Shown here: one piece after another, positions 1 to 64,000 of the stretch
Layout: each line of letters begins with the position of its first letter
Position numbering within the stretch: position 1 is the stretch's first letter
Source of the DNA: Ranitomeya imitator
Lineage: Eukaryota
Direction: 5' to 3'
Length of the DNA: 64,000 nt
Assembly: GCF_032444005.1 (NCBI RefSeq)
Contig: NC_091288.1
Span: forward strand, 225,308,001-225,372,000
Made by a program: the position numbers and the translations under genes
The notes under the pieces: generated by a model
Database searches by the model: none
Told to the model about the DNA's origin: nothing
Seen by the model: the letters and a program-made list of their open reading frames with translations, nothing else

Positions 1-3000
1 CTGAGCGTGCGGAGCGTGCCGAGTGTGCGGAGTGTGCTGAGCGTGCGGAGCCTGCCGAGTGTGCGGAGTCTACTGAGCGTGCGGAGCCTGCCGAGTGTGC
101 CGAGCGTGCGGAGCCTGCCGAGTGTGCTGAGCGTGCGGAGCCTCAGCCTGCTGAGTGTGCGGAGCGTGCCGAGTGTGCTGAGCGTGCGGAGCCTCAGCCT
201 GCCGAGCGTGCCGAGTGTGCGGAGCGTGCCGAGTGTGCTGTGTGCGGAGCGTGCCGAGTGTGCTGAGCGTGCGGAGCCTGCTGAGTGTGCTGTGTGCGGA
301 GCGTGCCGAGTGTGCGGAGCCTGCTGAGCGTGTGGAGCCTGCCGAGTGTGCTGAGCGTGCGGAGCCTCAGCCTGCCGAGTGTGCTGAGCGTGCGGAGCCT
401 GCCGAGTGTGCGGAGCGTGCCGAGTGTGCTGTGTGCGGAGCGTGCTGTGTGCGGAGCCTGCCGAGTGTGCTGAGGGTGCGGAGCCTGCCGAGTGTGCTGT
501 GTGCGGAGCCTGCCGAGTGTGCTGAGCGTGCGGAGCCTGCCGAGTGTGCTGAGCGTGCGGAACCTGCCGAGTGTGCTGAGCGTGCGGAGCCTCAGCCTGC
601 CGAGTGTGCGGAGTGTGCTGAGCGTGCGGAGCCTGCCGAGCGTGCGGAGCGTGCCGAGCCTGCCGAGTGTGCGGAGCGCGCGGAACCTGCCGAGTGTGCT
701 GAGCGTGCGGAGCCTCAGCCTGCCGAGTGTGCTGAGCGTGCGGAACCTGCCGAGTGTGCTGAGCGTGCGGAGCCTCAGCCTGCCGAGTGTGCTGAGCGTG
801 CCGAGTGTGCGGAGCGTGCCGAGTGTGCTGAGCGTGCGGAACCTGCCGAGTGTGCTGAGCGTGCGGAACCTGCCGAGTGTGCTGAGCGTGCGGAACCTGC
901 TGAGTGTGCTGAGCGTGCGGAGCCTCAGCCTGTCGAGTGTGCTGAGCGTGCCGAGTGTGCGGAGCGTGCCGAGTGTGCTGAGCGTGCGGAGCCTGCCGAG
1001 CGTGCGGAGCCTGCCGAGTGTGCTGAGCGTGCGGAGCCTGCCAAGCGTGCGGAGCCTGCCGAGTGTGCTGAGCGTGCGGAGCCTGCCGAGTGTGCTGAGC
1101 GTGCAGAGCCTGCCGAGTGTGCGGAGCGTGCAGAGCCTGCCGAGTGAGCTGAGCGTGCGGAGCTTGCCGAGTGTGCAGAGCGTGCGGAACCTGCCGAGTG
1201 TGCTGAGCGTGCGGAGCCTCAGCCTGCCGAGTGTGCTGAGCGTGCAGAACCTGCCGAATGTGCTGAGCGTGCGGAGCCTCAGCCTGCCGAGTGTGCTGAG
1301 CGTGCGGAGCGTGCCGAGTGTGCGGAGCGTGCGGAACCTGCCGAGTGTGCTGAGCGTGCGGAACCTGCCGAGTGTGCTGAGCGTGCGGAACCTGCCGAGT
1401 GTGCTGAGCGTGCGGAGCCTCAGCCTGCTGAGTGTGTTGAGCGTGCGGAGCGTGCCGAGTGTGCGGAGTGTGCTGAGCGTGCGGAGCCTGCCGAGTGTGC
1501 GGAGTCTACTGAGCGTGCGGAGCCTGCCGAGTGTGCCGAGCGTGCGGAGCCTGCCGAGTGTGCTGAGCGTGCGGAGCCTCAGCCTGCTGAGTGTGCGGAG
1601 CGTGCGGAGCGTGCCGAGTGTGCTGAGCGTGCGGAGCCTCAGCCTGCCGAGCGTGCCGAGTGTGCGGAGCGTGCCGAGTGTGCTGTGTGCGGAGCGTGCC
1701 GAGTGTGCTGAGCGTGCGGAGCCTGCTGAGTGTGCTGTGTGCGGAGCGTGCCGAGTGTGCGGAGCCTGCTGAGCGTGTGGAGCCTGCCGAGTGTGCTGAG
1801 CGTGCGGAGCCTCAGCCTGCCGAGTGTGCTGAGCGTGCGGAGCCTGCCGAGTGTGCGGAGCGTGCCGAGTGTGCTGTGTGCGGAGCGTGCTGTGTGCGGA
1901 GCCTGCCGAGTGTGCTGAGGGTGCGGAGCCTGCCGAGTGTGCTGTGTGCGGAGCCTGCCGAGTGTGCTGAGCGTGCGGAGCCTGCCGAGTGTGCTGAGCG
2001 TGCGGAACCTGCCGAGTGTGCTGAGCGTGCGGAGCCTCAGCCTGCCGAGTGTGCTGAGCGTGCGGAGCCTGCCGAGCGTGCGGAGCCTGCCGAGTGTGCG
2101 GAGCCTGCCGAGTGTGCTGAGCGTGCAGAGCCTGCCGAGTGTGCGGAGCGTGCCGAGCCTGCCGAGTGTGCTGAGCGTGCGGAGCCTGCCGAGTGTGCGG
2201 AGCGCGCGGAACCTGCCGAGTGTGCTGAGCGTGCGGAGCCTCAGCCTGCCGAGTGTGTTGAGCGTGCGGAGCCTCAGCCTGCCGAGTGTGCTGAGCGTGC
2301 CGAGTGTGCGGAGCGTGCCGAGTGTGCTGAGCGTGCGGAACCTGCCGAGTGTGCTGAGCGTGCGGAACCTGCCGAGTGTGCTGAGCGTGCGGAACCTGCC
2401 GAGTGTGCTGAGCGTGCGGAACCTGCTGAGTGTGCTGAGCGTGCGGAGCCTCAGCCTGCCGAGTGTGCTGAGCGTGCTGAGTGTGCGGAGCGTGCCGAGT
2501 GTGCTGAGCGTGCGGAGCCTGCCGAGCGTGCCGAGTGTGCTGAGCGTGCGGAGCCTGCCGAGCGTGCGGAGCCTGCCGAGTGTGCTGGGCGTGCGGAGCC
2601 TGCCGAGTGTGCTGAGCGTGCAGAGCCTGCCGAGTGTGCGGAGCATGCGGAGCCTGCCGAGTGAGCTGAGCGTGCGGAGCTTGCCGAGTGTGCAGAGCGT
2701 GCGGAACCTGCCGAGTGTGCTGAGCGTGCGGAGCCTCAGCCTGCCGAGTGTGCTGAGCGTGCGGAACCTGCCGAGTGTGCTGAGCGTGCGGAGCCTCAGC
2801 CTGCCGAGTGTGCTGAGCGTGCGGAGCGTGCCGAGTGTGCTGAGCGTGCGGAACCTGCCGAGTGTGGTGAGCGTGCGGAACCTGCCGAGTGTGCTGAGCT
2901 TGCGGAACCTGCCGAGTGTGCTGAGCGTGCGGAGCCTCAGCCTGCCGAGTGTGCTGAGCGTGCGGAGCGTGCCGAGTGTGCTGAGCGTGCGGAGCGTGCC

Positions 3001-6000
3001 GAGTGTGCTGAGCGTGCGGAGCCTGCCGACCGTGCGGAGCCTGCCGAGTGTGCTGAGCGTGCGGAGCCTGCCGAGTGTGCGGAGCGTGCCGAGCGTGCGG
3101 AGCCTGCCGAGTGTGCTGAGCGTGCGGAGCCTGCCGAGTGTGCGGAGCGTGCCGAGCGTGCGGAGCCTGCCGAGTGTGCTAAGTGTGCGGAGCCTGCCGA
3201 GTGTGCGGAGCCTGCCGAGTGTGCGGAGCATGCCGAGTGTGCGGAGCCTGCCGAGTGTGCTGAGCGTGCGGAGCCTGCCGAGCGTGCGGAGCCTGCCGAG
3301 TGTGCTGAGCGTGCGGAGCCTGCCGAGTGTGCGGAGCCTGCCGAGTGTGCTGAGCGTGCGGAGCCTGCCGAGCGTGCGGAGCCTGCCGAGTGTGCTGAGC
3401 GTGCGGAGCCTGCCGAGTGTGCTGAGCGTGCCGAGCGTGCGGAGCCTGCCGAGTGTGCTGAGCGTGCGGAGCCTGCCGAGTGTGCGGAGCCTGCTGAGCG
3501 TGCCGAGCGTGCGGAGCCTGCCGAGTGTGCCGAGCGTGCGGAGCCTGCCGAGTGTGCTGAGCGTGCGGAGCCTGCTGAGCGTGCCGAGCATGCGGAGTCT
3601 GCCGAGTGTGCTAAGCGTGCGGAGCCTGCCGAGTGTGCTGAGCGTGCAGAGCCTGCTGAGTGTGCCGAGCGTGCCGAGTGTGCTGAGCGTGCGGAGCCTT
3701 CCGAGTGTGCTGAGCGTGCGGAACCTGCCGAGTGTGCTGAGCGTGCGGAGCCTGCCGTGTATGCTGAGCGTGCGGAGCCTGCCGAGCGTGCGGAGCCTGC
3801 CGAATGTGCCGAGTGTGTGGAGCCTGCCGAATGTGCCGAGCATGCGGAGCCTGCCGAGCGTGCGGAGCCTGCCGAGTGTGCTGAGCGTGCAGAGCCTGCC
3901 AAGCGTGCGGAGCCTGCCGAGCGTGCGGAGCCTGCCGAGTGTGCTGAGCGTGTGGATCCTGCCGAGTGTGCTGAGCGTGCGGAGACTGCCGAGTGTGCTG
4001 AGCGTGCGGAGCCTGCCGAGCGTGCGGAGCCTGCCGAGTGTGCTGAGCATGCCGAGTGTGCGGAGCCTGCCAAGCGTGCGGAGCCTGCCGAGTGTGCTGA
4101 GCGTGCGGAGCCTGCCGAGTGTGCTGAGCGTGCGCAGCCTGCCGAGTGTGCTGAGCGTGCGGAGCCTGCCGAGCGTGCGGAGCCTGCCGAGTGTGCTGAG
4201 CGTGCGGAGCCTGCCGAGTGTGCTGAGCGTGCAGAGCCTGCCGAGTGTGCGGAGCGTGCGGAGCCTGCCGAGTGAGCTGAGCGTGCGGAGCTTGCCGAGT
4301 GTGCAGAGCGTGCGGAACCTGCCGAGTGTGCTGAGCGTGCGGAGCCTCAGCCTGCCGAGTGTGCTAAGCGTGCGGAACCTGCCGAGTGTGCTGAGCGTGC
4401 GGAGCCTCAGCCTGCCGAGTGTGCTGAGCGTGCGGAGCGTGCCGAGTGTGCGGAGCGTGCCGAGTGTGCTGAGCGTGCGGAACCTGCCGAGTGTGCTGAG
4501 CGTGCGGAACCTGCCGAGTGTGCTGAGCGTGCGGAACCTGCCGAGTGTGCTGAGCGTGCGGAGCCTCAGCCTGCCGAGTGTGCTGAGCGTGCGGAGCGTG
4601 CCGAGTGTGCGGAGTGTGCTGAGCGTGCGGAGCGTGCCGAGTGTGCTGAGCGTGCGGAGCCTGCCGACCGTGCGGAGCCTGCCGAGTGTGCTGAGCGTGC
4701 GGAGCCTGCCGAGTGTGCGGAGCGTGCCGAGCGTGCGGAGCCTGCCGAGTGTGCTGAGCGTGCGGAGCCTGCCGAGTGTGCGGAGCGTGCCGAGCGTGCG
4801 GAGCCTGCCGAGTGTGCTGAGTGTGCGGAGCCTGCCGAGTGTGCGGAGCCTGCCGAGTGTGCGGAGCATGCCGAGTGTGCGGAGCCTGCCGAGTGTGCTG
4901 AGCGTGCAGAGCCTGCCGAGCGTGCGGAGCCTGCCGAGTGTGCTGAGCGTGCGGAGCCTGCCGAGTGTGCGGAGCCTGCCGAGTGTGCTGAGCGTGCGGA
5001 GCCTGCCGAGCGTGCGGGGCCTGCTGAATGTGCTGAGCGTGCGGAGCCTGCCGAGTGTGCTGAGCGTGCCGAGCGTGCCGAGCCTGCCGAGTGTGCTGAG
5101 CGTGCGGAGCCTGCCGAGTGTGCGGAGCCTGCTGAGTGTGCCGAGCGTGCGGAGCCTGCCGAGTGTGCCGAGCGTGCGGAGCCTGCCGAGTGTGCTGAGC
5201 GTGCGGAGCCTGCTGAGCGTGCCGAGCATGCGGAGTCTGCCGAGTGTGCTAAGCGTGCGGAGCCTGCCGAGTGTGCTGAGCGTGCAGAGCCTGCTGAGTG
5301 TGCCGAGCGTGCCGAGTGTGCTGAGCGTGCGGAGCCTGCCGAGTGTGCTGAGCGTGCGGAACCTGCCGAGTGTGCTGAGCGTGCGGAGCCTGCCGAGTAT
5401 GCTGAGTGTGCTGAGCGTGCGGAGCCTGCCGAGCGTGCGGAGCCTGCCGAATGTGCCGAGTGTGTGGAGCCTGCCGAATGTGCCGAGCATGCGGAGCCTG
5501 CCGAGCGTGCGGAGCCTGCCGAGTGTGCTGAGCGTGCAGAGCCTGCCAAGCGTGCGGAGACTGCCGAGCGTGCGGAGCCTGCCGAGTGTGCTGAGCGTGT
5601 GGAGCCTGCCGAGTGTGCTGAGCGTGCGGAGACTGCCGAGTGTGCTGAGCGTGCGGAGCCTGCCGAGCGTGCGGAGCCTGCCGAGTGTGCTGAGCATGCC
5701 GAGTGTGCGGAGCCTGCCGAGCGTGCGGAGCCTGCCGAGTGTGCGGAGCCTGCCGAGTGTGCTGAGCGTGCGCAGCCTGCCGAGTGTGCTGAGCGTGCGG
5801 AGCCTGCCGAGTGTGCTGTGTGCGGGGCGTGCTGTGTGCGGAGCCTGCCGAGTGTGCTGAGTGTGCCGAGCCTGCCGAGTGTGCTGAGCGTGCGGAGCCT
5901 GCCGAGCGTGCGGAGCCTGCTGAGTGTGCTGAGCGTGCGGAGCCTGCCGAGTGTGCTGAGCGTGCGGAGCCTGCTGAGTGTGCTGAGCGTGCGGAGCCTG

Positions 6001-6069
6001 CCAAGCGTGTGGAGCCTGCCGAGTGTGCTGAGCGTGCGGAGGCTGCCGAGTGTGCTGAGCGTGCCGAGC
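1..6069. repeat. GC-rich satellite built from 9-bp monomers (gagcgtgcg / gagcctgcc / gagtgtgct) with ~1.4-1.6 kb higher-order duplications; runs off the left edge
   Basis: Uninterrupted variant 9-mers. Rare landmark variants recur, e.g. gagtgagctgagcgtgcggagcttgcc at 1142, 2659 and 4270. Confidence 0.97.
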
Positions 6070-6884
6070 TGTTGTGAATTCTGTGGAAGAGCTCCCTCCT
6101 GTGGTCACAAGTGGTACTTCGGCTGATTCTCTCTGTGAGCTTCCGTTGGTGGAGGAAAGTGGTACTGCGGCTTCTGAGTTTCCTTCCTCAGGTGATGTGG
6201 TGAAGTCGTTAGGTGCTGCTCTATTTAACTCCACCTAGTGCTTTGATCCTGGCCTCCAGTCAATGTTCTAGTATAGGACTTGTTTCCTCCTGGATCGTTC
6301 CTGTGGCCTGCTGCTCTGCATAGCTAAGTTGCTCTTGTGTTATTTTTGTTTGCTGTTTTTTCTGTCCAGCTTGTTTATTTGGTTTTTCTTGCTTGCTGGA
6401 AGCTCTGGGACGCAGAGGGTGTACCTCCGTGCCGTTAGTTCGGTACGGAGGGTCTTTTTGCCCCCTTTGCGTGGTTGTTTGTAGGGTTTTGTGTTGACCG
6501 CAAAGTTACCTTTCCTATCCTCGCTCTGTTCAGAAAGTCGGGCCTCACTTTGCTAAATCTATTTCATCTCTACGTTTGTCTTTTCATCTTAACTCACAGT
6601 CATTATATGTGGGGGCTGCCTTTTCCTTTGGGGTATTTCTCTGAGGCAAGGTAGGCTTATTTTCTATCTTCAGGCTAGTTAGTTTCTCAGGCTGTGCCGA
6701 GTTGCATAGGCAGAGTTAGGCGCAATCCACGGCTGCCTTTAGTGTTGTTGGAGAGGATTAGGGATTGCGGTCAGCAGAGTTCCCACGTCTCAGAGCTCGT
6801 TCTATGATTTTGGGTTATTGTCAGGTCACTGTATGTGCTCTGACCTCTATGTCCATTGTGGAACTGAATTACCTTATCATAACA
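6070..6884 (+). repeat. 5' LTR of chromovirus copy 1 (815 bp)
   Basis: Starts tgttgtgaattc and ends tcataaca; near-identical to 11082-11892, 15787-16596 and 20789-21597. Confidence 0.95.
6222..6228 (+). promoter_or_regulatory. LTR TATA-like box (TATTTAA)
   Basis: Present in all four LTRs; 28 nt upstream of the 11-mer complementary to the PBS. Confidence 0.6.
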
Positions 6885-6886
6885 GT

Positions 6887-6897
6887 ACTGGAAGCCA
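6887..6897 (+). other. Primer-binding site of copy 1 (probable self-priming type)
   Basis: actggaagcca starts 2 nt after the LTR end; 10/11 complementary to tggcctccagt at 6250-6260. Confidence 0.7.
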
Positions 6898-7020
6898 AAG
6901 TGCTAATGATTCTCAATAGAGGGAAAAAAGAAGTTCTGAGACCATTTTTTTTTCTCTGCACTGTGTTTTGCCTTTTTTTTTCCCCTAGACATTTGGGTGG
7001 TTCAGTACACAGGTGTAGCG

Positions 7021-10000
7021 ATGGACATTAAAGGTCTGTCTTCATGTGTGGATCAGCTCACGGCAAGAGTACAAAATATTCAAGACTTTGTGGTTCAGAA
7101 TTCTATGTTAGAACCAAGAATTCCTATCCCTGATTTGTTTTTTGGAGATAGAACTAAATTTCAGAGTTTCAAAAATAATTGTAAACTATTTCTGGCTTTG
7201 AAACCTCGCTCCTCTGGTGACCCAGTTCAACAGGTTAGGATCGTTATTTCTTTTTTACGTGGCGACCCTCAGAACTGGGCATTTTCTCTTGCGTCAGGAG
7301 ATCCTGCATTAAGTAATATCGATCCGTTTTTTCTGGCGCTCGGATTGCTGTACGATGAACCTAATTCAGTGGATCAGACAGAAAAAAATTTACTGACTCT
7401 GTGTCAGGGTCAGGATGAGATAGAGGTATATTGTCAGAAATTTAGAAAGTGGTCCGTGCTCACTCAGTGGAATGAAGGTGCGCTCGCAGCTATTTTCAGA
7501 AAGGGTCTCTCTGAAGCCCTTAAGGATGTCATGGTGGGATTTCCTATGCCTGCTGGTCTGAATGAGTCTATGTCTTTGGCCATTCAGATCGGTCGACGCT
7601 TGCGCGAGCGTACATCTGTGCACCATTTGGCGGTATTATCTGAGCATAAACCTGAGCCTATGCAGTGTGATAGGACTTTGACCAGAGTTGAACGGCAAGA
7701 ACACAGACGTCAGAATGGGCTGTGTTTCTACTGTGGTGATTCCACTCATGCTATCTCTGATTGTCCTAAGCGCACTAAGCGGTTCGCTAGGTCTGCCACC
7801 ATTGGTACGGTACAGTCAAAATTTCTTTTGTCCGTTACCTTGATCTGCTCTTTGTCATCCTATTCTGTCATGGCGTTTGTGGATTCAGGCGCTGCTCTGA
7901 ATTTGATGGACTTGGAATATGTTAAGCGTTGTGGGTTTTTCTTGGAGCCCTTGCAGTGTCCTATTCCATTGAGAGGAATTGATGCTACGCCTTTGGCCAA
8001 GAATAAGCCTCAGTACTGGACCCAGCTGACCATGTGCATGGCTCCTGCACATCAGGAGGTTATTCGCTTTCTGGTGTTGCATAATCTGCATGATGTGGTC
8101 GTGTTGGGGTTGCCATGGCTACAAGTCCATAATCCAGTATTAGATTGGAAATCCATGTCTGTGTCCAGCTGGGGTTGTCAGGGGGTACATGGTGATGTCC
8201 CATTTCTGTTTATTTCGTCATCCACCCCTTCTGAGGTCCCAGAATTCTTGTCTGATTACCGGGATGTATTTGATGAGCCCAAGTCCGATACCCTACCTCC
8301 GCATAGGGATTGTGATTGTGCTATCGATTTGATTCCTGGTAGTAAATTCCCAAAAGGTCGACTGTTTAATTTATCTGTACCTGAGCACGCCTCTATGCGC
8401 AGTTATGTGAAGGAGTCCTTGGAGAAGGGGCATATTCGCCCGTCGTCATCACCATTAGGAGCAGGGTTCTTTTTTGTAGCCAAGAAGGATGGTTCGCTGA
8501 GACCTTGTATAGATTACCGCCTTCTTAATAAGATCACTGTTAAATTTCAGTACCCCTTGCCATTGTTATCTGATTTGTTTGCTCGGATTAAGGGGGCTAG
8601 TTGGTTCACCAAGATAGATCTTCGTGGTTCGTATAATCTTGTGCGTATTAAACAGGGCGATGAATGGAAAACTGCATTTAATACGCCCGAGGGTCATTTT
8701 GAGTATCTAGTAATGCCATTCGGACTTGCCAATGCTCCATCAGTGTTTCAGTCCTTTATGCATGACATCTTCCGAGAGTACCTGGATAAATTCCTGATTG
8801 TATACTTGGATGATATTTTGATCTTTTCGGATGATTGGGAGTCTCATGTGAAGCAGGTCAGAACGGTGTTCCAGGTCCTGCGTGCTAATTCTTTGTTTGT
8901 GAAGGGATCAAAGTGTCTCTTTGGTGTTCAGAAGGTTTCATTTTTGGGGTTCATTTTTTCCCCTTCTACTATCGAGATGGACCCTGTTAAGGTCCAGGCC
9001 ATCCATGATTGGACTCAGCCGACATCTCTGAAAAGTCTGCAAAAGTTCCTGGGCTTTGCTAATTTTTATCGTCGCTTCATCTGCAATTTTTCTAGTATTG
9101 CTAAACCATTGACCGGTTTGACCAAGAAGGGTGCTGATGTGGTCAGTTGGTCTTCTGCTGCTGTGGAAGCTTTTCAAGAGTTGAAGCGTCGTTTTTCTTC
9201 TGCCCCTGTGTTGTGTCAGCCAGATGTTTCGCTTCCGTTCCAGGTCGAGGTTGATGCTTCTGAGATTGGAGCGGGGGCTGTTTTGTCGCAGAGAAGTTCT
9301 GATTGCTCGGTGATGAAACCATGCACCTTCTTTTCCAGGAAGTTTTCGCCTGCTGAGCGAAATTATGATGTTGGCAATCGAGAGTTGCTGGCCATGAAGT
9401 GGGCATTCGAGGAGTGGCGTCATTGGCTTGAGGGAGCTAAGCATCGCGTGGTGGTCTTGACTGATCATAAGAACTTGACTTATCTCGAGTCTGCCAAGCG
9501 GTTGAATCCTAGACAGGCTCGTTGGTCGCTGTTTTTTGCCCGTTTTGACTTTGTGATTTCGTACCTTCCGGGCTCTAAAAATGTGAAGGCGGATGCCCTG
9601 TCTAGGAGTTTTGTGCCCGACTCTCCGGGTTTGTCTGAGCCGGCGGGTATTCTCAAAGAGGGAGTAATTGTGTCTGCCATCTCCCCTGATTTGCGGCGGG
9701 TGCTGCAAAAATTTCAGGCTAATAAACCTGATCGTTGCCCAGCGGAGAAACTGTTTGTCCCTGATAGGTGGACGAATAAAGTTATCTCTGAGGTTCATTG
9801 TTCGGAGTTGGCTGGTCATCCTGGAATCTTTGGTACCAGAGAGTTAGTGGCTAGATCCTTTTGGTGGCCATCTCTGTCGCGGGATGTGCGTTCTTTTGTG
9901 CAGTCCTGTGGGATTTGTGCTCGGGCTAAGCCCTGCTGTTCTCGTGCCAGTGGGTTGCTTTTGCCCTTGCCGGTCCCGAAGAGGCCTTGGACACACATCT

Positions 10001-11148
10001 CTATGGATTTTATTTCAGATCTTCCCGTCTCTCAAAAAATGTCAGTCATTTGGGTAGTTTGTGATCGCTTCTCTAAGATGGTCCATTTGGTACCCTTGTC
10101 TAAATTACCTTCCTCCTCTGATTTTGTGCCATTGTTCTTCCAGCATGTGGTTCGTTTACATGGCATTCCAGAGAATATCGTTTCTGACAGAGGTTCCCAG
10201 TTTGTTTCGAGGTTTTGGCGAGCCTTTTGTGCTAGGATGGGCATTGATTTGTCTTTTTCCTCGGCTTTCCATCCTCAGACTAATGGCCAGACCGAACGAA
10301 CCAATCAGTCCTTGGAAACATATCTGAGATACTTTGTTTCTGCTGATCAGGATGACTGGGTGTCCTTTTTGCCTTTGGCTGAGTTCGCCCTTAATAATCG
10401 GGCCAGCTCGGCTACCTTGGTTTCGCCGTTTTTCTGCAACTCTGGGTTCCATCCTCGTTTCTCTTCAGGGCAGGTTGAGTCTTCGGACTGTCCTGGTGTG
10501 GATACTGTGGTGGACAGGTTGCAGCAGATTTGGACTCATGTAGTGGACAATTTGACCTTGTCCCAGGAGAAGGCTCAACGTTTTGCTAATCGCAGACGCT
10601 GTGTGGGTCCCCGACTTCATGTTGGGGATTTGGTTTGGTTGTCTTCTCGTCATATTCCTATGAAGGTTTCCTCTCCTAAGTTTAAACCTCGTTTTATTGG
10701 TCCGTATAGGATTTCTGAGGTTCTTAATCCTGTGTCTTTTCGTTTGACCCTTCCAGATTCTTTTTCCATCCATAACGTATTCCATAGGTCGTTGTTGCGG
10801 AGATACGTGGCACCTATGGTTCCATCTGTTGATCTTCCTGCCCCGGTTTTGGTGGAAGGGGAGTTGGAGTATATTGTGGAGAAGATTTTGGATTCTCGTG
10901 TTTCAAGACGGAAACTCCAGTATCTGGTTAAGTGGAAGGGTTATGCTCAGGAAGATAATTCCTGGGTCTTTGCCTCTGATGTCCATGCTCCTGATCTTGT
11001 TCGTGCCTTTCATATGGCTCATCCTGGTCGTCCTGGGGGCTCTGGTGAGGGTTCGGTGACCCCTCCTCAAGGGGGGGCTACTGTTGTGAATTCTGTGGCA
11101 GAGCTCCCTCCTGTGGTCACAAGTGGTACTTCGGCTGATTCTCTCTGA
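7021..11148 (+). CDS. Chromovirus Gag-Pol polyprotein (gag, CCHC knuckle, aspartic protease, RT, RNase H, integrase, chromodomain)
   Basis: First ATG at 7021 of ORF 6997-11148. Motifs: CFYCGDSTHAISDC, FVDSGA, LRPCIDYR, YLDD, VEVDASEIGAG, H-x-H/C-x2-C integrase zinc finger, ISMDF...SDRGSQF...TNGQTER, and EYIVEKILDSR...YLVKWKGY...NSW chromodomain. No stops or frameshifts. Confidence 0.96.
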   Translation: MDIKGLSSCVDQLTARVQNIQDFVVQNSMLEPRIPIPDLFFGDRTKFQSFKNNCKLFLALKPRSSGDPVQQVRIVISFLRGDPQNWAFSLASGDPALSNIDPFFLALGLLYDEPNSVDQTEKNLLTLCQGQDEIEVYCQKFRKWSVLTQWNEGALAAIFRKGLSEALKDVMVGFPMPAGLNESMSLAIQIGRRLRERTSVHHLAVLSEHKPEPMQCDRTLTRVERQEHRRQNGLCFYCGDSTHAISDCPKRTKRFARSATIGTVQSKFLLSVTLICSLSSYSVMAFVDSGAALNLMDLEYVKRCGFFLEPLQCPIPLRGIDATPLAKNKPQYWTQLTMCMAPAHQEVIRFLVLHNLHDVVVLGLPWLQVHNPVLDWKSMSVSSWGCQGVHGDVPFLFISSSTPSEVPEFLSDYRDVFDEPKSDTLPPHRDCDCAIDLIPGSKFPKGRLFNLSVPEHASMRSYVKESLEKGHIRPSSSPLGAGFFFVAKKDGSLRPCIDYRLLNKITVKFQYPLPLLSDLFARIKGASWFTKIDLRGSYNLVRIKQGDEWKTAFNTPEGHFEYLVMPFGLANAPSVFQSFMHDIFREYLDKFLIVYLDDILIFSDDWESHVKQVRTVFQVLRANSLFVKGSKCLFGVQKVSFLGFIFSPSTIEMDPVKVQAIHDWTQPTSLKSLQKFLGFANFYRRFICNFSSIAKPLTGLTKKGADVVSWSSAAVEAFQELKRRFSSAPVLCQPDVSLPFQVEVDASEIGAGAVLSQRSSDCSVMKPCTFFSRKFSPAERNYDVGNRELLAMKWAFEEWRHWLEGAKHRVVVLTDHKNLTYLESAKRLNPRQARWSLFFARFDFVISYLPGSKNVKADALSRSFVPDSPGLSEPAGILKEGVIVSAISPDLRRVLQKFQANKPDRCPAEKLFVPDRWTNKVISEVHCSELAGHPGIFGTRELVARSFWWPSLSRDVRSFVQSCGICARAKPCCSRASGLLLPLPVPKRPWTHISMDFISDLPVSQKMSVIWVVCDRFSKMVHLVPLSKLPSSSDFVPLFFQHVVRLHGIPENIVSDRGSQFVSRFWRAFCARMGIDLSFSSAFHPQTNGQTERTNQSLETYLRYFVSADQDDWVSFLPLAEFALNNRASSATLVSPFFCNSGFHPRFSSGQVESSDCPGVDTVVDRLQQIWTHVVDNLTLSQEKAQRFANRRRCVGPRLHVGDLVWLSSRHIPMKVSSPKFKPRFIGPYRISEVLNPVSFRLTLPDSFSIHNVFHRSLLRRYVAPMVPSVDLPAPVLVEGELEYIVEKILDSRVSRRKLQYLVKWKGYAQEDNSWVFASDVHAPDLVRAFHMAHPGRPGGSGEGSVTPPQGGATVVNSVAELPPVVTSGTSADSL
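11069..11077 (+). other. Polypurine tract of copy 1
   Basis: aaggggggg just upstream of the 3' LTR; the equivalent tract in copy 2 is at 20776-20785. Confidence 0.85.
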
Positions 11149-11892
11149 GCTTCCGTTGGTGGAGGAAAGTGGTACTGCGGCTTCTGAGTTTCCTTCCTCA
11201 GGTGATGTGGTGAAGTCGTTAGGTGCTGCTCTATTTAACTCCACCTAGTGCTTTGATCCTGGCCTCCAGTCAATGTTCTAGTATTGGACTAGCTTACTCC
11301 TGGATCGTTCCTGTGGCCTGCTGCTCTGCATAGCTAAGTTGCTCTTGTGTTGTTTTTTGTTTGCTGTTTTTTCTGTCCAGCTTGTTTATTTGGTTTTTCT
11401 TGCTTGCTGGAAGCTCTGGGACGCAGAGGGTGTACCTCTGTGCCGTTAGTCGGTACGGAGGGTCTTTTTGCCCCCTTTGCGTGGTTGTTTGTAGGGTTTT
11501 GTGTTGACCGCAAAGTTACCTTTCCTATCCTCGCTCTGTTCAGAAAGTCGGGCCTCACTTTGCTAAATCTATTTCATCTCTACGTTTGTCTTTTCATCTT
11601 AACTCAGTCATTATATGTGGGGGCTGCCTTTTCCTTTGGGGTATTTCTCTGAGGCAAGGTAGGCTTATTTTCTATCTTCAGGCTAGCTAGTTTCTCAGGC
11701 TGTGCCGAGTTGCATAGGGAGCGTTAGGCGCAATCCACGGCTGCCTCTAGTGTGGTTGGAGAGGATTAGGGATTGCGGTCAGCAGAGTTCCCACGTCTCA
11801 GAGCTCGTTCTATGTTTTTGGGTTATTGTCAGGTCACTGTATGTGCTCTGACTTCTATGTCCATTGTGGTACTGAATTACCAAATCATAACA
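11082..11892 (+). repeat. 3' LTR of chromovirus copy 1 (811 bp)
   Basis: Direct repeat of 6070-6884. Confidence 0.95.
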
Positions 11893-12448
11893 CCGAGCGT
11901 GCCGAGCCTGCCGAGTGTGCGGAGCCTGCCGAGTGTGCTGAGCGTGCGGAGCCTGCCGAGCGTGCGGAGCCTGCCGAGTGTGCTGAGCGTGCGGAGCCTG
12001 CCGAGTGCTGAGCGTGCCGAGCGTGCGGAGCCTGCCGAGTGTGCTGAGCGTGCGCAGCCTGCCAAGCGTGCGGAGCCTGCCGAGTGTGCTGAGCGTGCCG
12101 AGCCTGCCGAGTGTGCTGAGCGTGCCGAGTGTGCTGTGTGCGGAGCGTGCCGAGTGTGCGGGGCGTGCCGAGCATGCTGTGTGCGGAGCGTGCGGAGCCT
12201 GCCGAGCGTGCCGAGCCTGCCGAGTGTGCTGAGCGTGCCGAGTGTGCTGTGTGCGGAGCCTGCCGAGTGTGCGGGGCATGCCGAGCGTGCTGTGTGCGGA
12301 GCGTGCCGAGTGTGCGGAGCCTGCCGAGTGTGCTGAGCGTGCCGAGTGTGCTGAGCGTGCCGAGCGTGCTGTGTGCGGAGCGTGCCGAGCCTGCCGAGTG
12401 TGCTGAGCGTGCCGAGCCTGCCGAGCGTGCGTAGCCTGCCGAGCGTGC
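11893..12448. repeat. Continuation of the 9-bp satellite beyond chromovirus copy 1
   Basis: Same monomers as 1-6069; removing the element and one TSD copy restores a gagcgtgcc unit. Confidence 0.95.
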
Positions 12449-12644
12449 TCGTTACTGGGGTCTCTGAGCACCTTGGGCCCACTATGTAGCTACATAGAAA
12501 TAGATACGAGACCACCAATTATCAGGGTATAATATAAGGTAGTTCACGCCTTATTTATGCAGCAGGGGTTGGGGTAGCCCCCTCATAGAATATAATGCAA
12601 CTCACCACAGAATATAAAGCAGCCCCCCTCATATAGTAGAATGT

Positions 12645-13400
12645 CTGGTGCCAGGTCCTGGGCAGCGGCCAATGTCTGGTGCCGAGTCCTGGGCAGTGGC
12701 CGATGTCTGGTGCCAGGTCCTGGGCCGCGGCCGATACCTGGTGCCGGGTCCTGGGCAGTGGCCGATGTCTGGTGCCCGGTCCTGTGCCGCGGCCGATGTC
12801 TGGTGCCAGGTCCTGGGCCGCGGCCGATACCTGGTTCCGGGTCCTGGGCAGTGGCCGATGTCTGGTGCCAGGTCCTGGGCCGCGGCCGATACCTGGTTCC
12901 GGGTCCTGGACCGCGGCCGATGTCTGGTTCCAGGTCCTGGGCAGTGGCTGATGTCTGGTCCTGGGCCGCGGCCGATGTCTGGTTCCGGGTCCTGGGCCGC
13001 AGCCGATGTCTGGTTCCCGGTCCTGGGCAGTGGCCGATGTCTGGTTCCGGGTCCTGGGCCACAGCCGATGTCTGGTTCCCGGTCCTGGGCAGTGGCCGAT
13101 GTCTGGTGCCGGGTCCTGGGCCGCGGCCGATGTCTGGGGACGGGTCCTGGGCAGTGGCCGATGTCTGGTTCCGGGTCCTGGGCCGCAGCCGATGTCTGGG
13201 GACGGGTCCTGGGCAGTGGCCTATGTCTGGTGCCGGGTCCTAGGCCAATGTCTTGTGCTGGGTCGCAGGCCAATGTCTGCTGCCGGGTCCTAGGCCAATG
13301 TCTGGTTCCGGGTCCTAGACCCCGGCCGATGTCTGGTGCCGTGTCCTGGGCCGCGGCCGATGTTTGGTGCCGGGTCCTGGGATGCGGCAGATGTCTGGTG
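12645..13400. repeat. ~31-bp minisatellite (gtcctgggcagtggccgatgtctggtgcc(a/g)g)
   Basis: gtcctg recurs at 12655, 12686, 12717 and onward. Confidence 0.9.
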
Positions 13401-13927
13401 TCCCGACCCCTGCACGACATTGGAACACATGACTTGAACCCTCACCTCCTCACCATATGAGGCTCCAACCCCCGCACAACTTTGACCCCCACACGATGTG
13501 AGCCATCAACTCCCTGCATGACATCGCCCTGACCCTCGTATGACGTCGACTCAGACCCCCGCACGACGTCAACCCCGGCCCCACAGGATGTGAGGCTCCA
13601 ACCCCCACACGACGTGGACCCCAACCTTCACACCATATGAGGCTCCAACCCCCGCACAATGTCAGCCCTGACTCCCCCGCCCCTCCCAATGCCCGCGGGA
13701 CATTGACCCTAACCCTTCACTTGATGTCAGGCCCCAACCTCCTGCACGAAATTATTTGCTTTTATACCACCATGAGATGAGAAGGGGTTACATACAGGGT
13801 TATAGATATCGTTTACAGTACACAAATTTACAATGACAGACTGGTACAGAGGGGAGAGGACCCTGTCCTTGTGGACTTACATTCTACGGGATAATGAGGA
13901 AGAGACAGATGGTCGGGGGTGCAGCAG

Positions 13928-14410
13928 CTCTGGTGGTGGTGAGGCGTCAGCTCCGGTGGTGAGGCAGCAGCTCCGGTGGTGGTGAGGCAGCAGCTCGGGT
14001 GGTGGTGAGGCAGCAGCTCCGGTGTTGGTGAGGCGGCAGCTTCGGTGTTGGTGAGGCGGCAGCTCCGGTGGTGGTGAGGCGGCAGCTCCGGTGGTGGTGA
14101 GGCGGCAGCTCGGGTGGTGGTGAGGCAGGCAACAGCTGTGGTGTTGGTGAGGCGGCAGCTACGGTGGTGGTGAGGCGGCAGCTCCGGTGGTGGTGAGGCG
14201 GCAGCTCCGGTGGTGGTGAGGCGGCAGCTCCGGTGGTGGTGAGGCGGCAGCTTTGGTGGTGGTGAGGCGGCAGCTCCGGTGGTGGTGAGGCGGCAGCTCG
14301 GGTGGTGGTGAGGCAGCAGCTCCGGTGTTGGTGAGGCGGCAGTTCCGGTGTTGGTGAGGCGGCAGCTTTGGTGTTGGTGAGGCGGTAGCTCTTGTAGTGG
14401 TGAGGCAGCA
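13928..14410. repeat. 23-bp minisatellite (ggtggtggtgaggcggcagctcc) inside the L2 3' region
   Basis: Period of 23 (gctcc at 14181 and 14204); L2 sequence on both sides. Confidence 0.88.
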
Positions 14411-15786
14411 GAATGGTTATTGCAGGCTGTAGGCTTTCCTGAAGAGATGGGTTTTCAGGTTCCGTCTGAAGGAGCCGAGTGTGGTGGATAATCGGATGTG
14501 TTGAGGCATTGGAATTCCAGAGGATGGGGGATATTCGGGAGAAGTCTTGGAGGCGGTTGAGTGAGGAGCAAATAAGTGTGGAGGAGAGTAGGAGGTCTTG
14601 GGAGGACCGGAGATCACCTGAGGGAAGATATTGGGAGATTAGTTCAGAGATATAGGGAGGGGACAGGTTGTGGATGGCTTTGTAGATCAGTGTTAGTAGT
14701 TTGAACTGGATTCGTTGGGGAATTGGGAGCCAGTGGAGGGATTTGCAGAGGGGAGAAGCAGGGAAGTAGCGAGGAGAGAGGTGGATTAGCTGGGCAGCAG
14801 AGTTGAGGACAGACTGGAGTGGTGCAAGAGAGTTAGCGGGGAGGCCACAGAGGAGGGTGTTGCAGTAGTCGAGGCGGGAGATGATGAGGGTATGCACAAG
14901 AGTTTTAGTAGATTGTGGGCTGAGAAAGGGATGGATTCTAGCAATATTTTTGAGTTGGAGGCGACAGGAGGTGGCAAGAGTTTGGATGTGCGGTTCGAAG
15001 GACAGGGCAGAGTCGAGAGTTACCCCGAGGCAGCGGATTCAAGGTGCGGGAGAGAGAGTGATGCCGTTTACCATAATAGATCAGGTAGGGTGGATACGTG
15101 AGATGGGGGAAAGATGATGAGTTTGATTTTGTCTACATTGAGTTTAAGGAAGCGAGAGGTGAAGGAGGAAGATATGGCTGATAGACACTCCGGGGTTCTG
15201 GACAGCAGAGTGGTGACATCTGGGCCAGAGAGGTAGATCTGAGTATCGTCCGCACATAGGTGGTACTGGAAGCCATAGGACTTTATGAGTTGTCCTAGGC
15301 CAAGGGTATAGATGGAAAAAAGTAGGGGCCCTAGGACAGAGCCTTGAGGGACTCCAACAGAGAGAGAGGGTGGGATGAGGAGGTGGTGTGGGAGTGGGAA
15401 AAGCTAAATGTGCAATTGGAGAGGTATGAGGCAATCCAGGACAGGGCAAGGTCTTTGATGCCAGGGGAAGAAAGAATCTGTAGCAGTAGGCAGTGGTCTA
15501 CTGTGTCGAAGGCAGAGGACAGGTCGAGAAGGAGGAGGATGGAGAAGTGTCTGTTAGCTTTGGTTGTCAGTAAGTCATTTTTTTGAACATTTTTTCAGGA
15601 AATTGCGCCTGAGGGAATATTTCAATGATACAGAAGATTCAGAACCCACCTGGACTGAAGGAAAAGGGATCCTAACAACAAAGAAGATGTCAGACTGGAC
15701 ACCTCCACCTGGACGCAACCCTCATTTGGATAACTATATAGACTCCATCAGACATTTGATAAAACCCACCATCATAGATACTAACA

Positions 15787-16596
15787 TGTTGTGAATTCTG
15801 TGGCAGAGCTCCCTCCTGTGGTCACAAGTGGTACTTCGGCTGGTTCTCTCTGTGAGCTTCCGTTGGTGGAGGAAAGTGGTACTGCGGCTTCTGAGTTTCC
15901 TTCCTCAGGTGATGTGGTGAAGTCGTTAGGTGCTGCTCTATTTAACTCCACCTAGTGCTTTGATCCTGGCCTCCAGTCAATGTTCTAGTATTGGACCTGT
16001 TTCCTCCTGGATCGTTCCTGTGGCCTGCTGCTCTGCATAGCTAAGTTCCTCTTTGCTATTTGTTTGCTGTTTTTTTCTGTCCAGCTTGTCAATTTGTTTT
16101 TACTGCTTGCTGGAAGCTCTGGGACGCAGAGGGTGTACCTCCGTGCCGTTAGTTCGGTACGGAGGGTCTTTTTGCCCCCTTTGCGTGGTTTTTGTAGGGT
16201 TTTGTGTTGACCGCAAAGTTACCTTTCCTATCCTCGTTCTGTTCAGAAAGTTGGGCCTCACTTTGCTAAATCTATTTCATCTCTACGTTTGTCTTTTCAT
16301 CTTAACTCACAGTCATTATATGTGGGGGCTGCCTTTTCCTTTGGGGTATTTCTCTGAGGCAAGGTAGGCTTATTTTCTATCTTCAGGCTAGCTAGTTTCT
16401 CAGGCCGTGCCGAGTTGCATAGGGAGCGTTAGGCGCAATCCACGGCTGCCTTTAGTGTGGTTGGAGAGGATTAGGGATTGCGGTCAGCAGAGTTCCCACG
16501 TCTCAGAGCTCGTTCTATTATTTTGGGTTATTGTCAGATCACTGTATGTGCTCTGACTTCTATGTCCATTGTGGTACTGAATTACCTTTCATAACA
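15787..16596 (+). repeat. 5' LTR of chromovirus copy 2 (810 bp)
   Basis: TG...CA termini; direct repeat of 20789-21597. Confidence 0.95.
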
Positions 16597-16598
16597 GA

Positions 16599-16609
16599 AC
16601 TGGAGGCCA
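16599..16609 (+). other. Primer-binding site of copy 2 (probable self-priming type)
   Basis: actggaggcca is the exact reverse complement of tggcctccagt at 15967-15977. Confidence 0.72.
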
Positions 16610-16731
16610 AAAGTACTAATGATTCTCAATAGAGGGAAAAAAAAAGTTCTGAGACCATTTTTTTTCCTCTGCACTGTGTTTTGCCTTTTTTTCCCCTAGA
16701 CATTTGGGTGGTTCAGGACACAGGTGTAGCA

Positions 16732-19700
16732 ATGGACATTAAAGGTCTGTCTTCATGTGTGGATCAGCTCACGGCAAGAGTACAAAATATTCAAGACTTT
16801 GTGGTTCAGAATTCTATGTTAGAACCGAGAATTCCTATTCCTGATTTGTTTTTTGGCGATAGAACTAAATTTCTGAGTTTCAAAAATAATTGTAAACTAT
16901 TTCTGGCTTTGAAACCTCGCTCCTCTGGTGACCCAGTTCAACAGGTTAGGATCGTTATTTCTTTTTTGCGTGGCGACCCTCAGGACTGGGCATTTTCTCT
17001 TGCGTCAGGAGATCCTGCATTAAGTAATATCGATGCATTTTTCCTGGCGCTCGGATTGCTGTATGATGAGCCTAATTCTGTGGATCAGGCAGAGAAGAAT
17101 TTGCTGGCTCTTTGTCAGGCTCAGGATGAGATAGAGGTATATTGTCAGAAATTTAGAAAGTGGTCCGTACTCACTCAGTGGAATGAAGGTGCACTCGCAG
17201 CTATTTTCAGAAAAGGTCTCTCTGAAGCCCTTAAGGATGTCATGGTGGGATTTCCTATGCCTGCTGGTCTGAATGAGTCTATGTCTTTGGCCATTCAGAT
17301 CAGTCGACGCTTGCGCGAGCGTACATCTGTGCACCATTTGGCGGTATTACCTGAGCTTAAACCTGAGCCTATGCAGTGCGATAGGACTTTGACCAGAGTT
17401 GAACGGCAAGAACACAGACGTCTGAATGGGCTGTGTTTCTACTGTGGTGATTCCACTCATGCTATCTCTGATTGTCCTAAGCGCACTAAGCGGTTCGCTA
17501 GGTCTGCCACCATTGGTACGGTACAGTCAAAATTTCTTTTGTCCGTTACTTTGATCTGCTCTTTGTCATCGTATTCTGTCATGGCATTTGTGGACTCAGG
17601 CGCTGCTCTGAATTTGATGGACTTGGAGTATGCTAGGCGTTGTGGGTTTTTCTTGGAGCCCTTGCAGTGTCCTATTCCATTGAGAGGAATTGATGCTACG
17701 CCTTTGGCCAAGAATAAGCCTCAGTACTGGACCCAGCTGACCATGTGCATGGCTCCTGCACATCAGGAGGTTATTCGCTTTCTGGTGTTGCATAATCTGC
17801 ATGATGTGGTCATGTTGGGGTTGCCATGGCTACAAGTCCATAATCCAGTATTAGATTGGAAATCCATGTCTGTGTCCAGCTGGGGTTGTCAGGGGGTACA
17901 TGGTGATGTCCCATTTCTGACTATTTCGTCATCCACCCCTTCTGAGGTTCCTGAGTTCTTGTCTGATTACCGGGATTTATTTGATGAGCCCAAGTCCGAT
18001 ACCCTACCTCCGCATAGGGATTGTGATTGTGCTATCGATTTGATTCCTGGTAGTAAATTCCCAAAAGGTCAACTGATTAATTTATCTGTGCCTGAGCACG
18101 CCGCTATGCGGAGTTACGTGAAGGAGTCCTTGGAGAAGGGGCATATTCGCCCGTCGTCGTCGCCATTAGGAGCAGGGTTCTTTTTTGTAGCCAAGAAGGA
18201 TGGTTCACTGAGACCTTGTATAGATTACCGCCTTCTAAATAAGATCACGGTTAAATTTCAGTACCCCTTGCCATTGTTATCTGATTTGTTTGCTCGGATT
18301 AAGGGGGCTAGTTGGTTCACCAAGATAGATCTTCGTGGTGCGTATAATCTTGTGCTTATTAAGCGAGGCGATGAATGGAAAACTGCATTTAATACGCCCG
18401 AGGGTCATTTTGAGTATCTAGTGATGCCATTCGGACTTGCCAATGCTCCATCAGTGTTTCAGTCCTTTATGCATGACATCTTCCGAGAGTACCTGGATAA
18501 ATTCCTGATTGTGTACTTAGATGACATTTTGATCTTCTCGGATGATTGGGAGTCGCATGTGAAGCAGGTCAGAACGGTGTTTCAGGTCCTGCGTGCTAAT
18601 TCTTTGTTTGTGAAGGGATCAAAGTGTCTCTTTGGTGTTCAGAAGGTTTCATTTTTGGGGTTCATCTTTTCCCCTTCTACTATCGAGATGGACCCTGTTA
18701 AGGTTCAAGCCATCCATAATTGGACTCAGCCGACATCTCTGAAAAGTCTGCAAAAGTTCCTGGGCTTTGCTAATTTTTATCGTCGCTTCATCTGCAATTT
18801 TTCTAGTATTGCTAAACCATTGACCGATTTGACCAAGAAAGGTGCTGATTTGGTCAATTGGTCTTCTGCTGCGGTGGAAGCTTTTCAAGAGTTGAAGCGT
18901 CGTTTTTCTTCTGCCCCTGTGTTGTGTCAACCAGATGTTTCGCTTCTGTTCCAGGTCGAGGTTGATGCTTCTGAGATTGGAGCAGGGGCTGTTTTGTCGC
19001 AGAGAAGTTCTGATTGCTCGGTGATGAAACCATGCGCTTTCTTTTCCAGGAAGTTTTCGCCTGCTGAGCGAAATTATGATGTGGGCAATCGAGAGTTGCT
19101 GGCCATGAAGTGGGCATTCGAGGAGTGGCGTCATTGGCTTGAAGGAGCTAAGCATCGCGTGGTGGTCTTGACTGATCATAAGAACTTGACTTATCTCGAG
19201 TCCGCCAAGCGGTTGAATCCTAGACAAGCTCGTTGGTCGTTGTTTTTTGCCCGTTTCGACTTTGTGATTTCATACCTTCCGGGCTCTAAAAATGTGAAGG
19301 CGGATGCTCTGTCTAGGAGTTTTGTGCCCGACTCTCCGGGTTTATCTGAGCCGGCGGGTATCCTCAAAGAGGGAGTAATTGTGTCTGCCATCTCCCCTGA
19401 TTTGCGGCGGGTGCTGCAAAAATTTCAGGCTAATAAACCTGATCGTTGCCCAGCGGAGAAACTGTCCCTGATAGGTGGACGAATAAAGTTATCTCTGAGG
19501 TTCATTGTTCGGTGTTGGCTGGTCATCCTGGAATCTTTGGTACCAGAGAGTTAGTGGCTAGATCCTTTTGGTGGCCATCTCTGTCGCAGGATGTGCGTAC
19601 TTTTGTGCAGTCCTGTGGGATTTGTGCTCGGGCTAAGCCCTGCTGTTCTCATGCCAGTGGGTTGCTTTTGCCCTTGCCAGTCCCGAAGAGGCCTTGGACA

Positions 19701-20957
19701 CATATCTCTATGGATTTTATTTCAGATCTTCCCGTCTCTCAAAAGATGTCAGTCATTTGGGTGGTCTGTGATCGCTTCTCTAAGATGGTCCATTTGGTAC
19801 CCTTGTCTAAATTGCCTTCTTCCTCTGATTTGGTGCCATTGTTTTTCCAGCATGTGGTTCGTTTACATGGCATTCCAGAGAATATCGTTTCTGACGGAGG
19901 TTCCCAGTTTGTATCGAGGTTTTGGCGAGCCTTTTGTGGTAGGATGGGCATTGACTTGTCTTTTTCCTCGGCTTTCCATCCTCAGACTAATGGCCAGACC
20001 GAACGAACCAATCAGACCTTGGAAACATATCTGAGATGCCTTGTTTCTGCTGATCAGGATGACTGGGTGTCCTTTTTGCCTTTGGCTGAGTTCGCCCTTA
20101 ATAATCGGGCCAGCTCGGCTACCTTGGTTTCACCGTTTTTCTGCAACTCTGGGTTCCATCCTCGTTTCTCTTCAGGGCAGGTTGAGTCTTCGGACTGTCC
20201 TGGTGTGGATACTGTGGTGGACAGGTTGCAGCAGATTTGGACTCATGTAGTGGACAATTTGACTTTGTCCCAGGAGAAGGCTCAACGTTTCGCTGATCGC
20301 AGACGCTGTGTGGGTCCCCGACTTCGGGTTGGGGACTTGGTTTGGTTATCTTCTCGTCATATTCCTATGAAGGTTTCCTCTCCTAAGTTTAAACCTCGTT
20401 TTATTGGTCCGTATAGGATTTCTGAGGTTCTTAATCCTGTGTCTTTTCGTCTGACCCTTCCAGATTCTTTTTCCATACATAACGTATTCCATAGGTCATT
20501 GTTGCGGAGATACGTGGCACCTATGGTTCCATCTGTTGATCCTCCTGCCCCGGTTTTGGTGGAGGGGGAGTTGGAGTATATTGTGGAGAAGATTTTGGAT
20601 TCTCGTGTTTCAAGGCGGAAACTCCAGTATCTGGTTAAGTGGAAGGGTTATGCTCAGGAAGATAATTCCTGGGTCTTTGCCTCTGATGTCCATGCTCCCG
20701 ATCTTGTTCGTGCCTTTCATATGGCTCATCCTGGTCGTCCTGGGGGCTCTGGTGAGGGTTCGGTGACCCCTCCTCAAGGGGGGGGTACTGTTGTGAATTC
20801 TGTGGCAGAGCTCCCTCCTGTGGTCACAAGTGGTACTTCGGCTGGTTCTCTCTGTGAGCTTCCGTTGGTGGAGGAAAGTGGTACTGCGGCTTCTGAGTTT
20901 CCTTCCTCAGGTGATGTGGTGAAGTCGTTAGGTGCTGCTCTATTTAACTTCACCTAG
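16732..20957 (+). pseudogene. Gag-Pol of chromovirus copy 2, broken by a 4-bp deletion near 19464
   Basis: ORFs 16681-19554 and 19446-20957 each match the copy 1 protein. Copy 1 gagaaactgtttgtccctgat is gagaaactgtccctgat here. Confidence 0.93.
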
Positions 20958-21597
20958 TGCTTTGATCCTGGCCTCCAGTCAATGTTCTAGTATTGGACCT
21001 GTTTCCTCCTGGATCGTTCCTGTGGCCTGCTGCTCTGCATAGCTAAGTTCCTCTTTGCTATTTGTTTGCTGTTTTTTTCTGTCCAGCTTGTCAATTTGTT
21101 TTTACTGCTTGCTGGAAGCTCTGGGACGCAGAGGGTGTACCTCCGTGCCGTTAGTTCGTACGGAGGGTCTTTTTGCCCCCTTTGCGTGGTTTTTGTAGGG
21201 TTTTGTGTTGACCGCAAAGTTACGTTTCCTATCCTCGCTCTGTTCAGAAAGTTGGGCCTCACTTTGCTAAATCTATTTCATCTCTACGTTTGTCTTTTCA
21301 TCTTAACTCACAGTCATTATATGTGGGGGCTGCCTTTTCCTTTGGGGTATTTCTCTGAGGCAAGGTAGGCTTATTTTCTATCTTCAGGCTAGCTAGTTTC
21401 TCAGGCCGTGCCGAGTTGCATAGGGAGCGTTAGGCGCAATCCACGGCTGCCTTTAGTGTTGTTGGAGAGGATTAGGGATTGCGGTCAGCAGAGTTCCCAC
21501 GTCTCAGAGCTCGTTCTATGTTTTTGGGTTATTGTCAGGTCACTGTATGTGCTCTGACTTCTATGGCCATTGTGGTACTGAATTACCTTTCATAACA
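20789..21597 (+). repeat. 3' LTR of chromovirus copy 2 (809 bp)
   Basis: Follows PPT aagggggggg-tac; ends ttcataaca. Confidence 0.95.
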
Positions 21598-23682
21598 CTA
21601 ACAGGACACAAGCATCCAACATCAGTGCCCAGGAGAGAAAGGCCATACAGTCTCTGAAAACCAATAAAGAAATCATCATCAAACCTGCTGACAAGGGCGG
21701 TGCAATAGTCATGATGAACACATCAGACTATATGAGGGAAGCAAACAGACAACTTATGGACACACGCTACTACAAAAAATTGGAGTCGGATCCTACACAG
21801 GATTATTACAAGGAACTAAACAAGTTGGTATCTTGTCTGCCCGAAGAATCCATAACAACCAATGACCTGACACCAGAAAGTCCAAAAACAGGGACATTCT
21901 ACATGCTTCCCAAAATCCACAAATCTGGAAACCCAGGAAGACCAATTATCTCATGTGTGGGCACCTTACTGAGCAGGTATCTGGATGGGTAGAGGGTTTT
22001 CTTAAACCTCTGGTAAAGGATACACCCAGCTTCATTCAGGACACAACTGACCTATAGAATAAACTATCAGCAATAGGTCCTCTACCAGAAGGAACCATCC
22101 TGGCCACCATGGATGTGGAATCTCCGTACTCCAATATCCCACACCAGGATGGATTAAATCCCTGCAAATTCCTCCTGGAAAACGCAGGGACTGATGCGGA
22201 TTCTGTGGTGAAACTTATAAAGTTCATCCTCACCCACAATTACTTTGAGTTTGACAAGAAGATCTATCTACAGGAGACTGGCACAGCGATGGGAAGTAAA
22301 ATGGCCCCACAGTATGCAAATCTTTTCATGGCCAAGCTTGAAAGTGACTTTTTGTCCTCATGTCCCATCAGGCCTCTGGCCTATTACCGCTACATTGTTG
22401 ACATTTTAATCATCTGGACGGAGTCTGAGCCGCAGCTAAAGACGTTCCATGAACAGTTCAATCAATTTCATCCCACCATCAACTTGACACTCAACTACTC
22501 CTGCACTGAAATTAACTTTTTGGACACCATCATTAAGCTGCAGGACAGTGAAATAGAGACATCCCTGTATCAGAAGCCAATTGACCGCCCAACATACCTT
22601 AAATGGGACAGTTTCCATCCTAAACACATAAAAAACTCTATTGTCTACAGCCAAGCCATCAGATACAATCGTATATGTTCCAACCCCATGGATAGGGATG
22701 AACACCTTGGTCGCCTCAGAAAGATCTTTTTGAATCAGGGCGACCATCCAAGAACAATTGAAAATCAGATCACAAGAACCACCAGAATATCAAGGAATCA
22801 CCTGCTACATTACAAAGCTAAAGAAGAAAATAACGGGTTGCCTCTAGTGGTCACCTACAATCCAAATCTGGAGGTGCTGAGGGGAGCTGCACGGAAATTA
22901 CAACCTTTAGTCCAAAAAGATGCCCGAATACAATCCTCCAGACCCCCCACTACTGTGTTTTAGGCAGCCCCCAAATCTAAGAAGCATCATTGTCAGGAGC
23001 TCCCTGTCCTCTCCAACAGCTGCAGGAACCTTTCCTTGCAATCAGAAAAAATGCAAAACCTGTCCATTTATAATGACCACGGACAAGATAAAGATCCCCA
23101 ACTCACATCAGGACTACAAGATCCCAGGTACTTTCAGCTGCGTCACTTCTAATGTGGTGTACCTAATTATTTGTACTAAATGTCCAACTGGGGGTCTGTA
23201 TGTGGGGAGACAGGGCAGAAGCTGAGAACAAGGATGAATTCTCACCGCCACACAATAAAAGAAAAAAGAATGGATCTACCTGTCGCAATACATTTTTGTC
23301 TCCCAAATCATAACATTATGGACATGAAATTACTTGTGATAAAAGATAGCTTCAAATCTAAGAGAGACAGAAGAGTCTGGGAATATAAGCTGATGACCAT
23401 TAACACTCTCACTGCAGGAATGAATGTGTCACATGGATTATGTCTTTTTACATTAACTAAGGAACTTGCCCCTCAGACTATGAGGGGTCATCACAACAGA
23501 GACCCTAATCAGAGGACAATAAAACATTCCTTATCTAAGAACTGGCCCAATATTTATGGACATAACTGTTTATCACTCATGGTAATTCTGCTTCATGTCA
23601 CCTGGCTTATCCATGGTTTTTCCCTTTTTTTCTGTGCTATGTTGTGCATAAATATGTGATTCTTCAGAATTTGTTTTAGTCT

Positions 23683-23722
23683 TTGCCTGATGAAGAGACC
23701 TGAGTAGTCACGAAAGCTGCAA
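23683..23722 (+). ncRNA. Minimal type I hammerhead ribozyme motif in the Penelope 3' region, degenerate
   Basis: Reads ttgc-CTGATGA-a-gagac-ctgagta-gtcac-GAA-AGCT-gcaa. Stem I is ttgc/gcaa, stem II pairs 4 of 5, helix III is the palindrome AGCT, and the cleavage-site nucleotide is missing. Confidence 0.7.
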
Positions 23723-25244
23723 TTTGTTACCATCTTTTCAGTTAGCCATTAAAAGGTATCAACCACTGAGGACTCTCAAATCTAAATATTTTTCAGTAAG
23801 TCATTAGTAATTTTGGTCAGGGCAGTATCAGTGGAGTGGTGGGGGCGGAAGCCAGATTGGAGGTTGTCAAGGAGAGAGTTAGATCATGAGAGGTGGGAAG
23901 AAAGTTGAGCATGGACATGCTGCTCAAGGAGTTTTGAAGCAAACAGGAGCAGTGATATAGGGCCGAAATCAGCCCCCAACCCCGGCTAATGGACCGGAGC
24001 AGCCGCTGATCCCTGTGTCTCCACATTATGGTGGCAGCAGTGGGATATTACTCAACCCGGGGGAGCTGCAGGGGACTAGTGTTATCAGACACCGTTCAGT
24101 GCTCCACAGCCAGGGAGACATACAGACAGACCAAGCAGACCATTGATGAGGCATGCACAGCAGGTTTCAGACACCACTACATACAACCCCACCAACTTGG
24201 CCTTGGGAAGAGGACCAGAGTGGATGTGAGCCGCAACAAGAAACGGAAACTACTTCTCCGGCTTCAACGGATTAAATGGGATTTAATCCAGGAACTACGG
24301 GGTGCGGAGGCTTAAAGACATGTTGTGTACTGTCCCCGATAAGTGGAGAAGGATGATCGGAGTCATAGAATCCTAGAATGTAAGAGTTAGAAGGGACCTC
24401 CAGGGTCATTGTGTCCAACCCCCTCCTAAATGCAGGAGTCACTAAACCATCTCAGACAGATGTCTGTCCAGCCTCTGTGTGGAGACTTCCACTGAACACC
24501 CTCACTTTCAAAAAGTTTTTTCTAATATCTAATCTGTATCTTCTCCCATTCAGTTTCATTCCTTTGCTTCTCGTGTTTCCATATGCAAATGAGAATAATG
24601 ATCCCTCTACTCTGTGACAGCCCTTCAGATATTTGTAGACGGCTATTTAGTCTCCTCTTTGCCTTCCTTTTTTGCATGCTAAATATTCCCAGATCCTTTA
24701 ATCGTTCCTCGTAGGACATACCTAGCAGTCCGCTCAACATCTTGGTAGCTCTTCTTTGAACTTGCTCCTGTTTTTCAATGTCTTTTTGTTAAATTGTGGT
24801 GCCCAGAACTGGACACAGTATTCCAGATGAGGCCTGACCAAGGAGTAGTAAAGGGGATAATTACTTCACGTGATGTAGAGTCTTTATACATCCTAGAACT
24901 GTGTTTGCCTTTTTTGCTGCTGCATCACACTGTTGACTCATGTGCAGTCTGTGATCTATTAGTATACCCAAGTCTTTTTCACACGTGCTGTTGTTTAGTT
25001 GTATTTCTCCCATTCTATAGATGTAAATTTCATTTTTTTGCCCCGATGTAAAATCTTGCATTTCTCCATGTTAAATACCATTGTATTAGTCGCTGCTCAT
25101 TGTTCAAGCTTATCTAGATCCTTCTGAATCCTTTGTCTTCTCTAGTGTTAGCTATCCCTTCTAGCTTTGCATCGTCTGCAAAATTTGATCAGTTTACCTT
25201 CAGTTTCATTTATCTAGATCATTTTTAAAAATGTTGAGCAACAC

Positions 25245-25565
25245 TGGGGCCAGGACAAAGCCTTGTGGTACCCCACTTGGAACACTGGGGCCAGGACAGA
25301 GCACTGTGTTATCCCACGTGTAACACTAATGCCAGGACAGATCCTTGTGGGGCCACTTGTAACACTAGGTCCAGGACAAAGCCTTGTGGTACCCCACTTA
25401 TAACACTAGGGCCAGGACAGAGCACTGTGGGTGGTACCCCACATGTAATACTGGGGCCAGGCAGAGGCTTGTGGTCCCACTTGTAACACTGGGGCCAGGA
25501 CAGAGCATTGTGGACCCACTTGTAACACTGGGGCCAGGACAGAGCCTTGTATCCCACTTGAACAC
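25245..25565. repeat. ~40-41-bp tandem amplification of the CR1 RT '[11 protein letters not shown]' segment
   Basis: About 8 diverged copies of ggggccaggacagagccttgtggtaccccacttgtaacact, with CR1 sequence continuing on both sides. Confidence 0.8.
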
Positions 25566-25860
25566 TTTTCCAATTGGATGTGCAACCATTTACCCCTATT
25601 TGTGTATGATCACCAAGCCAGTTATGAATCCACTTAACCGTGGCCTTGTCAGTCCTATACTTGGTCATTTTTTAATAAGGAAGGTATGAGATACTTTATC
25701 AAATGCTGAAGTCGAGATATACTATATCTACCGCATTTCCCTGATCCACCCAGTCAGTGATTCCATCATAAAAGGAAATTAGATTAGCCTGGCATGACTT
25801 TTTTGCTACGAACCCATGCTGGCTCTGGTTAATAACTGCATTCTTATCCAAGTACTTACA

Positions 25861-25971
25861 TACACAGAAGAGAGAACAAGAGGATCAGTGACAGTGATGA
25901 TAATGTGTGCAAACTGTAAAGCGCTGCGGAATGTTAGCGCTATATAAAAATAAAGATTATTATTATTATTA
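25861..25971 (+). mobile_element. Short L2/SINE-type 3' end fragment inserted in the CR1
   Basis: Ends gcgctgcggaatgttagcgctatataaaaataaag(att)n. Confidence 0.55.
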
Positions 25972-27218
25972 TACATGCTGTTTAATGATTTGTTCACACA
26001 TCTTTCCTGGTATAGAAGTAAGGTTCACTGGCCTGTAATTTCCTGGTATAAAAGTAAGGCTCATTGGCCTATAATTTCCTGGCTCCGTCTTCTTTCCTTT
26101 TTTTGAAGACAGGGACACCATTTGCCCTTCTCCAATTTTCTGGGACTTCTCCTGCTCTCCATGATTTTTCAAAGATTCTGGCTGGTGGTTCTGCAATTTC
26201 CTATGCTTTCTCAGTACCCTAGGATGTAATTAATCAGGACCAGGAGATTTAAATTCATGTAAATTAGCTCATTGTACCCTCACCATCTCTCTGTTTCTGC
26301 ATAGAGTGGATTATTTTATTCCTTCGATGGCACTATGAACAATAGTTGAGGTTACAATTGTTTTTTTAGAGAACACAGATGCAAAATAGGAAAGTAAATG
26401 TTCGCCTCCTCTACATCATTTTTTACCACTTCACCTTTTTCATCCTGTAAAAATCATATAGCATGTTTGCCTTTTCTTTTGCTTTTGTCATGCACACACA
26501 TTTCTTTTTTTGCTGTTATTGGTCTCCCTTGCAAGCCTTCATTACTGGCTTTAGCTCCTCTAACTCTTGCCCTGCATTCCCTGCAGACAGCATTATATTC
26601 TTCTTTAGATATGCCCCCACTTTCCATTTGATATACATTTATTTTTCCTTTTTAACAAGTGATTAAGTCCTGTGTTCATCCACCCTCGAATCTTTAAATG
26701 CTTCCATGTCCTCCTTTTCGTCATTGTTACTGTGCGGTGAGAATTTTGATTTAACAAAATCTCTTGTCCTTTTTGGACATTTCTGTCCTATAGAACATCC
26801 GGCCATTGAACCTTTCCTACCCTCTTTCTGAGTCCATTAAAATGTCTTTCTGAAGTCCAACCTTAAAGTCTGAGCCCTCGCTGGTCTACCTCCTCCTGTA
26901 ATCCAAAATATGTGGATAGCATGATCCCTGCCTCCTGAATTCCCAGCCACATTTACTTCCTCAACCATTTCCGCCTTGTTGGTAAGAATTAGCTCCAAGA
27001 TTGCAGATCCTCTTGTTCTCTCTTCTGTGTTTTGAAAGAGAAAGTTGTCAGCGAGAGAAGATAAGAATTTTCTGGACCCAGGACTTTTGCCAGAGTGGAT
27101 TATTGGATTTTCTATCATGTCTGGCTAATTAAGATGAGGGAGCATTTTATCCTAATTAACCAATCGTCTATTTTCAGTAAGCCAGGATGAATAGACTGTT
27201 ATCTATATGTTGAATTTA

Positions 27219-28290
<1,072 letters not shown>

Positions 28291-28679
28291 AGCCCCATTC
28301 TCTTACACACAAAGCCAGCCCCATGAGTTCCCATGTGATGTCACCCCAGCACAACATTGCCCCCCCCCCTGTGACGTCAGCTCCCCTCCCCCACACAACA
28401 GTGTTTCCCCCCCACACAACATTGTCCTCCGCCCCCCTGCTACACCCGCACCTGTCCCCCATCAGAGCTGTGCTGTGTCTTTAAGAACCCGGCTTTGCAC
28501 AGTTCAGCTCTTCCTCAGGTACAGGAGACTGCTCTCTCTGGAGAGGTCAGGGAGGGAGGCAGCAGGTGCAGGAGGAGAGCGCGCCCAACTGTCAGGTGAG
28601 AACTGTACACTCCCCTCCCCCAGAGAGACTCCATGTGACAGCTGCAATGAGGAAGTGACATACCACACAAGGAACAGCC

Positions 28680-30340
28680 GGAGAGAGGTCAGCCCCCAAC
28701 AAAAGAGACAGCTGGAGAGAGCAGACACAGGTGAGGCAGCCGGAGAGAGAGCAGCCCCCCAACAAAAGAGACAGCTGGAGAGAGCAGACACAGGTGAGGC
28801 AGCCGGAGAGAGGTCAGCCCCCCAACAAAAGAGACAGCTGGAGAGAGCAGACACAGGTGAGACAGCTGGAGAGAGAGCAGACACAGGTGAGGCAGCCGGA
28901 GAGCGAGCAGACACAGGTGAGACAGCCGGAGAGAGGTCAGCCCCCCAACAAAAGAGACAGCTGGAGAGAGCAGACACAGGTGAGACAGCTGGAGAGCGAG
29001 CAGACACAGGTGAGGCAGCCGGAGAGAGGTCAGCCCCCCAACAAAAGAGACAGCTGGAGAGAGCAGACACAGGTGAGGCAGCCGGAGAGAGGTCAGCCCC
29101 CCAACAAAAGAGACAGCTGGAGAGAGCAGACATAGGAGAGACTGCCAGAGAGAGAGCAGACATAGGAGAGACAGCTGGAGAGAGAGCAGACATAGGAGAG
29201 ACAGCTGGAGAGAGCAGACACAGGAGAGACAGCTGGAGAGAGCAGACACAGGAGAGACAGCCGGAGAGAGGTCAGCCCCCAACAAAAGAGACAGCTGGAG
29301 AGAGCAGACACAGGTGAGGCAGCTGGAGAGAGAGCTGGAGAGAGAGCAGACATAGGAGAGACAGCTGGAGAGAGAGCAGACATAGGAGAGACAGTTGGAG
29401 AGAGAGCAGACATAGGAGAGACAGCTGGAGAGAGAGCAGACATAGGATAGACAGCTGGAGAGAGAGCAGACACAGGAGAGACAGCTGGAGAGAGAGAGCA
29501 GACATAGGAGAGACAGCTGGAGAGAGCAGACATAGGAGAGACAGCTAGACAGAGAGCAGACACAGGAGAGACAGCCGGAGAGAGAGCAGACACAGGAGAG
29601 ACAGCCAGAGAGCAGACACAGGAGAGACAGCCGGAGAGAGAGCAGACATAGGAGAGACAGCTGGAGAGAGAGCAGACATAGGAGAGACAGCTGGAGAGAG
29701 CAGACACAGGAGAGACAGCTGGAGAGAGAGCAGACACAGGAGAGACAGCCAGAGAGAGAGCAGACACAGGAGAGACAGCTGGAGAGAGCAGACACAGGAG
29801 AGACAGCTGGAGAGAGAGAGCAGACATAGGATAGACAGCTGGAGAGAGAGCAGACACAGGAGAGACAGCCAGAGAGAGAGCAGACACAGGAGAGACAGCT
29901 GGAGAGAGAGAGCAGACATAGGATAGACAGCTGGAGAGAGCAGACATAGGATAGACAGCTGGAGAGAGCAGACATAGGAGAGACAGCTGGAGAGAGAGCA
30001 GACACAGGAGAGACAGCCAGAGAGAGAGCAGACATAGGAGAGACAGCTGGAGAGAGAGCAGACACAGGAGAGACAGCTGGAGAGAGAGCAGACATAGGAG
30101 AGACAGCTGGAGAGAGAGCAGACATAGGAGAGACAGCTGGAGAGAGCAGACATAGGAGAGACAGCTGGAGAGAGAGCAGACATAGGAGAGACAGCTGGAG
30201 AGAGAGCAGACATAGGAGAGACAGCTGGAGAGAGAGCAGACACAGGTGAGGCAGCCGGAGAGAGAGCAGACATAGGAGAGACAGCTGGAGAGAGGTCAGC
30301 CCCCCAACAAAAGAGACAGCGAGAGAGAGCAGACACAAGA
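28680..30340. repeat. Purine-rich compound minisatellite (63-bp and ~28-32-bp units; gacagctggagagagagcagacataggaga)
   Basis: 63-bp units on the left grade into ~30-bp units on the right. Confidence 0.92.
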
Positions 30341-30469
30341 AACAGAGACCCTAGAACTGGTAACTTCTTGTCAGCGCTGAAGATGGACAGAAAGTGACAG
30401 CTGGACCCCAAAGATCAGACACAGCAGTATAATGCTGCTCCCTATAGAGTGATGCTGATCCCAGTCCCA

Positions 30470-31930
30470 GTGAGATGGTCCTGACCCCGGTGCTAGGGAG
30501 ATGGTCTTGACCCCGGTGCTAGGGAGATGGTCCTGACCCCGGTGCTAGGGAGATGGTCCTGACCCCGGTGCTAGGGAGATGGTCCTGACCCCGGTGCTAG
30601 GGAGATGGTCCTGACCCCGGTGCTAGGGAGATGGTCCTGACCCCGGTGCTAGGGAGATGGTCTTGACCCCGGTGCTAGGGAGATGGTCTTGACCCCAGTC
30701 CCAGTGAGATGGTCCTGACCCCGGTGCTAGGGAGATGGTCTTGACCCCGATGCTAGGGAGATGGTCTTGACCCCGGTGCTAGGGAGATGGTCCTGACCCC
30801 GGTGCTAGGGAGATGGTCCTGACCCCGGTGCTAGGGAGATGGTCCTGACCCCGGTGCTAGGGAGATGGTCCTGACCCCGGTGCTAGGGAGATGGTCTTGA
30901 CCCCAGTCCCAGTGAGATGGTCCTGACCCCGGTGCTAGGGAGATGGTCTTGACCCCGATGCTAGGGAGATGGTCTTGACCCCGGTGCTAGGGAGATGGTC
31001 CTGACCCCGGTGCTAGGGAGATGGTCCTGACCCCGGTGCTAGGGAGATGGTCCTGACCCCGGTGCTAGGGAGATGGTCCTGACCCCGGTGCTGGGGAGAA
31101 GGTCCTAACCCAGGTACCAGGGAGATGGTCCAGACCCCTTGCTAGGGAGATGGTCGTAATCCTGGTGCCAGGGAGATGGTCCTAACCCAGATACTAGTGA
31201 GATTGTCCTGACCTGGTACCAGTGAGACAAGCCTGACCCCGGTGCCAGTGAGATGGTCCTGACCCTGGTGTCAGGGAGATGGTCCTAATCCCAATACCAG
31301 GGAAATGATCCTGACCCCGGTGCTGGGGAGAAGGTCCTAACCCAGGTACCAGGGAGGTGGTCCAGACCCCTTGCTAGGGAGATGTTCATAATCCCGGTGC
31401 CAGTGAGATGGTCCTAATCCCGATACCAGGGAAATGATCCTGACCCCGGAATCAAGAAGATGGTCCTAACCCAGGTACCAGGGAGATGGCCCTAACCCGG
31501 TACCAGTGAGATGGTCCTGACCCTAGTGCCAGGGAGATCATTCTGATCCCGATACCAGTGAGGTGGTCCTGACCCCGGTACCATGGAGATGGTTCTGATC
31601 TCGTTACCTTTGTGATGGACCTAACCCTGATACCAGTGAATTAGTTCTGACCCTGGTGCCAGGGAGATGGTTCTGAGAGATGGTCCTGACCCTGTTGCTG
31701 GGGAGATGGTCCAGACCCGGTACCAGTGAAATGGTCCTGATCTCGGTGTGAGAGAGATGGTCCTGACCCTGGAGCCAATGAGATGGTCGTAATCCTGGGG
31801 CCAGGGAGATGGTCCTAACCCCGATACTAGTAGGTTTGTCCTGATCCTGGTACCAGTGAGATGGTCCTGACCCCGGTGCCAATGAGATGGTCGTGATCCC
31901 GGTGCCAATGAGATCGTCCTGATTCTGGTA
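30470..31930. repeat. 26-bp minisatellite (gagatggtcctgaccccggtgctagg)
   Basis: Homogeneous to ~31080, then progressively degenerate. Confidence 0.92.
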
Positions 31931-31974
31931 CCAGTCACACGGTCCTGTCGCCTCGGACCCCGGTCAGGACCATA

Positions 31975-32200
31975 CAGTGGGTACGGAAAGTGTTCAGACC
32001 CCTTTTTAAATTTTTCACTCTTCAGTTTTTCTTTTTTATTAAATTTGCAAAAATTTCTACATTTCTTTTTTTTCAGTCAGGATGTGGTGCAGATTGTCCA
32101 TTAATGGGAAAAAATGAACTTTTTTTGAATTTACCAAATGGCTGCTATAAAACAAAGAGTGAAAAATGTAAAGGGGTCTGAATACTTTCTGCAGCCACTG
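31975..32200. mobile_element. Internally deleted Tc1-like element (226 bp)
   Basis: TA-cagtgggtacggaaagtgttcagacccc ... ggggtctgaatactttctgcagccactg-TA, giving imperfect TIRs with a TA TSD. Confidence 0.8.
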
Positions 32201-32390
32201 TATGGTCCTGACCGGGGTCCGAGCCTTCCACTGTATGGTCCTGACCAGGGTCCGAGCCTTCCACTGTATGGTCCTGACCAGGGTCCGAGCCTTCCACTGT
32301 ATGGTCCTGACCAGGGTCCGAGCCTTCCACTGTATGGTCCTGACCAGGGTCCGAGCCTTCCACTGTATGGTCCTGACCGGGGTCCGAGCC
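32195..32390. repeat. 33-bp tandem repeat (6 copies) made from the Tc1 right end plus its flank
   Basis: ccactgtatggtcctgacc(a/g)gggtccgagcctt repeated 6 times. Confidence 0.9.
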
Positions 32391-32563
32391 TTATTATTAC
32401 GGTGCCTTTCTGTTCATCTTTGCCGCCCCGGTACATTATTACATTGTGGCAGTGGGGATACCTGCCTCAGTGCGGCCTCGCCCATCCACCATGAAAGCTC
32501 AGGGTGCAGCTTTGTCTCCTCAGAATTTCTAAGACGTCAACTTTGTTGCTTCCAGGAGCCTCA

Positions 32564-33079
32564 ATGAAGCTGGAGACCAGTTCCCGACTTGCTTGTTGCT
32601 CCCCAGAGAAAGAAGGCTACCTGCTGAAGAAAGGCGGCCGCCACGCATCCTACCACCGCCGCTGGTTCATGCTGTGTGGAAACTTGCTTCTGTACTGGGA
32701 ACGGCAAGGAGACCCCCAGCCTCTGGGACTCATATTGCTGGAGGGGAGCACCGTCACTCTGAGAAGCTCCAAGCTGGAGTTCGCCTTCTGTCTCTGTTCT
32801 GTCTCTCGTGTTTACAAAATGGCAGCCGAAAGCCAACGAGAACTGGAGCTGTGGGTGCGGGCATTACTCAGTGCCAATCTGGGCTACACCAAGGCCCTTG
32901 TGGGTGAGCTGCGGAGTCAGTACATGAGCCTCACACAGGAACCTGCCAAACCCTCAGCAAGAAGCCGAATAGATCAGGCCTGTGACGAGCTGCAATGGGG
33001 CGCGGAGTTTGGAGTCTTGCACCAGTGGCTGGGAGAGGAGGTCACCCGTCTGCGGCCCAACAGCCTCATGGACTTCTGA
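32564..33079 (+). CDS. PHETA/FAM109 (IPIP27, Sesquipedalian) family PH-domain endocytic adaptor, 171 aa, single coding exon; paralog identity uncertain
   Basis: MKL start; KEGYLLKKGGRHASYHRRWFMLCGNLLLY...GLILLEG...FAF...MAAESQRELELWVRAL matches the PHETA1/2 PH domain as I recall it. C-terminal F&H motif FGVLHQWLGEEV. Splice acceptor ctttgttgcttccag just before the ATG. Confidence 0.85.
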   Translation: MKLETSSRLACCSPEKEGYLLKKGGRHASYHRRWFMLCGNLLLYWERQGDPQPLGLILLEGSTVTLRSSKLEFAFCLCSVSRVYKMAAESQRELELWVRALLSANLGYTKALVGELRSQYMSLTQEPAKPSARSRIDQACDELQWGAEFGVLHQWLGEEVTRLRPNSLMDF

Positions 33080-33144
33080 TATAAAGTGTGAGCAGAGGTC
33101 GCTCGCCTGTGGCCCAGCAATCAATGACCCTTGTTTCCCAGTAA

Positions 33145-33150
33145 AATAAA
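33145..33150 (+). terminator. Candidate polyadenylation signal of the PHETA-like gene
   Basis: AATAAA ~65 nt after the stop codon. Confidence 0.45.
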
Positions 33151-33589
33151 ACAGGTGATAGCCATAGTCCAAAAAGACACCACCCCCTGGACCTTCTCGA
33201 TCATTGGCTTCTATGTGGACACAGGTGAGAGCCACCTGCGTTTTCATAATTCCCAAAAATCCATCAAAATAAGCAACTGTCATCTGTCTCTTTCAAGACA
33301 TCTGCTTTACTCTAGGTGCTGGGGTCATATCTTGGCTCATGTCATCCAGAGTTTTCTATTACTGAGAGAGATGACAGTTGGTACTCTTAAAATTCTATGA
33401 AGGGGAGGAACAAGAGGCAGCTATAGAGAGGGAGGGGCTAGAGACAGGTAGAGAGGGAGGGGCTAGAGACAGGCAGATGGGGAGTCATGAGAGACAGGCA
33501 GAGAGGGAGGAGCTAGAGCAAAGTAGTGGTGGCCGAGTTAGAGGCAGCTGCAGAGGAGGAGCTAGAGGCAGATAGAGTGTATAGAGTTA

Positions 33590-35520
33590 GAGGAAGCCAT
33601 AACGTGGGAGGAACTAGAGGCAGACCAAGGTGGTGGAGTTAGAGGAAGCCACAAAGGGGAGGAACTAGGGGCAGACCAAGGTGTTGGAGTTAGAGGAAGC
33701 CTCAAAGGGGGAGGAACTAGAGGCAGACCAAGGTGATGGAGTTAGAGGAAGCTGCAAAGGGGAGGAACTAGAGGCAGACCAAGGTGATGGAGTTAGAGGA
33801 AGCCTCAAAGGGGGAGGAACTAGAGGCAGACCAAGGTGATGGAGTTAGAGGAAGCTGCAAAGGGGAGGAACTAGAGGCAGACCAAGGTGATGGAGTTAGA
33901 GGAAGCCACAAAGTGGAGGAACTAGGGGCAGACCAAGGTGATGGAGTTAGAGGAAGCCACAAAGGGGAGGAACTAGAGGCAGACCAAGGTGATGGAGTTA
34001 GAGGAAGCCTCAAAGGGGGAGGAACTAGAGGCAGACCAAGGTGATGGAGTTAGAGGAAGCCACAAAGGGGAGGAACTAGGGGCAGACCAAGGTGTTGGAG
34101 TTAGAGGAAGCCACAAAGGGGAGGAACTAGGGGCAGACCAAGGTGATGGAGTTAGAGGAAGCTGCAAAGGGGAGGAACTAGAGGCAGACCAAGGTGATGG
34201 AGTTAGAGGAAGCCTCAAAGGGGGAGGAACTAGGGGCAGACCAAGGTGTTGGAGTTAGAGGAAGCTGCAAAGGGGGAGGAACTAGAGGCAGACCAAGGTG
34301 ATGGAGTTAGAGGAAGCCACAAAGGGGGAGGAACTAGGGGCAGACCAAGGTGATGGAGTTAGAGGAAGCCTCAAAGGGGGAGGAACTAGAGGCAGACCAA
34401 GGTGATGGAGTTAGAGGAAGCCACAAAGGGGAGGAACTAGGGGCAGACCAAGGTGATGGAGTTAGAGGAAGCTGCAAAGGGGAGGAACTAGAGGCAGACC
34501 AAGGTGATGGAGTTAGAGGAAGCCACAAAGGGGGAGGAACTAGGGGCAGACCAAGGTGATGGAGTTAGAGGAAGCTGCAAAGGGGGAGGAACTAGGGGCA
34601 GACCAAGGTGATGGAGTTAGAGGAAGCCTCAAAGGGGGAGGAACTAGAGGCAGACCAAGGTGATGGAGTTAGAGGAAGCTGCAAAGGGGGAGGAACTAGG
34701 GGCAGACCAAGGTGATGGAGTTAGAGGAAGCCACAAAGGGGAGGAACTAGAGGCAGACCAAGGTGATGGAGTTAGAGGAAGCCACAAAGGGGAGGAACTA
34801 GGGGCAGACCAAGGTGATGGAGTTAGAGGAAGCCACAAAGGGGAGGAACTAGGGGCAGACCAAGGTGATGGAGTTAGAGGAAGCTGCAAAGGGGAGGAAC
34901 TAGAGGCAGACCAAGGTGATGGAGTTAGAGGAAGCCTCAAAGGGGGAGGAACTAGGGGCAGACCAAGGTGTTGGAGTTAGAGGAAGCCACAAAGGGGGAG
35001 GAACTAGGGGCAGACCAAGGTGATGGAGTTAGAGGAAGCTGCAAAGGGGGAGGAACTAGGGGCAGACCAAGGTGATGGAGTTAGAGGAAGCCTCAAAGGG
35101 GGAGGAACTAGAGGCAGACCAAGGTGATGGAGTTAGAGGAAGCTGCAAAGGGGGAGGAACTAGGGGCAGACCAAGGTGATGGAGTTAGAGGAAGCTGCAA
35201 AGGGGGAGGAACTAGGGGCAGACCAAGGTGATGGAGTTAGAGGAAGCCTCAAAGGGGGAGGAACTAGGGGCAGACCAAGGTGATGGAGTTAGAGGAAGCT
35301 GCAAAGGGGGAGGAACTAGGGGCAGACCAAGGTGATGGAGTTAGAGGAAGCCACAAAGGGGAGGAACTAGAGGCAGACCAAGGTGATGGAGTTAGAGGAA
35401 GCCACAAAGGGGAGGAACTAGAGGCAGACCAAGGTGATGGAGTTAGAGGAAGCCACAAAGGGGGGGAACTAGAGGCAGACCAAGGTGATGGAGTTAGAGG
35501 AAGCCACAAAGGGGGAGGGG
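33590..35520. repeat. 51/52-bp minisatellite (gaggaactagaggcagaccaaggtgatggagttagaggaagccacaaaggg)
   Basis: Regular period; G-run length varies between units. Confidence 0.93.
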
Positions 35521-38034
35521 CTAGAGACAAAGATGTTCTATAAGTTCTTCAGAAATTAGATCATATTTCTCCATAGAAATTCATGAGCACTAACTGTCGT
35601 ATCCAATCACAATAATTGGAAAGTCTGTATTTACTGAAGACACATTTTACCCGTGAATTGAAAGTGAAGCAGAGAAGAGTATTTCTCCGATGAAACATGT
35701 GGTCGCCTTGGAATCCGATGTGGTCAGGTCCAGGGGGCCATAGTCTACTGTAATTATTGTAAAGATCTCTTTCCTATACTGATGCCTCCTGCAGATGTTA
35801 TAGATGTCCGCTGGTCTTGGTGAGGAGACGCTGCCCATTCTTTGTATTGACAACACAGATGTAAATGAGTTTAGCGGCGTCCTCCCCCCCCACGCTGAAG
35901 AATCCTGACCCATCCCTTCATTACAGGACCTCCCATTACATGCAAACCTCGAACCCTCATATATTTGCTTTTATTAAAGTATTTTTGTATTTTGGAAAAG
36001 AAAAAACATATGAACGAATGTAAATTCACGATAAAAATGGGTAACGTGAAGCGGAGAAACAATAAAGCAGAGGGATCATCCCCTCAGGAAAATCAGATAT
36101 CTCCTGGTCCGTTGCAAGCTGCAATGTGAATGTGACAATGACCTCAAGTATTCGCCTTCTGATGCCCTCAGAAATGTTCTCGTGGCCGGAGCCAGAGATG
36201 GAGAACTACCCCAATGTGTCAGGTCTACAACTATCCCATGATGTTCTTCTCATCCATGTAGATAAAGCCGAGCTCCCTCCTCTTATCTTTTCACATTTTT
36301 TGATTGTGGTAGAGATTGGAGAGAAGACATCCTCTACCGGGACGGACCGCGTGAACCCCTCACCACCAGCTCTTCCTGATAGCGCACAGTTGGACGGAGT
36401 CATATTTTACGTGTTTTTCTGCGTCTTGTTGATGAAAGATTCCTAGTTTTCATAGACATGTCTAACTGCTCATTGTGTAGCGAGGCTTCGGACCACCCTG
36501 CGTCCCTCTGAGGGTGCGGGCTATGATCCGATTCTTAGTAGTGGGAGGATGGGAGACATTCTTGTCCTTGGAGCACAGAAGTTGATATATTGGATGATGT
36601 TGCATTCGGGACATCCATACTTCATGTTTTCAGTGGAGACAGGATGAAATCATTCAATGATATTTGTCCTCATGACATCACATTAGAAGCGTCTGACTGT
36701 CGGATGCTCGTAATTGGGGGAAATTGGGTTCCTCACCTTCCAGGTAGTAATTAATAAAGGATTCATTTTTATTACTAGTGGTAATCTGTCATAACTAAAA
36801 TGGAAGTTCACCAAGGAATCCCCCCGACCCCGACGGTGCAGCCAGAGGGTCCGTGTAACCAGTGCGACATGATCAGCTGCCGAGTTGTCCAGTCTTACAC
36901 TGGCGCCATTCTCTGCACGCCGACGTACGCCGGGGCGGTGACTCGTCCTCCCATCTATTTGTACGCTACTTTATTCTCCATTCTTTCAGTGTTATATATA
37001 TATATTAGGAGTGTTTATCACAAGCAAAAGGAATTAGTATCGTGCGACTGCGCTGAATATATAACATCAATACAAAACACAACTACAAATAGCGTTTAAC
37101 TATTTATATAACAAGATAACAAATCACAGACTCAACAGGAAAAGAAAAGGAGCAGGAGGGGGCAACGAATATAATATTGTGTCCACAGACCGATGCACTG
37201 CAACGTCACAGAAACCATCAGTAGTAAATGCCAGACTTCAGCCAAATGTAATTATTATAGAAATAGAGCAATTAATAATAATATAAAATGAATAATATTA
37301 GCGTCATAAATAATAAATACCGATGAAAAGGACCGTGATAAAGCGGCACCATACAAAATGCGTCATATATAAGGATGATATCGGGGTAACGTGAAGAGAC
37401 GGCACCGAGGAGGCAACATGTGGCGATTGCTGTATTAGTGCCTCAAATAAAACCACTGATTAATGGAAAGCCGTCTAATAATCTGTAGTGGTAAAGAAAT
37501 AATTCATTAGGTGTCTGCTATGATACAAAGTGACAAGTGCTGAAAAAAGATGGAATGAATACTTGTATTGCTATATAAGGTGCTGCGGTAAAGGACTATG
37601 CTGCCCACCCGCCCGCACCGCTGGCCACGACGCGCGTTTTCACAAAGCTTTGACCAGGGACCAGCACCGGCCACTTTTGGCACTTGTCAGCATCTTCTCT
37701 ACATGAACTGATGTAATCCCTCAAACAGGGAAATTGCAGGTTGTGAGGTAGCAAAGCACAAAAAATGCCAAGGGGGTGAAGATTTTCACAAACCACTGTA
37801 ATATATAATGCTTATGGACTTTGCCTGGAAATGTAGCTACATGTATCCACAACTATTTCGGCACAGTTCCCTACTAAAAGCCGCTACAAACACTTTCAAG
37901 TGGCCTTTAGCAAAGTTTCCAGAGACCCCTATAAACATAAAGTGTTCATCAGCAGCGGCAGCCATCCTTCCTGACCGCACCGTTTACTCTCTGTGGATGG
38001 TCCATTGCTGCGGAGATTTCTACATCACCTAAGC

Positions 38035-40960
38035 AGGTTTGCGTATGATACATTGTTACGTATGACACATTGTTATGCATGATAGATTGTTACATATGAT
38101 ACATTGTTATGTATGACTAGATTGTGGCCCGATTCTAACGCATCGGGTATTCTAGAATATGCATGTCCCCGTAGTATATGGACAATGATGATTCCAGAAT
38201 TTGCGGCAGACTGTGCCCGTTGCTGATTGGTCGAGGCAACCTTTATGACATCATCGTCGCCATGGCAACCATTATGACATCATCGTTGCTGTGCCCGTTG
38301 CTGATTGGTCGAGGCCTGGTGGCCTCGACCAATCAGAGACGCAGGATGTCTACGTCCTTTATGACATCATCGTCGCTGTGCCCGTTGCTGATTGGTCGAG
38401 GCCTGGCGGCCTCGACCAATCAGAGACGCGGGATTTCTACGTCGATGCTGTGCCGGTCTCTGATTGGTCGAGGCCTGGCGGCCTCGACCAATCAGAGAGC
38501 AGGGATTTCCAGGACAGACAGACAGACAGACAGACGGAAAAACCCTTAGACAATTATATATATAGATACATTGGTACATATGATACATTGTTACAGCGGA
38601 TACATTGTTGCAGAGGATACATTGTTACAGAGGATACTTTGTTATGTATGATACATTGTTACATATGATACATTGTTACATATGATACATTGCTACCTAT
38701 GATACATTGCTACAGACGATACATTGTTGCAGATGATATATTGATACAGCTGATATATTGTTGCAGATGATACATTGTTACAGAGGATACACTGCTATGT
38801 ATGATACATTGTTGCAGATGATACATTGTTATGTATGATAGATTGTTACGTATGATACATTGTTACGTATGATACATTGGTGCACATGATACATTGTTAC
38901 CTATGATACATTGCTACAGAGGATACATTGTTGCAGATGATACATTGTTACAGATGATACATTGTTACAGAGGATACATTGCTATGTATGATACATTGTT
39001 GCAGAGCATACCTTGTTACAGAGGATACATTGTTACGTATGATACATTGGTACAGAGGATACATTGATACAGCGGATACATTGTTGCAAATGATACATTG
39101 TTACGTATGATACATTGTTACGTATGATACATTGTTACATATGATACATTGCTACAGAGGATACATTGTTGCAGATGATACATTGTTATGTATGATACAT
39201 TGTTGCAGAGGATGCATTGTTATGTATGATACATTGGTGCAGATGATACATTGTTACCTATGATACATTGGTATGTATGATACATTGATACAGCGGATAC
39301 ATTGTTGCAGATGATACATTGTTACAGATGATACATTGTTACAGAGGATACATTGCTATGTATGATACATTGTTGCAGAGCATACCTTGTTACAGAGGAT
39401 ACATTGTTACGTATGATACATTGGAACATATGATACATTGTTATGTATGATACATTGCTACAGAGGATACATTGATACGGCGGATACATTGTTGCAGATG
39501 ATACATTGATACAGCGGATATTGTTACAGATGATACATTGTTGCAGAGGATACATTGTTATGTATGATACATTGTTACAGAGGATACATTGTTACAGATG
39601 ATACATTGTTGCAGAGGATACATTGTTATGTATGATACATTGTTACAGAGGATACATTGTTGCAGATGATACATTGGTACATATGATACATTGGTACATA
39701 TGATACATTGGTACAGAGGATACATTGCTACAGAGGATACATTGTTGCAGATGATACATTGTTACAGAGGATACATTGTTACAGAGGATACATTGTTGCA
39801 GATGATACATTGTTACAGATGATACATTGTCGCAGAGGATACATTGTTATGTATGATACATTGTTACAGAGGATAAATTGTTACAGATGATACATTGTTA
39901 CAGAGGATACATTGTTGCAGATGATACATTGGTACAGAGGATACATTGGTACAGAGGATACATTGTTGCAGATGATACATTGCTACAGAGGATACATTGT
40001 TGCAGATGATATATTGCTAGAGGATACATTGTTGCAGATGATACATTGTTACAGAGGATACATTGTTGCAGATGATACATTGTTACAGAGGATACATTGT
40101 TACAGAGGATACATTGTTGCAGATGATACATTGTTACAGATGATACATTGTCGCAGAGGATACATTGTTATGTATGATACATTGTTACAGAGGATACATT
40201 GTTACAGATGATACATTGTTACAGAGGATACATTGTTGCAGATGATACATTGGTACAGAGGATACATTGGTACAGAGGATACATTGTTGCAGATGATACA
40301 TTGCTACAGAGGATACATTGTTGCAGATGATATATTGCTAGAGGATACATTGTTGCAGATGATACATTGTTACAGAGGATACATTGCTATGTATGATACA
40401 TTGTTGCAGATGATACATTGTTACAGATGATACATTGTTGCAGATGATACATTGGAACATATGATACATTGTTGCAGATGATACATTGTTACAGAGGATA
40501 CATTGCTATGTATGATACATTGTTGCAGATGATACATTGTTGCAGATGATACATTGGTACATATGATACATTGGTACAGATGATACATTGGTACAGAGGA
40601 TACATTGTTGCAGATGATATATTGCTAGAGGATACATTGTTACCGATGATACATTGTTACAGAGGATACATTGCTATGTATGATACATTGTTGCAGATGA
40701 TACATTGTTGCAGAGGATACATTGCTATGTATGATACATTGTTACAGAGGATACATTGTTACAGATGATACATTGTTACAGAGGATACATTGTTGCAGAT
40801 GATACATTGTTGCAGATGATACATTGGTACATATGATACATTGGTACATATGATACATTGTTGCAGATGATACATTGCTACAGAGGATACATTGTTGCAG
40901 ATGATATATTGCTAGAGGATACATTGTTGCAGATGATACATTGTTGCAGAGGATACATTG
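38035..40960. repeat. ~17-bp AT-rich satellite (gatacattgttacagag variants)
   Basis: Continuous variants of gatacattg; interrupted by a Helitron at 38117-38566. Confidence 0.93.
38117..38566 (-). mobile_element. Non-autonomous Helitron (450 bp)
   Basis: On the minus strand it starts TC and ends CTAG, with hairpin cccgat-gcgttaga-atcggg ~10 nt before the end. It is inserted between A and T of a satellite unit with no TSD and carries an internal (gaca)n. Confidence 0.82.
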
Positions 40961-41312
40961 GTTTAGCACTTCCTTTGCTCGGAGTGTTTAGCACAACAGA
41001 TTTTTTTTATCATCTTTTCGCCTCTCCTCACAGATTTCTCACACACGTCTCTATGTGTTTTGCTGCTTTCCCCTGTTTTGGGCGCTATTGTCTTCATCCC
41101 GGGAGGATAGAATAGGTTGGATGATGCCAATAGTTTCCGGTTTTCGTTCCACATTTCTGGCCTGGCTGTAAATGAAGGCATGCAGCGCCTGCTGGGTTAT
41201 GGGGTGTTCTCCTGTGTCCCCAGGGAAGGTTTTGGGAGCGTTACCTTGGGCCTTTAGAAGCGCCTCTTCTTTTTTCCTGTGGAGTCCTCCTTCGTGACAT
41301 ATAATTGGTGAC

Positions 41313-41396
41313 ATTATGATGGAATATAGGCTGAACTGGATGGACAAATGTCTTTTTTCGGCCTTACTAACTATGTTACTATGTTATGTTATGTTA
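41313..41396 (+). mobile_element. Short 3' end of a CR1 family with (ctatgtta)n tail
   Basis: Near-identical to the 3' end of the CR1 at 46487-47391. Confidence 0.8.
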
Positions 41397-41399
41397 TGA

Positions 41400-42800
41400 C
41401 ATGCCCTCATCACTGCCATCATGGTACATTGTCATCTAAGTGGTCAGCCCTAAGGAAAGAGATAAACTCCTCAGATTGTGCCATAGGAGATGGGAATTTC
41501 CATTCTTCCTTGGGGTCATTAGTTCCAGCCCCGGTGAGATGGGAGCGTAGTGCGAGTTCATTATTCCATGTATTATTGACAGTCTTGTAGATATTAAGAA
41601 ATGTCTCTCCTGGGAAAAAGTTTTGCTGGGCCAAGGGTGGCAAGTATTATCATATTCTTCCAAACTTGCTTCTCTACGTGCATCACACGAGGAGAGTCGT
41701 TCCATTCGGTTGGTGGAGGGTTAGTGACGGCTCCAGGGTGATCGTGGGTTGGTGCCATCGTGAGCATTGCTCGTGGCTGCCGTCCCTTCCTATATATCCT
41801 ACATGGTTGATACTTGAATAGTGTCGGCAGGGTGGACATATAGATGATCATGGTCAGGGGTATAGTCATTCACCAACACATATGGTTGACTTGAGCTGGT
41901 AATTTGAAGATCAGCTATTTCCACTGGGGTGACTCTGTGGGACTTTTAGAACATACAGATTTTTTTTAGTTATACTTGTGAAGATGAGTGAGACGCCTTG
42001 TCATGTTCCCCAACGCACAGCTTCCTCGCTTTGTCTTGATTTATAACTTTTTATCTTTTTATTGGGGGGTTAAGGCTCAGCACATTCCAGGATTGGAATT
42101 GTATCTTTGAAGATGTGTGGTACCTGATGTTTGTGTGGATTAAGTGCTCACCTTGTATCCAGATAAGTGGTCTTCAGGAGAGATCTTCTAACATATTTCT
42201 CCTTGCTATGGTCCCAGCGAGCCACAGAGGTCGGTTATTGGTTGTGGTGGCCTTGGAGGTGAGGTCCACACAACCATCCATCCAAAGGTCAACGTGAAGA
42301 CATGTGAGAGTTCTTTCACAGAGTATTAACCACAGTAATGCTGGAGGTTATTCCCAGCAGCTTATCGCAGTATACACCCATAGAACAGTAACCAGAACAT
42401 GTCATTTACAAGTAACATGTGTTGTGAGTCCTGCTCAGCATCCTGGACAGTGATCATGCAGGCGGACCTTCAGTTTGCCATTTTCAGGGTTTTCATATAT
42501 TAAGGTTTGGGCACCATCCTAAACTTTCCATTTTGCTGGAGATAGGAGCTGGAACTTCGATGTTCTTTATAGAGTAGGCGAGAAATCATCGAGAAAATTT
42601 TACATGTCTGAGCCACAGAATAGTCCTGAAATATCAGGGCTGATTCTCCTTGACAAACACATCTCTCTGTTGTTTAGTAGTTCTCAACACTACTTCTTTT
42701 GTTGCCCAATATGTGTATTTAGAAATAACCGGGCACAGTTACCTGTGGTTATTGGCTTTGGTCAGATTTGGTGGTTCCAACCCAAGGTCCCTTGTTGTCA
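41400..42800 (-). mobile_element. Highly degenerate L1/Tx1-type LINE remnant (ORF1 C-terminal and ORF2 C-terminal pieces)
   Basis: Hand translation across frameshifts gives TKEVVLRTTKQQRDVFVKENQ / LIFQDYS (ORF1-like) and THLHKYN...C, RMERLSS...HPW (ORF2 end-like). Confidence 0.45.
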
Positions 42801-42829
42801 TCATTGGGTCTCTTTCTGACTCTGGTGGA

Positions 42830-44850
42830 GCCATCAGCGGAGAAGCTGCCTGCATAGCATGGTGTTCTGAAAGCCCTGATGGCTGAGCTTGTGGACAGAA
42901 TTATTGTGGAGTGATGGCCCTTCCCTTTCTGACTCTGGTGGAGGCATCAGCGGAGAGGCCTGGACAGCATGGTGGTCTGAAGGCTCTGATGGGTGAGCTT
43001 GTAGACAGAACTGTGGTGGAGTGTTGTTTCATCCCTTTCTGACGCTAGTGGAGTCATCAGCAGAGATGCTGCCTGCACAGCATGGTGGTCTGAGGGCTGA
43101 GCTTGTGGACAGAGCTGTGGTGGAGTAATGTCCCTTCCCTTTCTGACTCTGGTGGACCCATCAGCGGAGAGGCCTGGACAGCATGGTGGTCTGAAGGCTC
43201 TGATTCGTGAGCTTGTAGACAAATCTGTGGTGGAGTGTTGTTCCTTTTCTTTCTGACGCTAGTGGAGTCATCAGCGGAGAGGCTGCCTGCACAGCATGGT
43301 GGTCTGAGGGCTGAGCTTGTGGACAGAGCTATGGCAGAGTGATGTCCCTTCCCTTTCTCTAGTGGAGCCATCAGTGGGGAGGCCTCCTGGACAGCATAGT
43401 GTTCTGATGGCCCTAATGGGTGAACTTGTGGCCAGAGCTGTGGCAGAGTGACGTCCCTTCCCTTTCTGGCTCTGGTGGAGGCATCAGTGGAGAGGCCTCC
43501 AGGACAGCATGGGGTTCTGTTGGCCCTGATGGGTGACATTGTGGACAGCGCTGTGGTGGAATGATGTCCCTTCCCTTTCTGACTCTGGTGGAGGCATCAG
43601 TGGAGAGGCCTCCAGGACAGCATGGGGTTCTGTTGGCCCTGATGGGTGAGATTGTGGACAGCGCTGTGGTGGAATGATGTCCCTTCCCTTTCTGACTCTG
43701 GTGGAGGCATCAGTGGAGAGGCCTCCAGGACAGCATGGGGTTCTGTTGGCCCTGATGGGTGAGATTGTGGACAGCGCTGTGGTGGAATGATGTCCCTTCC
43801 CTTTCTGACTCTGGTGGAGGCATCAGTGGAGAGGCCTCCAGGACAGCATGCGGTTCTGTTGGCCCTGATGGGTGAGATTGTGGACAGCGCTGTGGTGGAA
43901 TGATGTCCCTTCCCTTTCTGACTCTGGTGGAGGCATCAGTGGAGAGGCCTCCAGGACAGCATGGGGTTCTGTTGGCCCTGATGGGTGAGATTGTGGACAG
44001 CGCTGTGGTGGAATGATGTCCCTTCCCTTTCTGACTCTGGTGGAGGCATCAGTGGAGAGGCCTCCAGGACAGCATGGGATTCTGTTGGCCCTGATGGGTG
44101 AGATTGTGGACAGCGCTGTGGTGGAATGATGTCCCTTCCCTTTCTGACTCTGGTGGAGGCATCAGTGGAGAGGCCTCCAGGACAGCATGCGGTTCTGTTG
44201 GCCCTGATGGGTGAGATTGTGGACAGCGCTGTGGTGGAATGATGTCCCTTCCCTTTCTGACTCTGGTGGAGGCATCAGTGGAGAAGCCTCCAGGACAGCA
44301 TGGGGTTCTGTTGGCCCTGATGGGTGAGATTGTGGACAGCGCTGTGGTGGAATGATGTCCCTTCCCTTTCTGACTCTGGTGGAGGCATCAGTGGAGAGGC
44401 CTCCAGGACAGCATGGGGTTCTGTTGGCCCTGATGGGTGAGATTGTGGACAGCGCTGTGGTGGAATGATGTCCCTTCCCTTTCTGACTCTGGTGGAGGCA
44501 TCAGTGGAGAGGCCTCCAGGACAGCATGGGGTTCTGTTGGCCCTGATGGGTGAGATTGTGGACAGCGCTGTGGTGGAATGATGTCCCTTCCCTTTCTGGC
44601 TCTGGTGGAGGCATCAGTGGAGAGGCCTCCAGGACAGCATGGGGTTCTGTTGGCCCTGATGGGTGAGGTTATGGACAGCGCTGTGGTGGAATGATGTCCC
44701 TTCCCTTTCTGGCTCTGGTGGAGGCATCAGTGGAGAGGCCTCCAGGACAGCATGGGGTTCTGTTGGCCCTGATGGGTGAGGTTATGGACAGCGCTGTGGT
44801 GGAATGATGTCCCTTCCCTTTCTGGCTCTGGTGGAGGCATCAGTGGAGAG
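42830..44850. repeat. 113-bp tandem array (~12 near-perfect copies at 43480-44850, degenerate copies to the left)
   Basis: ggacagcat recurs at 43502, 43615, 43728 and onward. Confidence 0.92.
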
Positions 44851-45177
44851 GCCGGTGACTTTGTGCACTTTTACAATTCTGAGTTTTGATTCCCTGCTTG
44901 TGATCTTTTTTGGACACTTGGTTGTGGTTCGTGTTATTCATTGCATGCGTGTTGACATTTCAGCTGGTATTGTTAGATATTTGTCCATACGAAGGGCAGA
45001 AGCGGTGTATAAGGGTTTACTTGTATATTCATTCCGAAAATGTGATTAAGGTGGGATGGAGCATGGCACGAGGGCAGCCTTTTTTTGTTACATTGTCTTT
45101 ACAGATAAATGTCCTGTCTTCTAAGTGACGATTTTTTCCAACTGACCAGGTGTGCACAGATTTTGTCTTTGCTATAA

Positions 45178-45471
45178 GGCTATGTGCACACGTTCAGGTT
45201 TTTTCGCTATAAAAACGCATACATTATGCATCCTATCATTTAGAATGCATTCTGCAATTTTTGTGCACATGATGCGGTTTTTTTCCGTGAAAAACAAAAT
45301 GCATCGTGATAAAAAAAAGCAGCATGTTCATTAATTTTGCGGATTTTTCGCATTTTTCCCGCTATTTAATACATTGGGAAAACGCACAAAAAACGCATGC
45401 GGATTTCTGGCAGAAATGTCTGGTTTTTGTCAGGAAATTTCTGCAAGAAATCCTGACGCGTGCACATACCC
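45178..45471. mobile_element. PIF/Harbinger-type MITE (294 bp)
   Basis: TAA TSD on both sides (45175-77, 45472-74); TIRs ggctatgtgcacacgt / acgcgtgcacataccc. Confidence 0.75.
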
Positions 45472-45628
45472 TAAGCGTTGTGACTCGGTGGACTTTCCCA
45501 CAAAGATTTAGATTGACTGTTTGACAAACCTTGAGGTGTCGCTGTGATCCAGTAATTGACCAGGAAGCCATTAGAAATAGTACTAGTATTACAGAGCTCA
45601 GTCCAAAGGGTTCACAGACTGTCATTAA

Positions 45629-47696
45629 CCCCTTACTGCCATCGGACGTACTATTACACCGATAGCAGTATCCCCCGCTTTGATGTGGGCTCCAGCGGTG
45701 AGCCGACCTCAAAGCCAGGACATGTCAGCCGTTTTGAACAGCTGACATGTGCCCACCCGCCGCTATTAACTAGCTAAATGTCAAACTCTGACAGAGGCAT
45801 TTAACAAGCGCTTCTGGCCATCGGGCCAGAAATGCGCACACCGGTGACCTGCGTCACGTGATCGCGGGTCACTGGTGTGTCGGCATGATCGCGGGTCACT
45901 TTGGTTGTTGATGCAGGATTGCTATGAGCCACCCTGTAGATCTGAGCATCGCTCCTATGTAGCAGAGGCGATCAGGCTATGTCAGCTTCTGGCCTCCCAG
46001 GGAGACTATTGAAGCATGGCAAAAGTAAAAAAAAAAAATATTTTAAAAATATGAAAAAAAAAAAAATGAAAAGTTCAAATCACCCCCCTTTCGCCCCATT
46101 CAAAAGAAAACAAAAATAAAATCAAACAGATATTTGGTATCGCCACATTCAGAATCGTCCGACCAATTAAAAAGAACTGATCGATAAATGGCGTAGCGAG
46201 AAAAAAAAAAGTCAAAACACCAGAATTACTTTTCTTTGGTTGCTGCGACATTGCATTAAAATGCAAAAACGGGTGATCAAAAGATCGAATCTGCACAAAA
46301 ATGGTATCATTAAAAACGTCAGCTAGGCGTGCAAAAAATAAGCCCTCAACCGACCCCAGATCACGAAAAATGGAGACGCTACGGGTCTTGGAAAATGGTG
46401 CAAATTTTTTTGTCTTTTCTTTTTTTTTTTAGCAAATTTTGGAAAAAATTTTCATCACTTAGATCAAAAAGAACCTAGACATGTTTAACATAGTAACATA
46501 GTTAGTAAGGCCGAAAAAAGACATGTGTCCATCCAGTTCAGCCTATATTCCATCATAATAAATACCCAGATCTACGTCCTTCTACAGAACCTAATAATTG
46601 TATGATACAATATTGTTCTGCTCCAGGAAGACATCCAGGCCTCTCTTGAACCCCTCGACTGAGTTCGCCATCACCACCTCCTCAGGCAAGCAATTCCAGA
46701 TTCTCACTGCCCTAACAGTAAAGAATCCTCTTCTATGTTGGTGGAAAAACCTTCTCTCCTCCAGACGCAAAGAATGCCCCCTTGTGCCCGTCACCTTCCT
46801 TGGTATAAACAGATCCTCAGCGAGATATTTGTATTGTCCCCTTATATACTTATACATGGTTATTAGATCGCCCCTCAGTCGTCTTTTTTCTAGACTAAAT
46901 AATCTTAGTTTCGCTAATCTATCTGGGTATTGTAGTTCTCCCATCCCCTTTATTAATTTTGTTGCCCTCCTTTGTACTCTCTCTAGTTCCATTATATCCT
47001 TCCTGAGCAACGGTGCCCAAAACTGGACACAGTACTCCATGTGCGGTCTAACTAGGGATTTGTACAGAGGCAGTATAATGCTCTCATCATGTGTATCCAG
47101 ACCTCTTTTAATGCACCCCATGATCCTGTTTGCCTTGGCAGCTGCTGCCTGGCACTGGCTGCTCCAGGTAAGTTTATCATTAACTAGGATCCCCAAGTCC
47201 TTCTCCCTGTCAGATTTACCCAGTGGTTTCCCGTTCAGTGTGTAATGGTGATATTGATTCCTTCTTCCCATGTGTATAACCTTACATTTATCATTGTTAA
47301 ACCTCATCTGCCACCTTTCAGCCCAAGTTTCCAACTTATCCAGATCCATCTGTAGCAGAATACTATCTTCTCTTGTATTAACTGCTTTACAGTTAGGTGT
47401 CTATGAACTCGTAATGACCTGGAGAATCATAATGGCAGCTCAGTTTTAGCATTTAACGAACCTAGCAAAAAAGCCAAATAAAAAAAAAAGTGTGGGATTG
47501 CACTTTTTTTGCAATTTCACTGCACTTGGATTTTTTCCCCGTTTTCTGTCACAGGACATGGTAAAACCAATGGTATCGCTCAAAAGTACAACTCGTCCCG
47601 CAAAAAAATAAGCCCTCACATGGCCCTATTGACGGAAAAATAAAAAAGTTATGGCTCTGGAAAGAAGGGGAGCGAAAACCGAAAAAGCCCCGGAGG
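45629..47696. mobile_element. TTAA-flanked non-autonomous DNA transposon carrying a nested CR1
   Basis: ttaa-ccccttactgcc at 45625 and cggagg-ttaa at 47697 (right TIR degenerate); host sequence resumes after the CR1. Confidence 0.5.
46487..47391 (-). mobile_element. 5'-truncated young CR1 LINE with intact ORF2 C-terminus
   Basis: ORF 46591-47349 contains [27 protein letters not shown] and LFSLEKRRLRGDLI; (ctatgtta)n tail. Confidence 0.93.
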
Positions 47697-48759
47697 TTAA
47701 AGCTGCTCCTTATCTCTTCGTTGTCTTCTTACCAGTTGTTTGCTGGCAATGGATGTCGTCTTTTGTTGCATCTGGCAGTCGGAGTGTCCCCAATTCTTGC
47801 ATGATTCTCAGCTAGTTTTAACAGGACAATACCCAGTCCTCCACAGCCATAGGTTTCCTAGCTTTTAGGTCTATGGCCAACGGTGCCCGGCTGCCTCTGC
47901 TGCTTTTAACTCTAACGTAGCCAACGGCCAGTGGTTTTCTGTCACTAATCACAACCCCTTATAGAGAGGGTCTTAACAGGTATCATGGTGGCCCCTAAGG
48001 GTATGTGACTTCAATGTCCAGGAGACACCTTCATGTCACGTCCGATGGTGACTTACCACTACGCCAAGCAAGACCCAAGATGAACACCAGGGTTACCACC
48101 ACCACTTTCCATGACGAGGTCCTGGATTTATGAGGCCCAGTTATGTGCAGCAGATCCTCACTCTCCACCACTGTGGATCCTAGAAATGTTTTGCAGACTT
48201 TTCCAGCCACGGTCGTGGATGAGCTACGGCTTTGGTAGGCAAACCTCAAAATAGCTGACAGGACGCAATTTGATTTGTGTGCAGTCCAGTGCACCCAGTC
48301 TCCGGAGAAAACTAGTCTAACCATCCAGGTGCACTATCTGGTTTGAGGTCTTTTCCCTTGTTTATGGGATTTGTCCAGTGTCTATTGGCCTTGTTTTTTG
48401 CTTGTTTGGAGCTTTTTTAAAAAGCAGCCACATTGGATGTCCTGCCCCCCAGAAGTCCACCAAATCTCCCTATTTCAATTAGACCACTCTCCTCTTCCCA
48501 CGGTGAACACATGCACCTTTGGCCGATCTGAGGGTGCATGTGTTTGGACAGGAAAGGAGACATTGTTAATAACCAAACACTATTTGTAAGACTTGCCTTA
48601 CAAGAGATTTATAAGGGGATCACAGGTGTTTAACTTTTTATGCACCCCAATATCTTACTTGCTTTTGTTGTCTGAAATTTGGGTATTGCTGTTCAGCTTG
48701 TAACCAGAATCCCCCAGTCTTTCTCTTCTCAGTTACAGAGGTCACCTGCTGCCTCCACT

Positions 48760-50960
48760 ACACCACCGCTGAATTCTGTCCTGGCTCCACTAGACCACCG
48801 CTGAAGCCTGTGCTGGCTCCACTAGACCACCGCTAAAGCCTGTGCTGGCTCCACGAGACCACCACTGATGCCTCTGCTGGCCCCACTAGACCACCCGATG
48901 CCTCTGCTTGCCCCACTAGACCACCACTGAAGCCTGTGCTGGCTCCACTAGACCACCCCTGATGCCTCTGCTGGCTCCACTAGACCACCACTGAAGCCTG
49001 TGCTGGCTCCACTAGACCACCACTGAAGCCTGTGCTGACTCCACTAGACCACCACTGAAGCCTGTGCTGGCTCCACTAGACCACCACTGAAGCCTGTGCT
49101 GGCTCCACTAGACCACCACTGAAGCCTGTGCTGACTCCACTAGACCACCACTGAAGCCTGTGCTGGCTCCACTAGACCACCACTGAAGCCTGTGCTGACT
49201 CCATTAGACCACCACTGAAGCCTGTGCTGGCTCCACTAGACCACCACTGAAGCCTGTGCTAGCTCCACTAGACCACCCCTGATGCCTCTGCTGGCTCCAC
49301 TAGACCACCACTGAAGCCTGTGCTGGCTCCACTAGACCACCACTGAAGCCTGTGCTAGCTCCACTAGACCACCCCTGATGCCTCTGCTGGCTCCACTAGA
49401 CCACCACCGAAGCCTGTGCTGCCTCCACTAGACTAACATTTAAAGGGAACCTGTCACCTCCCCCCCCCCAGGCGTTTGTAACTAAGAGGGCCACCTTGTG
49501 CAGCACTGATGCTGCATTCTGACAAGGTGGCTCTTTTAGTTCGGGTCCCTGGCACTGCTGCAATAATCGCTTTTGAAGTTTGTCCCTCATACCTGTGAAA
49601 TCGTCCTGGGGCAGGTCTTTCCCTCCGAATCCAAACGCCTCGCAGCCATCAATCATGGCCTCTGCGCGCCGGGCTCCGCCTCCTCTCCTTCATTAGCGTT
49701 CCCAGCACCTGCACTGTAAGTTCGAAGGGCAGCGCAACTGCGCATGCCCGGAAAAAAAAAAACAGCACAGGCGCCGGGGACGCTAATGAAGGAGAGGAGG
49801 TGGCGCCCAGAGGCCATGATTGACGGCTGCGAGGCATCTGGATTCGGAGGGAAAGACCTGCCCCCGGGACGATTTCACAGGTATGAGGGACAAACTTCAA
49901 AAGCAACTACTGCAGCAGTGCCAGGAACAAGAACGAAAAGAGCCACTTTGTCAGAATGCAGCATTAGTGCAGCACAAGGTGGCTCTTTTAGTTACAAACG
50001 TTTGGGGGTGACAGGTTCCCTTTAAGCCTGTGCTGCCTCCACTAGACCAACATTTAAGCCTGTGCTGTCCCTAATTGGCCACGGCTGAAGCCTGTGCTGC
50101 CGCCACTAGACCATTGCTGAAGCTTGTATTGCCTCCATTAGACCACCGCTCAAACCCTGTGCTGCCTCCACTAAACAACCACTGAAGCCTGTGCTGTCCC
50201 TAGTAGGCCACCGCTGAAGCCTGTGCTGCCTCCAACAGACCATTGCTGAAGCTTGTATTGCCTCCATTTGACCACTGCTGAAACTCTGTGCTGCCTCCAC
50301 TAAACCACTACTGAAGCCTGTGCTGTCGCTAATAGGCCCCTGCTGAAGCCTGTGTTGCTTCCACTAGGCCACAGCTGAAGCCTGTGATGCCTCCACTAAG
50401 CCACCGATGAAGCCTGTGTTGCCTCCACTAGGCCACCACGGAAGCCTGTGCTGCCTCCACTAGGCTACCTCTGAAGCCTGTGCTTTCCCTAAAAGGCCAC
50501 CACTGTAGCCTGTGCGGCCTCCACTAGACCACTGTTGAAGCCTGCATTACCTCCATTAGACCACCGCTGAAGGCCTGTGCTGCCTCAATTAGACCAGCAC
50601 TGAAGCCTGTTCATCCTCCACTAGGCCACCGTTGAAGCCTGTGCTGCCTCAAATAGGCCACCGCTGAAGCCTGTACTGCCTCCACTAGGTCACCGCTGAA
50701 GCCTGTACTGCCTCCACTAGGTCACCGCTGAATCCTGTACTGCCTCCACTAGGTCACCGCTGAATCCTGTACTGCCTCCACTAGGTCACCGCTGAATCCT
50801 GTACTGCCTCCACTAGGTCACCGCTGAATCCTGTACTGCCTCCACTAGGTCACCGCTGAAGCCTGTACTGCCTCCACTAGGTCACCGCTGAAGCCTGTAC
50901 TGCCTCCACTAGGACACTGCTGAAACCTGTGCTACCTCCATTAGACCACCATTGAAGCCT
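48760..50960. repeat. 32-bp minisatellite (ccactagaccaccactgaagcctgtgctggct) split by a MITE
   Basis: Same unit on both sides of 49444-50021. Confidence 0.9.
49444..50021. mobile_element. T2/Kolobok-type fold-back MITE (578 bp)
   Basis: TTAA TSD; perfect TIRs agggaacctgtcacc / ggtgacaggttccct; ~250-bp imperfect palindromic arms. Confidence 0.87.
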
Positions 50961-51272
50961 GTGGAGGATAATGGGGGTGACGCATTAGATAGTGATCATA
51001 CAGTGCTGCCTGTACACAGCCTGCTCTGCGAGTTCGCAGGACCTGAACATTAAATCTACAGTGTAGCATGCGAGCAGCAACTTATACACTAAGCCCCTTC
51101 CTTCACCTTGTGCTTTACATGCGCCAACTCAGAAAGATTCTCCTAATGAAGTCCATTAGTTTTTCTGCACCGTATGGTACCCCTTCCGTGGCATTTAAAG
51201 TACCCCCGCATGCAGTAGGATACCCCACAGAAGTATCCACCATGCCTGTGTCCCCTGATACCTATTCTTGTG

Positions 51273-51343
51273 ACATAGTAACATAGTTAGTAAGGCCGAA
51301 AAAAGACATTTGTCCATCCAGTTCAGCCTATATTCTTCATAAT
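51273..51343 (-). mobile_element. Short 3' end of the same (ctatgtta)n CR1 family
   Basis: acatagtaacatagttagtaaggccgaaaaaagacatttgtccatccagttcagcc. Confidence 0.8.
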
Positions 51344-52069
51344 AATATGGACATGCAGGTCCTCCAGCCTCTCCATGGATGGAATAGGGAGCAGAGATCT
51401 GGCTGGGATAGATGCCTGGCAGCTGCACAAAGGGGCATGTGTTAAATGGAAAATTTGCATCCCACAAACAAGAAACTTCCACTTTTATGACCTAAATCTT
51501 CTTAATCCCGGTATATCCCTTTAAAATGAATTTTCCAAGATCAACAAAATGTAGCAGAAGGCAGAAACCGTGAGCCCCCCGTCCCCACCGCCTGATGCTT
51601 CCTGCTGACATCGGTTTATTGTCTGCAGCAGCAATGAGGGGAGACAGCCTGGGACCCCCAGAGCCCCCAGTGCTGAAGGGGCAGGGAACAAGGACAGACA
51701 CAGCCGTCATGGCCCGATAACGACATGTCATTATGTTCCCTGATGTAAATGTCCCCGCTCATCGGAGTATTGACAGTCCCGCAGTTTACCCCGCACTAAC
51801 ACGGCACAGATCACACTGATCAGGGTTACAATGGTGTAATGATGTCACAGAGGTCAAGAACAACAATCACCTCAATTCCAAACTGTACCCCAAATTCTCA
51901 GATTCATAACATTAAATATAATCCAGTTCCAATCTTCAGTGCAGGAGACGACGTCAGTGGCGTAATGAAATGTATCATGCAGAATGTAAAGGAAGTCGCC
52001 ACTACAGGCGGAATGGCCGGTGCGGGACAGATGAAGAGCCTGGGAAAGTGGTTCTGTGGATGAAACTCA

Positions 52070-53900
52070 GGGGGTGGGGCAGAGGGAGGAGCTCAATATA
52101 GGGGAGTGGCAGAGGGAGGAGCTCAATATAGGGGTGGGGCAGAGGGAGGAGCACATTGTGGAGGTGGGGCAGAGGGAGGAGCTCAATATGGGGGTGTGGC
52201 AGAGGGAGGAGCTCAATATAGGGGTGGGGCAGAGGGAGGAGCACATTGTGGGGATGGAGCAGAGGGAGGAGCTCATTATGGGGATGGAGCAGAGGGAGGA
52301 GCTCATTATGGGGATGGAGCAGAGGGAGGAGCTCATTATGGGGATGGAGCAGAGGGAGGAGCTCATTATGGGGATGGAGCAGAGGGAGGAGCTCATTATG
52401 GGGATGGAGCAGAGGGAGGAGCTCATTATGGGGATGGAGCAGAGGGAGGAGCTCATTATGGGGATGGAGCAGAGGGAGGAGCTCATTATGGGGATGGAGC
52501 AGAAGGAGGAGCTCATTATGGGGATGGAGCAGAAGGAGGAGCTCATGAGGATGGAGCAGAGGAAGGAGTTCATTATGGGGATGGAGCAGAAGGAGGAGTT
52601 CATTATGGGGATGGAGCAGAGGGAGGAGCTCATTATGGGGATGGAGCAGAGGGAGGAGCTCATTATGGGGATGGAGCAGAGGGAGGAGCTCATTATGGGG
52701 ATGGAGCAGAAGGAGGAGCTCATTATGGGGATGGAGCAGAAGGAGGAGCTCATGAGGATGGAGCAGAGGAAGGAGTTCATTATGGGGATGGAGCAGAAGG
52801 AGGAGCTCATTATGGGGATGGAGCAGAGGGAGGAGCTCATTATGGGGATGGAGCAGAGGGAGGAGCTCATTATGGGGATGGAGCAGAAGGAGGAGCTCAT
52901 TATGGGGATGGAGCAGAGGGAGGAGCTCATTATGGGGATGAAGCAGAGGGAGGAGCTCATTATGGGGATGGAGCAGAGGGAGGAGCTCATTATGGGGATG
53001 GAGCAGAGGGAAGAGCTCATTATGGGGATGGAGCAGAAGGAGGAGCTCATTATGGGGATGGAGCAGAAGGAGGAGCTCATGAGGATGGAGCAGAGGAAGG
53101 AGTTCATTATGGGGATGGAGCAGAAGGAGGAGTTCATTATGGGGATGGAGCAGAGGAAGGAGCTCATTATGGGGATGGAGCAGAGGGAAGAGCTCATTAT
53201 GGGGATGAGCAGAAGGAGGAGCTCATTATGGGGATGGAGCAGAAAGAGGAGCTCATGAGGATGGAGCAGAGGAAGGAGCTCATTACGAGAATGGAGCAGA
53301 GGAAGGAGTTCATTATGGGGATGGAGCAGAAGGAGGAGTTCATTATGGGGATGGAGCAGAGGAAGGAGCTCATTATGGGGATGGAGCAGAGGAAGGAGCT
53401 CATTATGGGGATGGAGCAGAGGAAGGAGCTCATTATGGGGATGGAGCAGAGGAAGGAGCTCATTATGAGGATGGAGCTCATTATGGGGATGGAGCAGAGG
53501 AAGGAGCTCATTATGGGGATGGAGCTGAGGAAGGAGCTCATTATGGGGATGGAGCAGAGGAAAGAGCTCATTATGCAGATGGAGCAGGAGGAGCTCATTA
53601 TGGGGTGGATCAGAGGGAGCTCATTATGGGGTGGATCGGAGAGAGGAGCTCATTATAGGGATGGATCGGAGGGAAACGTTCATTATGGGATGGAGCAAAA
53701 AAAGCTTACTATAGGCTATGGAGCAAAAGGAGGAGCTCATTATGGGGGTGGAGCAAAGGGAGGAGCTCATAGGGGTGGATCGGAGGGAGAAGCTCATTAT
53801 GGGATGGAGAAAAGGGAGAAGCTTATTATAAGAGCAGAAGGAGGAGCTCATGCTGGGGTGGATCGGAGGGGGGAGCTCATTACAGGGGTGAAGCAGAGGG
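52070..53900. repeat. 30-bp G-rich minisatellite (ggggatggagcagagggaggagctcattat)
   Basis: Regular 30-bp period, degenerate at both ends. Confidence 0.93.
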
Positions 53901-54721
53901 AGCAGCTTATTATAGGGGGTGGAGTACATTATAGGAGATGCAGCTGAGAGGCGATCATTATAACGGAGGATAACATGGAGCAGCAGAAGTGTAGGACATG
54001 CAAAGAGTGAATGCATTACATTATCAACCTCAGCACAGATCACGTCTCACCTTATAGACGAAGATAAATATACACGTATGTACACAAGTGTTAGGACCAT
54101 CTTTGTCCCTTTGTTCATCAGAGCTCAGTCTTTACGAGGACAGAACAATCAAAGAATCACGTAAAAACAGAAGGCGACGCAACCAAAATATATACAAAAA
54201 AAGTGAAATGTGGGAAGGAGGCATCATGCATCTCAATACAGGGACTATAATCAAGTGCTACCCCTAGAAAGGATGTAAACGAGGACCTTCCATTCATTTC
54301 CACGTGGAGTGCAAAACATGGCAACTGCTTCCTGCTTGTCCACAAGGCACCGCCATGGGCACATCACAGGGGCCAGCTCATTGCAGTATAATGCAGGTGC
54401 CAGAGAGATAAAAGGCATGCAGGAAAAAAGGTCTTAAGTCATTTTCTCCTCTTGAACAAAGCACACTGTTGAGATGTCATTGAGGACTCAGGGCTACTGT
54501 CCCACGCGTCTATATACAGAGGACAGAGAGCAATGGAGGAAGCTATGTTTGGAGATCAAGTTGTGCAAAAAAAAAAAAAAGTGCCTTGGAGTGAAGGATT
54601 TCCAGTTTCGAGGTTTCCTATGACAAAGCGCAAGGGTTTACCATTCCCCTTGTTGGCACAGCAGACGAAAGATCCATATGACCACAGTCCATAAGACTCC
54701 TGAATGACCAACAAGCGGCCC

Positions 54722-55336
54722 TCAGAAGTAAGTGTCATGAGCTGCACTACCGTCTGTGGCCCCAGAGCCACTGTTTCGTGGGGAATCTGCTGCTGAAGAT
54801 TCTTTACGCCTGAAGGAGAATTTCCGTTCCTTCTTTTGTCGGGACTCTGCTTTCTCTCGTTCTTTCTGCACTCGTTTTTCCTCCTTTTCTTTCTGTTTTT
54901 CCCGCTCTTTCTCCTTCTTCCGCTCTTCTCGTTCCTCTTTTTCTCTCTTCTTTTCTTGCTCACGCTCTTCTTTCTCTCTTTTTTTCTCTTGCTTCTCCTT
55001 GCCCTTCTTAGTAGCTTCTTTGGGTGGTCCGAGAGGAGCCTGATTGGAGGTGGGAGATGGTAGTGCAGGGCGCAGTCCTTCAGATACCACCAACGATTCG
55101 GGCTGGGCAGCGACTGCTGGTGTGGCTGGCGGGGAAGGTCGTCGAATGCTAGACAGGCTAAGCCGGCTGCCACTGAGGGTGGGATTGAGACGCAGCTTCT
55201 CTTCATGGATCTGCCTGGTTCCATGTAAACGTCGAGAGGGTCGGTACTGTAACTCTCCTCGATTCTCCCTCCATTTCCGCAACTGAGTGTTGCTCTCTCT
55301 CTCGATTAATGAATCGGTGACAGGAAGGGAACTCAC
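54722..55336 (-). CDS. TBC1D10B: TBC1D10B exon 9 (last coding exon; basic/acidic coiled-coil tail ending DTYF)
   Basis: Acceptor tttcacag. VSSLPVTDSLIERE...KWRENRGELQYRPSRRLHG and the KEKQEKK-rich tail match TBC1D10B. Confidence 0.92.
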   Translation of the reverse strand: MSSLPVTDSLIERESNTQLRKWRENRGELQYRPSRRLHGTRQIHEEKLRLNPTLSGSRLSLSSIRRPSPPATPAVAAQPESLVVSEGLRPALPSPTSNQAPLGPPKEATKKGKEKQEKKREKEEREQEKKREKEEREERKKEKEREKQKEKEEKRVQKEREKAESRQKKERKFSFRRKESSAADSPRNSGSGATDGSAAHDTYF

Positions 55337-55417
55337 CTGTGAAAACAGAAATTGCTGTGAGGACCTCCCTAAAATAAGGACTCCTCAATGAGAAGGTACT
55401 GGTGGTGCAGAGCTCAC

Positions 55418-55572
55418 CTCAGGGAGCAGGACCTCCTCCTGCATACAGTAAACCGGAAGACTACGCAGCTTCTCCATAGTCTCGTACATCCCTTGACAAC
55501 TGCGCAGCTTGTCCACCGAGCCCAGAGTGTGTCGCAGTAACACCAACCCCACACGAAATATGATCTTCACCC
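55418..55572 (-). CDS. TBC1D10B: TBC1D10B exon 8 (155 nt)
   Basis: ag|GG GTG AAG ATC...GAG|gtgag; VKIIFRVGLVLLRHTLGSVDKLRSCQGMYETME. Confidence 0.92.
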
Positions 55573-55642
55573 CTTCAATAAGATATACATTAATAGAGTG
55601 ATGTAGAACGAGACCCTCCCGTACTTTATCACGCCCTCATAC

Positions 55643-55832
55643 CTTCACAGAAGAACATGTCCCACACACGCAGCACAGAGACCCAGGGTAACGTGCGGGA
55701 GAAGATGCACATGAACCACTCCGTCATATACAGAATGGGATCAATCTTAAACTTCTTCAGGTGTCTGTAGGCCATAGGGCAAACCCTGCGCAACAGGGCA
55801 AAGAAAATCTCTCCATCCAGCTGTATGGCTTC
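55643..55832 (-). CDS. TBC1D10B: TBC1D10B exon 7 (190 nt)
   Basis: ag|GAA GCC...GAA G|gtatg; [14 protein letters not shown]...[17 protein letters not shown]...WDMFFCEG. Confidence 0.92.
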
Positions 55833-56100
55833 CTAAAGGAGGACAGCAAGACGAAAACTGAGCCTGGCATAAAGAAGGCCACTGCCGACATGCGGGATGG
55901 GCAAGGAACGTTAAGGGTGCCGACCTGAGGATGGGCAAGGGACGTAATGGGGGCCGACCTGCGGGACGGGCAAGGCACCAAGAGGTGCCAACATGCGGGA
56001 CGGGCAAAAGACTGACTGGCGCCGATACGTAGGAAAAGCAGGACTGATAGCACATATGTACGTAGATACAGGCAGTGTAATGATGAAGGATGGGACTCAC

Positions 56101-56166
56101 CAGACCGGCGCTGTAATATCCCGGTAGATACTTGTCACAGATCTGAACTAGGCACCAGAACGCTTG
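56101..56166 (-). CDS. TBC1D10B: TBC1D10B exon 6 (66 nt)
   Basis: ag|CAA...CTG|gtgagt; QAFWCLVQICDKYLPGYYSAGL. Confidence 0.92.
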
Positions 56167-56501
56167 CTGAGGGCAACACAATCAGAGACAATGAGAGTGC
56201 AGCAAGCAGTACACTACCTCCAGTACTGCAAGTCTACCCCTGCTACGACCAATCCAACCCACTACAGCTAGGTCACAACAGCAATGGTCAGGCCACCCCT
56301 ACTACAGCTGGACCACCCCCACTACAGCTGTTCCACAACTGAAAAGGCCGGGTCACCCCCACTTCGGCCGGGCCGCACCACCCCACAGCAAATCCATCTG
56401 GTTATCCTGCAATACATGGAGAGGAGCTCTGTGTTTCCACCTTATCCAGCCCCTCTCCTCCATAGCCCCAGCCTCATACAGGGTCACTGGTAAGAAGTTA
56501 C

Positions 56502-56616
56502 CTCAGCCGGCATGTGCATGAGGAGCACCGCTGCCACCGGAGCCTGTGCCTGGCAGTATCCTTCTTCTGGTCGGTATACTGTATACGCCTTCAGTATGCG
56601 GTACAAATCCTGCTGC
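56502..56616 (-). CDS. TBC1D10B: TBC1D10B exon 5 (115 nt; YCQ glutamine finger)
   Basis: ag|G CAG CAG GAT...GAG|gtaac; [38 protein letters not shown]. Confidence 0.92.
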
Positions 56617-56714
56617 CTGCCATTGAAGAACAGAGAAAGGACATGGGACAAAGTCCACCTACATGTCACCAGCAGCTTCTCCAAAGCAAAGTTGTGTATG
56701 TGCCAATACCTAGC

Positions 56715-57296
56715 CTGCCCCATCTCACCCGCGTGCCCTCCCACATCCTGCCCCATCTCACCCGCGTGCCCTCCCACATCCTGCCCCATCTCACCCGCGT
56801 GCCCTCCCACATCCTGCCCCATCTCACCCGCTTGCCCTCCCACATCCTGCCCCATCTCACCCGCGTGCCCTCCCACATCCTGCCCCATCTCACCCGCGTG
56901 CCCTCCCACATCCTGCCCCATCTCACCCGCGTGCCCTCCCACATCCTGCCCCATCTCACCCGCGTGCCCTCCCACATCCTGCCCCATCTCACCCGCGTGC
57001 CCTCCCACATCCTGCCCCATCTCACCCGCGTGCCCTCCCACATCCTGCCCCATCTCACCCGCGTGCCCTCCCACATCCTGCCCCATCTCACCCGCGTGCC
57101 CTCCCACATCCTGCCCCATCTCACCCGCGTGCCCTCCCACATCCTGCCCCATCTCACCCGCGTGCCCTCCCACATCCTGCCCCATCTCACCCGCGTGCCC
57201 TCCCACATCCTGCCCCATCTCACCCGTGTGCCCTCCCACATCCTGCCCCATCTCACCCGTGTGCCCTCCTTCATCCTGCCCCATCTCACCCGTGTT
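56715..57296. repeat. 33-bp minisatellite in TBC1D10B intron 4, derived from the exon 4 donor site
   Basis: Sense-strand unit TGGGAGGGCACGCGGGTGAGATGGGGCAGGATG; GT at exactly 33-nt spacing from 57289 to 56728 (18 copies). Confidence 0.95.
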
Positions 57297-57348
57297 CCCC
57301 GCATCCTGCTCTCCTAACCATTTCCCTCCACATCCTGCCCCATCTCAC

Positions 57349-57455
57349 CCATGTCCTCCTCGTGCTGCAAACATCTCATGAAAAGGAAATTGCCGGTGAA
57401 GATCCTTCTCGATGACATCCAGCCACTTGGGGTCTCCTTGTTGTCGCTCCATTTC
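57349..57455 (-). CDS. TBC1D10B: TBC1D10B exon 4 (107 nt; IEKDLHR arginine finger)
   Basis: ag|GAA ATG...CAT GG|gtgag; [29 protein letters not shown]. Confidence 0.92.
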
Positions 57456-57545
57456 CTACAATTTTAAGTAAAAGCATCAAATCCCGGGCAGAAACAACCA
57501 AAGAGGAGCGGCCGCCCTCCACCACACTGTTATGGCGCCACTCAC

Positions 57546-57653
57546 CTCAAATTTCCCAGGATTTCTTATCAGAAGTTCATGGCTGTTAGAGAGGTACTGC
57601 CAGGCTTTGGCTCTCAGGGACGAGGGGATCCCCTTCCTGCATCTGAGCTTCAC
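57546..57653 (-). CDS. TBC1D10B: TBC1D10B exon 3 (108 nt)
   Basis: ag|GTG AAG...GAG|gtgag; VKLRCRKGIPSSLRAKAWQYLSNS. Confidence 0.92.
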
Positions 57654-57797
57654 CTGTGGACAAAGATCTACAGTGAAACAAACGAGGGGACAACATATCG
57701 AGCAGCAGCCGCCGTAAAGCGAGAGCCAGCCCCAGGAAGGCAGCGCCAACAGTCTCCCTGTACGCCACAGCCCATCATCCACATCCCATCATCTCAC

Positions 57798-57897
57798 CTT
57801 CTGGAATCGCCTCGTCAGCCATTTGTCCCAATTACTGAACATATCTAACCACTTCAGTTCTCGCTGTCGAGCAATTTCCACGGGAATGGCAGTCTCG
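57798..57897 (-). CDS. TBC1D10B: TBC1D10B exon 2 (100 nt)
   Basis: cag|C GAG ACT...AAG|gtgag; IPVEIARQRELKWLDMFSNWDKWLTRRFQK. Confidence 0.92.
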
Positions 57898-58259
57898 CTG
57901 CAAAAAGAAGAGAAGCGACTAAATCCATGCCTCCCTGTCACCGCCGAGCACCACTTCACACATCCGGTGCCACCGCCTCGTTGCGCATCCAGTGCCACGT
58001 CGCACATCTGGTGCCAGCGCCACGCCCCTCGTCACAAATCTGGTGCTACATCCAAGCCCCTCGTCACACATCCGGTGCCGCCATGCGCCTCGTCACACAT
58101 CCGGTGCCGCCATGCGCCTCGTCACACATCCTGTTTCATGTCACACATCCCGTGTCACCGCCATGTGCCTCATCACACCCCCAGTATCACCACCACACAC
58201 CTCGTCACAGTCCCGCATCACGCCTCAGTCAGGTAGTAATAGCAGGCGATGGCACTGAC

Positions 58260-61200
58260 CTGTTACCACTAAACTGGTTTCCTCCAAGAAAGCCATATTT
58301 GTCTGTCTTCCTGTAAGGCATGCCGTTAATCTCCGAGTCAGAGCCTAGAGAGCTGGCATCGTCCAGCAGTGTGAGGGACTCCATGGTGCCTGACATCAAA
58401 CTGACAGAGTCCAGATAACTGAGCGTGTCTGAGGCCGGAGTCTTAGACTTGAAACTGGCCAGTGATACGGTCTCATGACTGGCCGAAGTGTCCTGCTCAC
58501 GGGGCGGATGGCCAGGGTACAGGTTGGATCGAGAGGGAATAGGAAGAGGTGGTTTAGAGGACATGTTCCTGTGTGGGCTTGAAGGGTCCAGCACACGAAT
58601 TGGGGATAGTGATGGCCTCCCAAGACTTGGCTGTGCAGGAAGACTGGACATCTGACTCTGAGAAGTGGAGTTCAAGTTACCCATCGCTGCACCTCCATCT
58701 TGCCTCTGCTGTGCTTGTTTATTTGAGATAGGTGAAATAATGGTAATGCTCTGCGTGACTTCTGGCCCTGTGGACGGGGCCACCCGCGTGTCTTCTGGCC
58801 CTGCGGACGGGGCCACCCGCGTGTCTTCTGGCCCTGCGGACGGGGCCACCCGCGTGTCTTCTGGCCCTGCGGACGGGGCCACCCGCGTGTCTTCTGGCCC
58901 TGCGGACGGGGCCACCCGCGTGTCTTCTGGCCCTGCGGACGGGGCCACCCGCGTGTCTTCTGGCCCTGCGGACGGGGCCACCCGCGTGTCTTCTGGCCCT
59001 GCGGACGGGGCCACCCGCGTGTCTTCTGGCCCTGCGGACGGGGCCACCCGCGTGTCTTCTGGCCCTGCGGACGGGGCCACCCGCGTGTCTTCTGGCCCTG
59101 CGGACGGGGCCACCCGCGTGTCTTCTGGCCCTGCGGACGGGGCCACCCGCGTGTCTTCTGGCCCTGCGGACGGGGCCACCCGCGTGTCTTCTGGCCCTGC
59201 GGACGGGGCCACCCGCGTGTCTTCTGGCCCTGCGGACGGGGCCACCCGCGTGTCTTCTGGCCCTGCGGACGGGGCAACCCGCGTGTCTTCTGGCCCTGCG
59301 GACGGGGCAACCCGCGTGTCTTCTGGCCCTGCGGGCCTTGCGGACGGGGCCACCCGCGTGTCTTCTGGCCTTGTGGTACACGACTTGATGTCTTCTGGGT
59401 AAAATGTTTGAATACTGCTGGTAATGTTCTGCAGATGTGAAAGAGTAGTACTCTGTGAAGCACCATCGGCAATGTCACCCTTTGCCCTCATGTCTGCCTG
59501 CAGTGGGGTACCTTCTTCATGGCTCGTAGCACAGTCTTGGGCCCCAGTAAAATTTGGCATTTCCATCAAGCCGTGCCTTAACATGTCGTCAGGCAGGGGT
59601 GACTTCCCACCACTTTCAGTGTCCTGTGTGGCTGAATGTTGCAGCGCAGTCAGTTGATTCTGAATTGGTGGTGAAGATGCCCAGTCCTGTATCATGGCAT
59701 GCGAAGGTTGCACCCTGTGCTTCTCTTCTGGAGTGCCATTTATTGGAGCCTGAATAGATTTCCTTGCATTTGTTATCAGTGTGTCCTGTGTTTTTTCCCC
59801 TTGGTCCCGCACTGGAGCGCTCGGTGGTGGTGCTGTACTCCGGTCCTGCCCTGGAGCGCTCGGTGGTGGTGCTGTACTCCTGTCCTGCCCTGGAGCGCTC
59901 GGTGATGGTGCTGTACTCCTGTCCTGCCCTGGAGCGCTCGGTCGTGGTGCTGCACTCCGGTCCTGCCCTGGAGCGCTCGGTCGTGGTGCTGCACTCCGGT
60001 CCTGCCCTGGAGCGCTCGGTCGTTTTGCTGCACTCCGGTCCTGCCCTGGAGCGCTCGGTCGTGGTGCTGCACTCTGGTCCTGCCCTGGAGCGCTCGGTGG
60101 TGGTGCTGTACCCCGGTCCTGCCCTGGAGCGCTCGGTCTTGGTGCTGCACTCCGGTCCTGCCCTGGAGCGCTCGGTCTTGGTGCTGCACTCCGGTCCTGC
60201 CCTGGAGTGCTCGGTGTGGGCTGTGACACAAATGTTATAGGGATGCTCTCTGAAGATGATGTCTCCTGCTCCAATTTTGAGGTTCTAAGTGACACCCCCA
60301 AGTTTGTTGAGGTGTACTCCAGATGGGAGGCTCCATAGTTGTGTTCCGCAGAAAGATAGGCTCCGAGGCCGGGCTCCGCAGGGTCAGAAGCTCCGCAGCC
60401 AGGCTCCGTAGCTTGTTGGGGGCTGCCATGGCTCTGCATCACTATCAGCACTCTCTGGGTGATTGTGGTCTTCTCGGGGCTCCCAGGTAGGCTCCCCCGA
60501 ACACTCACATCGCCGGCAGCATCCCAGGCCCCCGTATGAGGACTCAGGGGTCGGCGCTCCATGGAGCCTTTGCGGGGAGGCGGCACTGGTCGGGGCCCCG
60601 GGGAGGAGCAGGACCCTGGCGGTGGCCCCGGGGTGGAGGAGCAGGACCCCGGCTGTGGCCCCGGGGTGGAGGAGCAGGACCCTAGCTGTGGCCCCGGGGT
60701 GGAGGAGCAGGACCCTGGCTGTGGCCCCGGGGTGGAGGAGCAGGACCCCGGCTGTGGCCCCGGGGTGGAGGAGCAGGACCCTGGCTGTGGCCCCGGGGTG
60801 GAGGAGCCTGGCTGTGGCCCCGGGGTGGAGGAGCCTGGCTGTGGCCCCGGGGTGGAGGAGCCTGGCTGTGGCCCCGGGGTGGAGGAGCCTGGCGGTGGCC
60901 CCGGGGTGGAGGAGCCTGGCTGTGGCCCCGGGGTGGAGGAGCAGGACCCTGGCTGTGGCCCCGGGGTGAAGGAGCAGGACCCCGGCTGTGGCCCCGGGGT
61001 GAAGGAGCGGGACCCCGGCTGTGGCCCCGGGGTGAAGGAGCAGGACCCTGGCGGTGGCCCCGGGGTGGAGGATCCTGGCTGTGTCCCCGGGGTGGAGGAG
61101 CAGGATCCTGGCTGTGGCCCCGGGGTGGAGGAGCGGGATCCTGGCTGTGGCCCCGGGGTGGAGGAGCGGGATCCTGGCTGTGGCCCCGGGGTGGAGGATC

Positions 61201-61672
61201 CTGGCTGTGTCCCCGGGGTGGAGGAGCGGGATCCTGGCTGTGTCCCCGAGGTGGAGGAGCGGGATCCTGGCTGTGTCCCCGGGGTGGAGGAGCAGGATCC
61301 TGGCTGTGGCCCCGGGGTGGAGGAGCGGGATCCTGGCTGTGGCCCCGGGGTGGAGGAGCAGGAGCCTGGCTGTGGCCCCGGGGTGGAGGAGCGGGATCCT
61401 GGCTGTGGCCCCGGGGTGGAGGAGCGGGATCCTGGCTGTGGCCCCGGGGTGGAGGAGCGGGATCCTGGCTGTGGCCCCGGGGTGGAGGAGCGGGATCCTG
61501 GCTGTGGCCCCGGGGTGGAGGATCCTGGCTGTGTCCCCGGGGTGGAGGAGCGGGATCCTGGCTGTGTCCCCGAGGTGGAGGAGCGGGATCCTGGCTGTGG
61601 CCCCGGGGTGGAGGAGCGGGATCCTGGCTGTGGCCCCGGGGTGGAGGAGCGGGACCCTGGCGGAGGCTCCAT
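58260..61672 (-). CDS. TBC1D10B: TBC1D10B exon 1 (3413 coding nt; repeat-expanded N-terminus)
   Basis: ATG in strong context (aacATGg) and an open frame throughout. Ends DTLSYLDSVSLMSGTMESL...SSLGSDSEING...KTDKYGFLGG, then AG|gtcagt. All nine exons join in phase (4869 nt, 1622 aa). The start codon itself is inferred. Confidence 0.85.
58752..59372 (-). repeat. Coding 33-bp repeat (PEDTRVAPSAG, ~17-18 copies) in TBC1D10B exon 1
   Basis: Near-perfect in-frame units. Confidence 0.93.
59815..60210 (-). repeat. Coding 39-bp repeat (SAAPRPSAPGQDR, ~10 copies) in TBC1D10B exon 1
   Basis: In-frame units. Confidence 0.92.
60600..61660 (-). repeat. Coding 33/27-bp repeat (SSTPGPQPGS[R/C] / SSTPGPQPG) at the start of TBC1D10B exon 1
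   Basis: All unit-length variants are multiples of 3. Confidence 0.92.
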
Positions 61673-61739
61673 GTTTAGGAGCTGCTGAATCAAGCAGGCC
61701 GGCGGCTGAGGCGCTCACCGGCCCGTACTGACAGGAGAA

Positions 61740-62035
61740 CCAGAGACCAATAGGAACCAGAAGTTGGAAAGCATACAGCCAATCAGCACTGAGCCGGAAA
61801 CGAGCGTGTCGTAAACATTAGCCAATCAGAGCGCACGATAAAACACTAAACGCGTGAGTACAAAGTCAAAGAAAGGGATTGGGCTGAGCTGTGAGAAGCG
61901 GACCAATCAGCTGCAAGAGCCGTCCGGCGTCCATTAGGGTCGGGCCCGGAACAAGGAAAAGGAAGCTGCAATCTCCTAGAAAGGGTGGAGCCGCAACCAA
62001 TCAGCTTGCAGTTCATAACCGAGAGTGGCCAATCA
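61740..62035 (-). promoter_or_regulatory. TBC1D10B proximal promoter with 7 CCAAT boxes
   Basis: CCAAT at 61747, 61779, 61822, 61903, 61997 and 62029; ATTGG at 61878; CpG-rich; directly upstream of the ATG. Confidence 0.65.
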
Positions 62036-62088
62036 GCGTAGGAAGGCGGAGCAGACAGACGAGAGAAGTGAAACTTCAATTCAATAAC

Positions 62089-62094
62089 TTTATT
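62089..62094 (-). terminator. Candidate polyadenylation signal of an upstream minus-strand transcript
   Basis: tttatt (AATAAA on the minus strand), followed by U/GU-rich sequence on that strand. Confidence 0.45.
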
Positions 62095-62339
62095 GATGTG
62101 TGAAATGTAAACACAGTGACAGTGGCTGTTGCCGCGTTCTCACCACTAATAATCGGCCGATAATCGGAGTCAGATAATTGCGGACAATGGGGCGGTGACC
62201 GTTCAGTGGCCGCTGCGCCTCACACGTCGGCCCCATAGAAGGCAGTCACGTGACGTGTTCCTGTCACCACAGTGTGGGATGCATGAGAGCAACTGGGGGA
62301 AAGAAGGAGCGCGGACGACATCACATAATACACTACTGT

Positions 62340-64000
62340 CCGCGCCGTGTGATCAGCATCAGGACCGCCAAGAAGAGCGCAGGACGGCGCCGTGTGATCA
62401 GCATCAGGACCGCCAAGAAGAGCGCAGGACGGCGCCGTGTGATCAGCATCAGGACCGCCAAGAAGAGCGCAGGACGGCGCCGTGTGATCAGCATCAGGAC
62501 CGCCAGGAAGAGCGCAGGACGGCGCCGTGTGATCAGCATCAAGACCGCCAGGAAGAGCGCAGGACGGCGCCGTGTGATCAGCATCAGGACCGCCAAGAAG
62601 AGCGCAGGACGGCGCCGTGTGATCAGCATCAGGACCGCCAGGAAGAGCGCAGGACGGCGCCGTGTGATCAGCATCAGGACCGCCAGGAAGAGCGCAGGAC
62701 GGCGCCGTGTGATCAGCATCAGGACCGCCAGGAAGAGCGCAGGACGGCGCCGTGTGATCAGCATCAGGACCGCCAGGAAGAGCGCAGGACGGCGCCGTGT
62801 GATCAGCATCAGGACCGCCAGGAAGAGCGCAGGACGGCGCCGTGTGATCAGCATCAGGACCGCCAAGAAGAGCGCAGGACGGCGCCGTGTGATCAGCATC
62901 AGGACCGCCAGGAAGAGCGCAGGACGGCGCCGTGTGATCAGCATCAGGACCGCCAGGAAGAGCGCAGGACGGCGCCGTGTGATCAGCATCAGGACCGCCA
63001 GGAAGAGCGCAGGACGGCGCCGTGTGATCAGCATCAGGACCGCCAGGAAGAGCGCAGGACGGCGCCGTGTGATCAGCATCAGGACCGCCAGGAAGAGCGC
63101 AGGACGGCGCCGTGTGATCAGCATCAGGACCGCCAGGAAGAGCGCAGGACGGCGCCGTGTGATCAGCATCAGGACCGCCAGGAAGAGCGCAGGACGGCGC
63201 CGTGTGATCAGCATCAGGACCGCCAGGAAGAGCGCAGGACGGCGCCGTGTGATCAGCATCAGGACCGCCAAGAAAAGCGCAGGACGGGGCCGTGTGATCA
63301 TCATCAGGACCGCCAGGAAGAGCGCAGGACGGGGCCGTGTGATCAGCATCAGGACCGCCAGGAAGAGCGCAGGACGGGGCCGTGTGATCAGCATCAGGAC
63401 CGCCAAGAAAAGCGCAGGACGGGGCCGTGTGATCATCATCAGGACCGCCAGGAAGAGCGCAGGACGGCGCCGTGTGATCAGCATCAGGACCGCCAGGAAG
63501 AGCGCAGGACGGGGCCGTGTGATCAGCATCAGGACCGCCAAGAAAAGCGCAGGACGGGGCCGTGTGATCATCATCAGGACCGCCAGGAAGAGCGCAGGAC
63601 GGGGCCGTGTGATCAGCATCAGGACTGCCAAGAAGAGCGCAGGACGGCGCCGTGTGATCAGCATCAGGACCGCCAGGAAGAGCGCAGGACGGCGCCGTGT
63701 GATCAGCATCAGGACCGCCAGGAAGAGCGCAGGACGGCGCCGTGTGATCAGCATCAGGACCGACAGGAAGAGCGCAGGACGGGGCCGTGTGATCAGCATC
63801 AGGACCGCCAGGAAGAGCGCAGGACGGCACCATGTGATCAGCATCAGGACCGCCAAGAAGAGCGCAGGACGGCGCCGTGTGATCATCATCAGGACCGCCA
63901 GGAAGAGCGCAGGACGGGGCCGTGTGATCATCATCAGGACCGCCAGGAAGAGCGCAGGACGGCGCCGTGTGATCAGCATCAGGACCGCCAGGAAGAGCGC
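62340..64000. repeat. 45-bp CpG-rich minisatellite (gccgtgtgatcagcatcaggaccgccaggaagagcgcaggacggc); runs off the right edge
   Basis: Period of 45 (62344, 62389 and onward); highly homogeneous. Confidence 0.96.

What the first reader, a model, noticed from the sequence alone, without database searches (positions are those of the whole stretch)
56715..57348. TBC1D10B intron 4 carries 18 tandem copies of its own 5' splice site, each embedded in a G-quadruplex motif; use of any would be a poison event
Seen: the native donor is CATGG|GTGAGATGGGGCAGGATG, and each 33-nt unit has CGCGG|GTGAGATGGGGCAGGATG. The -3 base is C, closer to the MAG consensus than the native T. Each unit on the pre-mRNA strand is G3-A-G3-CACGC-G3-TGAGAT-G4, a canonical G4 pattern, with the donor GT at the end of the third G-run. 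Any extension of exon 4 reads CAT GGG TGA, an immediate stop between the Arg-finger and Gln-finger exons. Established: intronic G-runs bind hnRNP H/F and modulate 5' splice-site choice, and PTCs trigger NMD. Inference: a copy-number-variable decoy-donor/G4 array could tune the output of functional Rab GAP, or it shows how decoys are silenced.
Basis: partly seen in the sequence, partly recalled or inferred. Interest (0 to 1): 0.7.

Follow-up and report, generated by a model that had tools for sequence, protein, structure and literature searches.

The report
Splice-donor minisatellite in frog TBC1D10B intron
A 33-base repeat that grew out of the start of intron 4 of the mimic poison frog's TBC1D10B gene puts 18 extra copies of the splice-donor signal in a row; the repeat is real, but it belongs to a kind already described in human genes (F7, IFI6, CBS, ABCA7), where the extra donors are mostly silent, and I could get no RNA data to show that they are used here.

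Summary
On the minus strand, exon 4 of Ranitomeya imitator TBC1D10B ends at 57349. Its donor GTGAGATGGGGCAGG recurs exactly 18 more times, at 57289 and then every 33 nt down to 56728. All copies have C at -3 where the native site has T. Any extension of exon 4 reads CAT GGG TGA, and it also shifts the frame by +2.

- 16 of the 18 copies, not all, lie in a strict G4 motif.
- The last copy matches only 15 nt.

The protein and contig look-ups returned no frog transcript contig and no orthologous DNA.

This is a known class: minisatellites whose first monomer carries the authentic donor. Examples are F7 IVS7, IFI6, CBS, LMNB2 and PDGF (PMC1557585) and ABCA7 IVS18 (PMC5954066). There the most upstream donor wins, and at most the one or two nearest pseudo-sites leak.

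Minisatellites cover 40.7% of this window. The scan has already noted at least ten other donor minisatellites in this same genome (EMC1, NECAP1, FLVCR1, LRRC36, ABCA3 and others).

Verdict: a new member of a known kind, most likely a young and near-neutral VNTR. Interest is low to moderate.

The parts
57349..57455 (-). TBC1D10B coding exon 4 (107 nt). Encodes [35 protein letters not shown] and the first two bases of the Gly codon. Contains the IxxDxxR arginine-finger motif.
   Evidence: The exon model rebuilt from the window translates exactly to P0002. No G-run of 3 or more in this exon.
57340..57351 (-). Authentic 5' splice site tgg|GTGAGATGG. GT is at 57348-57347. The in-frame TGA met on read-through is at 57347-57345.
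   Evidence: Predicted duplex with the U1 5' end is -9.3 kcal/mol.
57290..57348 (-). 59-nt first interval. It starts with the authentic donor block (18 nt identical to the repeat units) and continues with a diverged tail that holds a second GCAGGATG.
   Evidence: The tail's likeness to the unit consensus is not significant: 106 of 1000 shuffles score as high.
56714..57299 (-). 33-bp minisatellite, 17.8 copies, 98% identical. On the RNA strand the unit is GTGAGATGGGGCAGGATGTGGGAGGGCACGCGG. It carries 18 pseudo-donors with GT at 57289, 57256, 57223 and so on down to 56728. There are 16 strict G4 motifs and 2 CpG per unit.
   Evidence: U1 duplex -10.4 kcal/mol for each pseudo-donor. For intron 4 as a whole, G is 52% of bases and there are 9.8 G-runs per 100 nt.
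56617..56712 (-). Unique 3' tail of intron 4 (96 nt, no G-run), with the pyrimidine tract TCCTTTCTCTGTTCTTCAATGGCAG and the acceptor AG at 56618-56617. The last pseudo-donor would leave a 112-nt intron.
56502..56616 (-). TBC1D10B coding exon 5 (115 nt). Encodes [38 protein letters not shown], with the YxQ glutamine-finger motif.
   Evidence: The junction GGHG|QQDL is present in the annotated proteins of 10 frog species.

Best explanation
This is a splice-donor minisatellite. A young, G-rich 33-bp intronic tandem array was amplified from sequence that includes the last two exon bases and the first 18 intron bases of TBC1D10B intron 4. The authentic donor is therefore followed by 18 near-identical pseudo-donors.

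Shown:
- the array, the identity of the sites and the poison outcome of any decoy use;
- the gene identity;
- the very high minisatellite load of the region.

Inferred from work on the same kind of repeat in human genes:
- The spliceosome uses the most upstream donor, which is the native site, 107 nt from the exon 4 acceptor.
- The pseudo-donors stay silent, or the nearest one (+59 nt) leaks at a few percent.
- Any leak carries the TGA and a frameshift, lies upstream of four further junctions, and is removed by nonsense-mediated decay (NMD).

The four G-runs per unit probably help. G-rich elements downstream of a 5' splice site, bound by hnRNP H/F, favour the upstream site, and here all 72 G-runs lie downstream of the native donor and none in exon 4.

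On this reading the array has no function of its own. It is a by-product of the very active minisatellite turnover in this part of the Ranitomeya imitator genome.
For: Anatomy.

Gene and exon model. All inspected frog orthologue proteins use the native junction.

Regional base rate: 21 arrays cover 40.7% of the 64-kb window. Tandem repeats also sit in introns 1, 2, 5 and 6 and in exon 1 of the same gene.

Youth or homogenisation: 14 of the 17 complete units are identical and both CpGs are intact. The 5'-most units carry CpG-to-CpA variants.

G-runs: 9.8 per 100 nt in intron 4, 0 in exons 4 and 5.

Literature:
- PMC1557585 lists the class (F7, IFI6/6-16, CBS, LMNB2, PDGF). With 50 constructs it shows that F7 pseudo-sites are functional but never compete with the most upstream site, even when improved to a consensus value of 91.
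- PMC5954066 (ABCA7): a 25-bp VNTR starts at the donor GT of exon 18, and retention of one unit makes about 2% of transcripts.
- PMC1919487: G-rich enhancers bound by hnRNP H/F enhance the upstream of two competing 5' splice sites. The paper also cites McCullough and Berget 1997.

The scan's own notes list at least 10 further donor minisatellites in this genome. These are leads, not support.
Against: - No RNA data for this locus could be examined, so the silence of the decoys is inferred, not seen.
- The decoys are slightly stronger than the native site: C against T at -3, and a U1 duplex better by 1.1 kcal/mol.
- In three of the six human precedents (IFI6, CBS, ABCA7) one or two proximal pseudo-sites are used.
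- In in-vitro competition assays with duplicated strong sites, the site nearest the 3' splice site can win (my own recollection of Eperon and Krainer-type experiments, not checked here). The last decoy would leave a workable 112-nt intron.
- Annotated protein models are partly homology-driven and do not report minor isoforms.
Confidence: 0.68

Rival explanations
1. One reading: a regulatory decoy array. A measurable share of transcripts uses pseudo-donors, gives PTC-bearing mRNA removed by nonsense-mediated decay (NMD), and the share scales with copy number or with G4/hnRNP H/F state. The VNTR would then tune TBC1D10B output.
For: - The decoys are as good as or better than the native site.
- The PTC and frameshift are certain.
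- In ABCA7, VNTR length correlates with lower expression and altered splicing (PMC5954066).
- IFI6 and CBS use two proximal pseudo-sites constitutively (PMC1557585).
Against: - No junction evidence.
- In ABCA7 the unit-retention isoform was about 2% and did not change with VNTR size (PMC5954066).
- F7 pseudo-sites are silent even when strengthened (PMC1557585).
- Such arrays are common in this genome (unchecked notes), and minisatellites cover 40.7% of this window. That points to mutational input rather than design.
Confidence: 0.1
2. A positive intronic enhancer. The array recruits U1 snRNP at 18 sites and hnRNP H/F at 72 G-runs just downstream of exon 4. This strengthens definition of an exon whose own donor is imperfect (tgg|GTGAGA). 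It would work like engineered exon-specific U1 snRNAs that bind intronic sequence downstream of a donor.
For: - U1 snRNAs targeted to intronic sequence downstream of the 5' splice site rescue exon inclusion in three gene systems (PMC3349419).
- G-rich intronic elements enhance the upstream donor (PMC1919487).
- All G-runs lie on the intron side of the native donor.
Against: - The native donor is already among the better ones of this gene: -9.3 kcal/mol against -5.0 to -11.9 for the four other donors scored.
- Exon 4 is constitutive and conserved in frogs. Whether those species have the array could not be checked.
- Nothing suggests the exon needs help.
Confidence: 0.1
3. A length or structure effect on neighbours rather than decoy use. 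The expanded G-rich array changes exon 5 inclusion, as ABCA7 VNTR length drives exon 19 skipping. Or it slows RNA polymerase through G4 or R-loop formation on the non-template strand, and so lowers output.
For: - ABCA7 exon 19 skipping rises with VNTR length (PMC5954066).
- The G-rich strand is the sense (non-template) strand, and there are 16 strict G4 motifs.
- Predicted G4 energy is -8.4 against -2.9 kcal/mol per unit.
Against: - G4 potential is not above what the composition gives.
- The array is short (0.6 kb) next to the ABCA7 alleles with effects (several kb).
- Skipping of the 115-nt exon 5 would itself be a frameshift, and no annotated product shows it.
Confidence: 0.07
4. An assembly artefact: the array or its copy number was produced by mis-assembly.
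For: Tandem arrays are error-prone in assemblies. I could not lay reads on it.
Against: - The annotated CDS span of P0002 in GCA_032444005.1 (5841 nt) equals the span in the window, intron 4 included, so the window is that assembly.
- The internal variant structure is orderly: A-variants at the 5' end and one C-to-A unit.
- Twenty other arrays of the same style lie nearby.
Confidence: 0.03

Closest known systems
Human F7 (coagulation factor VII) IVS7 37-bp VNTR (Borensztajn et al. 2006, PMC1557585)
   Same: - The minisatellite's first monomer carries the authentic donor, so identical pseudo-donors follow it in the intron.
- The exon side is also TGG| (F7 is TGG/gtgggt).
- Most pseudo-site use would give a premature stop.
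   Different: - F7 has 5-8 copies of 37 bp, and the monomer includes 4 exon bases. Here there are 18 copies of 33 bp, sharing only 2 exon bases, and a diverged 59-nt first interval separates the native site from the regular array.
- F7 has been tested experimentally. This locus has not.
Human ABCA7 intron 18 25-bp VNTR (De Roeck et al. 2018, PMC5954066)
   Same: - An intronic VNTR that begins at the donor GT of the upstream exon.
- Use of the next unit's donor gives a frameshift, a PTC and decay by NMD.
- A GC-rich unit.
   Different: - ABCA7 alleles reach kilobases and are polymorphic, with shown effects on exon 19 skipping and expression.
- Here neither polymorphism nor any effect is known.
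Human IFI6 (6-16) intron 2 and CBS IVS13 donor minisatellites (as summarised in PMC1557585)
   Same: Many reiterated donors follow the authentic one: 25 in IFI6 and 15-20 monomers in CBS.
   Different: [quoted passage not shown]
- In IFI6 the 12-nt unit keeps the frame (my recollection of Turri et al. 1995, not checked).
- Here every decoy junction is out of frame and is preceded by a stop.
G-rich intronic splicing enhancers bound by hnRNP H/F (PLP/DM20, PMC1919487; G triplets of small vertebrate introns, McCullough and Berget 1997, cited there)
   Same: G triplets downstream of a 5' splice site, in a gene made of small introns (70-362 nt apart from intron 4).
   Different: Those are single elements of a few G-runs. 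Here there are 72 G-runs, a by-product of repeat amplification, and no binding or function has been tested.
Jeffreys-type hypervariable minisatellites (core GGAGGTGGGCAGGARG, listed as such in PMC9069542)
   Same: A 33-bp GC-rich unit that contains GGGCAGGATG, an exact match to the 10-nt inner core GGGCAGGANG.
   Different: As one independent seed this match is at chance level: 2 other matches in the window, 1.2 expected. None of the other 20 arrays carries it. No recombination data.

Membership tests
Splice-donor minisatellites (first monomer carries the authentic donor; F7/IFI6/CBS/LMNB2/PDGF/ABCA7 class) | A tandem array lying in the intron directly downstream of an exon | tested here: met
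   The array is at 56714-57299, and the donor block recurs from 57348. The exon 4 border is fixed by the exact gene model.
Splice-donor minisatellites (first monomer carries the authentic donor; F7/IFI6/CBS/LMNB2/PDGF/ABCA7 class) | The authentic donor is part of the first repeat copy, so the donor sequence is reiterated | tested here: met
   Identity runs from -2 to +18 between the native site and 17 copies, and to +15 in the last. The first interval is 59 nt and diverged.
Splice-donor minisatellites (first monomer carries the authentic donor; F7/IFI6/CBS/LMNB2/PDGF/ABCA7 class) | Pseudo-sites silent, or only the one or two nearest used | not testable with these tools
No frog transcript contigs turned up in the protein searches.
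Splice-donor minisatellites (first monomer carries the authentic donor; F7/IFI6/CBS/LMNB2/PDGF/ABCA7 class) | Copy-number polymorphism (VNTR) | not testable with these tools
Regulated unproductive splicing (poison exon or AS-NMD) | The alternative junction introduces a PTC more than 50 nt upstream of a later exon junction | tested here: met
   TGA at 57347-57345, plus a +2 frameshift. Four junctions lie downstream.
Regulated unproductive splicing (poison exon or AS-NMD) | The alternative junction is actually present in RNA and rises when NMD is blocked | not testable with these tools
   No reads could be laid.
Regulated unproductive splicing (poison exon or AS-NMD) | Conservation of the poison element across species | not testable with these tools
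   No orthologous intron DNA was obtainable. The near-identity of units with intact CpGs suggests a recent origin instead.
G-quadruplex-forming minisatellites | Four G-runs of 3 or more with loops of 1-7 nt in each unit | tested here: met
   16 non-overlapping motifs, GGGAGGGCACGCGGGTGAGATGGGG. ViennaRNA with G4 allowed gives -8.4 against -2.9 kcal/mol per unit.
G-quadruplex-forming minisatellites | G4 stability beyond what the base composition gives | tested here: not met
   Three units fold at -30.0 kcal/mol. 200 composition shuffles average -43.9 with sd 12.5.
G-quadruplex-forming minisatellites | G4 formation in vitro or in vivo | not testable with these tools
   Needs CD, rG4-seq or chemical probing.
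TBC1D10B (Rab GAP, TBC domain) | Sequence identity with annotated TBC1D10B, and a RabGAP-TBC domain with the IxxDxxR and YxQ motifs | tested here: met
   P0002, 'TBC1 domain family member 10B [Ranitomeya imitator]', carries PF00566. The window model translates to it exactly. The motifs IEKDLHR and YCQ are in exons 4 and 5.

The most novel reading that the evidence does not exclude
Two linked possibilities.

1. In Ranitomeya imitator, splice donors may be preferred birthplaces of minisatellites. The scan has noted at least ten such arrays, and 4 of the 21 arrays in this window carry GGTRAG in most or all units, where about 0.8 is expected. The genome would then hold a natural allelic series of tens of loci with 7 to 88 reiterated donors.

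2. At TBC1D10B, the G-run or G4 content of the unit may be what keeps 18 slightly stronger decoys silent. Copy number or hnRNP H/F level would then set a measurable rate of unproductive splicing.
Probability: 0.08. Interest if true: 0.6.

Novelty: new member of a known kind. Interest (0 to 1): 0.27.

Why it matters
If the decoys are silent, the locus is one more natural demonstration that position beats sequence in 5' splice-site choice: the most upstream site wins. Here that would hold for 18 competitors that pair slightly better with U1 than the real site. Together with the other donor minisatellites of this frog, it could serve as an in-vivo test set for the scanning and exon-definition models.

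If the decoys leak, a length-variable repeat would act as a genetic dial on a conserved Rab GAP, as proposed for ABCA7 in humans.

Either way it matters for annotation. Gene predictors and RNA-seq aligners can misplace the exon 4 to exon 5 junction in such arrays.

Tried and rejected
1. RNA evidence.
- The look-up of sequencing runs found 18 runs holding 0.51-0.62 of the words of 54300-57900. That is close to the exonic share of about 0.45-0.5, so they are probably RNA, but they are only guessed as RNA.
Nothing was laid.

2. Copy-number and comparative evidence.
- The look-up of encoding contigs on P0001, P0002, P0003 and P0014 returned gene spans but no DNA, because the files are too large.
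- An exact look-up of the 35-aa ORF that exon 4 plus TGA would give on unspliced contigs is not on record.

3. Protein word searches.
- The search with the intron-4 reading frame (286 aa) found only exon 5 homologues. No protein carries the repeat-encoded [11 protein letters not shown] peptide.
- The search with P0002:605-933 found no dendrobatid transcript-derived fragments.

4. Is the 59-nt first interval two decayed units, with the nearest decoy's GT destroyed? Not significant: 106 of 1000 shuffles score as high. Dropped.

5. Jeffreys core match: real, but at chance level as a single seed. Given no weight.

6. Rfam scan of 54000-62000: no RNA family.

7. G4 as a designed feature: rejected, since composition shuffles fold at least as well.

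8. MaxEntScan could not be run because there are no model files. I used U1 duplex energy and the single differing position (-3) instead.

Full report
**What is there**

On the minus strand the window encodes a 9-coding-exon gene. I rebuilt the exon model from the window, and its translation equals the database protein P0002, 'TBC1 domain family member 10B [Ranitomeya imitator]', 1252 aa, residue for residue. The window is therefore from the mimic poison frog. The annotated CDS span of P0002 in GCA_032444005.1 is 5841 nt, the same as here.

- Exon 4 is 57455-57349 and exon 5 is 56616-56502.
- Intron 4 (57348-56617) is 732 nt, by far the longest of eight introns. The others are 70-362 nt.

**The repeat**

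- Tandem Repeats Finder reports 56714-57299, period 33, 17.8 copies, 98% matches.
- The 15-mer GTGAGATGGGGCAGG that starts intron 4 at 57348 recurs exactly at 57289 and at 17 further sites spaced 33 nt apart, down to 56728.
- The native site reads tgg|GTGAGATG. All 18 copies read cgg|GTGAGATG. In 17 of them the identity runs from -2 to +18; the last copy diverges after +15.
- 14 of the 17 complete units are identical. The 5'-most units carry CACACGG in place of CACGCGG, one of them also has GAAGG for GTGGG, and one unit further down has CAAGCGG.
- The first interval, from the native site to the first copy, is 59 nt. Its tail is not significantly like the unit.

**Consequences of decoy use (sequence logic)**

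Read-through gives CAT GGG TGA. Insertions of 59+33k nt also shift the frame by +2. The stop lies upstream of four more junctions, so such mRNAs would be substrates for nonsense-mediated decay (NMD). The truncated product would end after the IEKDLHR arginine finger and lack the YCQ glutamine finger.

**Site strength**

The nine-base donor cores differ only at -3 (T native, C in the copies). The predicted duplex with the U1 5' end is -9.3 kcal/mol for the native site and -10.4 for every copy. The four other donors of the gene that I scored range from -5.0 to -11.9. The copies are credible donors and marginally better than the real one.

**G-quadruplex claim**

- The strict four-run motif occurs 16 times, not 18. 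In each, the third run is formed by -2, -1 and the G of GT.
- ViennaRNA with G4 allowed prefers a three-layer G4 in every unit: -8.4 against -2.9 kcal/mol for one unit, and -63.6 against -52.8 for six units.
- However, 200 shuffles of the same letters fold even better (-43.9 with sd 12.5, against -30.0 for three units). The G4 potential is a consequence of 52% G, not a refined feature.
- Intron 4 has 72 G-runs (9.8 per 100 nt). Exons 4 and 5 have none.

**Context**

- The window is extraordinarily rich in minisatellites: 21 arrays cover 40.7% of the 64 kb.
- Within TBC1D10B itself there are arrays in exon 1 (coding) and tandem repeats in introns 1, 2, 5 and 6.
- The intron 2 repeat starts 4 nt after the donor GT.
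- An intronic array that touches a donor is therefore not a rare draw here.

**Is any decoy used?**

I could not find out.

- The look-up of sequencing runs listed 18 runs that hold 0.51-0.62 of the sampled words of 54300-57900. This is about the exonic share of that stretch, so the gene is probably expressed, but the runs are only guessed to be RNA.
- Three protein word searches, five contig look-ups and one exact-ORF look-up gave no frog transcript contig and no orthologous or allelic DNA.
- The only indirect evidence is that the annotated proteins of ten frog species all read GGHG|QQDL. That shows the native junction is the productive one but says nothing about minor isoforms.

**Comparison with what is known**

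The phenomenon is a described class.

- Borensztajn et al. (PMC1557585) state that several genes hold minisatellites whose first monomer spans an exon-intron boundary, so the exact donor sequence is reiterated in the intron.
  - IFI6/6-16: 25 pseudo-sites, the two nearest used.
  - CBS IVS13: two pseudo-sites used.
  - LMNB2 and PDGF: only the authentic site used.
  - F7 IVS7: 37 bp, pseudo-sites silent.
- With 50 F7 constructs they showed that the pseudo-sites are functional but never compete with the most upstream functional site, even when improved to a consensus value of 91. They found no autonomous intronic regulator.
- De Roeck et al. (PMC5954066) describe a 25-bp VNTR that begins at the donor GT of ABCA7 exon 18. 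Retention of one unit (frameshift, PTC) makes about 2% of transcripts and does not depend on VNTR length, whereas exon 19 skipping and lower expression scale with length.
- G-rich elements bound by hnRNP H/F enhance the upstream of two competing donors (PMC1919487).
- U1 snRNAs bound to intronic sequence downstream of a donor promote exon inclusion (PMC3349419).

These results predict that at TBC1D10B the native site wins and at most the +59 site leaks.

**The scan's own notes (unchecked AI leads)**

They list at least ten further donor minisatellites in this same genome, in EMC1, NECAP1, FLVCR1, a TRIM69-like gene (two), LRRC36, ABCA3 and others, plus an amplified mini-intron in ATP4A. One note pointed me to F7 and IFI6, which I then verified in PMC1557585.

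The recurrence lowers the singularity of this locus. It also raises a genome-level question that I could only touch. In this window 4 of 21 arrays carry GGTRAG in most or all units, where about 0.8 is expected from the background rate. The sample is too small, and too biased by G-richness, to conclude anything.

**Verdict**

The gene, the intron and the poison logic are correct. The regulatory interpretation is unsupported and runs against the behaviour of the best-studied members of the class. The most likely reading is a young, near-neutral splice-donor minisatellite, kept harmless by selection of the upstream donor, the intron-marking G-runs and NMD. It is a new member of a known kind.

- After, I sent no DNA letters of 55639-55680 to a search tool on purpose. 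There are two things to disclose.
  - The Rfam scan of 54000-62000 included that place by oversight. It returned nothing.
  - The look-ups by id of whole database proteins necessarily covered the residues encoded there.
- The query P0002:605-933 stops before that place.
The exon model was checked against P0002 only inside a local script. Searches used window references or parts of database proteins.
- A few hits looked like mammalian genomic ORFs, and one row was named Homo sapiens. I did not fetch, compare or follow them.

Noticed in passing
window 1-64000: 21 minisatellite arrays (units 9-113 bp, mostly 23-54 bp, 74-99% internal identity) cover 40.7% of the window. The unit sequences look unrelated by eye, so they seem to be independent arrays.
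   Followed up: partly
window 58753-59334, 59803-60223, 60602-61661 (minus strand): Arrays with periods of 33, 39 and 33 bp lie in one 1161-codon open frame of TBC1D10B exon 1. The first two are part of the annotated protein P0002. Dendrobates and Phyllobates orthologues carry different repeat peptides at the same places. This is already noted by the scan as s1-295257.
   Followed up: partly
window 57765-57797 (minus strand): The exon 2 donor is aag|GTGAGATG, the same 8 intron bases as the exon 4 donor. A 14-bp tandem duplication (2.1 copies) starts 4 nt after its GT.
   Followed up: no
window 42812-44853 (+ strand): A 113-bp array whose unit holds ATGGGTGAGAT, an 11-mer identical to the native exon 4 donor region, preceded by a pyrimidine-rich tract. 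It could be an amplified exon or intron piece of a plus-strand gene, or chance.
   Followed up: no
window 13924-14411 (+ strand): A 23-bp array with GGTGAGG, donor-like, in every unit (21 copies). No exon is evident directly upstream.
   Followed up: no
window 54722-55336 (exon 9) compared with P0001: The protein model from the other R. imitator assembly (P0001, GCA_958301615.1) leaves the frame inside the Lys/Glu-rich coding stretch of exon 9 and runs on into other sequence. This is either an indel in a coding microsatellite or an assembly or annotation error.
   Followed up: no
window 46594-47400 (minus strand): A 269-codon open frame that looks like the reverse-transcriptase C-terminal part of a CR1-type LINE (motif [11 protein letters not shown]...LERVQRRATKLI). 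This rests on my own recognition; I ran no family scan.
   Followed up: no
window 56714-57299: The array keeps two CpGs per 33-bp unit. My own arithmetic from the unit and the intron 4 base fractions gives GC of about 65% and CpG observed/expected of about 0.9. It therefore looks like a CpG island inside a gene body, which suggests it is either very young or unmethylated in the germ line.
   Followed up: no
[quoted passage not shown]
   Followed up: no
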